From NCBI GenBank assembly GCA_965218095.1, contig OZ244587.1, forward strand, positions 3,712,001-3,776,000: DNA of 64,000 nt. Reading direction: 5' to 3'. This document shows, piece after piece, positions 1 through 64,000 of this stretch. Origin of the DNA: Candidatus Poribacteria bacterium (GTDB lineage Bacteria > Poribacteria > WGA-4E > PCPOR2b). The notes beneath the pieces are model-generated. The model ran no database searches and had not been told where the DNA came from. It was given only the letters and a program-made list of their open reading frames with translations. The position numbers and the translations under genes were made by a program. Position 1 is the first letter of the stretch. Each line of letters begins with the position of its first letter.

Positions 1-437
1 GTTGCCTGCCATCCAAAGGGAACAATCTCCACAGGCAGGGGGAAATTTGAGCCTAGGACTTCAACCAATTTACTTTCATCAGCGATGATGATCAGGTGTT
101 TGGAGGCGTGGGCGGTGATCTTTTCCCGTACCAATGCTCCGCCCCTGCCTTTGATGAGGTCGAGGTCAGGATTGACTTCATCGGCGCCGTCGATAGTTAG
201 ATCAACCATGGGATGCTCACCTAGCGTTGAGAGTTGTATGCCTTGCTCTGCTGCGATTTTTTCCGTCTGTTTCGAGGTTGGAATGCCGATGATATCGAGT
301 CCGCTCCGTGCCATTTCGCCGAGCTTTAGCAGCGCATAATAGGTCGTTGAACCTGTACCAAGTCCGACGATCATTCCGGATTGCACTTCCTCGACAGCGT
401 GCTCTGCAGCGAGTTGTTTCAGTTTTTCCTGATCCAT
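1..437 (-). CDS. rpiA: Ribose-5-phosphate isomerase A (3' end lies outside the window)
   Basis: Manual translation from ATG 437 gives MDQEKLKQLAAEHAVEEVQSGMIVGLGTGST...DLTIDGADEVNPDLDLIKGRGGALVREK, with the RpiA motifs GLGTGST, DGADE and KGxGGALxREK. RBS AGGAGA upstream. Confidence 0.95.
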   Translation of the reverse strand, partial: MDQEKLKQLAAEHAVEEVQSGMIVGLGTGSTTYYALLKLGEMARSGLDIIGIPTSKQTEKIAAEQGIQLSTLGEHPMVDLTIDGADEVNPDLDLIKGRGGALVREKITAHASKHLIIIADESKLVEVLGSNFPLPVEIVPFGWQA

Positions 438-694
438 GTTTTCTCCTGAGAAACGGAATGTAGACGTTATCTTGCTCTCAAGGTAGCCTGAAGCAAGTCT
501 TCCATCCAGAAGCGATTGGAGGGGTGTTGGGAGGACGTCAATCGTAACCCCACGGCTTCATAGAATACAAGTTTCGGTGCCGCCGAACTCCTATTGCCTA
601 GTTTAGCACAGAACGAAGCTGGTTTCAAGTGTGAAATTTGCCGTTGATTTCTCAATTGAACTTTGGCGTCGGCTTACCTTCGAGGAGCAGCACG

Positions 695-1885
695 ATGAAT
701 TTTTCAAGATCGACAATATCTTCCTTTACAATTCCGCCAACGGTTATCACCGGCGTTGGCGCATCGGAGCAGGTTGGCGAACAAGCCCAACGATTGGGAG
801 CGCGTAAAGCGTTGGTTGTCACCGATCCGGAGATCGCCAAACTCGGTTACGCGGATGAGATTGCGCAGCGGCTTAACATCGCGGGGATTGATACTTCGCT
901 TTTCACAGGGGTGACGCCGGATCCAACGCTAGAGAATGTAAACGATGGCTTGCAACAGTACCACGACGGTGCGTGTGAGCTTATCGTCAGCATCGGCGGC
1001 GGTAGCGCAATCGACTGCGGGAAGGGAATCGCCGTGAAATTGACGAATGATGGGGAACTTTCGGATTACATGGGGGTTGACAACATCCCCAATCCGGGTG
1101 CGTTACTGATCGCGATTCCCACCACCGCAGGCACGGGTAGTGAGTGTACGAAAGTCACCGTAATCACCGATACCGAGCACAACGTGAAGATGATGCTCAG
1201 TAGTCCGTATTTGCTGGCACAGGTCGCACTCATTGATCCACTGCTGTCGTTGACAACACCACCACGCCTGACTGCCGCGGTTGGCGTTGACGCTTTGACC
1301 CACGCCATTGAAGCTTACATCTCCAAACGCGCTCAGCCGATTACCGATGCGTTGGCGCTGCGAGCCATCCGCATGATGTCCGGTTCGTTGCGTCAAGCGT
1401 GGGCAGATGGCGAGAACATTGAGGCGCGGACACAGATGATGCTTGGGGCATCCATCGCCGGGATGGCATTCAGCAATTCTTCCGTCGCATTGGTGCACGG
1501 GATGTCCCGTCCAATTGGGGCTTACTTCCACATTCATCACGGGTTATCAAACGCTGTTTTGTTGCTTGATATTATGGAGTTTAGCGTCGTCGGATCGCCT
1601 GCCCGCTTCGCCGACATTGCAAGTGCGATGGGGGAACCGATCGAAGGCTTATCGGCAATGCGCCAGGCAGATCGCGCGGTTACTGCGGTTGAACGATTGA
1701 TTAACGATATTCAGATGCCGCGCCTGGGGGAGATCGGTATTGATCGGGACAAATTTGAAGCAGTTGTTGAACAGATGGCATCGGATGCTATTGCCAGCGG
1801 GAGCCCCGCCAACAATCCACGTCAGGCAACGCATGAAGAAATTATCGCGTTGTACCGGAAGTGCTTCGCGGAACGTGAAACGTGA
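695..1885 (+). CDS. Iron-containing alcohol dehydrogenase
   Basis: GGGSAIDCGK, PTTAGTGSE, DALTHAIEAY and HGxS...HG metal-ligand motifs. ATG at 695 follows GAGGAG. Confidence 0.93.
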   Translation: MNFSRSTISSFTIPPTVITGVGASEQVGEQAQRLGARKALVVTDPEIAKLGYADEIAQRLNIAGIDTSLFTGVTPDPTLENVNDGLQQYHDGACELIVSIGGGSAIDCGKGIAVKLTNDGELSDYMGVDNIPNPGALLIAIPTTAGTGSECTKVTVITDTEHNVKMMLSSPYLLAQVALIDPLLSLTTPPRLTAAVGVDALTHAIEAYISKRAQPITDALALRAIRMMSGSLRQAWADGENIEARTQMMLGASIAGMAFSNSSVALVHGMSRPIGAYFHIHHGLSNAVLLLDIMEFSVVGSPARFADIASAMGEPIEGLSAMRQADRAVTAVERLINDIQMPRLGEIGIDRDKFEAVVEQMASDAIASGSPANNPRQATHEEIIALYRKCFAERET

Positions 1886-2073
1886 TGTGTAAAGCGTATG
1901 AAAACTGCAGATCAGGAACCTGGGAGGCGTTGGTTAAGTCGCGCGCGAAATTAGTGCTGTTACAGAGAATCAAACCAAGCGGCAAACAGGAGTCATCGCT
2001 GCCCTTGCACTTGTCAATTTGTACGTTTCCGAATTCGATACAGTTGCAAAGGTGAAGGCAGATCTAAGAAGGC

Positions 2074-2400
2074 GTGTTCCTCGTGGATGCCCGTGATCGC
2101 TTTCACCCACACATTGCGGTACATGAGCTAGAAGCATGGATTTTTGCGGACGATCAAGCGTTGTTTAACTGGCTTGGACACCGCGTCGGACCGTTTCCAA
2201 ACACGGAGGCCATCAACATACAAAATCCACCAGCCAAACAACTCAGGGATTTGACACGTCATTATGCTCGTCATAAAGTCGCCCAAAAGCGACTCATGTC
2301 ACAAAGGCTATTTGCACAAATTGATGTCGAAAAGGTCTATTCAAAATGTCCACATTTCAAGGGCTTTGTCGATAACCTACAACAAACAGCCAGGAGGTAA
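2074..2400 (+). pseudogene. DUF4276-family protein, C-terminal remnant
   Basis: HELEAWIFAD...PPAKQL...CPHFKGFV pattern. There is no intact N-terminal half and no partner AAA ATPase. Confidence 0.6.
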
Positions 2401-2402
2401 CT

Positions 2403-4031
2403 ATGGCATTTCCATCACACGGCATTACCCATCGTCCAACCGTGACTGGCACGCGCGGCATGGTTTCCAGTGCACACCCTCTCGCAAGTTTGGCGGGTGC
2501 GCGCATCTTACTTCAGGGCGGCAGCGCTTTTGATGCGGTGGTTGCTGTCGCGTCCACCCTCAACGTTGCCGAACCGTATATGTCAGGCATCGCGGGCTGC
2601 GGTTACATGTTGATTTATAACGCAAAAGAAGAGGCGATCCACGTCCTCGACTACATGGGGACAAGTCCATACCAGGCGACGCTCGACGCTTTTTCAGAGC
2701 CGGGGTCAAGTGGGGTCGGCATCCGATCAGGCATGGTACCCGGCGCTTGCGGCGGTTGGATGGCGCTCCTCGACCGATATGGGAGCATGGATCGCGCGGA
2801 TATTTTTACGCCCGCAATCGAACTTGCGGAGAATGGCTACGCGGTAACAGCTAAAAACGCTCAGTTCATGGAAGGTGCGGCGTCCCGCTTCTCGCCAACG
2901 GGGGCGAAGATCATCATGTCCCGCGGACGAACGCCGCGCCCGGGCGAAATCTTAGTTCAGAAAGAACTTGCCCAGACCTTCCGAAAAGTGGTTGAAGGCG
3001 GCGCGGAGGTCTTTTATCGCGGTGAAATCGCGCAGGAGGTAGATCGGTTTTTCCACGAAAACGACGGCTTAATCACGGCGAAAGACCTTGAGGATTTTCA
3101 GGTGGAATGGCACACGCCTATCTCGACGACCTTCAAGGGGTATGAGATCTTCTGTCCGCCGCCGCCGTGTTCAGGATTTCAGTATCTAGAGACATTCAAT
3201 ATCTTAGAAAATGATCCCCTCGGCGATATCGGGCATAACTCGGCGCAATATCTCCACCTGCTGATCGAAGCGATTAAACTTGCAAGTGCAGACCGTGCGG
3301 AGTATACATGCGCATCAAATCCGCCAATCACCGGACTGCTCTCCAAAGGCTACGCCGCCGCCCAACGCAAACGAATCGGCTACTGTGCGGCGGTGGGCGG
3401 CGGGGAGCGTTACACGAAAGATAAGTTGCTTGGCGAGGTGCTCCCGGGCGATCCAAGCGAATGGATCAACGAATGCACAACTCACTTCGATGTCGTTGAC
3501 GGTGAGGGCAACGCTGTTGCGGTAACACAGAGTCTCGGATCGGGATTTGGTTCTGGGGTAGCTCTCGGCGAGACCGGGATGTTCCTCAATAACTTCATGA
3601 ACTGGTTTGATCTCTTGCCAGAAAGCCCAAACGTGATTGCTCCGCACAAAAAGATCGAGATGTGCATGTCCCCCTGCCAGGTTTGGAAAGATGGCAATCT
3701 ATTCGCGGTGATCGGGACGCCGGGAAGTCACGGCATTTTGCAAACAACCGCGCAGATGGTTTTGAACCTCATCGAGCACGGCATGAATATCCAGGCTGCG
3801 ATTGAGGCGCCGCGTGTTCGAGTTGACCGTCCCGGACCCGACGTTAGCATGGAAGGACGCATTCCCGCCGAGGTTAGGAACGAGCTTACTGCGCGGGGTC
3901 ACGATGTCCATGTAATGCCCGACTGGACGGCTGGGGTGGGGGGCGGTCAAGGCATTGCCGTCGATCAAGGGGAAGGTTCCCTCATGGGCGGCGCCGATCC
4001 GCGTCGTGACGGATACTCGATCGGCATCTGA
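2403..4031 (+). CDS. ggt: Gamma-glutamyltransferase family (Ntn hydrolase)
   Basis: GMVSSAHPLAS, nucleophile Thr in TTHFDVVD, FGSG, LNN, GTPG, and C-terminal GGADPRRDG. RBS AGGAGG. Confidence 0.92.
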   Translation: MAFPSHGITHRPTVTGTRGMVSSAHPLASLAGARILLQGGSAFDAVVAVASTLNVAEPYMSGIAGCGYMLIYNAKEEAIHVLDYMGTSPYQATLDAFSEPGSSGVGIRSGMVPGACGGWMALLDRYGSMDRADIFTPAIELAENGYAVTAKNAQFMEGAASRFSPTGAKIIMSRGRTPRPGEILVQKELAQTFRKVVEGGAEVFYRGEIAQEVDRFFHENDGLITAKDLEDFQVEWHTPISTTFKGYEIFCPPPPCSGFQYLETFNILENDPLGDIGHNSAQYLHLLIEAIKLASADRAEYTCASNPPITGLLSKGYAAAQRKRIGYCAAVGGGERYTKDKLLGEVLPGDPSEWINECTTHFDVVDGEGNAVAVTQSLGSGFGSGVALGETGMFLNNFMNWFDLLPESPNVIAPHKKIEMCMSPCQVWKDGNLFAVIGTPGSHGILQTTAQMVLNLIEHGMNIQAAIEAPRVRVDRPGPDVSMEGRIPAEVRNELTARGHDVHVMPDWTAGVGGGQGIAVDQGEGSLMGGADPRRDGYSIGI

Positions 4032-4067
4032 ATCCGGGGCTTCGCAATGGAGATGAGTTCAGGAATT

Positions 4068-4848
4068 GTGCGCCACGCAACGTAGGAATGCCAGTTGAAC
4101 TGGCTAGGACTACGGGGATGTCTTATACGTACTTGACTTAGGTATGTCCGGGTTAGGAAACGAAGAGCTGAAACACCGAAAGGCGGTGCCAAACATAGCA
4201 TATCGAGAAAAGGTGATTGAGGCGAAAATCGTTCAACGCTAGACGATCATCAACGTAAGATGGTCATGGTTAAGGCTTGATTACTTAAATCCTAGTCCTC
4301 AAGGCGGTAGAACTCACGGTAGCGTGGGAACGGTTGAAACGCTATCCCAGAAAATGATGAGGGATTGAACCCCTCTCTTATCACTCCGCTTTTCTGGCTT
4401 GCCCGTGATGAGTGGGATAAAAGGGACGAACGAGAAACCTAACCCCATCAGTTTTTTTTGAATCAACGAAAGCGTGGGATTGCCTAAGTTGGTTTTTTTT
4501 AGACTGATATGGTAACAGAGGCGTCGTGGCACCCAAAGTTTGGTCTGTAATGGACAAAGCAGTTGGTTTAATCCAACCTTTCCTGAAGGAATAAACCCAA
4601 GATAACGCGGGCGAACCCCCTCAGGAGAAGGGGGAAGGACGCTAGTCCAAACAAGGTAAAATAAGTCGGCGATGAACTGCCGAGCAGTTCGCTTGAGCCC
4701 AAAAGAGCCACTTTGTTTCGGAGTGAGAGCCATGTGCTCAGAAATGTAGCTCGCACGGTTCGGTGGGGAGGCAACGGTACCCCTCATCACCTCCATTCAT
4801 AATCATAATTATGAGTGGAGTTATAAGGGATCACGTGCTTTACCCAAT
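4068..4848 (+). ncRNA. Group II intron ribozyme, ORF-less (~781 nt)
   Basis: 5' GTGCG at 4068. Domain V GAGCCATGTGCTCA-GAAA-TGTAGCTCGCACGGTTC (4727-4761) carries the AGC triad. Domain VI pairs GGGGAGGCA with TGCTTT-A-CCC, with bulged A at 4842 and a 3' end AAT. Domain IV is very short and has no RT ORF. Confidence 0.85.
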
Positions 4849-4932
4849 CATTGGTTCACTGCACTTCCGAACTCCTGAACTCGTAAACCCTCTTCGCAGA
4901 TTGGGAGGATAGGGCCGCACGGAGATACTCCG

Positions 4933-5445
4933 ATGAACAAGACGATAATTGGTGTCATGGGTGGCGGACAAGCCAGTGAACAGGATATGGAGGTCGCTTA
5001 TCGATTGGGCGGTCTCATTGCAAAGGAAGGTTGGGTGCTCTTAAATGGTGGGCGTCAGGCAGGCATCATGGAAGCATCGGCAAAAGGCGCTAAAGATCAG
5101 GGTGGATTGACGGTTGGCATTTTGCCTGATAAAAATCCCGGCAGCGCTTCACGGTATATCGACATTCAAATTCTCACGGGCATGGGCGATGCGAGAAACT
5201 GTATCAATGTTCTGTCCAGCGACGTCGTAATCGCTTGTCCTGGGAAAGCAGGAACGCTTTCAGAGATTGCCCTGGCATTGAGGAGCCGTCGGAAGGTGAT
5301 TCTGCTGAATTTTGATGTCGGTAAGGCATTCGATACATATCTGAAAGAAAGCCTGCTTTTCAAGGTCAAGAGCCCTGAAGAGGCAATAGCTAAAGTCAAA
5401 CAAGTGCTGCGATCCGAGGTCAACACGACGCTCCGAAATTCTTGA
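4933..5445 (+). CDS. TIGR00725/LOG-family Rossmann-fold protein
   Basis: IGVMGG, LNGGxxGIMEA, TVGILP, GMGDARN and GTLSEIALA motifs. Confidence 0.88.
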   Translation: MNKTIIGVMGGGQASEQDMEVAYRLGGLIAKEGWVLLNGGRQAGIMEASAKGAKDQGGLTVGILPDKNPGSASRYIDIQILTGMGDARNCINVLSSDVVIACPGKAGTLSEIALALRSRRKVILLNFDVGKAFDTYLKESLLFKVKSPEEAIAKVKQVLRSEVNTTLRNS

Positions 5446-5452
5446 GTGTCTG

Positions 5453-5510
5453 TTACGCATCACGTTTTACGCAATACGCAATACGCATTACGTTGTGCGT
5501 TTTACGCATC
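5453..5510 (+). repeat. 7-bp periodic repeat (TTACGCA/TCACGTT type)
   Basis: ttacgcatcacgttttacgcaatacgcaatacgcattacg. Related copies at ~17231-17260 (minus), 59761 and 62821. Confidence 0.75.
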
Positions 5511-5519
5511 ATCAACAAA

Positions 5520-6620
5520 ATGTCCAAAGGAAACATTACACTCGAAGCGGTTACAAAGCGTTTCGGCGATACCGTTGCTGTTGACAGCGTGTCGCTCCAG
5601 ATCCAAAGTGGTGAATTCTTTTCACTGCTGGGACCGAGCGGATGTGGGAAGACAACCACGCTGCGGATGGTCGGTGGTTTTGAATATCCAACTTCAGGAG
5701 AGATCTACGTTAGCGATCAACCGATGGGACGGACGCCACCTTTCCACCGCGATGTCAATACTGTATTCCAGAGTTATGCTCTGTTTCCTCATAAAACGGT
5801 CGCCCAAAATATCGCCTTTGGGCTTCAGATGAAAAAGCTTCCGAAAAAAGAGATCGCTGATCAGGTCGATCAATTTTTGGACATGGTTCGCTTATCGGGG
5901 TATGGACACCGGAAACCCAACGCACTATCCGGTGGTGAGAAGCAGCGCGTCGCGCTCGCCCGTGCGCTAATCAACCACCCATCGATCTTATTGCTCGACG
6001 AGCCCCTCGCGGCGCTTGACCTGAAGCTGCGGAAACAGATGCAGCTTGAACTTAAAGCCCTGCAACGTGAGGTTGGGATCACCTTTGTCTATGTCACGCA
6101 TGATCAGGGTGAAGCGTTGGCATTGTCGGATCGGATTGCTGTCATGAACATCGGAAAAATCCTTCAGGTCGGCACGCCTGCTGAAATCTACGACCAGCCA
6201 AACAACCGTTTCGTGGCAGACTTCATCGGAACATCGAATTTCTTCGTGGGAACGTTAGTCAAGGTCGGCGGTGAGTGGGCGGAAGTTCAATCAGACCTCG
6301 ATCCACAGGTCCGATTCGTCGGACGGTATAACGGAGCCCCCGATTTCATCGTGGGCGATGCTATCACCGTTGCGATTCGCCCGGAGCGGATTATGCTTAC
6401 TGGCAAGTTTGATGGAGAAGATGTCAACCAGATCAACGGGCGCATCCAGGATGAAATGTACCTTGGCACGACGATCCAATATACCGTCCTGGCCTTTGAT
6501 CACATTCCCGTAATTGTTCACCAACAGAACAGAGGACTGGGAAACACGGATCGGATACAGCGTGGCGATGTGGTTTACATGAAATGGCTCCCCGAAAATG
6601 CAACCGTCTTGAGAGGTTGA
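5520..6620 (+). CDS. potA: Polyamine ABC transporter ATP-binding subunit
   Basis: Walker A GPSGCGKTT, VNTVFQSYALFPH, LSGGEKQRVALARAL, LLDEPLAALDLKLRKQMQ, and a C-terminal TOBE-like region. Confidence 0.88.
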   Translation: MSKGNITLEAVTKRFGDTVAVDSVSLQIQSGEFFSLLGPSGCGKTTTLRMVGGFEYPTSGEIYVSDQPMGRTPPFHRDVNTVFQSYALFPHKTVAQNIAFGLQMKKLPKKEIADQVDQFLDMVRLSGYGHRKPNALSGGEKQRVALARALINHPSILLLDEPLAALDLKLRKQMQLELKALQREVGITFVYVTHDQGEALALSDRIAVMNIGKILQVGTPAEIYDQPNNRFVADFIGTSNFFVGTLVKVGGEWAEVQSDLDPQVRFVGRYNGAPDFIVGDAITVAIRPERIMLTGKFDGEDVNQINGRIQDEMYLGTTIQYTVLAFDHIPVIVHQQNRGLGNTDRIQRGDVVYMKWLPENATVLRG

Positions 6621-6629
6621 ACCATATTA

Positions 6630-6748
6630 TAAGTAATTTTCAAAAAGAAAGTAATGGTTTGTAGTGAGGCGATTTATCGCCGGCCCAAACGCGCAATGAA
6701 TTGCGCTACTACAAACGGAATGTATAGTTTAATACTGAAAATTACTTA
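6630..6748. mobile_element. MITE-like element with 13-bp perfect inverted ends and an internal REP-type double hairpin
   Basis: TAAGTAATTTTCA ... TGAAAATTACTTA enclosing GTTTGTAGT-GAGGCGATTTATCGCC...GCGCAATGAATTGCGC-TACTACAAAC. Confidence 0.65.
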
Positions 6749-6861
6749 ACCTTTGGCTGCTAGTTTTAAAATGCCAAGCCAAGCATGACGGGCATAAAGC
6801 CCTAAACTACGATTCATCCTCTCGTAGCGTAGCTCCTTGTGGGCGTTGAGTTTGGTACGAA

Positions 6862-6971
6862 CTAGTGCAGCGTGGCGGAAGTCCTTTACCAGTTAGAAAC
6901 CGAGTTTTTGCCAAAAACTCGGTTTCTCCTCACTGACCAACCGGTTAATGATTTCTGCCGACGTGTCCTAG
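6862..6971. mobile_element. MITE-like element with CTAG ends carrying a perfect palindrome
   Basis: CTAGTGCAGCGTGGCGGAAGTC ... GATTTCTGCCGACGTGTCCTAG imperfect inverted ends. Internal palindrome AGAAACCGAGTTTTT-GCC-AAAAACTCGGTTTCT at 6895-6927. Confidence 0.6.
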
Positions 6972-7790
6972 GTTCTGTTGACATTTGAGTATAAGGTTGT
7001 GGCATAATAGAAGAATGATGCCAATAACCTTACCCGATGACCAATGGAAAAAGATATACTCGTTTCTTCTAACTTGTCCCACCATCTATGTTGGCAACGA
7101 AGCGACAACACGCCGCTTTATCGAAGCGGTTCTCTAGGCGACCCGTAGCGGTGCTCAATGGCGGATTCTGCCAGACACCTATGGTAAATCGAACACCCTC
7201 TATAAGCGTTTTGCTCGGTGGTGCGACAAAGGGGGCTTCACACAGATCCACCACCACTTCGCCGCCGACCCCGATATCGAGTCGCTTATTGTGGACAGTA
7301 CAATCATTCGAGCGCACCCGTGTGCGGCGGGCGCCTTAAAAAAAAGGGTGGCACTGAAAACCAAGCGTTAGGCTGCTCTCGCGGGGGATTCAGTACAAAA
7401 ATTCACATCACAGTTGACGGCCTGGGTAATCCCCTAAGAATACATCTGACGCCCGGTCAAAGAAACGACATAGCGGAAGCAGAAGGGTTGATACTTGGAT
7501 ATAAAAGTGAGTATGTGATTGGAGACAAGGGATATGACTCCGACAATTTTATCGCGGTTATTGAGGCGAATGGAGCGATTGCGGTGATACCGCCCAAAAG
7601 TCATCGTGTGGATCAAAGAGATTACAACAAACATCTGTACAAAGAGAGACATCGGGTTGAATGTTTCATTAACAAGATAAAATGGTATCGCCGCATCTTC
7701 TCTCGGTTCGAGAAGTTATCTATCTGTTATTTTGGATTTCTCAGCTTTGTCTCCACTCTTATATGGCTCCCTTGAAATGTCAACAGAACC
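6971..7790 (+). mobile_element. IS5-family (IS427-like) insertion sequence; transposase inactivated
   Basis: 16-bp TIRs GGTTCTGTTGACATTT / AAATGTCAACAGAACC with TA duplication in CTAG. orfA from 7015 has an in-frame TAG at 7135 where W is expected, then an A8 slippery site at ~7339. orfB has GFSTKIH, DKGYDSD and YKERHRVECFINKIK. Confidence 0.92.
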
Positions 7791-7805
7791 TAGCACCATT
7801 GGTTA

Positions 7806-9719
7806 TTAGGGAAAAAAGTGATATAACGGGGTATCGGTCAGAATCCCTAAAATGCCCCAGATGTTACCCACGATATAGTCTCCTAACGCAACGCCCAAAA
7901 AGAAAGGAACTGCACGGCGATAGGATCCAAGTCCACCATAACGCAGGAGCACCGCCTTGATTATCCAGGCGACGAAGATACAGGACCACAGATTGAACAT
8001 CCCCCAACTATCCGCCGTTACATAGCCGAGTGGGTGGAGGGGCCACCACAGGAAGCGCGTGCGCAAAAACATCAGCAGGGCAGTCAACCCAAGTCCAACT
8101 CCCATAAACCCCAGCGCTGGGGCATCGGGCTCCCGGGAATAGTTCAGCCAATTTTCAAGCTGGCTGTATGTCATACGCCCATACCACAATGAATGCGGGT
8201 GGTAGTGTCCAGATTCATGGCCATACCGGTAGAAGTGATCCAACAATAGCCAAAAGGTCATAATCGATCCGATCAACGTTGCAAGCAGAATGGCAATCGC
8301 CGTATGACGTGGGTTGATATGCCGCCTTTCCGACATTTTGAAGGCTTCCAATTGCTCCGGCATCGGATTGACCCAATAGGCGCGATTGAAAAACATGTAC
8401 ATCGAAAAGACGGCGAGGGTACTCGCACCAAGACGGTATGTGCCAAACCCGGTAACAATCATGCTGTGTGGATCGATGCCCGGACGATAACCGTGTCCGT
8501 GTACCAAAAACCCCAATTCTGCACGTAGGCGGGTGATCATTATCGCTAATAAAAAGTAAATCCCGAAAAAAATTGGAATTACCCACAAGGACATCCCAAC
8601 TCTGTAGGAAAACCCCATCAAGAGGGCCATACCAACCAGAGTGCCTGCGGCCGCAAGGCGATATGGCATCGGCTCGCGGGTGTCATCCAGTTGCGATGCG
8701 GATGTGGGAGATGTGAATAAATGACGCACTATCCCTATGAAATGAAATCTGCCGATCCAGAGGGCAAATCCCAACAGCCCGATATATACGCCGAAGCCCT
8801 GTTCAGCAGCATAAGGGAAGCGTGGAAGACTTCGCCAGCCCATCATATCACCGACCATCAGTTCAATCTTGTACAGCCAGTAAAACGCCCAGCATGAAAA
8901 CAGGAGATCTAGCGGTATCATAAAGCTGATGCCAATCACGAAAGGGTAGAAAGAGAGCCGGATTCCCCCACCTATCCCCATCCGTTTGACCGGGATGTAC
9001 GGAACAGCAGGAGCGATGGAATTGAGGAGGTTGACGGTACTTATCAGTGCGGCGACACCGAAGCCAAACCACATCAGTCTATTTTTGAAGAAACGCAGCC
9101 GGGAATTGGTCATCTCTAGCGGGAGCTGCGTGAGGGGGTAACTCAACCGCTCATGGTCGGTCCACTGAAGCCGCAATAGCGTGTTAATGCACAGCATCAC
9201 AACCATCAACACGAATATGAATGCGCTCCATGCGACGGCAGGAATGAGCCACGCCTTCAAATGACGCCCAGTGTATAGGCTTGAATCCCCTTCATAGTAA
9301 CCGATGAGGGTTTTTTCGTCTTGAACGGTAAGCCACTCTGGAAGGTGCTTCCAAAACAGTTCACGCCAGTCGTTTTCGGGGGTGGCAAACCGAAACGCAT
9401 AACTCATGATCGGCACTAAGATTTGCATCATATCCCACGAACAGAGACAGGAGACAATACACAACATGAAATAGATGGTTAGCAGTTCCTGCTGAGAAAT
9501 ACCAAGGATCGGGGAGATTTTGCGGAGTATATATCCAATCAAAAGGAGCCAAAAGACAATGAAAATGACATTCGACTGTGGGTGGATGATTGTTGGGTAG
9601 TTCGGGCGAACCACTTCAAGCTCGATGAGCCACCAGATATTGATCGGAATGAGCACAAGGGCAATCAGGAAGGATTTGAGCGTTAAACCGCTTTGAACGG
9701 TGACAGGCGTGTTTTGCAT
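7806..9719 (-). CDS. Polytopic membrane protein, DUF6785/DUF6784 (OPT-like putative transporter)
   Basis: Many TM segments. ELLTIY, ATPENDW, QWxxxERLSYPL, WWPLHPLGY and RYGGxxxYRRAVPFFLGxxLGD motifs. Confidence 0.75.
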   Translation of the reverse strand: MQNTPVTVQSGLTLKSFLIALVLIPINIWWLIELEVVRPNYPTIIHPQSNVIFIVFWLLLIGYILRKISPILGISQQELLTIYFMLCIVSCLCSWDMMQILVPIMSYAFRFATPENDWRELFWKHLPEWLTVQDEKTLIGYYEGDSSLYTGRHLKAWLIPAVAWSAFIFVLMVVMLCINTLLRLQWTDHERLSYPLTQLPLEMTNSRLRFFKNRLMWFGFGVAALISTVNLLNSIAPAVPYIPVKRMGIGGGIRLSFYPFVIGISFMIPLDLLFSCWAFYWLYKIELMVGDMMGWRSLPRFPYAAEQGFGVYIGLLGFALWIGRFHFIGIVRHLFTSPTSASQLDDTREPMPYRLAAAGTLVGMALLMGFSYRVGMSLWVIPIFFGIYFLLAIMITRLRAELGFLVHGHGYRPGIDPHSMIVTGFGTYRLGASTLAVFSMYMFFNRAYWVNPMPEQLEAFKMSERRHINPRHTAIAILLATLIGSIMTFWLLLDHFYRYGHESGHYHPHSLWYGRMTYSQLENWLNYSREPDAPALGFMGVGLGLTALLMFLRTRFLWWPLHPLGYVTADSWGMFNLWSCIFVAWIIKAVLLRYGGLGSYRRAVPFFLGVALGDYIVGNIWGILGILTDTPLYHFFP

Positions 9720-9873
9720 TAGCGTGGATGCAACGATTCAGGTACGCACTTGCCTGCGTGGAGCGTGCAAGCAGGTTCTTTAAGGAGTGTGGCGCACAAC
9801 CAATGAACTCATTGACCTATTTCCTCAATTTCCTCGATTCTCTCGTTCGCCTATTCACCTGTTCGGACAGGCG

Positions 9874-11046
9874 CTAAGCACGGTTGCCGCCGTAGGTGGA
9901 AGACAGGGACGTGTTTTCTGTGAAGCGCGCCTCTCGCAACGGCGTGATGTCCACCGTACTGGCGGCGCCGTCTACAATGAGTTCCGCCATACATAACCCG
10001 ATGGCTGGCGAGATCTTAAAAGAGTGGCCACTGCCTCCCACAGCAAGGTAGAGGCCCTCGACATCGGGACTTTTGTCCAAGATCATGTTCCAGTCAGGGG
10101 TAACGGTGTACAAACCACTCCACCCCTTCACGAACATCGCTTGCTCCATTGCCGGCAATCGGTGACTCAGGCGGCGGGCGATGTCCTCAACGAAGTTACG
10201 TGAAACATCGCGTGAGTAATGGTTGGGGTCCGCCAACTCGTTCTCCTTGGGGTGACCAACGCCGGCGAGAAGCATCCCGCGCCGCTCAGGGCGCCAGTAG
10301 GTACGGTCTACCATGTTGGAAACCGCGCGTTGCATGGGTGGCATATCCACGGGTATACGGGCGACAACCTCTGATTCCCGCGTGACTTCCAGAGGAAGGT
10401 CTAACCCCACCCAACGTCCCACCGCTTTCGCCCAGGGCCCGGCGGCATTGACGACGACGGACGTACTAATCTCACCCCAATCTGTGACTATGGCGGAAAC
10501 GCGACCATTACTCAGCTTGATGTCGCGGGCTGGCGTCTGGAGGTAGACTTGCGCGCCATTGGCTTTGGCTTTGGCGGCGAAGGCACTTGCCATACTGTGG
10601 GGGTCTGCATAACCGGAGTCTGGCTCGAAAGCCACACAGCCGATGCCTTCGATGTTTAAGCCCGGTAACTCCTCGGCGGCGTCCGCCACTGAAATCTCCC
10701 AGGTCCGCACACCCAACTGCTTCAGCCGTGCCATGTTGCCATTGAAAATGTCGGCAGCCTCCGGTGGAACCAAGAAAAACCAGCCAACGTTGTAAAAGAC
10801 CTCTGCCCCATCAAACATTTCGGGAAAGTGCTGGAAGATCTCGACACTCTTCTTAACAAGATGGATACCGACTTCGTTGGAGTAATGCTGACGCACAATG
10901 GCCGCCGAATCACCCGTGGAGCCGGAACAAAGCAACCCCTTCTCTAGGAGCACCACGTTTCGCAGCCCTTTAGCGGTCAGATGATACAGAAGGCTCGTAC
11001 CGATGGCGCCTCCTCCGATGATGACTGCATCAGCCGTCTTAAGCAT
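9874..11046 (-). CDS. FAD-dependent oxidoreductase, DAO/sarcosine-oxidase beta family
   Basis: IIGGGAIG, SGSTGDSAAIVR, NAAGPW, GLYTVTPD and GSGHSFKISP. Start MLKTAD follows an AGGAG RBS. Confidence 0.9.
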   Translation of the reverse strand: MLKTADAVIIGGGAIGTSLLYHLTAKGLRNVVLLEKGLLCSGSTGDSAAIVRQHYSNEVGIHLVKKSVEIFQHFPEMFDGAEVFYNVGWFFLVPPEAADIFNGNMARLKQLGVRTWEISVADAAEELPGLNIEGIGCVAFEPDSGYADPHSMASAFAAKAKANGAQVYLQTPARDIKLSNGRVSAIVTDWGEISTSVVVNAAGPWAKAVGRWVGLDLPLEVTRESEVVARIPVDMPPMQRAVSNMVDRTYWRPERRGMLLAGVGHPKENELADPNHYSRDVSRNFVEDIARRLSHRLPAMEQAMFVKGWSGLYTVTPDWNMILDKSPDVEGLYLAVGGSGHSFKISPAIGLCMAELIVDGAASTVDITPLREARFTENTSLSSTYGGNRA

Positions 11047-11215
11047 TGATGTTTCTCCTTTAGCCCCCCGGCCCCCAATTCCCCGATGGATCGGGGAAGG
11101 CTTCGGGAGTTTGTGTGATCCTCCCATACGTATCAAGTTAACGAGTAAGACATGGTAGATCGGAGCAGGCTCCGCGAAGAAAGGCTTTGATACGTATGGA
11201 CAGACATAGATAGCG

Positions 11216-11245
11216 ATTATATCACCGAAATTTATCGGGTGTCAA
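11216..11245 (-). promoter_or_regulatory. Sigma70-type promoter for the FAD oxidoreductase
   Basis: Minus strand TTGACA-18 nt-TATAAT with an extended -10 TG. Confidence 0.65.
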
Positions 11246-11461
11246 CAACGAAAAAAGGGGAAGGAAAGGTTTTCTTCCATTCCTTGTAAGCGGGGAAGCA
11301 AGGGAGTCCGATGGGATCGGACGAGCACGGGGAAAGATAAATCCTCGCCTCCTCGCCTCCTCACATATTGCTCCTCACATATTGCTCTGAATCCCGATCC
11401 TATCGGGGCTCACCCCCTCACACACTTGCGTCCATGTGTGGCCTACATCCTCGAACTCACG

Positions 11462-12319
11462 TTAGTGTACGGTTACACCAACCTCCCGTGCCATGTGCCG
11501 GATATATTGCTGACCTGAAATGGTGTCTTCGTATGGAAAGTGCTCCACATACAGCGTAACATCGTGTGCTAACTCATCCAGCCGTCTAAGGATTGTCGCA
11601 TAGTCCATAACACCTGTTCCCGGAACCGCTTCGTCTAAGTGAACCACTGATAAATGCTCTCCTCCGTTCCGCGTCACTGCCGACATCGCCAGATCTTTCG
11701 CGTGGAGTGCGGTTATCTTATCACCCAACTCATCGAAAATCTGATTTACCAGTTCCGTGGTTCTGTAGAACATGTGGGGCCATGTCAGATTCACGCAATC
11801 CATCAGCACCTTCAGTCGCGGTGAGGGGACTGCCTCAAAAAGCTCCTTGTACCGCTCCACTGAACAGAGCGGACCCATAATATGGGGGTGTGCGGCAACG
11901 TCCATCTTTTCCTGTTCCGCTTCCTGGACCAATTCCTCTACGGCAGCAATGGTTCGGCGCCAAGTCTCCTTAGACCAAACTTGGGGCGCCCCATAGGTCG
12001 TATCACCATAGGTAGAAAATCCGACGCAGTGTGCACCCAAGATGCAGGCGTGGCGCAGTTGACGGCGATAGTGTTCGAGGGCGGACTGGTAATCCTCCAC
12101 CTTCGCCGCGCCAAACCCCTTGCGGAAGCCACTAAACTCACCCCGCCGGATGCCGTGCGAGTCGAGGAACTTCCTTACCTCCTCAACATCCGCATCGCTC
12201 CAGTCGGCTGGCGTGCTCATAGAGACGGTTTTCACTTCCATTATCCCGACTTTCTGGAGAAACGCCGCCCGCTCTTCTGCTGTCTTTCCCGGGTGTATTC
12301 CCGGACTCATCAGAATCAT
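11462..12319 (-). CDS. Sugar phosphate isomerase/epimerase (xylose-isomerase-like TIM barrel), copy 1
   Basis: MDCVNL, LHAKD, VPGTGVMDY and YVEH motifs. Start MILMS follows AGGAGG. Close paralog at 24404-25285. Confidence 0.85.
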   Translation of the reverse strand: MILMSPGIHPGKTAEERAAFLQKVGIMEVKTVSMSTPADWSDADVEEVRKFLDSHGIRRGEFSGFRKGFGAAKVEDYQSALEHYRRQLRHACILGAHCVGFSTYGDTTYGAPQVWSKETWRRTIAAVEELVQEAEQEKMDVAAHPHIMGPLCSVERYKELFEAVPSPRLKVLMDCVNLTWPHMFYRTTELVNQIFDELGDKITALHAKDLAMSAVTRNGGEHLSVVHLDEAVPGTGVMDYATILRRLDELAHDVTLYVEHFPYEDTISGQQYIRHMAREVGVTVH

Positions 12320-12606
12320 CTGAACCTCCTGATCCGTTAAGGTTTGTGGAGTGCCCCGATGCAATTTACCCCGCGTAGTTTGAGCGTAGCGAAATCCCGA
12401 TCCATCGGGGCAAGTAGACCGAGAATCGGGAGATAAACCAGGATGATATGCTATCACTAAATATGTGAGAATCCGCACTATGATAGCATCTGCATGAAAC
12501 GTGATGCGTGGGAAGTGACGAGTGAGGCGTAATTTACCCATCATTTATCACTTTTCACTCATCACTCCTTATGCAGTAAGGATATACTGGGAATCGACTG
12601 CTAAAG

Positions 12607-13677
12607 TTATGGTGCAGTCCGGAATGTAATAATTATTTCGTTTCTAAGCCCAACCATATCACGGATTGATATCCTTATTCTGTATGTTTTTCCGGGTTTT
12701 AGCGATATTGATGGCGTGGCATGAACTGTATTAACTTTTATATCGACGAATTTTCCTTCTACGTGTTGCCATGGTGTGTCGAGTGGTGTGCCTACCCACC
12801 TCTGTTTTGTAACGGCGGTTTCTTCTTGCCATTTTCTTAACTCTTCAGGGGTAAGTTCGTCAAGGATTATGACATTACTGTTTCTTACTAAGTTCCAACC
12901 TAGGCCACCGTGCCCGTCGTCAGATATGATGGCATTACTGTTTCTTACTAAGCCCCAACCTAGGCCACCGTGCCCGTCGCCAGATAGGATTGCGCTGCCT
13001 ACAATAGGCTCATTAAATAATATGACAATTTTTTCTGTGTTAGGATCTACGTCTGTTCTGCCTTTTAGGTGTACACGTCTTGCTGGTGCGCCGGTGTCGC
13101 TTGGTTTGTAGACATCGGGATATGCTCCTAAGCTTGAATCCCGTGGTGGCAACACTGTACTGTTGAGTATTAGTGGTGGATCGTAGTCGGGTGCGGTTAC
13201 ATAGTAAGGCCCTACGATTTGACCATTTACGATCGTGTAGCCGTTTTCATCACTGTAAACTAGGGGTTCGTATTCTTTATCTAGTGCTGTCCATGTAACG
13301 AGAAAGTAAATAGGATCGTCCGACACTGAAGTTATCTCTGATATTGGGCGGCCGGCTATCTAAGTCCTTTTATCTCCCCATCGTGCATTTGGAACTGCAC
13401 GTATTTCGTGTTCAGATAAAGTGTTTCTTATGTGGACGTTTGCTACGCCATCATAATAGTTTGAACGGTTAAACCAGATTCCGAAGGATTGGTTGTGTGC
13501 AATTTTGCCGGGTTCTGGTATTATTGTGAATGGTCTTACTTCGTGAGTTATTGCGAGGTTGTATTGCATCCAATTAGACATTGGATCTTCTGGCGTAAGA
13601 ATAGTTTCTTGTCCGCAACTGATAAAGATGATACTTAGTAATGTTAGCAGTAGCATGATACAGTAAGTTCTAATCAT
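12607..13677 (-). pseudogene. Lipoprotein with C-terminal Ig-like domain, interrupted by an in-frame TAG at 13360-13362
   Basis: Lipobox IIFISC. ORFs 13360-13677 and 12607-13326 share a frame and are joined by 11 sense codons after one TAG. C-terminus DVDP..IVILFNEPI..LKPGKTYRI..ITFRT is Big-like. Confidence 0.6.
12868..12988. repeat. 60-bp in-frame tandem duplication
   Basis: Encodes SGDGHGGLGWGLVRNSNAII / SDDGHGGLGWNLVRNSNVII. Confidence 0.9.
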
Positions 13678-13925
13678 AAGTTCCTCCTTAATAGTGTTCA
13701 GTTGTTTTCGTTTTAACCGTTCTCCAATAATGCTGCGTCAATTTTAACAAGCAAGTCATCCAAATCGTCTATATTTTCGTTATCGTCTACTTGCCACGGC
13801 AGCCGTCCCGGCATACTTTTTGTGTTCGGGTCTACTTCCACTGCCTCAAACTCTTCATCAATAGATCTTCTCAACCATTTAGTGATAGCACAGGAAAATG
13901 AACCATCCCAAGTTATTTCTGGAAA

Positions 13926-15491
13926 TTATTTCAAAATGACCATCCGCCGGGTCGCCTGGAAATCACCCGCCGTGAGCGTGTAGAAATAGAGCCCACTCGA
14001 AACAGCATGTCTTGGTTGATTCTTGCCGTCCCAATACGCGGCGTTTTCCCTGCTGATATAGCTGCCCACCCCTTGCATCCCTAAGTCCAACTGACGGACA
14101 AGCTGCCCCTGGACATCATAGATGCGAATGGTCACTGGTGCATCGGCGGCTAACTTATACGGTAGCCACGTCTCCGGATTGAACGGATTGGGGAAGTTTT
14201 GAAGCAGCGCCGTCCGCTTGACCTGCCCCAATGTTGTCGCTGTGAATAAAGACAGTTCGACGGGAAGGCCGAAATTGAATATGGAGTGATAGATATATGC
14301 TGAGCCTTTAGCAGTTGCTTGGCCTTCATCTTTCAGATAAGCCCCGACGATGGCGTAGTCGCCGCTGATAGAGACGGAATTTCCGAACTGGTCACCTGCC
14401 GCTGCGTCGCTGGCGGTTTGCTTTGCCCTCTCATTCCAGGACGAGCCACTGCGTAAAAAGGAATAGGCCGAGCCTGACTCGTTTCCCACATCATCGTCCT
14501 GATGAGCCCCGACGATGGCGAAGTTCCCGCTGATGGAGACGGAAATTCCGAACTGGTCACCTGCCGCTGCGTCGCTGGCAGTGAGTTTTGCCTGTTCAGC
14601 CCAGGTGTCCCTGCTGCGCACGAAGATATACGCCGCGCCTGAATCGGTGCCAGCATCATCGTCCTGATGAGCTCCGACGATGGCGGTGTCCCCGCTGATG
14701 GAAACAGAAATTCCGAATTCGTCACCTGCCGCTGCGTCGCTGGCAGTGAGTTTTGCCTGTTCAGCCCAAGTGTCCCTGCTGCGCACGAAAATATACGCCG
14801 CGCCTGAATCGGCGCCAGCATCATCGTCCCGATAAGCCCCGACAATGGCGATGTCTCCGCTAATGGCGACGGAAAATCCGAACTCGTCAAATGCCGCTTT
14901 GTCGTTGGCAGTGAGTTTTGCCTGCTCTATCCATTTCGTCCTACTGTGCACGAAGATATACGCCGCGCCTGAATCGTCTCTGACATCATCGTGACCCCAA
15001 GCTCCGATGATGGCGGTGTCCCCGCTGATGGCGACGGAACTTCCGAACTGTTCACCGTTCAGTGCATCGCCTGCGGTGAGTTTTGCCTGCTCTATCCATT
15101 TCGTCCCACTGTGCACGAAGATATACGCCGCGCCTGAACGGAAACCGGCAGCGTTGTCCCGATGAGCCCCAACGATGGCGATGTCCCCACTGATGGCGAC
15201 GGAAAATCCGAACTCGCTATTTGCCGCTGCGTCACTGGCGGTTAGTTTTGCCTGTCGAGCCCACGCCTGCCTCCTGCGCACAAAGATATGCGCCGCGCCT
15301 GAGTGAGTTCCTGCATCATCGTCCTGATGAGCCCCGACAATGGCGGTGTCCCCACTGATGGAAACCGATCGTCCAAACCGGTCCTTTGCTGCCACGTCAC
15401 CGGCGGCGAGCTTGACTTCAGCAGCGTGGCTCACGGTTAGCTGTCCAACGCCTAAAACCAGAATGACGAAGATCGTTTGTAACGTTTTCAT
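13926..15491 (-). CDS. Secreted FG-GAP (integrin-alpha-like beta-propeller) repeat protein with C-terminal FlgD/T9SS-like domain
   Basis: Signal peptide; seven KLTASDAAxxDxFGxSVxISGDxAIVGA...SGAAYIF repeats; ends TATTLGQVKRTALLQNFPNPFNPETW...ATRRMVILK. Confidence 0.9.
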   Translation of the reverse strand: MKTLQTIFVILVLGVGQLTVSHAAEVKLAAGDVAAKDRFGRSVSISGDTAIVGAHQDDDAGTHSGAAHIFVRRRQAWARQAKLTASDAAANSEFGFSVAISGDIAIVGAHRDNAAGFRSGAAYIFVHSGTKWIEQAKLTAGDALNGEQFGSSVAISGDTAIIGAWGHDDVRDDSGAAYIFVHSRTKWIEQAKLTANDKAAFDEFGFSVAISGDIAIVGAYRDDDAGADSGAAYIFVRSRDTWAEQAKLTASDAAAGDEFGISVSISGDTAIVGAHQDDDAGTDSGAAYIFVRSRDTWAEQAKLTASDAAAGDQFGISVSISGNFAIVGAHQDDDVGNESGSAYSFLRSGSSWNERAKQTASDAAAGDQFGNSVSISGDYAIVGAYLKDEGQATAKGSAYIYHSIFNFGLPVELSLFTATTLGQVKRTALLQNFPNPFNPETWLPYKLAADAPVTIRIYDVQGQLVRQLDLGMQGVGSYISRENAAYWDGKNQPRHAVSSGLYFYTLTAGDFQATRRMVILK

Positions 15492-15565
15492 GAGAAACTC
15501 CTCTCAATGTGACTATTCAAGTTTGGTTTGGTCGCTTCTGCGACTGTTCTGACAAGAGCGCCCCA

Positions 15566-17359
15566 TCATTTTGACAACCGTTGTGTCCGTGCGCCGATCC
15601 CCTCGGTGATGACAAGAAGCTGATTCGCCTCAACATCCGTCACTGTTTGCTCCAAGCCACTTGGCCAGATGATTTTCACTTGCTCTGCTTTAGTTTCGGC
15701 GCCCAACCCAAAAATGACACGGAAGTCATGTCCCGAAAGATAGCTGGAGCCAGCTTGTACTTCTTTAATCTGAGCATGGGAACCACTCACAACTTTGATA
15801 CGTGCACCAATTCCATCTCGGTTACTTTGGATGCCGGCGGTTTTTATCATCAGCCAATTGTTTCCATTACCCCCTTCGTTGCGAAGCAAAACCCCTTCTT
15901 GATTCAAATTCACCACAAAAATGTCAGTATCACCATCATTGTCGTAATCGCCAAAAGCTGCGCCTCGACTCACCCGTTTCATCGAAAAATACGCGCCGGC
16001 TCCCTCGGAGACATCAAGAAAGGACGACTTTCCCCTGTTTTGGAAAAGTTGATCGGTTTGCGCATATTCGAGGGTATCTGAGCTCGATTCGACGGTCGAA
16101 TAGACATGCCCGTTAGCGACAAAAAGATCCAGATTACCATCATTGTTAGCGTCGAAAAACTTGGTCCCAAAGCCTAGTTTCAGGAAACTGGGCGCCCCTA
16201 AATGCGCGATATATGTGACGTCAGTCAAGATGCCGTCTGAGTTGTTGCGGTACAATGTGTTGGTTTCGCGGGAAAAGTTTGTCACAAAGATGTCCAGAAA
16301 ACCGTCCTTGTTATAGTCACCAAAATCGACCCCCATTCCGCCTTCGGCGGCCCCATTCTCGTTATACGCGACCCCCACAACGGAGCCAATCTCCATAAAA
16401 GTCCCATCCCCTATATTGCGGTAGAGGAAATTCGGCGTCGTGTCGTTGGCGACATAGATATCGATACGCCCATCATTATCGTAGTCCCCGCAGACGATGC
16501 CGAGCCCTTTCCCACTCTCATTGTGAACGCCCGCACACTGGGTGACATCGGCAAACGTGCCATCTCCATTGTTTCTGAAAAGAGTATCTGAGAGACCGTC
16601 ATAGACTCGTGGATTGCTGTAAACCCGCTGACCACTCGCATCATACCATTCACCATCTTTGGCAACCTCGTAATTGAGGTAATTGACGACGTAAAGATCC
16701 AAATTCCCATCGTGGTCATAATCCACAAAGGCGCAACTCGAACTCCATTTGTCGCCATCATCAACTCCAGCACCCTCAGTCACATCCGTAAAAGTACCAT
16801 CGCCATTGTTACGGTACAATACATTTGCCCCGAAATTGGTCACGTACAAATCTTGGGCGCCATCGCTGTCATAATCGGCGGCGCCGCATCCCATTCCATA
16901 GCCGGTGTGCCCCACGCCCGCCTCGGCGGTGACATCGGTAAAACGCCTGTTCCCATCGTTCCGATAGAGCACATTCGTGGGGGGCACATCGGTCACAAAG
17001 CCTGGCAACGGGGCGCTGTTGACAATGTAAAGGTCTAAATCTCCGTCATTATCATAATCGAGGAAAACTGCGCCGGAACCCATGGTTTCCAGATAATATA
17101 ACCGCCCGCTTTCGCCATTGATGTGCTTGAACGTAATGCCCGATTCCCTGGTGACATCAACAAACTGAACGGTGATTTGCGCCTGAGAGGAAACTGCGAG
17201 GGTGTTGAGAATGATGATCATCCAGCATACGATAAAACGTGATACGTGATACGTGAATGAACCCTTGAACTCCCCGGCGGATCGGGGGCTATGAACTCTT
17301 GAACCCATTTTCTTACTTCGATCCTCCCTCTCCGTCCATCTTCCTGTTATTCTCCCCAT
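15566..17359 (-). CDS. CRTAC1-family protein (FG-GAP/VCBS repeats plus ASPIC/UnbV); true start may be downstream
   Basis: Repeated DYDNDGxxDLYV and LYRNNGDGTFTDVT; SNRDGIGAR, GSSYLS, FGLG and IxWPSG. Confidence 0.9.
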   Translation of the reverse strand: MGRITGRWTEREDRSKKMGSRVHSPRSAGEFKGSFTYHVSRFIVCWMIIILNTLAVSSQAQITVQFVDVTRESGITFKHINGESGRLYYLETMGSGAVFLDYDNDGDLDLYIVNSAPLPGFVTDVPPTNVLYRNDGNRRFTDVTAEAGVGHTGYGMGCGAADYDSDGAQDLYVTNFGANVLYRNNGDGTFTDVTEGAGVDDGDKWSSSCAFVDYDHDGNLDLYVVNYLNYEVAKDGEWYDASGQRVYSNPRVYDGLSDTLFRNNGDGTFADVTQCAGVHNESGKGLGIVCGDYDNDGRIDIYVANDTTPNFLYRNIGDGTFMEIGSVVGVAYNENGAAEGGMGVDFGDYNKDGFLDIFVTNFSRETNTLYRNNSDGILTDVTYIAHLGAPSFLKLGFGTKFFDANNDGNLDLFVANGHVYSTVESSSDTLEYAQTDQLFQNRGKSSFLDVSEGAGAYFSMKRVSRGAAFGDYDNDGDTDIFVVNLNQEGVLLRNEGGNGNNWLMIKTAGIQSNRDGIGARIKVVSGSHAQIKEVQAGSSYLSGHDFRVIFGLGAETKAEQVKIIWPSGLEQTVTDVEANQLLVITEGIGARTQRLSK

Positions 17360-18518
17360 TCCCCGGTTTCGCCTGGAGCTGCCGAGCCGTTCTGAATGCG
17401 TAAGCGGCTTTTTCCGCCTCTCCTAACCTTTCATACACTTTTCCAAGATTTTGGTGGAATTTAGAGTTCTCCCCATCGAGCCGAATCGCCGTTAAAAATG
17501 AGTTCATCGCTTCGAGATACTTTCCCTGGAGAGAATAGCTCATCCCGAGGTTGTTATGAGTGTTCGCCTCATTGGGAGCGAGACGGACAGCAGCTTCACA
17601 CGCTTGCTGCATTTTGTCAAAGTGGTTGAGCCTCATATAGCATGCCGCAAGCGTATTGTAAACCGCTCTGTTGTTCGGGATCAGTTCAATGGATTTTTCC
17701 AAAGGCTTGAGGGCTTTCTCAAACTTGCCATATCGTAGATGGACAAGTCCAAGCTGATACCAGAGTTCAGCAGGGTTTTTAGGGGTCTTTCGAAGAGCGG
17801 TTTCAAGCTGTGACACGCGATTTGCATAAGGTTTGAGTGCTTCATATTTCTTGATCTGCTCAACGCCTTTTTTGATATTTCCTCCTCGGATGTAGGCGTT
17901 GCCTAGACTGTAGTACGCAGAGATGTGGTCTGGATTCAACTGGATCGCCTGTTCAAAGAACTGAATCGCAGCGTCAAACTTGTTCTGCTTCAGATAGACC
18001 AGCCCGAGATCGTAATGCGGATGATAGGAGTTATCCTGCGCTTTGGGATCAAGTTCAATGGCTCGGCGCAGCGCCTGTGTCGCCTTTTGATACTCATTTC
18101 GTTTGAAATAGGCGATCCCGAGCATCTGGTGTCCAGGTGCATTATTGGGAGCTAACTTGATAACGATTTGGAATGCTTCAATTGCTTCTGTTGTTTTGGC
18201 GAGATCGACTAAATAAACCGACCCAAGCGCATAGTACGCTTCCTCACGACTCGGGTCGATTTGGATGGCCTTTTTGAGCGCTTCCACAGCGGCCAGGTAA
18301 TTCTCACTTTCGATCAGATCCAACCCGCGGTTATAATATTCTACGAACTCAGGTAAGAATTCAGCCCCAATGGGATTGGTCTGGGATTCTCGGTGCTGTG
18401 CTCGTCCGATCATGCCGGACACCGGAGAATTCAGAGCAACTTCTTTTTTCCCCTGGGCTTCACAGACTGCTATCAGGACGAAAGCGAAACAGAAGAAAGC
18501 GAGGCACTTTGTCGTCAT
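17313..18518 (-). CDS. Secreted tetratricopeptide repeat protein
   Basis: Signal peptide and multiple TPRs (YYALG...A...AIQxDP). Overlaps the CRTAC1 ORF. Confidence 0.9.
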   Translation of the reverse strand: MTTKCLAFFCFAFVLIAVCEAQGKKEVALNSPVSGMIGRAQHRESQTNPIGAEFLPEFVEYYNRGLDLIESENYLAAVEALKKAIQIDPSREEAYYALGSVYLVDLAKTTEAIEAFQIVIKLAPNNAPGHQMLGIAYFKRNEYQKATQALRRAIELDPKAQDNSYHPHYDLGLVYLKQNKFDAAIQFFEQAIQLNPDHISAYYSLGNAYIRGGNIKKGVEQIKKYEALKPYANRVSQLETALRKTPKNPAELWYQLGLVHLRYGKFEKALKPLEKSIELIPNNRAVYNTLAACYMRLNHFDKMQQACEAAVRLAPNEANTHNNLGMSYSLQGKYLEAMNSFLTAIRLDGENSKFHQNLGKVYERLGEAEKAAYAFRTARQLQAKPGNGENNRKMDGEGGSK

Positions 18519-18610
18519 ACAGTTTGTTTCCGTTAAAGAATAAGCTGAGATTTCTCAGAACTGAGGTAACCCGCAGCCCGGGGTACAGGCAAGCAACTCG
18601 GTTTGTACGG

Positions 18611-19083
18611 GTGCGCTATCACATTAATTCTTGGACATGTTTGTGAATCAACGTGTGGCAAAAGAAAATCCCCGTACGAAGCAGGGGTTATCTTGGAAAA
18701 CGAGACCTTTTCCCCATAAAGTCCACCTCAGAAATCTGACATTTCGCCGTGTAGCAGATTTCTCGATTCTGTCCAAAAGCGAAAAAGCACCGACAACGTG
18801 AATTTTTGCCGATGCTCATTTCTCGTTTCAATCCTTAGCGAATTCTGAATAGACGATACTACAGCACAATTACAAAAAATTGGAAACAAAAAATGCCCGG
18901 TAACTTATCCGGTCGTTTTTCGGCATTTTCGCCGGCGAACAAAAACACTTTACCAGTCGCAGAGCCAACTCACCTCTTGAGACTGAAAGAAAAGCGGGTC
19001 CGATAACGAATTCGAGTGTCCATCCGAAAAGTTGTGCCACACCTCAATTACAAACGTGTCCAAATTTAGATGTAATAGCTCAC
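18611..19083. mobile_element. Non-coding MITE/IS remnant bounded by ~50-bp imperfect inverted repeats
   Basis: Left GTGCGCTATCACATTAATTCTTGGACATGTTTGTGAATCAACGTGTGGCA versus reverse complement of right GTGAGCTATTACATCTAAATTTGGACACGTTTGTAATTGAGGTGTGGCA. No transposase inside. Confidence 0.6.
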
Positions 19084-19122
19084 TCGTTTGATGCCATTTG
19101 TTTGCTTGTTTGGTCACACCAA

Positions 19123-21456
19123 CTATTTCAGAAGAATCATCTTTTTCGATGTCTGAAAATCACCCGTTCTCAGGTGGTAGAAATAGAGCCCGCTACTTAC
19201 CAATTCACCGGTGTCACTCCGTCCGTCCCAATAAGCTGCTTTATCCTTTGTGCGATACAAACCCGCAGGTTGAGTCCCTAATACCAACCTGCGAATACGA
19301 CGTCCATCAACGTTGTAGATTGCGATCTCTATGTTTGCATCAGCAGCAAGGTCGTAGGGCATCCACGTCTCCGGGTTGAACGGATTCGGATAGTTTGGTA
19401 ACAGCTCTGTTTCGGTGACGATTGGATTTGCATTTACCAGCCATGCACAGAGAAAGTCGATAGCAATCCCGGCGCCACGTGGGAGATCGACCATAACTTC
19501 CAACTCGGCAAGCGCATGATGAATCTGTTTGTGGTTCGCTGCAGGTAGACGCATCGCTTCCCCCACATTGAATGAAGACGGTGCAGCTACCGCGATGCTT
19601 TCATCGAAATGGGAGCCAACGATTACGAGATCGAACACATTCACCACACCATCGCCGTTGACATCACCGCTCTGATTGTCGCCACGCTGTCCAAATTGTA
19701 ATCCGACAAGCACAAGATCGAAGATATTGACAACGCCGTCTGCATTGATATCTCCAATCAACTGATCTAGATCGTTTGTCAGATTGAGAGCGATGAATCG
19801 TGGGTGAGGAATTCCAGTGACAAGAACTTCGACGCCGGTGCCATCAAGGTTCGCCCGCTGGATTTCCCCTGTGTTAAAGTCAGTCCAGTAGATTTTGCCC
19901 TCGACCCCATCCACCGCGATGCCCTCTGGACTACTTACCCCCGTGGTGACGAGATCTTCGACATGACTCCCATCGAGGTTCGCCCGCTGGATTTTCTCCG
20001 TACCAGAGTCGGTCCAGTAGATTTTGCCCCCGACCCCATCGACGACAATGCCGAGTGGAGAAAACAACTCCGTGGTGACGAGATCTTCGACATGACTCCC
20101 ATCGAGGTTCGCCCGCTGGATTTTCTCCGTACCAGAGTCGGTCCAATAGATTTTGCCCCCGACTCCATCCACGGCAATGTCTCGTGGAACATCCAACTCC
20201 GTGGTGACGAGATCTTCGACATGACTCCCATTGAGGTTCGCCCGCTGGATTTTGGCAGTGCTAGAGTCGGTCCAGTAGATTTTGCCCCCGACTCCATCCA
20301 CGGCAATGCCGAGTGGAAAAATTAACCCCGTGGTGACGAGATCTTCGACGTGACTCCCATCGAAGTTCGCCCGCTGGATTTTGGCAGTGCTAGAGTCGGT
20401 CCAATAGATTTTGCCCCCGACTCCATCCACGGCAATGCCTTGTGGAAAAATTAATCCCGTGGTGACGAGATCTTCGACGTGACTCCCATCGAGGTTCGCC
20501 CGCTGGATTTTGGCAGTGCTAGAATCGGTCCAGTAGATTTTGCCCCCGACTCCATCCACGGCAATGCCTTGTGGAAAAATTAATCCCGTGGTGACGAGAT
20601 CTTCGACATGACTCCCATCGAGATTTGCCCGCTGAATTCTGTCGGTGATAAAATCGGTCCAGTAGATTTTGCCCCCAACTCCATCCACGGCAATACCGAA
20701 TGGATGACTCACCTCCGCGGTGACAAGATCTTCGACGTGACTCCCATTGAGATTCGCCCGCTGGATTTTGTCGGTGATAAAATCGGTCCAGTAGATTTTG
20801 CCCCCGACCCCATCCACGACAATGCTAAGTGGAGAAAACACCCCCGTGGTGACGAGATCTTCGACGCCAGTGCCATCAAGGTTCGCCCGCTGGATTTTGG
20901 CAGTGCTAGAGTCGGTCCAGTAGATTTTGCCCCCGACTCCATCCACGGCAATGCCGCGTGGACTCCCCAATCCATCATTGCGAGTGATGATAACCTCGAC
21001 GTGACTCCCATTGAGGTTCGCCCGCTGGATTTTGGCAGTGCTAGAGTCGGTCCAGTAGATTTTGCCCCCGACTCCATCCACGGCAATGCCGCGTGGACTC
21101 CCCAATCCATCATTGCGAGTGATGATAACCTCGACGTGACTCCCATTGAGGTCCGCACGTTGGATTGTACTCAAGTCAAGGTCCGTCCAGTAGATTTTGC
21201 TCCTACTCTCATCAACAGCCATATAACTAGGAGCTCGGACCCGGAGGAGTGTTTCTATGTTTTCGCCACTTGTCTCTGCATGGTCGATACCCTGGTCATG
21301 TGTCCAGTACATCTTCGCTGCCTGTGCGTGTCCCACTGAGTTGTTCAACAGCAGCAGAAAAAAGGCGGTTAGCACAATGAGTCTTAGGTTCCGATTCCTA
21401 CAACTGCAACATTTTCTTGACCAATACACGATTATCGGAAAATGTGACCGTTTCAT
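19123..21456 (-). CDS. LDL-receptor class B (YWTD) repeat protein with dockerin-like and FlgD/T9SS-like C-terminal domains
   Basis: 12 YWT[DH] repeats (GIAVDGVGGKIYWTD...IQRANLDGS), GDINADGVVNIFDL x2, and LLPNYPNPFNPETW. Start probably 21396 or 21456. Confidence 0.9.
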   Translation of the reverse strand: MKRSHFPIIVYWSRKCCSCRNRNLRLIVLTAFFLLLLNNSVGHAQAAKMYWTHDQGIDHAETSGENIETLLRVRAPSYMAVDESRSKIYWTDLDLSTIQRADLNGSHVEVIITRNDGLGSPRGIAVDGVGGKIYWTDSSTAKIQRANLNGSHVEVIITRNDGLGSPRGIAVDGVGGKIYWTDSSTAKIQRANLDGTGVEDLVTTGVFSPLSIVVDGVGGKIYWTDFITDKIQRANLNGSHVEDLVTAEVSHPFGIAVDGVGGKIYWTDFITDRIQRANLDGSHVEDLVTTGLIFPQGIAVDGVGGKIYWTDSSTAKIQRANLDGSHVEDLVTTGLIFPQGIAVDGVGGKIYWTDSSTAKIQRANFDGSHVEDLVTTGLIFPLGIAVDGVGGKIYWTDSSTAKIQRANLNGSHVEDLVTTELDVPRDIAVDGVGGKIYWTDSGTEKIQRANLDGSHVEDLVTTELFSPLGIVVDGVGGKIYWTDSGTEKIQRANLDGSHVEDLVTTGVSSPEGIAVDGVEGKIYWTDFNTGEIQRANLDGTGVEVLVTGIPHPRFIALNLTNDLDQLIGDINADGVVNIFDLVLVGLQFGQRGDNQSGDVNGDGVVNVFDLVIVGSHFDESIAVAAPSSFNVGEAMRLPAANHKQIHHALAELEVMVDLPRGAGIAIDFLCAWLVNANPIVTETELLPNYPNPFNPETWMPYDLAADANIEIAIYNVDGRRIRRLVLGTQPAGLYRTKDKAAYWDGRSDTGELVSSGLYFYHLRTGDFQTSKKMILLK

Positions 21457-21605
21457 GAATCAAAATCGTTACCAATCGGTTTTGTATACCCGGGCATCGA
21501 TTGCGTTTTTTGAAACGCAATCTGTTCAGTTCGTGCTGGAATGGAAGCCAAAAGCTCAATTTGTGACCATGCAAGGTATAGCCAAAAAACACTCAATGTA
21601 AGTAT

Positions 21606-21756
21606 ACCCAAGTTGCTACCTATCGAAAAAGAATCGAAGCTGATGTAGCAAACCGTCATATAACAGCGAATAGAAAAAGGATTGGACAAAAAACTCGATA
21701 AATCCCGTGATTCGTTGTCATATTTTCAACCTTCTGTTGAGGGTAGCAACTTGAGT
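21606..21756. mobile_element. IS982-end-derived MITE
   Basis: ACCCAAGTTGCTACCTATC ... GGTAGCAACTTGAGT, the same ends as the IS at 61445-62385. Confidence 0.75.
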
Positions 21757-21767
21757 TAAATAGCAGT

Positions 21768-21894
21768 GACTTCAGGGAAAACCAGCAAAAGAAAAGCCTC
21801 CTGATGCCGAAGAGTGTGTCTATCCAATCAGGAGCATCGGGAGGCGAATGATATATCTCTAAGAATGTCGTCCCTGCGGATTAAAGGATCATCC
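21768..21894 (-). terminator. Conserved 3' element of LamG genes ending in a long-loop terminator-like hairpin (copy 1)
   Basis: Minus strand GCCTCCCGATGC...GCATCAGGAGGC-TTTTCTTTT. Homologous to 23045-23195 and 25303-25417. Confidence 0.6.
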
Positions 21895-22713
21895 TCAGGG
21901 ACTTTGTTTTAGATTTCCCCATGTCGTAGCAAGCTTTCCTTGGGGGTCAACGCCAAGAAACACATCTATACCAAGCATAATCTCATTGATATCTTGCTCG
22001 GTGAAGGTTCCTCTCCAAATCATGACCTCGTCGATGGTGCCTTGGAACGGCTCTGCAAACTGATCAAAACCACCAATAGTGATAGGGCCGGCGGACCCTT
22101 TGGCCTTTAATGCCCCGTCGCCTGCAGTCCATTTCATTTTTTGTAGTTTCCCATTTATATAGAATTTTAACGCGCCAGCCTTCCCAAAAGTATTGGTGAC
22201 AGCAACATGCATCCACTTCTCCAAAACTACACCTGTACCGCCTAGCGATCGCGCACGGTGCTGATCCCCGTTGTCACTCCAATAGAATTGGAGGTCCCTA
22301 CCACCATTCGGACTCCATAGAGTCATTGCGTAATTTATGGCATTTCCCTGGCGATTAAAGATAATCCCGCGATTAGCTCCAGGTCTTGCAGCATCGACAT
22401 TAACCCAGGCCATGAGCGTGATTTCTGCCTCACCCTCAAAGGCAAAGACTGGGTCCTTTTTGGTCCGGACCATACCCTCAGGCCCCGGGTTATGGAGAAA
22501 ATACACGGCTTTTCCAATTTGCCCATCGACTCGCTTCCAATTTCCAACTAACTCGCCGTTAGCTTCGGTGTCAGACTTGTCCTTCACCACCTTTCCTACG
22601 TCTTCGTCGAAGGGAAAATACAGGAGCAGCTCCAATTCACCACGAATTTTCCCCTGGACCAGGGACGGTAGAAGGAGCAAAAGGACACCTATTATAAGCA
22701 CCAATGCTTTCAT
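21895..22713 (-). CDS. Secreted LamG/concanavalin-A-like domain protein
   Basis: Signal peptide, LYFPFDE, ITLMAWV, WMHVAVT, FYINGK, FQGTIDEV and C-terminal VDPQGKLATTWGNLK. Confidence 0.9.
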   Translation of the reverse strand: MKALVLIIGVLLLLLPSLVQGKIRGELELLLYFPFDEDVGKVVKDKSDTEANGELVGNWKRVDGQIGKAVYFLHNPGPEGMVRTKKDPVFAFEGEAEITLMAWVNVDAARPGANRGIIFNRQGNAINYAMTLWSPNGGRDLQFYWSDNGDQHRARSLGGTGVVLEKWMHVAVTNTFGKAGALKFYINGKLQKMKWTAGDGALKAKGSAGPITIGGFDQFAEPFQGTIDEVMIWRGTFTEQDINEIMLGIDVFLGVDPQGKLATTWGNLKQSP

Positions 22714-22790
22714 TTTCGTTTCTCCTTTCAGGCAACCAATTATTAAGAAACTATTTCAAGGCCGTAGTGATCAAGAAGATGGTAGACACC

Positions 22791-22900
22791 AGGGCATGTT
22801 GACATATTCGAAAGAATTCACTTATTATCTCACTCTGCTCAATCGGGGCCCCCGATGGATCGGGACCAACAGGAGCATCAATAATTTGTCAACACGCCCT
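22791..22900. mobile_element. MITE with IS5-like ends and internal CCCGATGGATCGGG palindrome
   Basis: AGGGCATGTTGACATATT ... AATTTGTCAACACGCCCT; the TGTTGACA core is shared with the IS5 TIR at 6971. Confidence 0.65.
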
Positions 22901-23044
22901 AATCATTCTTAATGGTTGCCAACCCCGTCTAACCGCCCTTCGTAAGGGAGTTAGAGGAGATTGGCAATACAAAATTCCGTGTCGCTATGTCAATTATCCT
23001 GTTGACCATGACACAAATTAAAAAAACACTAAATGTACGACACC

Positions 23045-23195
23045 GACTTCAGCAAAAACCTGCAAAAGAAAAACCTCCCCGATAAAATCGGGATTTTCAA
23101 TCTGATGCCAGTAGGAAAGTGTTCCCCTATTCAATTAGGAACATCAAAAGGTGAATTAGGTATTGCTAAAGATGTCGTCATTGCGGCTTAACGGA
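23045..23195 (-). terminator. Conserved LamG 3' element (copy 2, with inserted CCCGAT-ATCGGG palindrome)
   Basis: Minus strand ACCTTTTGATGTT...GGCATCAG[insert]GGAGGT-TTTCTTTT. Confidence 0.55.
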
Positions 23196-24092
23196 TCATC
23201 GACGACCGCGTTTTAGGGCACCCCATGACGTAGCAAGCTTCCCTTGGGGGTCAACGGAAAGGAACTCAATTGTCGGCGCCTGCGCAATCTCTTTGAGTTC
23301 ATCCGTCGTGAAGATCCCTCTCCAGATCGAGACATCGTCGATCCTGCCGCGGAAGTCTCTGGCGCCTGGCCGCCACCCACGCGCGGCAATATGGACAGGG
23401 CCGTCGCTTTCGAAAGCCTTAAACTTCCCGTTGCCATGACTAAACGCCACTGGAAGTTCTTCCCCATTCAGATAGACTTTCTGCGTTTCAGGATCTCCGG
23501 GGGTATTGGTGCCAGCAACATGGTGCCACTCTCTTAAAGGTACGCCATCTACTGGCTCTCTCGATGTAACACGATGCCAGTCTGCATCCGCCGCGTCTCG
23601 ATAAAACAAAGCGACGTCGCCGGCCTTATCACCCACCTCTGCCCGCTGCTCAATTCGAAAACCATAATTAGCCTGGGTTCCTTGCCCGTCAGGCCAATTA
23701 TAGACAATCGCATTATCATGATTATCCCACTGGTCCCCATAGATCCAAGCCATGATGGTGATTGGGTCATTTGAGGGAAAAGCCAGACGCTCGTTCTCTC
23801 GACTAGAGACATGATCCCCTTCACGCACCAACTTGTCATCATCTTTATTTATTCCATCATGGTTGAACCGCAAGGATTTTCCAAATTTCCCTTCGACCCA
23901 CTCAGGTGATCCGATTATCTTGCCGTCTGCTTCGGTTTCAGACTTATCTTCCACCGTCCTGCCGCTGCCTTCGTCAAAAGGGTAATACAGGACTAGTTCC
24001 AATCCAGGTCGAATTTTCCCCTGGACCAGGGAGGGTGGTAAAACAAGCAGAAGAACACCGACTATAAGCAGGACGGATATTCTTATTTTCAT
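23196..24092 (-). CDS. Secreted LamG domain protein
   Basis: LYYPFDEGSG, GKFGKSL, WHHVAGT, FRGRIDDV and C-terminal VDPQGKLATSWGALK. Confidence 0.9.
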   Translation of the reverse strand: MKIRISVLLIVGVLLLVLPPSLVQGKIRPGLELVLYYPFDEGSGRTVEDKSETEADGKIIGSPEWVEGKFGKSLRFNHDGINKDDDKLVREGDHVSSRENERLAFPSNDPITIMAWIYGDQWDNHDNAIVYNWPDGQGTQANYGFRIEQRAEVGDKAGDVALFYRDAADADWHRVTSREPVDGVPLREWHHVAGTNTPGDPETQKVYLNGEELPVAFSHGNGKFKAFESDGPVHIAARGWRPGARDFRGRIDDVSIWRGIFTTDELKEIAQAPTIEFLSVDPQGKLATSWGALKRGRR

Positions 24093-24237
24093 TTTTGCTC
24101 CTCCTTATCGGGTAACTATATCAGGTAACTATCCAAAATTTTGAACACTTTCCTACTGTACGTATATCCCATATTCCGCACCCCATGAATACTGGAAATG
24201 CCGGAAACCCCAAAAACAGGCGCGGAATGTAAAATAT

Positions 24238-24266
24238 ATTATAACTTTTTTTTTTTTCTTTGTCAA
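24238..24266 (-). promoter_or_regulatory. Perfect-consensus sigma70 promoter with A12 tract in the spacer
   Basis: Minus strand TTGACA-AAGAAAAAAAAAAAAGT (17 nt)-TATAAT, ~145 bp upstream of LamG start 24092. Confidence 0.8.
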
Positions 24267-24403
24267 CAAAACTTAATCTCTATTGACAAAATTCACCGGG
24301 GGTGTTAATATCACTAAACTCCGTTTCTGAATAAAAATGCAGCATTAGAGCGGAAGGAAAAGATTATGCTTGATTATCAATCAGAATTGGTATCGAACTC
24401 ACG

Positions 24404-25285
24404 TTAGTGTACGGTTACACCAACTTCCCGTGCCACATGCCGGATATATTGCTGACCTGAAATGGTGTCTTCGTATGGAAAGTGCTCCACATACAGCGTA
24501 ACATCGTGTGCTAACTCATCCAGCCGTCTAAGGATTGTCGCATAGTCCATAACACCGGATTCAAAACGATGATCCGTTTCCCTTGCTCCCGGAACCGCTT
24601 CGTCTACGTGAACCACTGATAAATACCCGCTTTCGTTCTGCTTCACCGCGGACATCGCCAGATCTTTCGCGTGGAGTGCGGTGATTTTATCACCCAACTC
24701 ATCGAAGATTTGATTCACCAACTCCGTTGTTCTATAGAACAGGTGGGGCCATGTCAGGTTTACGCAATCCATCAGCGCTTTCAGTCGGGGTGAGGGGACC
24801 GCCTCAAAAAGCTCTTTATACCGCTCCACAGAACAGAGCGGACTCATAATATGGGGGTGCGCAGCAACGTCCATATTCGCCGCTTCTGCCTCCTTGACCA
24901 AATCCTCTGCAGCAGCGAGACATCGCCCCCATGCTTCCTCAGACCACATTTGGGGCGTGCATCTGTACGTTAATCCGACATTAAATCCGACGCAGTGCGC
25001 GCCTAAGATCCGAGCGTGGCGCAGTTGACGGCGATAGTGTTCGATGGCTGACTGATATTCGTCTTCATCCGCTGCGCCAAACCCGCTGTGGAAGCCACTA
25101 AACTCACCCCGCCGGATGCCATGATCGTCGAGGAACTTCCTTGCCTCCTCAACATCCGCATCGCTCCAGTCGGCGGGTGTACTCATGGAGACAGTTTTCA
25201 CCTCCATGATTCCGACTTTGCGGAGAAACGCCGCCCGCTCTTCTGCTGTCTTTCCCGGGTGTATTCCCGGACTCATCAAAATCAT
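24404..25285 (-). CDS. Sugar phosphate isomerase/epimerase TIM barrel, copy 2
   Basis: Near-identical to 11462-12319, with an extra in-frame segment ARETDHRFES at 24557-24586. Confidence 0.85.
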   Translation of the reverse strand: MILMSPGIHPGKTAEERAAFLRKVGIMEVKTVSMSTPADWSDADVEEARKFLDDHGIRRGEFSGFHSGFGAADEDEYQSAIEHYRRQLRHARILGAHCVGFNVGLTYRCTPQMWSEEAWGRCLAAAEDLVKEAEAANMDVAAHPHIMSPLCSVERYKELFEAVPSPRLKALMDCVNLTWPHLFYRTTELVNQIFDELGDKITALHAKDLAMSAVKQNESGYLSVVHVDEAVPGARETDHRFESGVMDYATILRRLDELAHDVTLYVEHFPYEDTISGQQYIRHVAREVGVTVH

Positions 25286-25302
25286 TTGAACCTCCCCATC
25301 CG

Positions 25303-25417
25303 TAAAAGAAAAGCCCCCTGATGCCGATAGGAACGTGTGTCTATTCAATCGTGAGTATCAAGAGGCAAATGATGTATCTCTACAATGTGGTCATTGCAGA
25401 TTCAGGAACTATTCTCC
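25303..25417 (-). terminator. Conserved LamG 3' element (copy 3), directly upstream of the isomerase RBS
   Basis: Minus strand GCCTCTTGATAC...GCATCAGGGGGC-TTTTCTTTT. Confidence 0.55.
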
Positions 25418-25955
25418 TCACCGATTTCGTTTTATGGCGCCCCATTTTGTAGCGAGCTTTTTATGAGGCTCGACGCCGAGGAACTGGTCTCCAGGCGCCT
25501 GCATAATCGTTTGGATTTCCTCCTCCGTGAAGGCAACCTTCCAGATCATGACCTCGTCGATGGCGCCCTGGAATGGTTCGCTAAACATCCCGTATCCGCC
25601 AATCGTGATGGGACCGTTGGCGGGCATGGGTGCTTTTGTTCCGTCGCCTTTAGACCAGCCCTTCGCTTCATGACTTTTATTAATGCCTCCATCTCGGCTC
25701 GATTTTTGATCTTTCCCACTCAGATAGACTTTCATCGCTTCAGGATTCCCCAAAGTATTGGTGGCGGCAATATGGGTCCACTTATCTATCGGTACGGAGT
25801 CCCATATCCCTGTGACACGATGAAAATTGTTATCTTCCTTGTCACGATAAAATTGTTATCTTCCTTGTCACGATAAAAGAAAGATGGATCCACAGTCTTC
25901 AGACGAAGTGCGTAATTCGCCTTGTTTGCGTTAGGGCTATTATAGATAATTCCAC
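25418..25955 (-). pseudogene. LamG domain pseudogene (5'-truncated; frameshifted by a 26-bp duplication)
   Basis: Reads GIIYNSPN..ANYALR..FFYRDKEDNNF[dup 25823-25874]HRVTG..KWTHIAATNT..FQGAIDEV..VEPHKKLATKWGAIK. Confidence 0.85.
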
Positions 25956-26072
25956 ATCAGATTATATCATAACACATCTCTCGTTTTTCTTCAAGACCAA
26001 AATCTCGTTTTTCTTCAAGACCAAAATTTTTTTCTCGTGGGGAATTTGTATATGTCAATCAGAACTTTTTTA

Positions 26073-26101
26073 TTGACAAGATTTTCCGGGAGTGTTAATA
26101 T
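26073..26101 (+). promoter_or_regulatory. Putative promoter of the ThDP enzyme; near-duplicate at ~24283-24311
   Basis: TTGACAAGATTTTCCGGGAGTGTTAATAT versus TTGACAAAATTCACCGGGGGTGTTAATAT. Confidence 0.5.
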
Positions 26102-26160
26102 CAGAAAAATACCAAATTTTGCAAGTTCCTGCTTCTACATAAAAAGGAGAGAAAGTTTCT

Positions 26161-27858
26161 ATGAAGGTAACAGGCTCACATCTCATTGCCCGGGCCTTGA
26201 GGGCAGAAGGAATAGAGAAGGTATTTGCACTGGCAGGCGACCACACCCTTCCTCTGATGGACTTTATGGCGGGGGAGGGGTTCCAGTTTATTGATACCCG
26301 GCACGAGCAGGCTGCGGTGGACATGGGTACTGCATGGGGGCGTATTACTGGCGTTCCCGGGGTGTGTATGTTCACAACGCCGGGACATGCGAATGCCATT
26401 CCGGGGCTCACACTAGCGAGGCACATGGAGTCGCCGCTGATTAACATCGCGGGTTGCGCGGAACAGAACCGGCTGGGGCAGGGCGCCTCGCAGGAAATTG
26501 ACCAGATCGGAATGGCAAAACCCGTCACCAAAGGGGCGTGGTTCATCTCCGATCCGTACCGCATTCCGGAGTTTTTTGCCCGGGCCTTCCGCACGGCCTT
26601 AACAGGTAGGCGCGGCCCCGCTCACCTGACTATCCCCCTGGACGTCCAGATAGCTGAGGTCGATGAGAGCAAGGTACGTTTCTACCCGCCCGAGGAATAC
26701 CGCCGCACGGGTCAGGTCCTGGGCGATCCGGAGCGTGTCAGAGAAGCAATCGAGTTGCTCCAGAGCGCCAAGCGTCCCATTGTGGTAGCGGGAAACGGTG
26801 CCTACTCGGTGAATCGAGAGGACTTGCAGCGTTTCTTAGAGGTGACTCATCTTCCGTTGTTCACTGAGATGGCGGCTCGTGGCATCGTTCCCGATACCCA
26901 CCCGTATTGCTTTGGATTGGCGGATGGGCGGGCAAATCCTGTCGCACGCGCTTTTTTGAAGGACGCAGACACGGTGCTGTTTCTGGGCAAGAAGCTGGAC
27001 GCCACCATCTCCTTCGGCGGACCTCCAACGCTAGATCCGGAGACGCGTATCATCCAGGTGGAACCTGCATCGGATCAGATTGGTCTCTCGCGGGGTGTGG
27101 CTGTCGCCATTTTAGGCGATGTCGGATCCGTAGTAAAGCAGTTGGCTCAAGAAGCGGAGGGGTATCAATGGGGAGAATTACCCATGCGCCGTGAGTTGGA
27201 ATCAGCTTGCAGTGCCCAGGAGCAAAATCTAGAAAGTATGGCTGCGGCGTCTACCTCTTTACACGCGATGTCCGTGCACAAGATTTTGCGCCCTCTCCTA
27301 AACGACAACTCTTGCGTGATTTTTGAGGGAAGCGACTTCTCCTTCTATGGAGTGCCCTATTACCCCAACACCCTCCCGAACCGCTGGTTCACCAATGGTA
27401 CGCTTGGAATGATCGGTTGGGGCGTCCCCTTTGGGTTGGGGGTTAAGGTTGCTCTCCCCCAATCGAAAGTGGTCGTCCTTACTGGAGATGGCGCTTTCGG
27501 GTTCAGCGGTATGGAGCTAGACACAGCCGTGAGGCACAATCTGCCTGTAGTTATCGTGGTGGGAAACGACAGCGTCTGGGGGATGGACTACCACCAGCAG
27601 GTGCAGCTCTACGGAAAAGCCGTGGCGACTGAGCTCCTCCCCTCACGTTATGATAAGATAGCGGAGGCACTGGGCGCCCATGGGGAATATGTGGAGGAGG
27701 CGCATCAACTGCCGGGCGCCCTAGAGCGTGCTCTTGCCGCGGAGGTGCCAGCGTTGGTGAATGTGCGCACCGAACCTTCCCCTAGCCCGCTGACAGAATA
27801 CATCATGGAACGGAAAAGAGCCGACGCTGGAAATAGCAATTCTCGGCGCCTAACTTGA
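26161..27858 (+). CDS. Thiamine diphosphate-dependent enzyme (ALS-like/2-hydroxyacyl-CoA lyase-like)
   Basis: TRHEQAA, GRRGP, GTLG and the GDGAFG...GND ThDP-binding motif. RBS AGGAGA. Confidence 0.9.
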   Translation: MKVTGSHLIARALRAEGIEKVFALAGDHTLPLMDFMAGEGFQFIDTRHEQAAVDMGTAWGRITGVPGVCMFTTPGHANAIPGLTLARHMESPLINIAGCAEQNRLGQGASQEIDQIGMAKPVTKGAWFISDPYRIPEFFARAFRTALTGRRGPAHLTIPLDVQIAEVDESKVRFYPPEEYRRTGQVLGDPERVREAIELLQSAKRPIVVAGNGAYSVNREDLQRFLEVTHLPLFTEMAARGIVPDTHPYCFGLADGRANPVARAFLKDADTVLFLGKKLDATISFGGPPTLDPETRIIQVEPASDQIGLSRGVAVAILGDVGSVVKQLAQEAEGYQWGELPMRRELESACSAQEQNLESMAAASTSLHAMSVHKILRPLLNDNSCVIFEGSDFSFYGVPYYPNTLPNRWFTNGTLGMIGWGVPFGLGVKVALPQSKVVVLTGDGAFGFSGMELDTAVRHNLPVVIVVGNDSVWGMDYHQQVQLYGKAVATELLPSRYDKIAEALGAHGEYVEEAHQLPGALERALAAEVPALVNVRTEPSPSPLTEYIMERKRADAGNSNSRRLT

Positions 27859-27868
27859 CTTTAAGGTA

Positions 27869-28165
27869 GTATGCCGCGCAAGCGGTGAGTAGAAGCACCA
27901 GTATAACGGGTCAGGATTGTTAGAATATCCTGTATGCACCTGTGTTAAGCTTATAGCGATAGATTGAGAGTCCGAAAGGACAAGCTGAACTTAGCAGTGC
28001 GTCATGCAAGGTGATCAGCGTAAAACGGTGAGCACGGGTGGATTTCCACAAGCCCAAGTCCTAACGGATTCAGTCAAGTCGGTAGCGTATGGATCCTCCT
28101 GGAATCGGACCAGAAGTGAGGTGATAGCTCACTTCTGGCTTATGGCACGCAACACCAGAGAGTAC
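27869..28165 (+). ncRNA. Group II intron domain I remnant (3'-truncated)
   Basis: Collinear with 4068-4540: GTATGCCGCGCAA/GTGCGCCACGCAA, CCAGTATAACGGG/CCAGTTGAACTGG, ATCAGCGTAAAACGG/ATCAACGTAAGATGG, AGTCCT..CGGTAGCGT and TGGCAC. GNRA hairpins present; no domain V. Confidence 0.65.
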
Positions 28166-28171
28166 ATTTTG

Positions 28172-29047
28172 TCAATCTTCATTGACCACCCAGAACGGCT
28201 GCGTCCATGCACGGCGATCGCCGACGCCCCAACATTCAAAGCGGACGTAGGTTGCGTCATCCGGGACATGGACCTCAAGCACATGAGCGTCGACCATGGC
28301 AAAGCCTCGTCCGTTATCACACAGTACGGCGATGCGATGGGCGTTATATGTCTCAATGCGGACATGCAGACCGTCCACTTTGATGTGGTCAATCATGACG
28401 CCGGTTGAAGCATAAAACCTCCCCTGGCGTAGCGCCTCCAGGATGCCCTCGCGCGTACGCGCCTTCACATAGGCCATAACCCAGCCGTGCCCGGCGTCGA
28501 CGGGGCGGTGGTAGTCGTCGCTGGCAAAGCCCCAGAGCCGGCGAGCTTGACTGAGCAGGATGTCCCACTTGTCGGTGGCGTAGGCGCTACCTGCTGCACG
28601 CAAACCGTTGGCGTTGAAGATCTCCAGTCCCAAGTAGCCCCTCCATCGCTGCATCAACTCAAGGCTGCAATTGTCAAACTCCCGACCAGTATTGGGATGA
28701 TTCACAATCGCGAATCCAGCGCCAGCGTTGATTTCGTCAATGACCTTCTGCCTATCTTCGTACGGCTCAATCCGGTGGTTGGCGCCAACATGTAGGATAT
28801 GTGGTCCACCCTTGGATACCTCATTACCGGGGATAAGGATTATCCCGTGGTGGTTCCAATCGCTGATGTCGTTGAAGCTATAGAACTTGTCATGTTCAGT
28901 TAAACCGAGGAATCCGTAGCCGAGCCGTGCGTAGTGACTGATTAAGTCGAAGGGCCTATCCGCGGGTAGTGGGTGTGCGTGCAGATTGCCGCGCAGCCAT
29001 AAGCCGTCCGTCAGGTCATGGTAGGGATGATCAAGGAATTTGGGCAT
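28172..29047 (-). CDS. PHP-domain metallohydrolase (CehA/McbA-like)
   Basis: RGNLHAH, LTEHD, GNEVS, NHP, LEIFN, ASDDYH, GRFYASTG and AWTQPF. Confidence 0.85.
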   Translation of the reverse strand: MPKFLDHPYHDLTDGLWLRGNLHAHPLPADRPFDLISHYARLGYGFLGLTEHDKFYSFNDISDWNHHGIILIPGNEVSKGGPHILHVGANHRIEPYEDRQKVIDEINAGAGFAIVNHPNTGREFDNCSLELMQRWRGYLGLEIFNANGLRAAGSAYATDKWDILLSQARRLWGFASDDYHRPVDAGHGWVMAYVKARTREGILEALRQGRFYASTGVMIDHIKVDGLHVRIETYNAHRIAVLCDNGRGFAMVDAHVLEVHVPDDATYVRFECWGVGDRRAWTQPFWVVNED

Positions 29048-29097
29048 TGGTTGCCTCCTGGAATGATACCGGTTTCAGGTTCTTTTCAGCCGGCATG

Positions 29098-30282
29098 TTA
29101 CCGCAGTTTGCCAGCGTATCTGGGAACCTTCAATTGCATCTCCGGACGGTGCAGGTTGTACAGATCGATCGGTTCGTAGGGATGCTTCAGCGCGACCGCT
29201 TCGTTGAATTCGACACCCAATCCCGGACGGTCAGGGATTTCGATCCAGCCATCTTCGACGACCATCGGATTTGTGCAAACGTCGAAGCGCCAGGGTTCGG
29301 GTGGAAAGTGCTCCAACGTCAGGAAGTTTGGGACGCACGCAGCGAGCTGAACGGCGGCGGCGTAGGACACTTCCCCGTTAGGGTTGTGCGGAGCGAATGC
29401 CGCATAGTGCGAATCAGCGATGGCGGCAATCTTCCTCGCCTCAAGCACCCCGCCGCAGTGCGACATATCCGGCTGAACGATGTCGGCACCGCCGCGCTCA
29501 AGCAGTTGCTGAAAGCTAAAGATGGTGAACAATCGCTCGCCCGTGGCGACCGGTATGTCAATCTTGCTCCGCACGTATGCCATTGCATCAAGGTTTTCGT
29601 GGGGAACGGGTTCTTCAAAGAAACTGATGTTGTACGGTTCGATGCCTTTGGCCGCCCGGACCGCGTTGGCGGCGGTGTTGAATATCCCGTTGCAGTCGAT
29701 GTACAGATCGATATCCGGCCCAACCGCCTGGCGAACCGCTGCCACTGCGTCAATGCCCGTATTCAGGATGTTGTTATCTAGCCGATAGAAATCGATACCG
29801 GGGCGTCCGCCCCAGGGATTGAATTTCAACCCCTTGACCCCGAGTTTCATCATCTCCTTCGCTGCCTGCTCAAACTCGTCGGGACTCATGCCCTGACGAT
29901 ACCATGCGTTGGCGTACAACTTAATCCGATCGCGTGTGCGACCTCCGAGCAGTTCGTATACCGGTACCCCAAGCGCCTTGCCTTTGATGTCCCACAACGC
30001 GGTTTCGACTCCACTGATTGCGCTAGTCAGCACCTCTCCGCCGGCGTAGAACGCCCGTCGGTACATCTCTTGAAAGTGCTTTTCGATGGCGAAAGGGTCT
30101 TTTCCGATGATGTAGCGAACCAACTCCACCACCGCCGCTTCGACCGTCTTTGACTTCCCTTCGAGGGTGGCCTCGCCGACGCCGTGGATGCCTTCATCTG
30201 TCTCGAGTTTCACTATGAGCCAGTTGCGAAAGCTTCCACCGACTAAGAAGGTTTTGACTTGTGTCACACGCATGCGTTTCAT
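29098..30282 (-). CDS. Enolase-superfamily dehydratase (galactonate-dehydratase-like)
   Basis: GVGEATLE, ALWDIKGK, FFEEPV, ATGERL, QPDMSHCGG and APHNP. Confidence 0.88.
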   Translation of the reverse strand: MKRMRVTQVKTFLVGGSFRNWLIVKLETDEGIHGVGEATLEGKSKTVEAAVVELVRYIIGKDPFAIEKHFQEMYRRAFYAGGEVLTSAISGVETALWDIKGKALGVPVYELLGGRTRDRIKLYANAWYRQGMSPDEFEQAAKEMMKLGVKGLKFNPWGGRPGIDFYRLDNNILNTGIDAVAAVRQAVGPDIDLYIDCNGIFNTAANAVRAAKGIEPYNISFFEEPVPHENLDAMAYVRSKIDIPVATGERLFTIFSFQQLLERGGADIVQPDMSHCGGVLEARKIAAIADSHYAAFAPHNPNGEVSYAAAVQLAACVPNFLTLEHFPPEPWRFDVCTNPMVVEDGWIEIPDRPGLGVEFNEAVALKHPYEPIDLYNLHRPEMQLKVPRYAGKLR

Positions 30283-30330
30283 CTGAGTGAACTCCTTTCA
30301 AACGTTGTCCGGTAAATGCACCGCCAGATT

Positions 30331-30567
30331 TCAGGCTCGTTCACGTCTGACCTCCGCTAGCGCCTCCAACAGATCCCGTTCCACTTCGCCCTCCAGAACA
30401 TGAGCAAAGGCGGTGTGAAATTGTGCTGTGATGTGTTCCCATTCTTCTTCCCAGGAAACCGAGTCGTTTTCAAGCACTTTACGGAGTTGTTCCCGTTCAA
30501 CCTTCGGAAGTTTTTCAATCAATGGCAAGATCTTTTCGAGCGTAACTGGTTCAGTGATTTGGATCAT
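30331..30567 (-). CDS. Small antitoxin-like protein with no adjacent toxin
   Basis: 78-aa helical acidic protein (TLEKILPLIEKLP..ERxxL; ALAEVRRE) resembling PIN-associated antitoxins. RBS GGAGG. Confidence 0.45.
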   Translation of the reverse strand: MIQITEPVTLEKILPLIEKLPKVEREQLRKVLENDSVSWEEEWEHITAQFHTAFAHVLEGEVERDLLEALAEVRRERA

Positions 30568-30662
30568 TGGATTGCCTCCGTTTCTGTCATTAAAGATACT
30601 CTGCAAACTCGGTACAACACAAAGTTGTCATGATTTCAGCATCGAGATGACATTATCTATTG

Positions 30663-31498
30663 TCACTCAAGTTCCAGCAACTCAAGCGAGTTGCGGTGGA
30701 TAATGCCCTCAATCACACCGTCCGGAATGCGAGGCAGCTTCGTACCTTCGAGTGGATCGTTCAGCCGACGCATCTTTTCCATGCCCTCCTCCGGCGTCCA
30801 TAACGGAAAATCAGAACCGAAAAGTAGTTTGTCTGTCACGCCCCACTCGGCCATGCCAATCAACGCCTCCCACCCCTGCCATGGCCGCACCCACACGCCG
30901 GAGACATCGGCATAGACATTTGGATGCTTGCGCAAGACGACGGCGCAATCACGCTGCCAAGGATGCGCCATGTGCGCCATGATGAACTTGAGGTTCGGGA
31001 ATGCCTGAGCAATTTCGTCAACCAACAGAGGCAAGCTGTACTTGAGGGGCGCTCTGGGGTTCGGGTGTGTCCCTAGATGGGACAAAATTGGCAGCCCCAT
31101 CCGTTGCGCCTTTTCGTATAGTGGAAAGATGGTGGGATCGGTGGGATCATACCTGCCTAGCATCGGGTAGATCTTGATCCCCGCAGCCCAAGGTCGGACA
31201 CGCACCGGTCAATCTCTTCCAGATGGTTGTCTTCCATCGGATCTATTGCCACGAAGCCAATCAATTTATCCGGCGCGTACTTGACCCATTCAGCGGTGAA
31301 ATCGTTGGGACTCCGTACCCCGGTGGAGACACCTCGCACTCCGAAGACGATCGCCTTATCGACAGCCTTCATGTGCGCCAGGTACGTTTCGGGCGACAGC
31401 GGCTGCATCGGCGGATAGCCTGCCCGTTCATCTGCACGACGGGCGACTTCGCTGATGTGCTCCGGCTGAAGACAATGCGTGTGTACATCAACAATCAT
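30663..31498 (-). pseudogene. Amidohydrolase_2 family protein, split by a one-base deletion in a G run
   Basis: MIVDVHTH...DLGLR[G4 at 31179-31182]IKIYP...AHMAHPW...YADVSG...LFGSDFP. One extra G restores a single ORF; this may be a sequencing error. Confidence 0.8.
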
Positions 31499-31589
31499 GT
31501 AGTTCTCCTTTTATCATCTGATCTTGACTCCAGTTTGCGGCACAATACGAAGTTTCCTCCCCCCGGTCAATGATGTTCTATTTGCTCAT

Positions 31590-31710
31590 GTTTAAGCTCC
31601 TCACCCGCTCGGTGCGGGCAGCCGTGGATGTTTGTCGGAAAACCTTCGGTGGGTTGGATACCTTGGTAAATTCAGCGGGGGTTATTCACTTTGCTCCACT
31701 GACCAAAACT
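31590..31710 (+). pseudogene. Short-chain dehydrogenase fragment
   Basis: VRAAVDVCRKTFGGLDTLVNSAGVIHFAPL is an SDR-type segment with no flanking SDR sequence. Confidence 0.5.
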
Positions 31711-32015
31711 ATGTCAATCCCCGGCCATATAAGTGAAAACTCGCATGCCTCGTCTCTTATGCAACAGGGGTGCCTCCAATTGGCTCGAAGCATGATCGGG
31801 AAGAATTGCAGTTCTCCGGGGAAACAAATCGATCATCCGGGCCAACCATCGTCATCGTACAGTTACACCAGTAGTTTGAGAACGGGTTGGTTTCGACAAG
31901 ATTTTGCAAGTTTCCACCGGGGGTGTAAAGCGCCTTGGTGCATAGGTTTTGACATATCGATCGATTCAAGAGAGACGAGCCTTTTTCTGCTAACATGTTC
32001 ATTCTCCTTCGACTT

Positions 32016-32993
32016 TCAGCTTACTGCCATCATCGCAGCGCGGCTGACAATATTTTGGGTGAGCATGACTTTATAGCCATTGTCATTCATGGGTTCAGCG
32101 TTCTTCACGGCATCTATCCCTGCCTGCCTTGCAGCAGTTTCTGTAATGCGTTTACCGTTCAACGCCGCTTCAGCTTCCTTGGAGCGCCAGGGTATTGGAG
32201 CGACCCCACCAAGCACGATATTCGCTGCCTGGCAGGTTGCGTCAGCCATCTCAAAGACAGCAGCGACACTTGCCAGTGCAAAGTCGAAAGAGCCCCTTTC
32301 GCGGACTTTGATATAGAAGCTCTTTGTGTTCCCCTTCGGTTGTGGGATGTGGACCTCGGCAACGACTTCGTTCGGTTCGAGGACGTTTTCACGTTGCGGG
32401 TTGACTTCTGGCAGAATGAAGAAATCCTCTAGCGGCATCGTCTTTTCCTCCCCTGGCCCAATAATCTTCACCGTTGCGCCGAGCGCGATTAGCGCCGGCG
32501 CAACGTCAGAAGGATGGACAATATAGACAGGTCCGCCCCCGAAGATTGCATGGTACTTGTTCAATCCCTCGACTGCGTAGCATATATCGCCGCCCTTCTT
32601 GAGGCAGATGATGTCCGGGTTGCGATAGTACCAGCAGCGGGGACGTTGGCACAGGTTGCCGCCAAGCGTGCCAACATTCCGAATCTGCGGTGATGCAACG
32701 GAGTCCGCAGCTTCTGCAAGCACGGTATAATGTTTTTGAATCGTTGGGTGCGCAGCAATCTCCGCAAGCGTCACCAACGCACCGATTGTCAACCCGGATG
32801 AATCGGCTTTGATCTCATTGAGCCCGGGGATCGTTTTGAGGTTGACTACCTTTTTCGGCGTTTCAATATACTCTTTGAGTTCACCGAGGAGATCTGTGCC
32901 TCCCGCAATAATTTTCGTTTCGTCCCAATCTTCGCCCAGTAGTGAGGAAGCCTCTTCGACGCTTGTCGTGTTGATGTAAGCGAAATTTTCCAT
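32016..32993 (-). CDS. paoB: Molybdo-flavoenzyme FAD subunit (PaoB/YagS-like)
   Basis: AGGTDL, ASPQIRNVGTLGGNLCQRPRCWYYR plus further Cys residues (4Fe-4S type), HPSD and DFAL. Confidence 0.85.
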   Translation of the reverse strand: MENFAYINTTSVEEASSLLGEDWDETKIIAGGTDLLGELKEYIETPKKVVNLKTIPGLNEIKADSSGLTIGALVTLAEIAAHPTIQKHYTVLAEAADSVASPQIRNVGTLGGNLCQRPRCWYYRNPDIICLKKGGDICYAVEGLNKYHAIFGGGPVYIVHPSDVAPALIALGATVKIIGPGEEKTMPLEDFFILPEVNPQRENVLEPNEVVAEVHIPQPKGNTKSFYIKVRERGSFDFALASVAAVFEMADATCQAANIVLGGVAPIPWRSKEAEAALNGKRITETAARQAGIDAVKNAEPMNDNGYKVMLTQNIVSRAAMMAVS

Positions 32994-32997
32994 CTGT

Positions 32998-35133
32998 TTA
33001 TGCCTTTCCTTTCCCAGCAAGGGCGTTGAGTACCTTATCCGGTGTAATCGGCAGGTCTCGGATGCGGACGCCAATTGCGTTATAGACCGCATTCGCAATC
33101 GCTCCCGGTGTTGGAATGTTTGGCGGCTCACCAATTCCGGTCACCTTCCGATCGGTGTCGAAGGCAATGGCTTTAATCTCAGGAATCTCCATCGCTCCCA
33201 AGACCTTATAATCTTCCAAGTTTGGGTTAATCATCTTCCCAGTCTGGGCATCCATGATGCGGTTCTCAAGCAGGGCGTAGCCCATTCCCATGAGAATGCC
33301 GCCGTTGATTTGGCTTTCAGTCGTCAAGCGGTTCACCACCAAGCCACAGTCTTGGACTGCGACAATCTTGATGACCTTGACAAGTCCGGTTTCCGTGTCA
33401 ACTTCGACCTCGGCAAACTGTACGCCGGCGACATCGCCGATGCGGAGGTCTTCGTCCCACTCGCCGCCTTCGGAGATGGTCTCCATGCCGAGATGCCCGG
33501 TTGCTTGTTTCCATGAAATGGTCTTTGTCCGATCAGACACCACATAGATCTTCCCACCTGCCGCCCGGAGGTCTTCAGGTTGGACTTCCAGTAGTGGCGC
33601 CGTATGTTCAAAGAGCTTACCCTTGGCTGCTATCGCTGCGGTTTTCATTACCGGCGCAACAGAGCCAATCGTCTGGCTGCCCCCACTCCCGCGAGAGGGC
33701 AATCCCGGTTCGGTGTCTCCAATCTTCACCGTGATGTCTCGGGGCTGCAACCCAAGTTCTTCCGCGACGACAATCGCAATGACAGTTCGGATACCTGTAC
33801 CGATATCTTGCGTACCGGTGACTGCTTCGACAGCGCCACTTGCGTGGATAGTCACACGGACCTGCGTTCCCGCCCCGCCGCCACCGCCCCACAATCCACA
33901 GCCCATACCGATGCCACGTTTCTTAACGCCTTTTCCTGCACCGGGGACTTTATTGCGTCGGTGCCAACCGATCTCCTGTGCGCCGAGGGTGTATTCCTCC
34001 TGACGAATTTGGTTTCGACGCTCATTATTGTCCCCATTCAACCGACGAAACTCCAGCGGGTCCATGCCCAGCTTTTCAGCGAGCTCATCCATCAGCGAAT
34101 CCATCCCAAACGCACCTTGTGGGTGTCCCGGCGCGCGCATGGCGCGGGCATTCCCCGCGTTGATTGCAACAGCGAACTTTTCAGTCCGGTAGTTCGGAAC
34201 GTGATGCACATAAGGACCGGTAAAGCCAGCGCCGCCGCTGATGCCGCCTGTGCCGTAACCCCGCAGGTCGTAGGCAATTAGGCGACCATCCTTCGTCGCG
34301 CCGGCGCGGACATGCTGCGTCATTGACGGACGATTGCCAGCGACAAGGTGCTCATCTTTACGGGTTAACATCAGCTTGACGGGCGCCCCCACTTTCCGGG
34401 CAAGTTTCGCGGCGGCGATGCCTTCCACACCGGGCCCAAACTTACTCCCGAAGCCGCCGCCCATATGCTCGGTGATGACACGCACCTGATTCTCGGGTAG
34501 TTCAAAATGCTGTGCAAAATTTCGGCGTGTTCCAAATACCGCCTGCGTTGACGCCCAAACGGTCAGTTTGTCTCCGTCCCATTGGGCGACATGCCCATGG
34601 GGCTCTAAACAGACATGGGTTTGGACAGGTGCGCTGTAAGTGGCTTCAACCTCAACAGCAGCTTCAGCAAACCCCGCCTCAATATCACCGCGTTCACCAA
34701 CGCTTGGCTTCCTCTGATTTCTGGGCCAGTCTTCATTGATGTGTGGCGCATCCTCCCCCATCGCTTCTTCGACATCAACCACATACTCTAATTCGTCGTA
34801 GTCAAATCGGATTAATCGAAGCGCATCCTTTGCGATGTCGTCAGTGACAGCGGCGACAGCGGCAATCTCCTGTCCTTCATAGCGTATCCGTTTGCCCGGC
34901 TCAGTCAGCGGAATGGCGGCTTTGACACCAGGCAGGGCTTCTGCTTCGCTGAGATCGATTGCGGTAACCGTCGCATGGGCGACCGGCGACCGCAAGATCT
35001 GACCGTAAAGCATTCCAGGGTGATTGATGTCAAACGTGTACTTCGCCCTTCCTGTGACTTTATCTTTTCCTGACAAGCGCGGGATGCGTTTGCCAATTAA
35101 GCGTGAATCCTTTGCTTCTCCCCATGATGCCAT
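32998..35133 (-). CDS. paoC: Molybdopterin-binding subunit, xanthine dehydrogenase family (PaoC/YagR-like)
   Basis: KVTGRAKY, GGGFGSK, MRAPG, QDIGTG, SQINGG and GIGEP. Confidence 0.88.
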   Translation of the reverse strand: MASWGEAKDSRLIGKRIPRLSGKDKVTGRAKYTFDINHPGMLYGQILRSPVAHATVTAIDLSEAEALPGVKAAIPLTEPGKRIRYEGQEIAAVAAVTDDIAKDALRLIRFDYDELEYVVDVEEAMGEDAPHINEDWPRNQRKPSVGERGDIEAGFAEAAVEVEATYSAPVQTHVCLEPHGHVAQWDGDKLTVWASTQAVFGTRRNFAQHFELPENQVRVITEHMGGGFGSKFGPGVEGIAAAKLARKVGAPVKLMLTRKDEHLVAGNRPSMTQHVRAGATKDGRLIAYDLRGYGTGGISGGAGFTGPYVHHVPNYRTEKFAVAINAGNARAMRAPGHPQGAFGMDSLMDELAEKLGMDPLEFRRLNGDNNERRNQIRQEEYTLGAQEIGWHRRNKVPGAGKGVKKRGIGMGCGLWGGGGGAGTQVRVTIHASGAVEAVTGTQDIGTGIRTVIAIVVAEELGLQPRDITVKIGDTEPGLPSRGSGGSQTIGSVAPVMKTAAIAAKGKLFEHTAPLLEVQPEDLRAAGGKIYVVSDRTKTISWKQATGHLGMETISEGGEWDEDLRIGDVAGVQFAEVEVDTETGLVKVIKIVAVQDCGLVVNRLTTESQINGGILMGMGYALLENRIMDAQTGKMINPNLEDYKVLGAMEIPEIKAIAFDTDRKVTGIGEPPNIPTPGAIANAVYNAIGVRIRDLPITPDKVLNALAGKGKA

Positions 35134-35136
35134 TGT

Positions 35137-35778
35137 CTAACCTCCCATCTTACGCGACGCCGTTTTAACCGCCTCAAAGATAAAGGGATAGGTACCACAG
35201 CGGCAGATGTTGCCCGCCAATCCCATTTTAATCTCGTCAAAGCTCGGACTTGGGTTCTGATCTAACAACGATTTCGCAGCCACGACAAAGCCAGGTGTGC
35301 AGAAACCGCACATTAGGGCGTCGTGTTGGACAAACGCTTCTTGAACGGGATGCAACTGATCGCCGTTGGCAAGCCCCTCCACTGTCGTAATCTGCTTCCC
35401 TTGGGCATCAGTGGCAAGCATCATACAAGAGTAGACAGCTTTTCCATTAACTTGCACCGTGCATCCACCGCACTCACCACGATCGCAGATGGGCTTTGCG
35501 CCGGTCAGATCTATGCGTTTGCCGTTGGTGTTGAAGCCGTCTCGCAAGATACTCAACAACGTCGTGCGCGGTTCGACTTCAACTTCATAGTTTTTGCTGT
35601 TAATATTGAGCTTGATTTTGGTGCGGGTGATTTCTTCACCCATCTGGGCTTCCACCGCCGTCTCCGCACCAACGAAAACAGTCGGTGCAACGCTTGCGGC
35701 GATCGCGCCGGTGCTCACACCTTTCAGGAAACTCCGCCGCGATATGGGGGTTCCCTTTTGGTCTTTTTCTTTTGACAT
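35137..35778 (-). CDS. paoA: 2x[2Fe-2S] subunit with Tat signal (PaoA/YagT-like)
   Basis: SRRSFLK twin-arginine signal; CDRGECGGC..C and CGFC..CRC. Confidence 0.9.
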   Translation of the reverse strand: MSKEKDQKGTPISRRSFLKGVSTGAIAASVAPTVFVGAETAVEAQMGEEITRTKIKLNINSKNYEVEVEPRTTLLSILRDGFNTNGKRIDLTGAKPICDRGECGGCTVQVNGKAVYSCMMLATDAQGKQITTVEGLANGDQLHPVQEAFVQHDALMCGFCTPGFVVAAKSLLDQNPSPSFDEIKMGLAGNICRCGTYPFIFEAVKTASRKMGG

Positions 35779-36180
35779 GCTCTCCTCCTAACTAGAGTCG
35801 TCAGCTTACGATTTGAGTTATTCAGTTTCCATTTGTGTCAACTTAACGGAAACGACTCAGACTTCCGAAGTTTTGACACTAGATCTGATAACCTGAAACC
35901 TTGCCAGATCTGTCAAGGCCAAAAGTGTCGTGCAGCCTACAGATTCGTTAACGCTCGGCACGTACGATCAAACCTCTCGCGAAGGAAAAACCTGCTCTGC
36001 TACGACAAGCGACTCGGCCCAAAATGGCGACCATTGCCGTGACGGTTGGTGCTACGTCTGCATCGGCAGTGAGCAATGCCGCCGGTGGCACGAATACATG
36101 TGTTCGAGGGGAGTGTCCACCTGCTCGCAATATAACAAGTTGTTTCCCCACGCGTTACATATTTGTCGTCATTGTTTCTT

Positions 36181-39100
36181 CTAGCGCGCAAGCTTCTCAG
36201 TCGTAGGTTCCATCTGTGAAATCCAATCGCGCAACAGTTGTATAGCTTGGCGATCGACCACCGAAGTCGCCAGGGGCGGCATTTGGCCGGCGCCTCGACG
36301 CAACACACGATGGTAAATAATCGAACGGTCGGGGCTGCCGGGCGCAATGAGCATCGCGTTGGAGATTCCAAATGTGTCGTGCTGCGGGCGGACACCGAAG
36401 GTGTAGGTTTTATCCCGCTCTGCGGTGAACTCCAGCACGATATGCGCGTTGCCTCCCCCTGTGTGGACATGGCAATTTGCGCAGGCAGCATGCAGATAAG
36501 AACGGGCCCTCGCGTCAAGGGATTCTTGAGGGTTGTACGGATTAACCAGCTTGGGGTACTCCTCCGGGCGCTTCGGCAGCGGCTTGGTGAAAATGCCAAG
36601 ATGATCTAGCGTCCGAAGTTGGTTGTCGGATACGCCACCATAATCATGCGTCTTGTTCATTTGCATTGTGTTGAGCCCCAACACATAGTTGGCTGCGCGG
36701 CTGTGGCAGACCATACACTCAACCCGGCTGGGATAGCGCCAGATCTGTTCCCGACTCCCTTCAGGGGACTTTGAATCCTGAATCGTAAGGATACGATCCA
36801 TTCCATCAGCCGCCACAAGCGTCGCATCGGTCTGCTCGTCATTCCAGACATAGGAATATCCCACCCACTCGTTCTGCTGTCGGGTGAGCAACCGCGTTTC
36901 AATCCGATGCCTAGAGGTTGCTTTGAATCGAGATTGCTCTGAATCCTCGACGCTTCGTCGGGATGCAATCGGGGCAGGATTTCCTGCTTCCAGATCGAGC
37001 GCAAAGGTTTGAACCAGGACCGTCCCATCGGGAAAGGTCCACCCATGCGATGTCGTGAAGTCGATCTGGGAATCGCCCGGAAGCCCAATGAACCGCTCCA
37101 TGTGTGCACCATCAGCCCACAACGGCGCGTTGACCGAGTAGGGAATCAGCCCTGGAACGGTCTGATGATCTTTGACCGATGCGAACAAGCCAGTTCCACT
37201 CAGTCGAGTGGGGAATTTTGCGGTCAGTTCGTCTTTGGGTTTATGCTCCAACTGAAAGATTCCGCTGGCGAGATCTGCGATTAATATCTCGTCGTTGTGG
37301 TCAATCCCAAAGCTCACAATCTGCAGCGTCGTGTCGGCGATTTCCCTGTGCCAGATAATCCGCTCCCCATTGTGACGTAACGCCCAAATCTTGCCGGTCG
37401 CGTAGTCACCATAGATATAGGCGCCACGCAGCTCTGGAAACTTCGATCCGTAGTACACAACCCCACCGGTGATGGAGCGAGATTCGGAGTGGGGATGTTC
37501 GACCGTTGGCTTGACGATGGGCGTAGGGCCAGGTTTTCGGTTCAGGAAGAACGGATGGCTACCTTCGTAGAGACTCCAACCGTAGTTATCCCCACGACGA
37601 ACAAGGTGAATCATCTCCCACTGATCTTGCCCGACATTTCCCACCCAAAGATGTCCTGTTTCTTGATCAAAGGTCATACGCCAGGGATTGCGGATACCGT
37701 AGGCCCAGATTTCGGGTCGTGCGCCTTCAAAGCCGATGAAAGGGTTGTCGGCGGGGACCGAATAAGCTCGTCCTGCTTCGGGATGATCGACGTCGATCCG
37801 CATGATCGTCGCAAGCACATTGCTTATATCTTGGCCCTTGGGTTCTCTGTCATAACTTCCGGGCTGGCCGGTGAGGTTTGTATCGGAGTCCATGGCGCCG
37901 TCGCCCGCAGCAATGTAGAGGAATCCATCGGGACCAAACGCCAGATCGCCGCCATTGTGGTTGTTCGACTGCCACTCCATGATAATCGGCTCAGAATGCT
38001 TGTCACAGTGATACGGCGGCTGACGCTCGACACTGCATCGCGATATACGGTTCTTTGTTTCTGTAACTTTTCCACCCTTGGGCCCGTTGCTGACGACATA
38101 AAGGTCGCCGTTCTTTTCGTAATCAGGATGGAATGTCAAGCCATAGGTCTCGCGGCCCGTGTCGAAAAGGAGTTCGGCCTCATCAACCTCCGGATCATCC
38201 GTGAAGCGACGAATCTTACCGCCTAGCTCTATCACCAGGAGTTGGTCTGTACCCGGTTCGCGCTCAATGTACACCGGTTGATCCAATTTCAGTTTGGTGA
38301 ACGTCTGTTTGGGGTGCAATGACAATGGCGGGCCGGTTTCCGCCGTTTTGCCGGTCAGGGTTGATAAAAACGCGAGTAAATCATAATACTCAGCGACCGA
38401 CAGTATCTGTGAGTAGTTGGTCGGCATCGGGGAAGTAACATTGAGTCGTTTACCCAAAGCACGACTATACTCCGGATCGCCGGCGAGGTCTTCGTACTTG
38501 TCGAAGGTTCGTTCGCTGCCATCAATTTTTAAGGTAATTTCAGCCTCGTTTTCAGAGATGAGCTCTCCAACAATCGGTTCATCATTATATGGGGTCACAA
38601 TCGCCTGGACCTTCACATTCGATTTTGACACCGTTTGCACCCCATCCCCAACCTTGAGTGTGATGTTTTTGTCAGTCGCTTCAATGAGATCGCCGCTTAT
38701 CGGCGTTGTGGAATCAGCAGGCATGACCTGAATCCAAAAATATCCCTTTTCCTTTAGATTGACCAACGCCTCGATAGGTTCGGGGTCAAGTTCGCTCAAT
38801 AGAATGGCCCTTTCCGTTTCAGCCCCGTTAGCTCCTTTGATACGCAGAACGATTTTTTCGTTATCCCCGATAAGATCGGGATTCAAATTGCTCTGAATCC
38901 TCGATGCTTCATCGGGAGCAACCTGCGAGACGAGCGTTCCTTGAATCACAGCGCCGCCTGTTCGCACAGTTGCTAGACCGTATCCGCGCACAATTCCGGC
39001 ATTTGGTTTAAGGATTGATTCTTCGATATAACGGACACTATTTAATGTGGCAATATCCGTTAAATCAGGCCCCAGAACAATTTCAACCCCCTCGTCAAGG

Positions 39101-39966
39101 CGCTGATTGACTGGTTTTTCAATCCCATCGACATTGTGGCATGCAATACATTTTGCAGTATTGACGAAGACATTTTTGCCGCGCTCGATATCGCCGGCAA
39201 GAACGGGTGGACGCGCCTCCATCTCCTTTGCAACACTTTGTATATCAATGAAAGGTTCAAACGGCGTCAGATCTACCTCTCCTCCCTGGCTCTGAAGGAA
39301 CGCGATGACAGCTTCAATCTCCAAATTCGATAAACTGATCGGGGGCTTCCAGGCCGGCATCATAGTTTTGCCATAACCAGGGACAAGGAATGCGTCCGGG
39401 GCATATAGGGACTCAATGAGATACGCTTTCGACCCCATGTCCGGTTTCGGCTTCGCCGAGAATCCCGCGAAGCGGGGCTTTCGTGTCGCGGCTCTCGCCC
39501 CGATATCCGTGAGATCAGGGCCTCTACTCTTCGGCGCCGAGGGATTCAGCGTGTGACAGGAGTAGCACGTCCCCTTTCCGTTAAAGATTGCTTTCCCTGC
39601 TTCGACAAATGCCTCTGGCTTACGTTCTATGCTTGAAAGATTGACTTGCGTTTCAGGTACGATGCTATCGGCGTCAGGAAACCCCACAACGTGGGATGTC
39701 GTCCACGGAATGCGCCGATCAATTCCGTAAGGTTTCTGGTTCTCCGTGTTTTTGCCGGAAGACGCTTCTCCATGGTTGTCCGACATCAGCATAACACCTA
39801 CCCCAAACGCCAAAAGCACACCGGCGACCGTACAGAAACGGGCAAGACGCAAAACATGCCTGGCAATTTGCCGTCCATCGCGGAGGCTGGCAGGTCGGAG
39901 AAGCATAAAACCGATGATAGGCATCGCAAAAACCTCGATAAAAGATTGACAAGCACAATTTATCAC
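36181..39966 (-). CDS. PQQ-dependent sugar dehydrogenase (GSDH) / multiheme cytochrome c fusion; start probably downstream of 39966
   Basis: Four CxxCH motifs (CYSCH, CIACH, CMVCH, CANCH); GSDH motifs HNGGDLAFGPDG, YGIRNPWR and SITGG; YSVNAPLWADG...IETRLL domain. Confidence 0.85.
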   Translation of the reverse strand: MINCACQSFIEVFAMPIIGFMLLRPASLRDGRQIARHVLRLARFCTVAGVLLAFGVGVMLMSDNHGEASSGKNTENQKPYGIDRRIPWTTSHVVGFPDADSIVPETQVNLSSIERKPEAFVEAGKAIFNGKGTCYSCHTLNPSAPKSRGPDLTDIGARAATRKPRFAGFSAKPKPDMGSKAYLIESLYAPDAFLVPGYGKTMMPAWKPPISLSNLEIEAVIAFLQSQGGEVDLTPFEPFIDIQSVAKEMEARPPVLAGDIERGKNVFVNTAKCIACHNVDGIEKPVNQRLDEGVEIVLGPDLTDIATLNSVRYIEESILKPNAGIVRGYGLATVRTGGAVIQGTLVSQVAPDEASRIQSNLNPDLIGDNEKIVLRIKGANGAETERAILLSELDPEPIEALVNLKEKGYFWIQVMPADSTTPISGDLIEATDKNITLKVGDGVQTVSKSNVKVQAIVTPYNDEPIVGELISENEAEITLKIDGSERTFDKYEDLAGDPEYSRALGKRLNVTSPMPTNYSQILSVAEYYDLLAFLSTLTGKTAETGPPLSLHPKQTFTKLKLDQPVYIEREPGTDQLLVIELGGKIRRFTDDPEVDEAELLFDTGRETYGLTFHPDYEKNGDLYVVSNGPKGGKVTETKNRISRCSVERQPPYHCDKHSEPIIMEWQSNNHNGGDLAFGPDGFLYIAAGDGAMDSDTNLTGQPGSYDREPKGQDISNVLATIMRIDVDHPEAGRAYSVPADNPFIGFEGARPEIWAYGIRNPWRMTFDQETGHLWVGNVGQDQWEMIHLVRRGDNYGWSLYEGSHPFFLNRKPGPTPIVKPTVEHPHSESRSITGGVVYYGSKFPELRGAYIYGDYATGKIWALRHNGERIIWHREIADTTLQIVSFGIDHNDEILIADLASGIFQLEHKPKDELTAKFPTRLSGTGLFASVKDHQTVPGLIPYSVNAPLWADGAHMERFIGLPGDSQIDFTTSHGWTFPDGTVLVQTFALDLEAGNPAPIASRRSVEDSEQSRFKATSRHRIETRLLTRQQNEWVGYSYVWNDEQTDATLVAADGMDRILTIQDSKSPEGSREQIWRYPSRVECMVCHSRAANYVLGLNTMQMNKTHDYGGVSDNQLRTLDHLGIFTKPLPKRPEEYPKLVNPYNPQESLDARARSYLHAACANCHVHTGGGNAHIVLEFTAERDKTYTFGVRPQHDTFGISNAMLIAPGSPDRSIIYHRVLRRGAGQMPPLATSVVDRQAIQLLRDWISQMEPTTEKLAR
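36922..36975 (-). repeat. Palindromic repeat inserted in frame in the CDS (18 codons)
   Basis: GCCCCGATTGCATCCCGACGAAGCGTCGAGGATTCAGAGCAATCTCGATTCAAA, the same element as 38866-38922 and 53462-53521 but read in a different frame. Confidence 0.8.
38866..38922 (-). repeat. Palindromic repeat inserted in frame in the CDS (19 codons)
   Basis: GTTGCTCCCGATGAAGCATCGAGGATTCAGAGCAATTTGAATCCCGATCTTATCGGG encodes VAPDEASRIQSNLNPDLIG. Confidence 0.85.
39441..39473 (-). repeat. Double-hairpin insert in frame in the CDS (~11 codons)
   Basis: CCCGC-TTC-GCGGG followed by TCGGC-GAA-GCCGA, between duplicated Lys-Pro codons. Confidence 0.6.
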
Positions 39967-40117
39967 ATTTCATCATTTCCGTCAAGCAAAAATTCTCCCT
40001 TTTCTTTTAACTTGACGCTGCAACTTAAAGTGTGATAAACTCCCCTAACAAGACGCACATGCAGCCATTTGTGTGTGGATGCTCACTTTTAAATCTGATA
40101 TTCAGAAGGGAGATAAG

Positions 40118-40771
40118 ATGATGACTAAGGTAACCCTGACGGCAATTGCGCTTTTACTGACCGTAGCCGGTGCATTGGCTACGCAACCCGAAACCGTGCA
40201 GGGCGAGTATTTGGAAGCCCGATCTGTCAGTGTCTATGTCGGGGCATGCCACTACGGGGCTGAGTACGTCGAAGGCGGCAGGGAGGCAACCCTCGTTTGG
40301 AATATCCGCCAAGGGACCTGGAAAGGTATCTCACTGAAGGGATTGACCGTTGTTGCAGTGGTCACAGCACAGAACAATCTTGCGATTGATACCAACACAC
40401 GTCGCAGCGTCCTATATGTCGATGAAAAGGCGACATCGGAACAGCGTACCGCCTTAGTAGATCTGATGACCGAGAAACGCAGTGAACTCCTCGGCGAGGT
40501 CGTTAGCACGGAGAGCGCGCCAATCACTTTCACTAAGGAAGGTGTGAAATATGATCTGCGGGTTGGGAAGGTGCTAACACTATCCGTTTCGCGCTACCCT
40601 TGCCAAAACTGTACCCAGCCGCACCAGATCTGGTACAAGCCGCTGGAACAACTTGATACCCCTATCGTCGGTAAATCAACCTCCTATTGCTATCAAGACA
40701 AAATTCTCTCCGTCACTTGGAATTGTGGTGAGGACACGAACAACGTTTTCGTTGGAGATTTTGCAATGTAG
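40118..40771 (+). CDS. Secreted DUF1326-like protein
   Basis: Signal peptide; GEYLEARS.SVYVGACH, W.I..G.W.GISL.GL and YVDEKATSEQR. Confidence 0.7.
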   Translation: MMTKVTLTAIALLLTVAGALATQPETVQGEYLEARSVSVYVGACHYGAEYVEGGREATLVWNIRQGTWKGISLKGLTVVAVVTAQNNLAIDTNTRRSVLYVDEKATSEQRTALVDLMTEKRSELLGEVVSTESAPITFTKEGVKYDLRVGKVLTLSVSRYPCQNCTQPHQIWYKPLEQLDTPIVGKSTSYCYQDKILSVTWNCGEDTNNVFVGDFAM

Positions 40772-40791
40772 AAATTAGGAGGTAGGAGAGG

Positions 40792-40881
40792 CTCATGTCG
40801 AAAGAATCAGTGCAGAGTAGCTCAGAGAAACCGAGTTTTTGGCAAAAACTCGGTTTCTTTGTACTATTTCTTAACATGAGC
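40792..40881. mobile_element. MITE-like element (GCTCATGT ends) with AGAAACCGAGTTTTT palindrome
   Basis: GCTCATGT...ACATGAGC enclosing AGAAACCGAGTTTTT-GGC-AAAAACTCGGTTTCT (40826-40858). Confidence 0.6.
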
Positions 40882-41172
40882 AATAGGAGATAAGATAGAT
40901 GGCGATAAAGGCGATAAAGGTATCACTAATCAATATGAAAGGCGGAGTTGGGAAAACAACGCTTGCCGTGAATCTTGCTTGGCAATTCGCTGCTGATGCT
41001 GATATGAACGGATGGGGAAAAAGGGTCTTGCTGGTTGACCTTGACCCCCAGTTTAATGCAAGCCAATATGTGCTTGGTGGCCGCCGGTATAAGGAAAGTA
41101 TCCATGAAGCAAAAGCACCGACAGTTCAGCACATATTTGAGGCACGCGAAACTCCATTAGATCATAACTTAG

Positions 41173-42285
41173 TTGAGGGGTGTGCATAAATATAGTTGAC
41201 ATAATCAAGCCAAAAGGGTTTCCTATTGTTATCATAGCAAAAGGAGCCCCAATATGGTACAAAGACCAATGTTGGCTGATTATGTCACTCTTATTATGCA
41301 ACTCTTTGAGCAGTTTATGCAACACCGTATTGACAAACCAGGTGTCACACACGCAAAACCATTGACATATTCAACCACCTCGTTTATCATTTTCTTCATG
41401 TTGATGCAGTTTCACGGCATCTATGGCTTCAAAACGCAATGGCGGTGGCTAATCAATCACCCAGAAGTGTTACAAATGCTGGGGTGGCAACAGCCCCCTC
41501 ATCGAACCACGATTGCACGTCGCTATAAGGCATTATATGAAGTGATAGAGGCATTTGTATTGTTTATCGGTCAGTATGCCACTGACTTGTCCCAACAATT
41601 CAACTTGGCTCATCTGGTAGCCGACAAAAGTTTATTTAAGGCACGAGGACCCGTCTGGCATCAAACTGACCGCAAAGCAGGAAAAGCACCTAAACATCTA
41701 CGCAACCTCGACACCGATGCCACGTGGAGCAAGAGTGGTTATCATGGCTGGGTCTATGGCTACGGACTTCACATTATCTGCACACAAGGTGCGTTCCCAA
41801 CACTGATAACTGTGCACCGTGCGTCGGTCTCCGAAAGTTGGGCGATAGATGCTAAAGCGTCTGAGATTCTGACACAACTTTCACCGCAGACACTCACTGC
41901 CGATGATGCCTATACCCAAGCAGACCGTATCCGTCGTTGGGCGAAGGCACAAGTCGCTTTGATTACCCCGGCACTTAGATGGACAAAGGGACGGTTTGCC
42001 AAGGCGTATCATCGATTTATCAACCAACCCAAGCAGCGTCTCTGTTTAAGCAAACGTCGCAGTTCGGTTGAACCGTTGTTTGACTTGATTGCTAAAGTGA
42101 TAGGCACCACTCCTCAACAGAAGCAGTTACCGGTCAAGGGGTTTTTCAATGTACGCTGTTGTTTAGCTATCGGGGTGTTATCAGTGCAAGTGGCTATGAT
42201 TGCCAATGCCATATGGAAGTTACCTGCTCGCAATATCTCTCATATGGCGGCTGTTTTCCAATGAACTACTATGCACACCCCTCTA
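41173..42285 (+). mobile_element. Insertion sequence with intact DDE transposase (DDE_Tnp_1, IS4/IS5-like)
   Basis: TIR core GAGGGGTGTGCATA / TATGCACACCCCTC with TTAG(TT) target duplication. Confidence 0.9.
41254..42264 (+). CDS. DDE transposase
   Basis: 336-aa ORF inside the TIRs with ADKS, DATWSKSGYHGWVYGYGLH, ADDAY and RRSSVEPLF. Confidence 0.85.
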   Translation: MVQRPMLADYVTLIMQLFEQFMQHRIDKPGVTHAKPLTYSTTSFIIFFMLMQFHGIYGFKTQWRWLINHPEVLQMLGWQQPPHRTTIARRYKALYEVIEAFVLFIGQYATDLSQQFNLAHLVADKSLFKARGPVWHQTDRKAGKAPKHLRNLDTDATWSKSGYHGWVYGYGLHIICTQGAFPTLITVHRASVSESWAIDAKASEILTQLSPQTLTADDAYTQADRIRRWAKAQVALITPALRWTKGRFAKAYHRFINQPKQRLCLSKRRSSVEPLFDLIAKVIGTTPQQKQLPVKGFFNVRCCLAIGVLSVQVAMIANAIWKLPARNISHMAAVFQ

Positions 42286-42884
42286 TTAGTTATTCGTAAT
42301 GTGCCTATACACCTGTACGATAACTATGGTTACCTATATTCTGTATCAACTTCACGACTGGATTTGATCCCTTCACATTTGGAATTAGCCTATGTCTTAC
42401 GCCAGCCAGAACAAAAGGAACATCTATTGGCGGAGTTTATCTCTGAAGTCGAAAACAGATACCACCTGATATTCTTTGATTGTCCGCCAACTGAGTCGCT
42501 GTTTACTACCGCAGCGTATCTGGCGAGTGATTATCTGCTGGTGCCGGTCAAGCCTGAATTTCTGTCTACAGTTGGACTTCCATTGTTAGCTCGATCAATG
42601 AAAGACTTCAATGACAAATTCCCAGACAGAAAACTCCAGCTTGCAGGGATTGTTTTTAATACAGCCACAGAATATATTCCAGAAGAGATGCAAGCTAAAC
42701 AATGGGTGCGCCAACTGGCAGACAAGCATAACTGGCACGTATTTGAGAACGAAATAAGCTACTCACGTTCATACGCCAAGGGGGCACGCGAAGGCCAACC
42801 AATCTCCCGTACCTCCTATGCCAAGGGGTACCGGGTCGATGAGTTCCGTGCCTTCGCTCATGAATTCCAAGTTAGAATCGGCTT

Positions 42885-43412
42885 ATGATTACACGACAAC
42901 AGAAAGAACTATTGATAGACTTGGCTAAGTTATTCGACAAGTACGGCACAAAGCCGTTTGAGGAGCTTGCTGATCTGCTTTCCTCCCCTGAAACCATTCA
43001 ATTATGGGTGGATTTTCTAAGAGAGAGTTCGATCGCAGCTCAGGAAGCTGGATTTGAGCAGGGCGGTAAGCGGAAAGGGCGACCGCGCCGTGCCGTAAAG
43101 TTGGAATTGGAACGTATTAAGTCCGATGATCCAGAGAAACATAAAGCACTAACCCTGTTCCGTGATGTACTCTTGTCCAAAACCGTTCTGCCAAACCTGA
43201 GAGATATTCGTAACTTCGCGCAGGATCGCGGCTTGCCTGTGATAACAGCCAAGAGTCGCGAACAAGCAATATTCCCGCTCCTCCAATCAATGATTCCGTT
43301 GGATGCCGACGCAATCAATGAGATTACTGAGTCATTGCCGCACTCACACACGGAATCTTTTAACGACCTTGAGGGGTGGGCCAATATCATAATGGACAAG
43401 AAACGCGGGTGA
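42885..43412 (+). CDS. Hypothetical protein translationally coupled to ParA
   Basis: ATGA overlap with the ParA stop; 175-aa helical protein with a basic linker and C-terminal LEGWANIIM. Confidence 0.8.
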   Translation: MITRQQKELLIDLAKLFDKYGTKPFEELADLLSSPETIQLWVDFLRESSIAAQEAGFEQGGKRKGRPRRAVKLELERIKSDDPEKHKALTLFRDVLLSKTVLPNLRDIRNFAQDRGLPVITAKSREQAIFPLLQSMIPLDADAINEITESLPHSHTESFNDLEGWANIIMDKKRG

Positions 43413-43581
43413 TTGAAATTTTGCGATATAGACCACTCAGATAGGAGGGGCATCCCCCATCCTTCCTCTCTTTTTTCTTGCCCAACCAACTCCTATTCTC
43501 AATCCAAATTCCAAGAACAGTGGATCTACTGTTCTTTTTTCCTTACATAACCGTTGCTTTAACAACTCAGAGGAGATATCA

Positions 43582-44262
43582 ATGCTAGACAATAACGTAT
43601 TTTTAGGTGAACTCACACGGAAAGAACTAGGGGAAGCCATCTCCAGCGGCACTGTGAAAGGGGCGATTGTCCCAACAGGTGCCTGTGAACAGCATCAAGA
43701 CCATCTGGCGATGATTCACGATACCGCTAGTGTCACAGAAATTGCCAAACGCGCTGCGACGAACTTTTATCCCCATGTGCTAGTCACACCCACCGTCTCT
43801 ATGTCGGTGTCGGAACACCACATGGATCGCGGCGGCGCGTTGACGATACGTCCGGAGATCCATCTTGAATATGTCCACGATGTATGTCATAGCCTGAAAC
43901 GGTTGGGCGTCCCAAAAGTCATGGTGCTCAACGGACACGGCGGCAACAAGCGACAGAATCTTGAGCCCGTCGCTCCCGACCAGATGAAGAGGCTCGATGA
44001 CATGGATGTCACGTATGTGACCTATTGGGAGACTGCCCCGCAATCCTTTTATGAGGCGAATCTGGAGTTGGAGCGGAGCGCAGGCCACGCAGGCGAGTTT
44101 GAGACCTCATTTGCGATGGTCGTTTTTCCGGAGCGCATCCGGACGGAGGAGGTCAATTATGACAACGCAAAATTGGCAAGCATCCCCAAGGGCGGACATA
44201 TTCTCAACGCTGTCGTCGAAGGTGTCACGGAGGAAGTTCGGCGGATGCTGGATGAAACGTAA
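43582..44262 (+). CDS. Creatininase/creatinine amidohydrolase family
   Basis: PTGACEQH.DHL...D, SEHH, LNGHGGN and GHAGEFETS. Confidence 0.92.
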   Translation: MLDNNVFLGELTRKELGEAISSGTVKGAIVPTGACEQHQDHLAMIHDTASVTEIAKRAATNFYPHVLVTPTVSMSVSEHHMDRGGALTIRPEIHLEYVHDVCHSLKRLGVPKVMVLNGHGGNKRQNLEPVAPDQMKRLDDMDVTYVTYWETAPQSFYEANLELERSAGHAGEFETSFAMVVFPERIRTEEVNYDNAKLASIPKGGHILNAVVEGVTEEVRRMLDET

Positions 44263-44271
44263 GAGCCAGTA

Positions 44272-44304
44272 AGAAACCGAATGTTTCAGAAAAACTCGAT
44301 TTCT
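44272..44304. repeat. Degenerate copy of the AGAAACCGAGTTTTT palindrome
   Basis: AGAAACCGAATGTTTCAGAAAAACTCGATTTCT. Confidence 0.65.
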
Positions 44305-44353
44305 GGGCATGTCCCACGGACGTGGCTTCCGTGGGCAAAGGAGGAGATTTGCA

Positions 44354-45226
44354 GTGGCTACATACAGTTTAGCTTCTGGGCTTTTCGTTTTTGACAAAGA
44401 GAACCAGGTAACAGGCACCCCGGTAGCGGTGCTGGAGTCAATCGCTGCCGCCGGTTTCCGCGAAACCGAGTTGATGGCTGAAGGAGACGAGTGGCAGACA
44501 CCCGGTTCTCACAACGCCAGGCAGTGCCGCGAGGCGCTAGAGCGGCTTGAGATTTTTCCACACACGATACACACACCAATGTCCGGCGTGAACTTAGCGA
44601 GTTCGGATGAGGGGGTGCGAATTGACAGCGTTGCGCGTATTGCGGACGCGATGCAGTTTCTGGCAGAATTGGGCGGGCGGACAGCTATCGTGCATCCGAC
44701 GGGAAGGGCAGTCTCCGGAGAGCCGCCCTACGCGCTGGAAAACATCGGGGCTGCGATGGAGCATACGCATCGCTCTGTGACGGAGTTAGTCAAAGTGGCG
44801 GAGGAGACCGGTGTCCGCATTGCGCTGGAGAATCTACCGAACACAGGTCTGGCTTGTCGTCCACTCATGTCGATGCAAGAGTTGCGAGCGTTTATCACTG
44901 ATTTCCCGTCTCAACATGTGGGGCTTTGCCTCGACACAGGACACGCCTGCATCAGCGGACTGGATCCAGCGGAACAGGCGCGGATCGCTTCGGAAAGGCT
45001 TTATGCCCTGCACATACAAGACGTTGATGGACAGAACGACTGTCACTGGGTTCCGGGACATGGCGTTATTGACTGGTCTGCTGTGGGAGCGGCGCTTTTG
45101 GACATCGGCTTCGATGGCGCATGGACAATAGAGGCGCTATCTGGACGTACAAATGCTACGGCGGAACAGGTTGCTGCTGAGTGCGCAGCTTTATGCGAAC
45201 GTTGGGAAGTAAGCGGGATGTCTTAG
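44354..45226 (+). CDS. Sugar phosphate isomerase/epimerase TIM barrel
   Basis: IALENL, CLDTGH, LHIQD, HWVPGHGVIDW and WTIE. GTG start follows AGGAGG. Confidence 0.88.
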   Translation: MATYSLASGLFVFDKENQVTGTPVAVLESIAAAGFRETELMAEGDEWQTPGSHNARQCREALERLEIFPHTIHTPMSGVNLASSDEGVRIDSVARIADAMQFLAELGGRTAIVHPTGRAVSGEPPYALENIGAAMEHTHRSVTELVKVAEETGVRIALENLPNTGLACRPLMSMQELRAFITDFPSQHVGLCLDTGHACISGLDPAEQARIASERLYALHIQDVDGQNDCHWVPGHGVIDWSAVGAALLDIGFDGAWTIEALSGRTNATAEQVAAECAALCERWEVSGMS

Positions 45227-45251
45227 TTGTGATACCCATAAGGAATTACGC

Positions 45252-45964
45252 ATGATCTCGATCGCGGCGACGACACCGTTTACCGCACCACCCACCTGGG
45301 CCATACTCGAGCAGCAGTTGTTTGACATCATGGACCAATCGGTGCACCCGTTCCTGGAGAAGTATACTCATCCGGACAGGAGCCTGATCGGTGGCGAGCA
45401 TATCGGCGGCAGCGAGGACGACTTCTACGAGAGCTTCTACAATTGGCCCCTGCTCTATCTTCTGGGCGGTGGAGATGGTTTGTCAGATCTGGGATCTGGG
45501 AGCGCGGCAATGGAACGCCATCACCCACCAATTGACCAAAATGGGGCTGGTCCACAAGGAATACGCACGGCGCGGTGATCAGTTCCATCAGGCTGAGAGC
45601 GACATCCCGAAAGCGCCCCAGTCTGCCCAGAGATGTCGCCGCGCTAGTCGGAACACTTGAAGCAGACCGCACGGTGCTACAGTTGATAAACCTGAGTCCC
45701 TTTGACACCAAGAAAGTCATTGTGCAGGCAGGTGCATTCGGTGAACATCGATTTACAAAGGGGCGGTATTCTCATCGCACGAGTGAGTACCCCGGACAAA
45801 TCGAGGCCTATGCCGCACCACCTGTGGAACAGGAGACTCGAACTGTCTCTGTACAAAATGCGCACCTGCAGATCGTTTTGCCGCCTGCGACCGAAATTAC
45901 ACTTGACTTGGGAACAACTCGATTCGTTAATCGTCTGTCCGCTGCCCTTCCTTGGGCAACCTGA
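45252..45964 (+). pseudogene. Internally deleted, frameshifted conserved hypothetical protein
   Basis: N-terminal PPTWAILEQQLF...DDFYESFYNWPLLYLLGG is joined, across frameshifts, directly to C-terminal RPSLPRDVAALV...VIVQAGAFGEHRF. Confidence 0.6.
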
Positions 45965-45980
45965 TGCGAGGAAGAAAAAA

Positions 45981-46868
45981 ATGCAAAAGAACAGACGTAT
46001 CTTTGAAATCCGTGGCCCGGTTTCGCCGGATCGCAACTACGTTGTCCCGCGCACGGCGGCAATCGCCGATCTTGTCAACCGATTGGCGCAGGTTTTGATG
46101 GAAGATATGGACATTTCGCTTGATGAAACGATACGACCAATATCTGTCGGGACAAACGATTTGAGACTATCTTGATGGGGACCTGCTCGTATAAGAGAGG
46201 GGTTGCCTTCAACGTTCGCAACGAGTTCATCAGCGAATTGGCGACCTACGGCGTCGTGAAGGAGGGGGCTGACGGTATGTGCAAAATTGCCAACCCAATT
46301 TACCAATACTGCATCATGCAGGCGTTCTAGCCGCTTTTTAATGGACTGGAGCGGGACTACCTTCCCGAAGATACCGATGGAAGTTTTTTCGATTACTTGA
46401 CACCCGACGGGAAGATTGACATGTAGGCGCTCATAGCCAACTTCCGCGATTTCATCGCTCATGCGGGGTATCGTATCCTCGAAGTGCCAGAAACACCCCA
46501 AGAGTTTGTTGGGCAGTATCTTCTGTTTGCCTATCTTGATTAGTTCGTCCGTCAAGTGCGCGGATTCATGTGCTTCGAAGCCCGCACGGGGCGTGGGCGA
46601 ATAGACCTAATCATCCTCTACGGAGGGGAAGTACATCGTCGAAACCAAGATCTAGGAAGGGAAAAGCCCCTATGGCGCGGGCAAACGTCAATTGGCGGAA
46701 TATCTCAAACTGGAAGGCGTAACTGAGGGGTACTATATCGTGTTTGATCACCGTTCAAAGCCCCAAGTGCAGGCAGAGGAGGAGAAAGTCGAAAGAAGGT
46801 CCATTGTGAGCTACACCATCCCTGTCGTGCAAAAAAGACTGTCTCATGTGACAAAGTTAGAGGGTTGA
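45981..46868 (+). pseudogene. AAA-like ATPase / PD-(D/E)XK-type protein remnant
   Basis: Starts RIFEIRGPVSPDRNYVVPR. Later fragments ANPIYQ, PQEFVGQYLLFAYLD, GRGRIDLII and AGKRQLAEYLKLEG..GYYIVFDHR contain multiple stops. Confidence 0.7.
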
Positions 46869-46966
46869 TGAAGTATGTGAAGAATGAAAACTTGGCCTGT
46901 GGAAAAACGAAGTCTTAACCTGCCTGAAAGCCTTAATTTCGTATTAGAAATAGAGACTTAATAGAT

Positions 46967-47860
46967 ATGTTGACGCCATCGCAAATTGACGAATTTCATC
47001 GCAACGGTTTCCTCAACGGCGGTCGCATCCTCAACGATGACGAATTAGACGACCTGCGGGCAGATCTAGATCGCGTCATGGAGAAGGGCCCGGACGGCTT
47101 TACCGCAGACGAACCGCGTCCAGTGCGATTTAGCAACATGTCCGCTAGGCGCGAACAGGACAGTGAACGCGCTGTCTGGCAGATCGTCAATATCTGGGAG
47201 GCGGCGCCGGCTTTTGGGTGGCTGATCTACCACCCGTTCATCGTTAAGGCGATCAGCCAGTTGACGGACGCGCCTGATTTAATGGTTTGGCACGACCAGA
47301 TTCAGTACAAACCTGCCCACCATGGTGGGGCAACCCGGTGGCACCAGGATGCGCCGCTGTGGCCGATTATCCTTCCAATGACACCGGTGTCTGCCTGGAT
47401 TCCGCTCGACGACGCCGACGAGGAAAACGGCTGCATGTGGATGGTGCCTGGAAGCTACAAATGGGGAAACCAGATCGATTTTCTCCGCACCCAGAATCAT
47501 CTCGCTCAGCGCGAAGAATTCATGAACATTCAAGGCTTCACCCCGCCAGCCGATGCGGAAGTCAGCATTGTGGCGCCGCAGCCATGGCCGATCAAGAAAG
47601 GCGAGGTGTCGTTCCACCATTCGCTGGCCTGGCACGGTTCGCCCTTCAATCGCTCAGATCGTCCACGGCGAGCGATTGCCGTCCACTACATGACCGGGGA
47701 GTCGCGTTTTGTCGCTAGCGGCGAGCATGTGATGAAGCAGTTTGTGGACTTGGACGACGGGGCGCCCATGGCCGAAGCAGGTGACCATTTCCCGACAGTC
47801 TGCCGGAACGGCGAACCGGTCGGTGTTCCGGTGGGGTTGCAAACTTCAAAGACAAATTAG
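46967..47860 (+). CDS. Phytanoyl-CoA dioxygenase (PhyH) family Fe/2OG oxygenase
   Basis: WHQD facial-triad motif, WIPLDDA..ENGC...PGS and HGS..N.S..PRRA. Confidence 0.92.
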   Translation: MLTPSQIDEFHRNGFLNGGRILNDDELDDLRADLDRVMEKGPDGFTADEPRPVRFSNMSARREQDSERAVWQIVNIWEAAPAFGWLIYHPFIVKAISQLTDAPDLMVWHDQIQYKPAHHGGATRWHQDAPLWPIILPMTPVSAWIPLDDADEENGCMWMVPGSYKWGNQIDFLRTQNHLAQREEFMNIQGFTPPADAEVSIVAPQPWPIKKGEVSFHHSLAWHGSPFNRSDRPRRAIAVHYMTGESRFVASGEHVMKQFVDLDDGAPMAEAGDHFPTVCRNGEPVGVPVGLQTSKTN

Positions 47861-47946
47861 GCGTCTTTTGGAGGAAAATTCGATTCAAGAGTACCCACGA
47901 AATTATTGGGGCGTAATTCAACACCACTTTCAATTTGGAAAAATCT

Positions 47947-48894
47947 ATGACTTCCCAGAAAAAAACAGGTTTTGTGTACCACGCCGATTATCTGAAACAC
48001 GATACAGGTGTACACCTTGAGCGTCCAGAGCGGCTGATGGCGATCATCAAAGCGCTTCAAGCCTCAGATTTTTGGACAGATCTGTATCAGATCGAGCCGA
48101 CCCCTGCGACGGTTGATCAAATCTGCTATGCACACACCAGAGGGGCTGTTGATCGGGTCAAGCAGTACTCTGAACAAAACATCCCCCTCGATTACGATAC
48201 GCCAGTTTCACCCGCATCGTTCGACATCGCGCTTCTCTCCACCGGTGGTGTGTTGAGAGCAGCCGATGCTGTCATGGTGGGTGCCGTTAGCAATGCTTTC
48301 GCACTTGTCCGCCCGCCCGGACATCACGCTGTCCCATATTGCAGCATGGGCTTCTGTTTGTTCAATAACGTTGCGATCACGGCTCGGCACTTGCAGCGTG
48401 AGTATGGCATCGACAAAATCGCAATTGTGGATTGGGACGTACATCACGGCAACGGAACACAGGATATTTTTTATGATGACCCATCCGTCTTTTTCTTCTC
48501 AATCCATCAGTCGCCGCTCTACCCCGGCTCAGGGATGGTTAACGAGACGGGAACTGGTGAAGCCGTTGGCACAACTTTGAATGCACCCATGCGTGCGGGC
48601 AGTGATACAAGCGACTGTATCGAAGTGTTCAAAACGAAGCTCAAGCCGGCGCTCCTCGATTTTTCGCCGGATTTCGTTCTCATCTCAGCCGGGTTTGATG
48701 CACACTGTTTAGATCCCCTGGCTGCAATCAACATGACAGCGGAGGGCTTTGCAACCCTGACTGACATCGTTGCTGAGATTGCAGCGGAAACCTGTGAGGG
48801 ACGCCTAGTTTCGGCATTGGAAGGTGGATATAGCATCAAAGGGCTATCAGAATCGGTCGTTGCTCATGTTGAAGGGTTGATGCAGCGCTCGTGA
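47947..48894 (+). CDS. Histone-deacetylase-family amidohydrolase
   Basis: RPPGHHA, MGFCLFNN, DWDVHHGNGTQ, SAGFDAH and LEGGY. Confidence 0.93.
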   Translation: MTSQKKTGFVYHADYLKHDTGVHLERPERLMAIIKALQASDFWTDLYQIEPTPATVDQICYAHTRGAVDRVKQYSEQNIPLDYDTPVSPASFDIALLSTGGVLRAADAVMVGAVSNAFALVRPPGHHAVPYCSMGFCLFNNVAITARHLQREYGIDKIAIVDWDVHHGNGTQDIFYDDPSVFFFSIHQSPLYPGSGMVNETGTGEAVGTTLNAPMRAGSDTSDCIEVFKTKLKPALLDFSPDFVLISAGFDAHCLDPLAAINMTAEGFATLTDIVAEIAAETCEGRLVSALEGGYSIKGLSESVVAHVEGLMQRS

Positions 48895-49044
48895 TAGGGG
48901 TTTGGAAGATAAAAAATGCGAGCGCTTTGTTACACAACATCTGACAGGGTGGTAAGGTTTTGATACGCCTTCGGCTGCTCAACCGGGCGGATTCTATCTT
49001 GGTTCTTCAGCGGAATGACCAATCGCACAAGCCGTTAAATAATA

Positions 49045-49095
49045 ACCCAAGTTGCCACCTATCGGAAAACTTTCTTGGTAAGTAGCAACTTGGAT
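49045..49095. mobile_element. 51-bp IS982-type MITE with 9-bp target-site duplication
   Basis: ACCCAAGTTGC...GCAACTTGGAT flanked on both sides by TAAATAATA. Confidence 0.85.
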
Positions 49096-49167
49096 TAAAT
49101 AATAGACTTTAATAAGATTTCAGGTTTTCGATGGATTGTCAAGCTAATATCTATAGAGGAGTAAGTT

Positions 49168-51114
49168 ATGTCACAAACCAAAAATTCCGATCGATGGGAC
49201 ACGCGTTCCGTGAATCATCCATTAGAGCCTTTAGCCGCAGATGAAATTAAGCTGGCAGTCAGCATTCTGCGGCGCCAGCAGCAACTGCCGGATACTGCCC
49301 GTTTCTCTTATATCGCTCTTAAAGATCCAGCTAAGTCGTCGGCCTGGAATCATATTGATGGTAAACCATTTGACCGAGAGGTCTTCTGTATCATTCTGGA
49401 CAGAGCGACGGCTCAGACTTATGAAGCAGTGGTTTGTTTAGTCAATAAAGAAGTTAAATCCTACGTTCATCGCCCGGGAGTCCAATCCTCTATCACGTTG
49501 GACGAATTTGCCGAATGTGAGAAAATTATCAAGGCAGATTCCAAGGTTCGGGCCGCGTTGAAACTGAGAGGGATTGAAGATACAAGCCTTATCATGTGCG
49601 ATCCTTGGTCTGCCGGAAACTACGGCTACCCTGACGAAGAGGGTAGACGCCTGGTCCGCGCAATGTGCTGGCTCAAAACAAGCCTGGAGGATAATGGCTA
49701 TGCCCGCCCTATTGAGGGTGTTGTCCCGGTTGTTGATCTGACCGAAATGCGGATTGTCAGAGTCGATGATTACGGCGTGGTACCTTTGCCTCTTGAGGAC
49801 GGCAATTACGCCGCAAGCTATATTAAACATTTCCGGACTGACCTGAAACCTATTAAGATTACTCAGCCTGAGGGGTTCAGCTTTAAAGTTGATGGTCACC
49901 ATATATCATGGCAGAAATGGTCTTTGCGCATCGGTTTTAACCCGCGCGAGGGACTTGTTCTATATACTGTGGCGTATGATGACGATGACACGGTCCGGCC
50001 TGTACTCTATCGAGCCTCACTTGCCGAAATGGTGGTACCATACGCGGATCCGAGTGGTAACCACTATCGGAAAAATGCCTTTGATGTGGGTGAATATGGC
50101 GTCGGTATGATGGCAAACTCGCTGGCTATCGGCTGTGACTGCCTCGGTGAAATTTATTATTTCGACGCTGTTATGCACAATTCACTCGGAGAACCTATGG
50201 TCATTCCGAACGCAGTATGCATGCACGAGGAGGATTACGGCATCCTCTGGAAGCATATGGACTGGCGAACTGAGGCGACAGAAGTGCGACGCTCGCGCCG
50301 ACTTGTAATATCTTTCGTCGCCACTGCCGGCAACTATGAATATGGTTTCTTCTGGTACTTCTACCAAGACGGTTCAATTCAATATGAAGTCAAACTGACA
50401 GGCATTTGCAATACCGCCGCTGTCCCCGAAGGCGAGAGGCCGAAATATGGAAGACTAGTGGCGCCCCAGTTGAACGCTCAAATCCACCAGCATTTCTTCA
50501 ACATGCGACTCAACATGGCGATTGATGGCGCTGAGAATTCAGTGGTTGAGGTCAATACCTATCCAGAGCCAATGGGAGAAACCAACCCGCATGGTAATGC
50601 GCACCACGCCGAGGAAACCGTGCTTAAGACGGAATCTGAAGCGCAGCGAGATCTGAACGGTGAAACCCAGCGCTACTGGAGATTCATCAACCCTGATAAA
50701 ACCAATCGACTGGGAGACCCTGTCGGCTATCGCCTCCTCGGCGTTGAGACCACAAAGCCATTTGCGCATCCTGAAGCTAGCGTCTCGAAGCGCGCAGGTT
50801 TCATGAATCATCATTTGTGGGTCACGCCCTATAATCCGGTGGAAAGGTATCCTGCAGGCGATCACCCCAACCAGAACCCTGGCGGTGATGGCTTGCCTAG
50901 GTGGATATCAGCCAACAGGAACATCGAAAACACCGATATTGTGGCCTGGTATACTTTCGCTCACCATCATATTCCGCGACTTGAGGATTGGCCTGTTATG
51001 TCGGTCTCCTGTTGTGGATTTTGGCTCAAGCCTTGCGGCTTCTTCGATCGGAATCCCGCCCTCGACGTTCCGCCTTCGAGCAAGGCTCATGAGACGTGCT
51101 ACAATGCCGAGTGA
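49168..51114 (+). CDS. tynA: Copper-containing (TPQ) primary amine oxidase
   Basis: HPLEPL, AFDVGEYG (catalytic Asp), GNYEY TPQ consensus, HQH, and HIPRLEDWPVM copper ligands. No signal peptide. Confidence 0.92.
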   Translation: MSQTKNSDRWDTRSVNHPLEPLAADEIKLAVSILRRQQQLPDTARFSYIALKDPAKSSAWNHIDGKPFDREVFCIILDRATAQTYEAVVCLVNKEVKSYVHRPGVQSSITLDEFAECEKIIKADSKVRAALKLRGIEDTSLIMCDPWSAGNYGYPDEEGRRLVRAMCWLKTSLEDNGYARPIEGVVPVVDLTEMRIVRVDDYGVVPLPLEDGNYAASYIKHFRTDLKPIKITQPEGFSFKVDGHHISWQKWSLRIGFNPREGLVLYTVAYDDDDTVRPVLYRASLAEMVVPYADPSGNHYRKNAFDVGEYGVGMMANSLAIGCDCLGEIYYFDAVMHNSLGEPMVIPNAVCMHEEDYGILWKHMDWRTEATEVRRSRRLVISFVATAGNYEYGFFWYFYQDGSIQYEVKLTGICNTAAVPEGERPKYGRLVAPQLNAQIHQHFFNMRLNMAIDGAENSVVEVNTYPEPMGETNPHGNAHHAEETVLKTESEAQRDLNGETQRYWRFINPDKTNRLGDPVGYRLLGVETTKPFAHPEASVSKRAGFMNHHLWVTPYNPVERYPAGDHPNQNPGGDGLPRWISANRNIENTDIVAWYTFAHHHIPRLEDWPVMSVSCCGFWLKPCGFFDRNPALDVPPSSKAHETCYNAE

Positions 51115-51139
51115 ATGGATTTGTTGAAAGGGATTTTCC

Positions 51140-52333
51140 ATGAAAACTTCACAGATTCTCCTCGACTGCTTGGTTTTTGGAATTGAACCAGTGACAGAGA
51201 GCCACACCGCTGAAGTCAAGATTACTGCCAGCGACGCAGCGGCATACGACAATTTCGGCGTTTCCGTCGCCATCAGTGGAGACACCGCCATCGTCGGGGC
51301 TCGATATGACGATGATGCCGGAGACCGGTCCGGTTCAGCGTATATCTTCGTGCGCAACGGGACGAGTTGGACCCAGCAGGCGAAGCTTGCCGCCAGCGAC
51401 ACGGCGGCAGGAGATGAATTCGGCCTTTCCGTTGCCGTCAGTGGAGATACTGCCATTGTTGGGGCTCGATATGACGATGATGCCGGAGACCGGTCCGGTT
51501 CAGCGTATATCTTCGTGCGCAACGGGACGAGTTGGACCCAACAGGCGAAACTCACTGCCAGTGACGCCGCCGCTGGTAACGAATTCGGTGTTTCCGTTGC
51601 CATTAGTGGAGAGGTCGCCATCGTCGGGGCTTGGCGGGACGATGATGCGGGGGATGCTTCAGGGTCGGCGTATATCTTTGTGCGTAGCGGGACGAGTTGG
51701 ACGCAGCAGTCGAAACTCATCGCCAGCAACACAGCAGCATACGACAATTTCGGCGTTTCTGTCGCCATCAGCGGGGATACCGCCATCATCGGGGCTTTTG
51801 TAGTAGACTTCGCGTATATCTTCGTGCGCAACGGGACGAGTTGGATCCAGCAAGCAAAACTCACTGCCAGCGACGCGGTGATTGGGAACGGGTTCGGAGA
51901 GTCTGTCTCCATTAGCGGGGACACCGCCATCGTCGGGGCTGTATATGACGATGATGCCGGAGGTAACTCAGGCGCAACGTATATCTTCGTGCGCAGCGGA
52001 ACGAGTTGGACCCAGCAGACGAAACTCACCGCTAGTGACACGACGGTAGGTGACTGGTTCGGATGCTCCGTCGCCATCAGCGGGGAGGTCGCTATCGTTG
52101 GGGCTTGGCGGGACGATGATGCGGGGGATGCTTCAGGGTCGGCGTATATCTTCGTACGCAATGGGAACCGTTGGATCCAGCAGGCGAAACTCACCGCCAG
52201 CGACGCGGCGGAAAATGACATATTCGGCGCGTCCGTCGCCATCAACAGAGCCTTCGCCATTGTTGGGGTTTATGGGGATGATCATGCTAGGGGAAGTGAT
52301 TCAGGCTCGGCGTATATCTATCATTCCAGATAA
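51140..52333 (+). CDS. FG-GAP repeat protein; paralog of 13926-15491 with degraded signal peptide and lost C-terminal domain (possible pseudogene)
   Basis: Seven FG-GAP repeats. The expected tail VEPFIFTATTLGQVK follows the stop out of frame and the FlgD-like domain is missing. Confidence 0.8.
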   Translation: MKTSQILLDCLVFGIEPVTESHTAEVKITASDAAAYDNFGVSVAISGDTAIVGARYDDDAGDRSGSAYIFVRNGTSWTQQAKLAASDTAAGDEFGLSVAVSGDTAIVGARYDDDAGDRSGSAYIFVRNGTSWTQQAKLTASDAAAGNEFGVSVAISGEVAIVGAWRDDDAGDASGSAYIFVRSGTSWTQQSKLIASNTAAYDNFGVSVAISGDTAIIGAFVVDFAYIFVRNGTSWIQQAKLTASDAVIGNGFGESVSISGDTAIVGAVYDDDAGGNSGATYIFVRSGTSWTQQTKLTASDTTVGDWFGCSVAISGEVAIVGAWRDDDAGDASGSAYIFVRNGNRWIQQAKLTASDAAENDIFGASVAINRAFAIVGVYGDDHARGSDSGSAYIYHSR

Positions 52334-52554
52334 GACCTCTCTCCGCGTCGAGCCGTTTATATTCACGGCGACAACGTTGGGTCAAGTCAAGCAACGCGAA
52401 AAATCTCAGCATGTGGCAAAATTTGTGGGACATTTCGATATGGAGTTGGTATAATAATAGGAATTCGCACGCAGAAGTTCAGATACAACATACATACAAA
52501 ACTATCCCATTTTCTCATTTGGTCATACTGGCCAAAAAGAGGAGGTCATAAAAA

Positions 52555-53403
52555 ATGAACGTTATCGTAACAAGATTAAGTATAGTCAGCATCAACTTAT
52601 TCATCATCAGCCTAATGTTGACGGGTGGAAGCGATGCCAAAATTGAACTTGAAGACGTTGTTGCCACGTGGCTCTTTGAAGAGGAGAAGGAGGGTGGTGT
52701 TGGTGCCGATACATCCGGCAACGGTCATCATGGCGAGCTGGTGAATAGACCGAAAGTGGTAGACGGAAAGTTCGGCAAGGCATTGCAGTTTAATGGAAAG
52801 GACAATCTTGCCGCTGGTGCGAGCTTTGTCAAGGTTCCACACGATGAAGCCCTAAACCTGCCTGATGCCGTGTCCATTTCGGCATGGGTTATCAGACGCA
52901 AATTTGACTTTTTAACTCATGAGGCAAGATCACAGACGATTCTTGCCAAAGGTGGAGATTGGGCGCCTTTGACACATTCCGGCTACGGATTCGCCCTCCA
53001 CGAGGTTCTGGACAATATGTTTTTTTTCTATTTTAAGGATGGTTGGCGGGGCGCAGCGACGGTTCCAGACCAGGAATGGCATCATTATGCAGTCACTGCC
53101 AAAACAAGAGACAAAGATCCAGCCCTGTATATTGATGGTGAATTACAGACAATTGTACATCGGGGTGGTAAAGCTAATAAGATCGAGTGGACGCTTAATG
53201 AGGGACCGTTAGAGATTGGCGGACAAACACGAGCAGATGAATGGTTCAGCTCAAACATTATTGACGACGTTGGCCTCTTCAATAGAGTCCTGACTCAAGA
53301 GGAAGTTCAACGGCTCACGAAAGGACTTCAGACTGCCGTCTTCGCTGTTTCTCCATCGGGCAAACTTGCCACAACCTGGGCTGAGATTAAACAAAGGAAG
53401 TGA
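52555..53403 (+). CDS. Secreted LamG domain protein
   Basis: WLFEE, DTSGNGHHG, GKFGKALQF, WHHYAVT and C-terminal AVSPSGKLATTWAEIK. Confidence 0.9.
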   Translation: MNVIVTRLSIVSINLFIISLMLTGGSDAKIELEDVVATWLFEEEKEGGVGADTSGNGHHGELVNRPKVVDGKFGKALQFNGKDNLAAGASFVKVPHDEALNLPDAVSISAWVIRRKFDFLTHEARSQTILAKGGDWAPLTHSGYGFALHEVLDNMFFFYFKDGWRGAATVPDQEWHHYAVTAKTRDKDPALYIDGELQTIVHRGGKANKIEWTLNEGPLEIGGQTRADEWFSSNIIDDVGLFNRVLTQEEVQRLTKGLQTAVFAVSPSGKLATTWAEIKQRK

Positions 53404-53461
53404 GCCGGGTTGAGTAACAAAAGTGGTTTGGGAACAAACAGTTAGCGACTTTTCGGCATAT

Positions 53462-53521
53462 ATTGCTCCTGATGAAGCATTGAGGATTCAGAGCAATCTG
53501 AATGCCGGTGCTTCATCGGGG
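53462..53521 (+). repeat. Intergenic copy of the palindromic element found in frame at 36922 and 38866
   Basis: TTGCTCCTGATGAAGCATTGAGGATTCAGAGCAATCTGAATGCCGGTGCTTCATCGGGG, with outer stem GATGAAGCA/TGCTTCATC and inner ATTCAGA-GCAA-TCTGAAT. Confidence 0.85.
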
Positions 53522-53698
53522 CTTGTCAAACAACAGAAGGGGATTCTTGGAGAGGAGGGTCCGAGGGAACGAGTCAAAACTCCTCGCTCCCTGGCGTCTA
53601 TTTTCCACGATGGATGAGAAGTAGGATAAAACGGACCGTGACATCGATCCTACCGAGTTTTCGAGAGCGCTCAAACCCCAAAAAGGAGGTAATCAAAG

Positions 53699-54550
53699 AT
53701 GAACAGTATCATAACAAAATTAAACGGCGTCGGCATTAGCTTACTCATCATGAGTCTGATGTTTCCAGGCAGAAGTGAGGCCAAAATTGAACTTGAAGAC
53801 GTTGTTGGCGTGTGGCTCTTTGATGAAATCAAGGATAAGGTCGCCAAGGATGCCACCGGCAACGGTCATGATGGAGAGTTAATTAATAAATCGAAGCATG
53901 TAGAGGGGAAGTTCGGCAAGGCATTGAAGTTTAATGGAAAGGACAATCTTGCCGCTGGTGCCAGTTATGTCAAGGTGCCACACCATGAGGACCTGAACCT
54001 TCCTGATGTCGTGTCCATTTCGGCATGGGTTATCAGACGCGAATTTGACTTTTTGGTTCATGAGGCAAGAGCACAGGTAATCCTTGCAAAAGGTGGAACC
54101 TGGGCGTGGTTGCGAGAGTCTGGTTACGGATTAGCCCTCCATGAGGTTTTAGACAATATGTTTGTTTTCTATTTTAGGGATGGCTGGCGGGGCGCAGCGA
54201 CTGTCCCAGATAAGGCGTGGCACCATTATGCAGCCGTTGCCCAAAAAGGAAAGGCAGAGCCAATTCTGTATATTGATGGTGAGCCGCAGCCAATCGTACA
54301 TAAGGGTGGTGAGGCGAACAAGATGGCTTGGACGCCCCTTGAACAGCCATTGCCATTAGAAATTGGCGGACAAACACCGGGTGATGAATTCTACAGCTCA
54401 AACATCATTGATGACGTTGCCATCTTCAATAGAGCTCTGACTCAAGAGGACGTTCAGCGGCTCATGAAAGGGATTCAAACTGCCGTCTTCGCTGTTTCCC
54501 CATCGGGCAAACTTGCTACCACTTGGGCGGAGATTAAACAAAGGAGGTGA
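53699..54550 (+). CDS. Secreted LamG domain protein (tandem paralog)
   Basis: Same architecture and C-terminal motif. RBS AGGAGG. Confidence 0.9.
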   Translation: MNSIITKLNGVGISLLIMSLMFPGRSEAKIELEDVVGVWLFDEIKDKVAKDATGNGHDGELINKSKHVEGKFGKALKFNGKDNLAAGASYVKVPHHEDLNLPDVVSISAWVIRREFDFLVHEARAQVILAKGGTWAWLRESGYGLALHEVLDNMFVFYFRDGWRGAATVPDKAWHHYAAVAQKGKAEPILYIDGEPQPIVHKGGEANKMAWTPLEQPLPLEIGGQTPGDEFYSSNIIDDVAIFNRALTQEDVQRLMKGIQTAVFAVSPSGKLATTWAEIKQRR

Positions 54551-54739
54551 ACAAAAAGTCAAATGTCCCTAACTGCAATTTGGGTCGCTTGACTTGACAT
54601 TTCGAATTGTCCGGTCACTTAAATCGGTATGCAAAGCGCCCTCCGATAGATCAGGATTTCACTGTGTTCAACTTGTATACAAAACCACCCCATTTTCTTA
54701 ACAGGGTACTTATCAGCCCCCAAAAGGAGGTAATCAAAA

Positions 54740-55594
54740 ATGAACAATCGGATGCCGGGCTTAAGCGGAGTTGGTATCAGCTTACTCATCATAGGTCTGA
54801 TGTTGACGGGCGGAAGTGAGGCCAAAATTGACCTCGAAGACGTTGTTGCAATGTGGTTCTTTGATGAAATTGACGGTGATGTTGTCAAGGATGACACCGG
54901 CAACGGTCATGATGGAAAATTGATTAATAAATCGAAACATGTAGATGGGAAGTTCGGCAAGGCATTGAAGTTTAATGGGAAAGACAATCTTGCCGCTGGC
55001 GCGAGCTATATGGAGGTGCCACACCATGAAGAGCTCCAATTCCCTGATGCTGTATCCATTTCAGCATGGGTTATCAGACGAAAATTTGACTTTTTGGTTC
55101 ATGAGGCAAGGCCACAAATGATTCTTGGAAAAAATGCTGATTGGCCGTATTTAAGGGAGCAGACCGGTTTTGGAACAGGTCTCCACGAAGTTTTGGACGA
55201 TATGTTTTTTTTCTATTCTGAACTTGCATGGCGGGGTGTAAAGACTGTCCCAGATGAAGAGTGGCACCATTACGCAGTCGTTGCCAAACAAGGAGACAAG
55301 GATCCATCCATGTATATTGATGGCGAGTTGCAGCCAATCGAGCATCGGGGTGGTGATAAAAAAAATAAGAAGCTGACATGGAATGACAGTGTAGGAGAGT
55401 TATTTATTGGTGCGATATTAGTCGGAGATGAATACTTCAGCACAAACACTGTCGATGAGGTCGCCATCTTCAAGACTGCTCTGACTCAAGAGGACGTTCA
55501 GCGGCTCATGAAAGGACTTAAGGTTGGTGTCCTCGCTGTTTCCCCGTCAGGCAAACTCGCTACCACCTGGGCAGAAATTAAAGGAAGCCGGTGA
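54740..55594 (+). CDS. Secreted LamG domain protein (tandem paralog)
   Basis: Same architecture and C-terminal motif. RBS AGGAGG. Confidence 0.9.
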   Translation: MNNRMPGLSGVGISLLIIGLMLTGGSEAKIDLEDVVAMWFFDEIDGDVVKDDTGNGHDGKLINKSKHVDGKFGKALKFNGKDNLAAGASYMEVPHHEELQFPDAVSISAWVIRRKFDFLVHEARPQMILGKNADWPYLREQTGFGTGLHEVLDDMFFFYSELAWRGVKTVPDEEWHHYAVVAKQGDKDPSMYIDGELQPIEHRGGDKKNKKLTWNDSVGELFIGAILVGDEYFSTNTVDEVAIFKTALTQEDVQRLMKGLKVGVLAVSPSGKLATTWAEIKGSR

Positions 55595-55852
55595 GCAAAG
55601 CGTCAAGCCCCCCAACTGCACAACTGCAATTTGCTTACTTTTACCCAAATCTTTTCTTATGGGTTAGGACTTACACAGCCGATGTGCAGAACCTGCGATT
55701 TGACTGCACCCTGAATCCGATACAAGACACACAAGAGGTTGGGGGATAATCAGCCGATTCAATTGTGTCAATCCTGTGGGTAATAGCAAGTGCTACGCGA
55801 GGTCACCGATCTATCAGGGCTGTGACGTTTTACGAAATACGCAATATGGAAG

Positions 55853-58800
55853 ATGTACTACATGGGACGATTAACCGGACCGACTCGGAAAATGAACTTC
55901 CCCGGTGTGCTGTTCCTCCTCGGAGCTGTGGGCTTCCTTGGGGCATTCATATCCATAACAGAAAACGCCTCCGGCGCCGCCGAATCCCAAGTTACCGTGC
56001 CCCTGGGGATGTCATCTGCACATCCCGAACCAGCGCCGCGTCCAGTGACACCCGGCCACGAAAAGATGGTTGCGCTTCTCAAGGGGCTCGCCGACCGAGC
56101 CATAGAAGAGAATAGCTACATCGGGAATGGAACGGCGCGTCGGCTGCGTGAGCGGCTCGCGGATTTGCCTGCCAATACACCAGGCCCAGACAGATGGCGT
56201 CTTCATATGCAAGCAGGAGAGGCAGAGCTTAGTCTGGGCAATGAAGCAGAGGCAATCGATCACCTCACACAGGCTCGCCAGTTGCTAAACCAGTCGAGGT
56301 ACAACATTCCGTCCTCGGTAGTGAATCAGACCCTCTTTCGCCTTGGCGTGGCACACATGAGGCTAGGCGAGACACAAAATTGTTGCTTGCGCCACACGCC
56401 TGAAAGCTGCATTCTGCCCATCCAGGGAAGCGGCATCCACAACAAACAGAACGGGTCGAAACAGGCCATCACCTATTTTACCGAGGTCCTGCAAAGGTCC
56501 CCGAAAAACTCATCTGAGCACCTCAAAGCCAAATGGCTGCTCAACATCGCCTACATGACAATCGGCGGCTATCCTGATGAAGTTCCGCAGCAATACCGGA
56601 TTCAGGCGGAGGTGTTTGAGTCTGACGAGGCCATCCCGAGGTTTGTGAACCTTGCGCCCGGACTCGGTCTGGATACGTTTGACCTGGCTGGTGGGGCAAT
56701 TATCGACGATTTTGACAACGACGGTTACCTGGACATCGTGGTGTCCTCGTGGGATGCGACCGAGCAGATGCGTTTCTTTCGCAACAACCAGGATGGCACG
56801 TTTTCCGATCGAACCGAGCAGACAAACCTTGTGGGCTTGCTCGGTGGGTTCAATCTCGTACAGGCTGACTACGACAACGATGGCGACGTCGATATCTTTA
56901 TGCTGCGGGGCGCCTGGCTCCTCAAAAATGGGAGCTATCCAAACTCCCTGCTGCGCAACAACGGGGATGGTACGTTCACGGAAGTGACCTTTGAGGCAGG
57001 ACTCGGCGATGTGCATTATCCGACGCAAACGGCCGGGTGGGCGGACTACGATAATGATGGCAATGTCGATCTTTACATTGGCAACGAAGCGATTAATGAT
57101 TTTATCGCTCCTTGCCAACTGTTCCACAACAATGGCGATGGGAGTTTTACCGATGTGGCTATGGAAGCGGGCGTGCAAAATGGCGGTTTTACCAAGGCAG
57201 TGATCTGGGGTGATTACGATGGCGATCGCTGGCCCGATCTTTACGTGTCCAATTATGCAGCCAAGAATCGCCTGTATCGCAACAATGGCGATGGAACGTT
57301 CACCGACGTAGCTGGGCACCTCCATATCGACCGCCCAATGCGCAGCTTTCCTGCCTGGTTCTGGGACTTTGACAACGACGGGATGCTAGACTTGTATGTG
57401 GCATCCTTTGTGGAGGACCTTGCTCCTGTCGTAGCAAGCTACCTTGGCATGCCCACCAAGGTCGAAACAGCTTCCCTTTATCACGCCAATGGCAGTGGTG
57501 GCTTCGTGAACGTTGCCCGCCAGCAGAACCTGACACGGTTCTATCCTGTAATGGGGTCAAACTTCGGTGACCTGGATAACGATGGTTTCCTCGATTTCTA
57601 CCTCGGAACCGGGGCTCCGGATTACGACACCTTGATGCCTAATGTTATGTTCCGCAATCAGGGTGGGGCGGGCTTCTCGGATGTGACCTACGCTGGTGGC
57701 TTTGGCCACCTTCAGAAGGGCCATGCCATCGTCTTTGCTGACCTTGACAACGACGGCGATCAGGACGTCTTTGAGCAAATGGGCGGTTTTTACCCCGGCG
57801 ACAAATTCGGCAATGCCTTGTTCGAGAACCCCGGTTTCGGTAATCGTTGGATTGCCGTCAAACTCATCGGTGTCCGCTCCAATCGATCGGCGATCGGGGC
57901 GCGCATCCATGTCAAGGTCACCGAAAACAGAGATCGACGCTCGATCTACAAACACGTCAACAGCGGCGGCAGTTTCGGCGCCAATCCACTTCGGCAAACA
58001 ATCGGCCTGGGTAAAGCCTCAAAAATCGAAGCACTTGAGATTTTCTGGCCAACCACCGGCATCACACAAACCTTCCACAACGTGTCTGTCGATCAGTTTA
58101 TTCAGATCGTTGAGGGTGCGGAACAGTACACAACCCTTACTCTCAAAAAGCTGGAGTTGGACGCGGAGCGTCTGGGCTCAGACCTTTATGTATCCGTGGG
58201 GGGAGAGGATGACGAAAAGCGCCAGGCCCGTCTCTTTTACGATGAGGGCACGCAGGCAATTCTTCGCAGGGACTATAAAGACGCGCTGGCGGCATTTGAG
58301 CATGCCGTGACACTCGACCCATCGTTGGCAGATGCCCATTATCGCTTGGCTCTACTTTACGGGCGGCAAGACCACGGGAAACAATATCAATGGAAACAGG
58401 CTGTCCAGGCACTCCAGAGTGCCATTTCCGCAGATCCAAACCATATTGATGCCTACTATCAACTGGGTGAAATCTACCTGGAGGCGATGGCACGCACGGC
58501 GGAGGCTATCCCGCCCCTACAGAAGGCGATTCAGATGGACCCCAACTATGCGAGCGCGCGGCGGCTGTTGGGAAGTGCCTACCTGCGCCAGAGGCATACC
58601 GATGAAGCGATTCACGAACTCCAGCGGGCTGTGGCACTTAACCCTTCTGACACAAAAGCCCATTATACCCTCGGTCTCGCTTATTTTCAGGGTGGCGAAT
58701 TTGAAAAGGCAAGCCAGCGCTTCAAAGCGGTACTTGAACAAGATCCCTTGCATGCAAAGGCGTACTTTCATCTCAGTAATGCTTACCGTCGCACGGGTAG

Positions 58801-59317
58801 AACAGCAGAAGGAAAAGAAGCTCTACAAACCTTTGAAAAACTGAGTCAGGAGGAGGTGCAAATCAAGATACTCAAGCGTTTTCTGGGCGCCAACCCCATA
58901 GACGCCGAGGCGTGGCATGAGTTGGGGCGCCTTCTGATGGGAAGGCAGGAATGGGCTGACGCCGCCGCTGCCTTTGAAGAGTACATTGCGCTCAAGCCTC
59001 ACGATAAACGTGGCTATGAGACACTTGGCTACCTTTACTTCCAACTAAAAAATCGCGAGAAAGCAGGGGAGATATACAGCGAGCTCGTTCAGCGTCATCC
59101 CGATGTTGCGACATATCGAAACAGTCTGGGGCTCGTCTATGCGATGATGGAAAAGTATCCCCAGGCGATTGAGGCGTTTCAAACAGCGATTCGACTAAAG
59201 CCTTCTGAGCCCAGCTTTCACCTGAATCTGGCGAAAGCCTACAAACTCGTTGGAAAGACCGCAAAGGCTGAAGCGGAATATCGTCTCTATCAGCGTCTCA
59301 AGTCTCACAACCACTGA
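55853..59317 (+). CDS. TPR-CRTAC1(FG-GAP/ASPIC)-TPR fusion protein
   Basis: N-terminal helical region with GETQNCC..H...SCILP, DxDNDG repeats, SNRSAIGAR...GLG..IFWP, then about ten TPRs. Confidence 0.88.
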   Translation: MYYMGRLTGPTRKMNFPGVLFLLGAVGFLGAFISITENASGAAESQVTVPLGMSSAHPEPAPRPVTPGHEKMVALLKGLADRAIEENSYIGNGTARRLRERLADLPANTPGPDRWRLHMQAGEAELSLGNEAEAIDHLTQARQLLNQSRYNIPSSVVNQTLFRLGVAHMRLGETQNCCLRHTPESCILPIQGSGIHNKQNGSKQAITYFTEVLQRSPKNSSEHLKAKWLLNIAYMTIGGYPDEVPQQYRIQAEVFESDEAIPRFVNLAPGLGLDTFDLAGGAIIDDFDNDGYLDIVVSSWDATEQMRFFRNNQDGTFSDRTEQTNLVGLLGGFNLVQADYDNDGDVDIFMLRGAWLLKNGSYPNSLLRNNGDGTFTEVTFEAGLGDVHYPTQTAGWADYDNDGNVDLYIGNEAINDFIAPCQLFHNNGDGSFTDVAMEAGVQNGGFTKAVIWGDYDGDRWPDLYVSNYAAKNRLYRNNGDGTFTDVAGHLHIDRPMRSFPAWFWDFDNDGMLDLYVASFVEDLAPVVASYLGMPTKVETASLYHANGSGGFVNVARQQNLTRFYPVMGSNFGDLDNDGFLDFYLGTGAPDYDTLMPNVMFRNQGGAGFSDVTYAGGFGHLQKGHAIVFADLDNDGDQDVFEQMGGFYPGDKFGNALFENPGFGNRWIAVKLIGVRSNRSAIGARIHVKVTENRDRRSIYKHVNSGGSFGANPLRQTIGLGKASKIEALEIFWPTTGITQTFHNVSVDQFIQIVEGAEQYTTLTLKKLELDAERLGSDLYVSVGGEDDEKRQARLFYDEGTQAILRRDYKDALAAFEHAVTLDPSLADAHYRLALLYGRQDHGKQYQWKQAVQALQSAISADPNHIDAYYQLGEIYLEAMARTAEAIPPLQKAIQMDPNYASARRLLGSAYLRQRHTDEAIHELQRAVALNPSDTKAHYTLGLAYFQGGEFEKASQRFKAVLEQDPLHAKAYFHLSNAYRRTGRTAEGKEALQTFEKLSQEEVQIKILKRFLGANPIDAEAWHELGRLLMGRQEWADAAAAFEEYIALKPHDKRGYETLGYLYFQLKNREKAGEIYSELVQRHPDVATYRNSLGLVYAMMEKYPQAIEAFQTAIRLKPSEPSFHLNLAKAYKLVGKTAKAEAEYRLYQRLKSHNH

Positions 59318-59720
59318 CGATAGATTGCCCTACCCGGATAGTTGTAGTAGCGCAATTACTTACATCCCGATCCATCGGAGTCATTGCGTGTTTCCCCGTG
59401 ACGTGTATAGTTACTTCACCACAAATACTATTCCTCTCTCACGATCACTTTTGAAATTCTTGTACAAAACTCTGAGTCCAAAAAGAAACCAATCTGTTCG
59501 TTGTACGCTATTCGTACCTAACGAGAAAGAAGGTGCGCTAGTCCAGTTAGCACGGTACAGCCCAGTTGACAAACTCAAAAATAGTTTATTCAGACCAAGT
59601 GCACCACCGTTCATGTGGTTTCTGTTAAAAGTTTCAACCGGCTTTTCGATACGCTTTGCTACTCAACCGACATTCGCTAACTGAAAAACTCGTGTGGTTC
59701 CACGTTTTGCACAATACACA

Positions 59721-61445
59721 ATGATTTCGATACGGTTTTGCCGACTCAATCGGAGCCGCATTACGCATCACGTATCATCTATCATGCTTTTGTCTCTTGC
59801 CGGACTTCTGTTTGTAACAATCAATGTGTCTGTAGGGGTGCCTCAAGTACAATTCATCGATGTTACAGCGGCGTCGGGGATTTGCTTCAGGCATGTGAAC
59901 GGGGCAAAGGGGGACTATCATTTACCAGAAATGTTTGGCGCCGGCGGGGCGTTCTTAGACTATGATAACGATGGAGATCTCGACCTTTTTCTGGTAAACG
60001 GCGGTGATTTAACCGGCGGTTCTTTGGAAGAACCATCAACGAGCGTCCTCTATCGCAACAACGGCGACAGGACGTTCACAGACATAACCTCCACAGCAGG
60101 GGTGAGCAACGCCGGAAATTACGGGCTGGGCGTCGCATGTGGTGACTACGACAATGATGGCACCCCGGATCTCTACATGACGAATTTTGGCGCAAATGTG
60201 CTCTACCGCAATAATGGAGATGGCAGCTTCACAGACGTCACCGAAGAAGCTGGCGTGGGGGATGCATTGTGGAGTAGCAGTGCAACCTTCTTTGATTACA
60301 ACCGCGACGGTCACCTTGATCTCTACGTTGTCAACTATGTGCTCTATCCCCTTGACATCACCTATCCTCCCTGCGATGGTGATGGTTTTCGCACCTACTG
60401 CCACCCACTATACTTTAAGGGTGCGCCTGACCGGCTCTATCGAAATAACGGGGACGGCAGCTTTGTGGACGCCACCAAAGCTGCGGGTATCACCGACATG
60501 GGCGGTCCCTTTCATGGAAAAGGATTGGGGGTCGTCGCGGCAGATTTTAACAATGACGGAAATCCAGACCTTTATGTCGCTAACGATGTCACACCCAACT
60601 ACCTCTTCAACAACCAGGGGGATGGTACATTCGTGGAGATAGGGGTTGCCGCGGGTTGTGCCTACAGTACCGACGGTGCGGCGCAAGCTGGCATGGGCGT
60701 TGACGCCGGAGACTACGACGGTGATGGGTTTCTTGACATCTTCGTCACCAATTTCTCCTATGAGACGAATGCCCTTTATCGGAATAATGGTGATGATACG
60801 TTCACCGATGTGAGTTACGAAACACATCTGGGGGATGAGAGTTACCTTCGCCTGGGATTTGGCGTGGGCTTTTTCGATTATAACAACGATGGCTATCCGG
60901 ATCTCTTTGTCGCAAACGGGCATATTTTCGAGCACATCAAGCGGACGACAGACGTTGTCACATATCCCCAGCAGAATCAACTGTTTCATAACAATGGGAA
61001 CGGCGGGTTTACCGAAGTATCTTTCAAGTCCGGCGGGTACTTCCAACGGAAAGGTGTCAGCCGTGGGGCAATCTTTGGCGATTATGATAACGATGGCGAC
61101 CTCGATATTGTGGTGACCCAATTGAACCAGTCGGCGGAGCTTTTGCGCAATGAAGGAGGCAATCGTCGAAACTGGGTGCGGATTAAGACGGTCGGTGTCC
61201 TCAGCAACCGGGATGGCATCGGCGCGCGGGTGACATTGACGGTGGGAGGCCACTCGCGGGTACAAGAGGTGCATGCCGGATCGAGTTATCAGTGCAGCAA
61301 TGACCCTCAAGTTTTTTTCGGTCTGGGTGACCATCGCACGATTGATCGTTTGGAAATTCGTTGGCCTAGTGGAGTTGTACAGGTTCTTGAGAACATCCCG
61401 GCAAATCAGGAAATTGTCGTGACCGAAGATAGTGATAAGAAATAA
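59721..61445 (+). CDS. CRTAC1-family protein (FG-GAP plus ASPIC/UnbV)
   Basis: DYDNDGDLDLF and LYRNNGDG repeats; SNRDGIGARV; IRWPSG. Confidence 0.9.
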   Translation: MISIRFCRLNRSRITHHVSSIMLLSLAGLLFVTINVSVGVPQVQFIDVTAASGICFRHVNGAKGDYHLPEMFGAGGAFLDYDNDGDLDLFLVNGGDLTGGSLEEPSTSVLYRNNGDRTFTDITSTAGVSNAGNYGLGVACGDYDNDGTPDLYMTNFGANVLYRNNGDGSFTDVTEEAGVGDALWSSSATFFDYNRDGHLDLYVVNYVLYPLDITYPPCDGDGFRTYCHPLYFKGAPDRLYRNNGDGSFVDATKAAGITDMGGPFHGKGLGVVAADFNNDGNPDLYVANDVTPNYLFNNQGDGTFVEIGVAAGCAYSTDGAAQAGMGVDAGDYDGDGFLDIFVTNFSYETNALYRNNGDDTFTDVSYETHLGDESYLRLGFGVGFFDYNNDGYPDLFVANGHIFEHIKRTTDVVTYPQQNQLFHNNGNGGFTEVSFKSGGYFQRKGVSRGAIFGDYDNDGDLDIVVTQLNQSAELLRNEGGNRRNWVRIKTVGVLSNRDGIGARVTLTVGGHSRVQEVHAGSSYQCSNDPQVFFGLGDHRTIDRLEIRWPSGVVQVLENIPANQEIVVTEDSDKK

Positions 61446-62385
61446 CCCAAGTTGCGACCTATTCATCGAATATGTGAGTGAACTGAATATGTGAGTGAAC
61501 TCAGAGCTGATTAATACTGCTAGCCAATACAAACAAGACCACTTTCAATTCAAATCCGTGTCGCGTTACTGCATGGATTGAACGTGGAAGCAGTTTGTTA
61601 ATCAAACTGCCAGCCGTCTCAACAGACTTACGATGGTAATTAGCCAAGTAGGTCTCCCATGGTGGATACAGCCGCTTGGAATTCTTCTTGCGTACTGGCT
61701 TTAATTCGACTCCGACTGATGTAACAATATCTTCTATCTCATAATTATTGTATGCTTTGTCACCATAGCCCGGTGGCAAGTCGAAGTCAAACCACTGTAA
61801 CCCTTCAACGTCCCCTGTACTGGCTGGGGTCACAAAAAATTCAACAGGGTGTCGACTCGCAGTCACTAGCAGATGAACTTTCAAGCCATAGAAATACCGA
61901 CGTTTGGACGCTTGATAGCCTCGATATGCCTTATCGGTATAGATTTTTGACCGACGAATGCGGAACAAACAGCAATTGGTATGGTATCCAGTGCATAGAT
62001 TTTCTGTTGATTAAGTTGCACATAGCTTCGTCCCAAGATTTTGAACAATGTGGTGAACATCGGTTTAATTCGATGAAGTCGTCGGTTGAATCGACTTTTT
62101 GAAAGCATCTTGGGTATATAGCCATGAGTCTTTAGAAAGTCACAAGTGGTTTGCAAGTTTGCCCCGAAGAACAACGCAGCGACGATGCCGGTGGTCATCA
62201 CTTCGGCATCAGACATCTGCGTTTGTGGGTGTGGTTTTGAGTTGAGTGTTTCTAAGAGCTTGTCACAGAGATAGAAAATGGTTACAATTTGGATGTCCAT
62301 GGGTTTCTCCTTTGAGGTATTATGGTTTGGATTACCTCTACTTTAACGGAAAACCCATGGATTTTCAATTACTAGCAACTTGGGT
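61445..62385 (-). mobile_element. IS982-family insertion sequence; transposase frameshifted
   Basis: TIRs ACCCAAGTTGC / GCAACTTGGGT with 9-bp duplication TAAGAAATA. Split ORFs 61881-62300 (MSDAEVMT, LSKSRFNRRL) and 61501-61968 (SKRRYFYGLKVHL, DKAY, RKSVET). Confidence 0.92.
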
Positions 62386-62780
62386 TAAGAAATAAGTGAC
62401 AAAACGTGGATTAGGGAGTTGGTTCCATAATCCTCAATCCCCTCTAACCCCCTGTCAAATTGCAATATTCATCATTGAAGCCGCCGAATCATCAAGTTTA
62501 ACGGAAAACAATCAGGTAATAAAGCCTTGCGAGGATTTCAAACCTGTGCAAAGTTGAATCCAACCACTACCTAAATAAAATCTTAATCTTCACTATTGGT
62601 GAGGAATCGTCGCTCGCTTTCATCTCGCAAAGGACACAGCGTAGAAAGAGGAGAGAGAATGGGCAAGTCGAACGCAGCGAAATCCCGTGTGCCAGGGGGA
62701 GTAAGGAAGAAAGTGAGCGTGCTGGCTTTTTGGATCGCTGACTTTCCAGCTTTCTGGTTTCAGGGCTTACGCAATATGCA

Positions 62781-64000
62781 ATGATTTCGATACAGCTTTG
62801 CCGACTCAGTCCAAGCCGCATTACGCATCACGTTTCACGTTTCACGCTTTTGCGTCTTGTAGGACTTCTGCTTGTAACAATCAGTGCGTACCCGGAAGTT
62901 CCTCAAGTACAATTGATTGATGTTACAGCGGCGTCGGGGATTCGCTTCAGGCATGTGAACGGGGCAAAGGGCGATTACCATTTACCAGAAACAGTTGGCG
63001 CCGGCGGGGCGTTCTTCGACTATGATAACGACGGAGATCTCGACCTTTTTCTTGTGAACAGCGGTGATTTAACCGGTGCCCCTTTGGAAGCACCATCTAC
63101 AAACATCCTCTATCGCAACAACGGCGATGGAACGTTCACGGACGTAACCTCCACAGCAGGGGTGAGCAACGCCGGAAATTACGGGCTGGGCGTCGCCTGC
63201 GGCGACTACGACAATGATGGTGCCCCGGACCTTTACGTGACGAACTTTGGCGCAAATGTGCTCTATCGCAATAATGGAGATGGCAGCTTTACAGACGTCA
63301 CCGAAGAAACTGGCGTGGGGGATGAGCTGTGGAGCAGCAGCGCGACTTTCTTTGATTATGACCGCGATGGTTACCTTGATCTCTACGTTGTAAATTATGT
63401 ACTCTATCCGCTGGATGTTCCCCATCCTCTCTGCGATGGTTATTGCCACCCGCTGTACTTTGAAGGGGCACCTGATCGCCTCTATCGAAATAATGGAGAC
63501 GGCACCTTCGTGGACGCCACCAAAATCGCAGGTATCAACGACATTGGCGGCTCCTTTCATGGGAAAGGCTTGGGCGTCGTCGCAGCAGATTTTAACAATG
63601 ACGGCAATCCAGACCTTTATGTCGCCAACGATGTCACACCCAACTACCTCTTCAACAACCAAGGGGATGGTACATTCGTGGAGATAGGGGTTGCCGCGGG
63701 TTGTGCCTACAGTGCCGACGGTGCAGCGCAGGCTGGCATGGGTGTTGACACCGGGGACTATAACGGTGATGGATTTCTTGACATCTTTGTCACCAATTTC
63801 TCCTATGAGACGAACGCCCTCTATCGGAATAACGGCGATGATACGTTTACCGATGTGAGTTACCAAGCGCATCTGGGAGATGAGAGTTACTTGCTTTTAG
63901 GATTTGGCACGGGCTTTTTCGATTATGACAACGATGGTCATCTGGATCTCTTCGTCGCGAATGGGCATATTTTCGATCGCGTCAAGCAGACGACAGACAT
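62781..64000 (+). CDS. CRTAC1-family protein, close paralog of 59721-61445 (runs off the window)
   Basis: Frame from ATG 62781, MISIQLCRLSPSRITHHVSRF...GAGGAFFDYDNDGDLDLF, is still in register at the window end. Confidence 0.88.
   Translation, partial: MISIQLCRLSPSRITHHVSRFTLLRLVGLLLVTISAYPEVPQVQLIDVTAASGIRFRHVNGAKGDYHLPETVGAGGAFFDYDNDGDLDLFLVNSGDLTGAPLEAPSTNILYRNNGDGTFTDVTSTAGVSNAGNYGLGVACGDYDNDGAPDLYVTNFGANVLYRNNGDGSFTDVTEETGVGDELWSSSATFFDYDRDGYLDLYVVNYVLYPLDVPHPLCDGYCHPLYFEGAPDRLYRNNGDGTFVDATKIAGINDIGGSFHGKGLGVVAADFNNDGNPDLYVANDVTPNYLFNNQGDGTFVEIGVAAGCAYSADGAAQAGMGVDTGDYNGDGFLDIFVTNFSYETNALYRNNGDDTFTDVSYQAHLGDESYLLLGFGTGFFDYDNDGHLDLFVANGHIFDRVKQTTD

Follow-up and report, generated by a model that had tools for sequence, protein, structure and literature searches.

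The spacer behind a gamma-glutamyltranspeptidase gene (ggt, positions 2403–4031, + strand) in a poribacterial chromosome raises the question of how a group II intron that encodes no protein came to lie there, and whether it is still spliced, still mobile, or neither. The window, that is the whole stretch of DNA analysed, is 64 kb long (64,000 nucleotides) and belongs to a genome assembled as a single 6.35-Mb contig, rated 93.87% complete. A sequence-only reading had described positions 4068–4848 as a full-length intergenic intron without an open reading frame (ORF), possibly decaying, and had taken it for either a non-autonomous element or a domesticated ribozyme. All intron and exon features given below are on the + strand.

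The element spans 781 nt. It starts with GTGCG (GUGCG in the RNA, 4068–4072), immediately preceded by a short spacer 3′ of the ggt stop codon, and ends with AAU at 4848, both ends being those recognized in the sequence-only reading. The Rfam model RF00029 (Intron_gpII) matched 4725–4848 (+) over its full length (model positions 1–77) with a score of 42.3 bits, the gathering score being 40. The E-value was 6.1e-05 in the 64-kb window and 1.1e-06 in a permissive scan of the 1.1-kb stretch 3900–5000. Across the whole window, RF00029 was the only Rfam family at or above its gathering score. The covariance models thereby bore out the sequence-only reading for domains V and VI; for the remainder they did not, as none of the Rfam group-II-D1D4 models, which cover particular subclasses only, matched 3900–5000 at E up to 10. 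Domains I–IV were therefore settled by comparison with relatives.

Relatives were sought by BLAST of the intron against the relatives of the genome and by two pattern scans of public collections. Ten full-length relatives of 717–1055 nt were obtained from Candidatus Poribacteria genomes and metagenomes. All 11 sequences align collinearly, starting at GUGCG and continuing to the 3′ end, and the window copy is 55–61% identical to the others. The pattern scans returned 47 loci, 4 of them from genome contigs and 43 from metagenome contigs; only eight of these share more than domains V and VI with the window intron, none of them being closer than about 66% identity. An order-wide BLAST search with the intron (159 genomes) yielded nothing beyond the homologs already found among the relatives.

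RNAalifold applied to the 11-sequence alignment predicted 170 base pairs arranged in 30 helices and six domains. Changes on both sides, that is compensatory ones, were found for 109 of the 170 pairs. Standard pairs occupy 93.2% of the cells versus 75.0% in shuffled alignments, and none of 500 shuffles reached the observed value of any measure. When the 3′ partners were slid by 1–3 columns, 36–43% of the cells were paired; as the structure was predicted from the same alignment, this control is biased in its favour, and the compensatory counts are the stronger evidence. The window copy keeps 147 of 166 consensus pairs. An Rfam score only 2.3 bits above the cut-off, together with the silence of the D1–D4 models, might have indicated a chance match to a domain V/VI model in a segment that is not an intron. 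This explanation can for practical purposes be discarded, as it is refuted by the full-length collinearity and the covariation with ten relatives, among them protein-encoding ones.

The longest stop-free stretch in any + frame inside the intron is 45 codons, hence its designation as ORF-less. A 160-residue ORF on the minus strand (4314–4796) has no Pfam match and was treated as spurious. As judged from the comparison of sequences and predicted folds, 4068–4848 is a genuine, six-domain, full-length, ORF-less group II intron, which upholds the main claim of the sequence-only reading.

Domain I (4068–4477), delineated by the consensus fold and covariation, is closed by a helix between CCACGC (4073–4078) and GCGUGG near 4472–4477, and keeps 94 of its 103 consensus pairs. 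The domain II hairpin (4480–4515) keeps all ten. It contains CCUAAG (4483–4488) and UAUGG (4508–4512), which are presumed to form a tetraloop-receptor motif. Domain III (4520–4643) keeps 15 of 18 pairs, and its closing helix (helix 24) covaries. Domain IV (4645–4723), which the sequence-only reading had already found to be short, measures 79 nt and contains no ORF. It keeps five of nine pairs, an effect of the alignment register, since the domain forms a long stem when folded in isolation.

Domain VI (4764–4846) is extended. The extended form with a distal hairpin is common to the whole family, the window copy having the longest: in the minimum-energy fold, it carries a 13-bp distal hairpin (4791–4820), the place of which is taken in the relatives by 4–7-bp hairpins or by loops. 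All 12 consensus pairs of domain VI are kept in the window copy, some of them as lineage-specific compensatory pairs of types private to it. The branch-point adenosine A4842, seven bases from the 3′ end, is bulged both in the Rfam alignment and in the fold, and its column is invariant in 11 of 11 members. The fold agrees with the sequence-only reading on the extension, on the exact limits of the hairpin and on the bulged adenosine. A candidate for the γ nucleotide is A4517 in J2/3. The γ–γ′ positions covary, with A facing a terminal U in the window copy and in the relative L088, and G facing a terminal C in eight members. This covariation also supports the 3′ end at 4848.

The same comparison was used to examine how well the intron fits its insertion site. 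EBS2 (GAACUC, 4310–4315, followed by A4316) lies at the same loop offset as in the relatives. All six of its bases have Watson-Crick partners in IBS2 of the 5′ exon (4054–4060, GAGUUC preceded by U), where the hexamer takes up exon positions −13 to −8, and a seventh pair may form. EBS1 (AACCCC, 4368–4373) has a loop offset of 8, as in all ten relatives, in each of which the hexamer that best complements the end of the exon was found at this one offset in the same domain I loop. With IBS1 (GGAAUU, 4062–4067), it is only partly matched: four of six pairs are formed in the window copy, versus five or six in the relatives. Across the family, the mean number of Watson-Crick pairs was 5.1 with cognate and 3.6 with swapped exons for EBS1, and 4.5 versus 3.2 for EBS2. 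Directly 5′ of EBS1 lies the candidate δ nucleotide, G4367, a possible partner of the candidate δ′, C4849, with which the 3′ exon begins. In our own reading of the loops, δ–δ′ is a Watson-Crick pair in seven of the 11 members and a G-U pair in one more. A δ–δ′ pairing through the base next to EBS1 is the arrangement of subgroup IIA. The best column for an EBS3-type contact (8 of 11 members) was rejected, as it lies inside a helix. The hexamer GAACUC also occurs twice in the 3′ exon (4869–4874 and 4877–4882).

The relatives indicate where the intron comes from. Two further ones, L103 (genome G017) and L104 (genome G001), are full-length introns with ORFs of 618 and 625 codons; the encoded proteins contain RVT_1, Intron_maturas2 and AI2M-like HNH domains, and alignment of the L103 protein with LtrA from Lactococcus lactis covers residues 41–605 (E = 3.1e-122). 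In segments, the RNA of the window intron is 71–74% identical to that of L103. Another relative, L065, retains the N-terminal part of a reverse transcriptase (RT) reading frame in domain IV. As the full-length relatives encode an LtrA-like RT/maturase, the family represents an Ll.LtrB-like lineage of which several members are ORF-deleted. The window intron is, by RNA homology, an ORF-deleted member of this Ll.LtrB-type lineage, the copy itself having no ORF by which its membership could be read.

Whether a protein able to serve it is encoded in the same genome was examined next to its copy number. The genome contains 23 matches to RF00029, of which the window intron is the weakest (42.3 bits). 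Most of the 23 belong to another intron family, the copies of which range from 715 to 2452 nt and are 69–86% identical to its one protein-encoding copy. No second copy of the window intron was found in its own genome, the sole other match being a 139-nt fragment of domain I with 74% identity. Match 21 (5730063–5730142), considered as a possible sister, was rejected as it shares domains V and VI only. The genome has one match to the GIIM domain and two RVT_1 loci. The intron-type RT/maturase gene (598673–600489) is broken by an in-frame TGA and, about 70 nt further, by a frameshift inside the conserved GTPQGG motif, and it belongs to a different intron family than the window intron. The other RT (526 residues) has no maturase match. 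A search of the genome with the LtrA-like protein of the window intron's own family retrieved the pseudogene only, with 40% identity. The sister copies and RT-encoding parent that the sequence-only reading had suggested looking for thus reduce to a domain I fragment and a pseudogene. As read from its sequence, the assembled chromosome is without a cognate RT/maturase and without any intact group II RT/maturase. A plasmid-borne maturase is possible, the genome being rated less than complete.

These results weigh against the proposal that the intron is non-autonomous and relies on a trans-acting protein, for which no intact candidate was found in the genome. It would in that case be spliced and mobilized in trans by a maturase encoded elsewhere, much like the TeI3 introns, a mode of mobilization that has been demonstrated experimentally according to the account in PMC2882425. 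The relatives in genome G017 would fit such a behaviour: they are present in several copies with identical domain V/VI scores, beside genes for LtrA-like proteins. The window intron, however, is a single copy with a poorly matched EBS1/IBS1, and the only intron-type gene of its genome is a pseudogene from another family. That it is still mobile by this route appears very unlikely.

The neighbourhood was then considered. Downstream of the intron, an SLOG cluster-4 family gene (4933–5445, +) is followed by a gene for a PotA-like ABC ATPase with a TOBE domain (5442–6620, +). The ggt-LOG-potA order of the sequence-only reading stands, whereas the protein it had called LOG belongs to the SLOG superfamily. 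The ggt gene, the intron, the SLOG gene and the PotA-like gene are all on the + strand, and a simple scan detected no terminator-like site on that strand between ggt, the intron and the SLOG gene. At the intron, the GC content drops from 0.54–0.58 to 0.47–0.49, and a DDE transposase fragment lies at 7218–7775. With these two features, the neighbourhood looks recently rearranged.

Among 40 relatives, 33 have kept ggt, and the match stops at its stop codon. In all 11 loci examined of these 33, ggt is followed by unrelated sequence or a different gene, without a match to SLOG or PotA; the gene behind ggt in several relatives is presumably CstA-like, as judged by its N-terminus. The SLOG protein was found in none of 28 relatives of the family at E ≤ 1e-10. 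The intron thus sits at a synteny break, which is why no empty site is found among the relatives. No paralogous empty site was found in its own genome either, both 120-nt flanks being unique.

Could the intron have been retained as an RNA serving the host, for example as a structured spacer controlling the expression or processing of SLOG-potA? Its orientation, the same as that of both neighbours, and the lack of a terminator-like site between them would suit such a role, as would its occupation of this site also in a strain that differs slightly (see below) and a 10-bp inverted repeat in the two exons, the arms of which (4055–4064 in the 5′ exon and 4873–4882 in the 3′ exon, +) could bring the flanks together. 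Against this stand the relatives examined, which offer no orthologous locus where conservation could be seen, and the recently rearranged appearance of the neighbourhood. No evidence of processing was found, and the features of the element are those of an ordinary intron lineage. The domesticated ribozyme of the sequence-only reading, which gained no positive evidence, is as improbable an explanation as continued mobility, if not slightly more so.

With mobility and domestication set aside, the remaining issue is whether the intron can still splice, and this directs attention to domain V (4727–4761, 35 nt). It has the AGC triad (4728–4730) and the GAAA loop (4741–4744) that the sequence-only reading had picked out. 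In the Rfam alignment and in the fold it departs from the usual form at three points: an A·C mismatch (4732·4756), an extra U in the upper helix (U4747) and a two-base bulge made of U4751 and C4752. The mismatch and the UC bulge had been noticed before; the extra U is an addition to them. According to the alignment, all 14 pairs of domain V are formed in each of the ten relatives and 11 in the window copy. The bulge of the relatives consists of an A followed by a variable base, the first base being A in all ten and U in the window copy. The predicted folding energy of domain V is −10.7 kcal/mol in the window copy versus −15.2 to −19.6 kcal/mol in the relatives. A review (PMC4424553) assigns the coordination of the catalytic metals to the AGC triad and the "AY bulge". 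For the intron RmInt1, PMC4496777 describes a single change beside the bulge that abolished reverse splicing while excision remained. The extra base alone is no defect, since in another intron of the genome domain V is likewise 35 nt long, has this extra base and folds at −19.5 kcal/mol. The AGC triad, the GAAA loop and the branch-point A are intact in the window copy.

The decay suspected in the sequence-only reading therefore has to be qualified: domain V does deviate, but 147 of 166 pairs are kept in the intron as a whole, and the number of private changes is not high. At columns otherwise common to nine lineages, the window copy has 14 private changes, compared with 23 and 28 in two other deep lineages (L070 and L063, respectively). 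Three of the 14 fall within the 35 nt of domain V. A whole-fold score was also considered as evidence of decay and rejected. It amounts to 86–89% for the window copy, 95–98% for the majority clade and 81–88% for the other deep lineages; because the consensus leans towards the majority clade, the lower value is no sign of decay.

RNA evidence was drawn from the assembled contigs of four sponge metatranscriptome runs. Portions of the intron and of the SLOG gene are represented in them at a depth of 2–4, with no differences outside one contig from a variant strain, and 4849–4915 is almost without cover. The variant-strain contig (4036–4313) crosses the 5′ splice site in unspliced form at a depth of 2.9. 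No spliced joint was found in any of the four runs; as contigs drop rare forms and the libraries may contain DNA, this neither shows nor excludes splicing. The same contig reveals the intron in an identical position in a strain that differs slightly. It has three differences (4092, 4123 and 4134), all located in helices and all preserving the pairs, one C-G having become U-G and two U-G having become C-G; with a depth under 5, errors are possible. Another domain V/VI sequence, related but with a domain V of canonical form and lacking the long hairpin, occurs in the same RNA runs at a depth of 83–109; it is not among the 23 matches of the genome.

Taken together, the signs of structural constraint, namely the pair-keeping differences between strains, domain VI, the γ–γ′ covariation and the modest count of 14 private changes, argue against a dead relic. 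They could even be accommodated by a fully competent element that is efficiently spliced out of the ggt-SLOG-potA transcript independently of any maturase, in the manner of C.te.I1, either by itself or with a host factor, the changes in domain V being tolerated. The 147 pairs kept, the three strain differences that all preserve pairing, the covariation of domain VI and γ–γ′, the six of six pairs of EBS2/IBS2 and the absence of a + strand terminator-like site among ggt, the intron and the SLOG gene would be in keeping with this, and there is one bacterial precedent for splicing in a genome without any intron protein in the account given by PMC4424553. Such competence is nevertheless rather unlikely, though far from negligible. 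Domain V is much less stable than in all ten relatives, its first bulge base is U where all ten have A, and EBS1/IBS1 forms four of six pairs where the relatives form five or six. The spliced joint was not seen, in data that are weak, and no reading frame needs the splice, which leaves no obvious selection for it.

The explanation that is favoured, with some reservation, is that of a real but stranded and immobile intron, the splicing of which is probably impaired. Its ancestor would have entered the spacer behind ggt through reverse splicing, at a site that fits EBS2, δ and partly EBS1, and in the same orientation as the flanking genes. The RT/maturase ORF would have been deleted from domain IV. 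What is left is, as the genome sequence shows, a single, old and diverged copy in the chromosome of a poribacterial sponge symbiont that has no cognate protein. As neither a cognate nor an intact protein is available, the intron can presumably no longer move. Its removal from a ggt-SLOG read-through transcript would need self-splicing or a host factor, and selection for splicing would be weak because no reading frame depends on the removal of the intron. Under these circumstances the catalytic domain V may have started to drift, as suggested by the A·C mismatch, the UC bulge and the extra U. Splicing would be slow or lost, and the element would be mainly a passenger.

Taken alone, the window element adds a further member, probably a passenger in decay, to the ORF-less group II introns already known from bacteria. 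The setting is less ordinary, as introns without an ORF are unusually frequent in this group of bacteria. Across 29 genomes of the poribacterial family, 150 matches to RF00029 (E ≤ 0.001) were found versus 15 matches to GIIM, the latter number being a lower bound as GIIM detects LtrA-type proteins weakly (E of about 3e-4 to 5e-4). The sister genome G023 contains six copies of an ORF-less intron of about 760 nt that are 98–100% identical, and no RVT_1, GIIM or LtrA-like match was found in it. This suggests a recent spread without a resident intron protein. A library search found no literature linking Poribacteria with group II introns in a relevant way. According to a 2015 review (PMC4424553), as far as its account goes, ORF-less introns are rare in bacteria and hardly ever occur without a related intron that encodes a protein, C.te.I1 being the exception. 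A 2022 survey (PMC8919778) describes ORF-less introns as increased in certain genomes.

It is conceivable, if doubtful, that the window intron and the roughly twenty other ORF-less or degenerate copies of the chromosome are all still spliced without an intron-encoded maturase, alone or via a host factor. If this were true, poribacterial sponge symbionts would be a bacterial counterpart of organelles, in which protein-less group II introns persist as splicing-only elements. Should the introns splice, this uncultured symbiont lineage would provide a natural system for the survival and spread of group II introns without their own protein. The same question bears on how organellar and nuclear introns came to depend on host factors.

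Among known systems, the closest in lineage is Ll.LtrB, for which structures have been solved (5g2x and 7d0f, among others). The likeness lies in the full-length family members L103 and L104, whose LtrA-type proteins combine RT, type II maturase and HNH domains, and in the window copy itself, where the nucleotide adjoining EBS1 on its 5′ side is a potential partner of the one that opens the 3′ exon. Unlike Ll.LtrB, the window copy has no ORF, its domain IV is reduced to 79 nt, its domain VI is much longer, and its 35-nt domain V has the A·C mismatch and the UC bulge; the LtrA-like gene is missing from its genome.

The TeI3 introns of Thermosynechococcus elongatus, as described by Mohr, Ghanem and Lambowitz (2010, PMC2882425), likewise go back to a protein-encoding intron that lost its domain IV ORF by deletion. 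In that description too, intron copies are numerous in the bacterial genome, the majority being ORF-less and many lying between genes. The TeI3 introns are present in multiple copies at well-matched sites and owe their mobility to intact "driver" proteins encoded by related introns of that genome (PMC2882425), whereas the window intron is a single copy with four of six EBS1/IBS1 pairs, in a genome without an intact driver.

Like C.te.I1 of Clostridium tetani as the review presents it (PMC4424553), the window intron is a bacterial group II intron that lacks an ORF and whose genome has no usable intron-encoded protein. In contrast to the window intron, the domain V of which looks weakened, C.te.I1 is reported there to self-splice robustly in vitro (PMC4424553). 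ORF-less and degenerate group II introns of organelles, in the outline given by the same review, reside in essential genes and have known host splicing factors, unlike the intergenic window intron (PMC4424553). What they share with the poribacterial case, as the review portrays them, is a high number of ORF-less copies per genome alongside intron proteins that are few or lacking (PMC4424553).

Each exon of the ORF-less group II intron at 4068–4848 (+) carries one arm of a perfect 10-bp inverted repeat (4055–4064 and 4873–4882), and in the spliced product about 30 nt would separate the two arms. The sequence GAACTC, identical in letters to EBS2 of the intron, is present twice in the 3′ exon (4869–4874 and 4877–4882). 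The intron is overlapped on the opposite strand by an ORF of 160 aa (4314–4796, (-)) that is probably spurious; no Pfam match was obtained for it. The DNA that follows ggt appears to have been acquired or rearranged specifically in this lineage: the SLOG cluster-4 gene after the intron (4933–5445) was found in none of 28 related genomes from the same family, the GC content drops at about 4000, and a transposase fragment is present at 7218–7775.

A further group II intron fragment, domain I-like, occupies 27860–28200 (+) of the window and resembles the 5′ part of the RNA family of the ORF-less intron. Its positions 28010–28149 are 68.8% identical to a relative of that intron (locus L036). Its 5′ end appears to be GTATG, whereas that of the ORF-less intron is GTGCG, and no domain V was found near the fragment by Rfam.

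The genome contains a single group II intron that encodes a protein (C1:598220–600671, 2452 nt). It belongs to a different RNA family from the ORF-less intron, and its RT/maturase/HNH gene contains an in-frame TGA and a frameshift within the GTPQGG motif. About 20 more copies or fragments of this family, 85 to 2087 nt in length, are present in the genome, with 69–86% identity to the 2452-nt intron. A reverse transcriptase ORF of 526 aa with an RVT_1 match, lacking a maturase domain, is located at C1:1094679–1096256.

In the sponge metatranscriptome runs X3 and X4, domain V/VI RNA of a related intron, aligned to window positions 4752–4784, was observed with a depth of 83–109, far above the depth of 2–4 at the locus of the ORF-less intron. 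The domain V of this abundant RNA is canonical and its domain VI is without the long hairpin; none of the 23 domain V/VI hits of the genome corresponds to it.

In a metagenome, one member of the intron family (L065:83–1137, (-)) still has part of the RT reading frame in its domain IV, about 250 nt from the N-terminal end, and is an intermediate stage in the loss of the ORF. The sister genome G023, assembled as one contig with a completeness rating of 97%, harbors an ORF-less group II intron of about 760 nt in six places (e.g., C1:1056341–1057107; loci L105 and L106), the copies being 98–100% identical. As no match to RVT_1, GIIM, or a protein like LtrA (the protein of the Ll.LtrB intron) was found in that genome, the six near-identical copies suggest that the intron has recently spread in the absence of a resident intron protein, or that such a protein was lost very recently.
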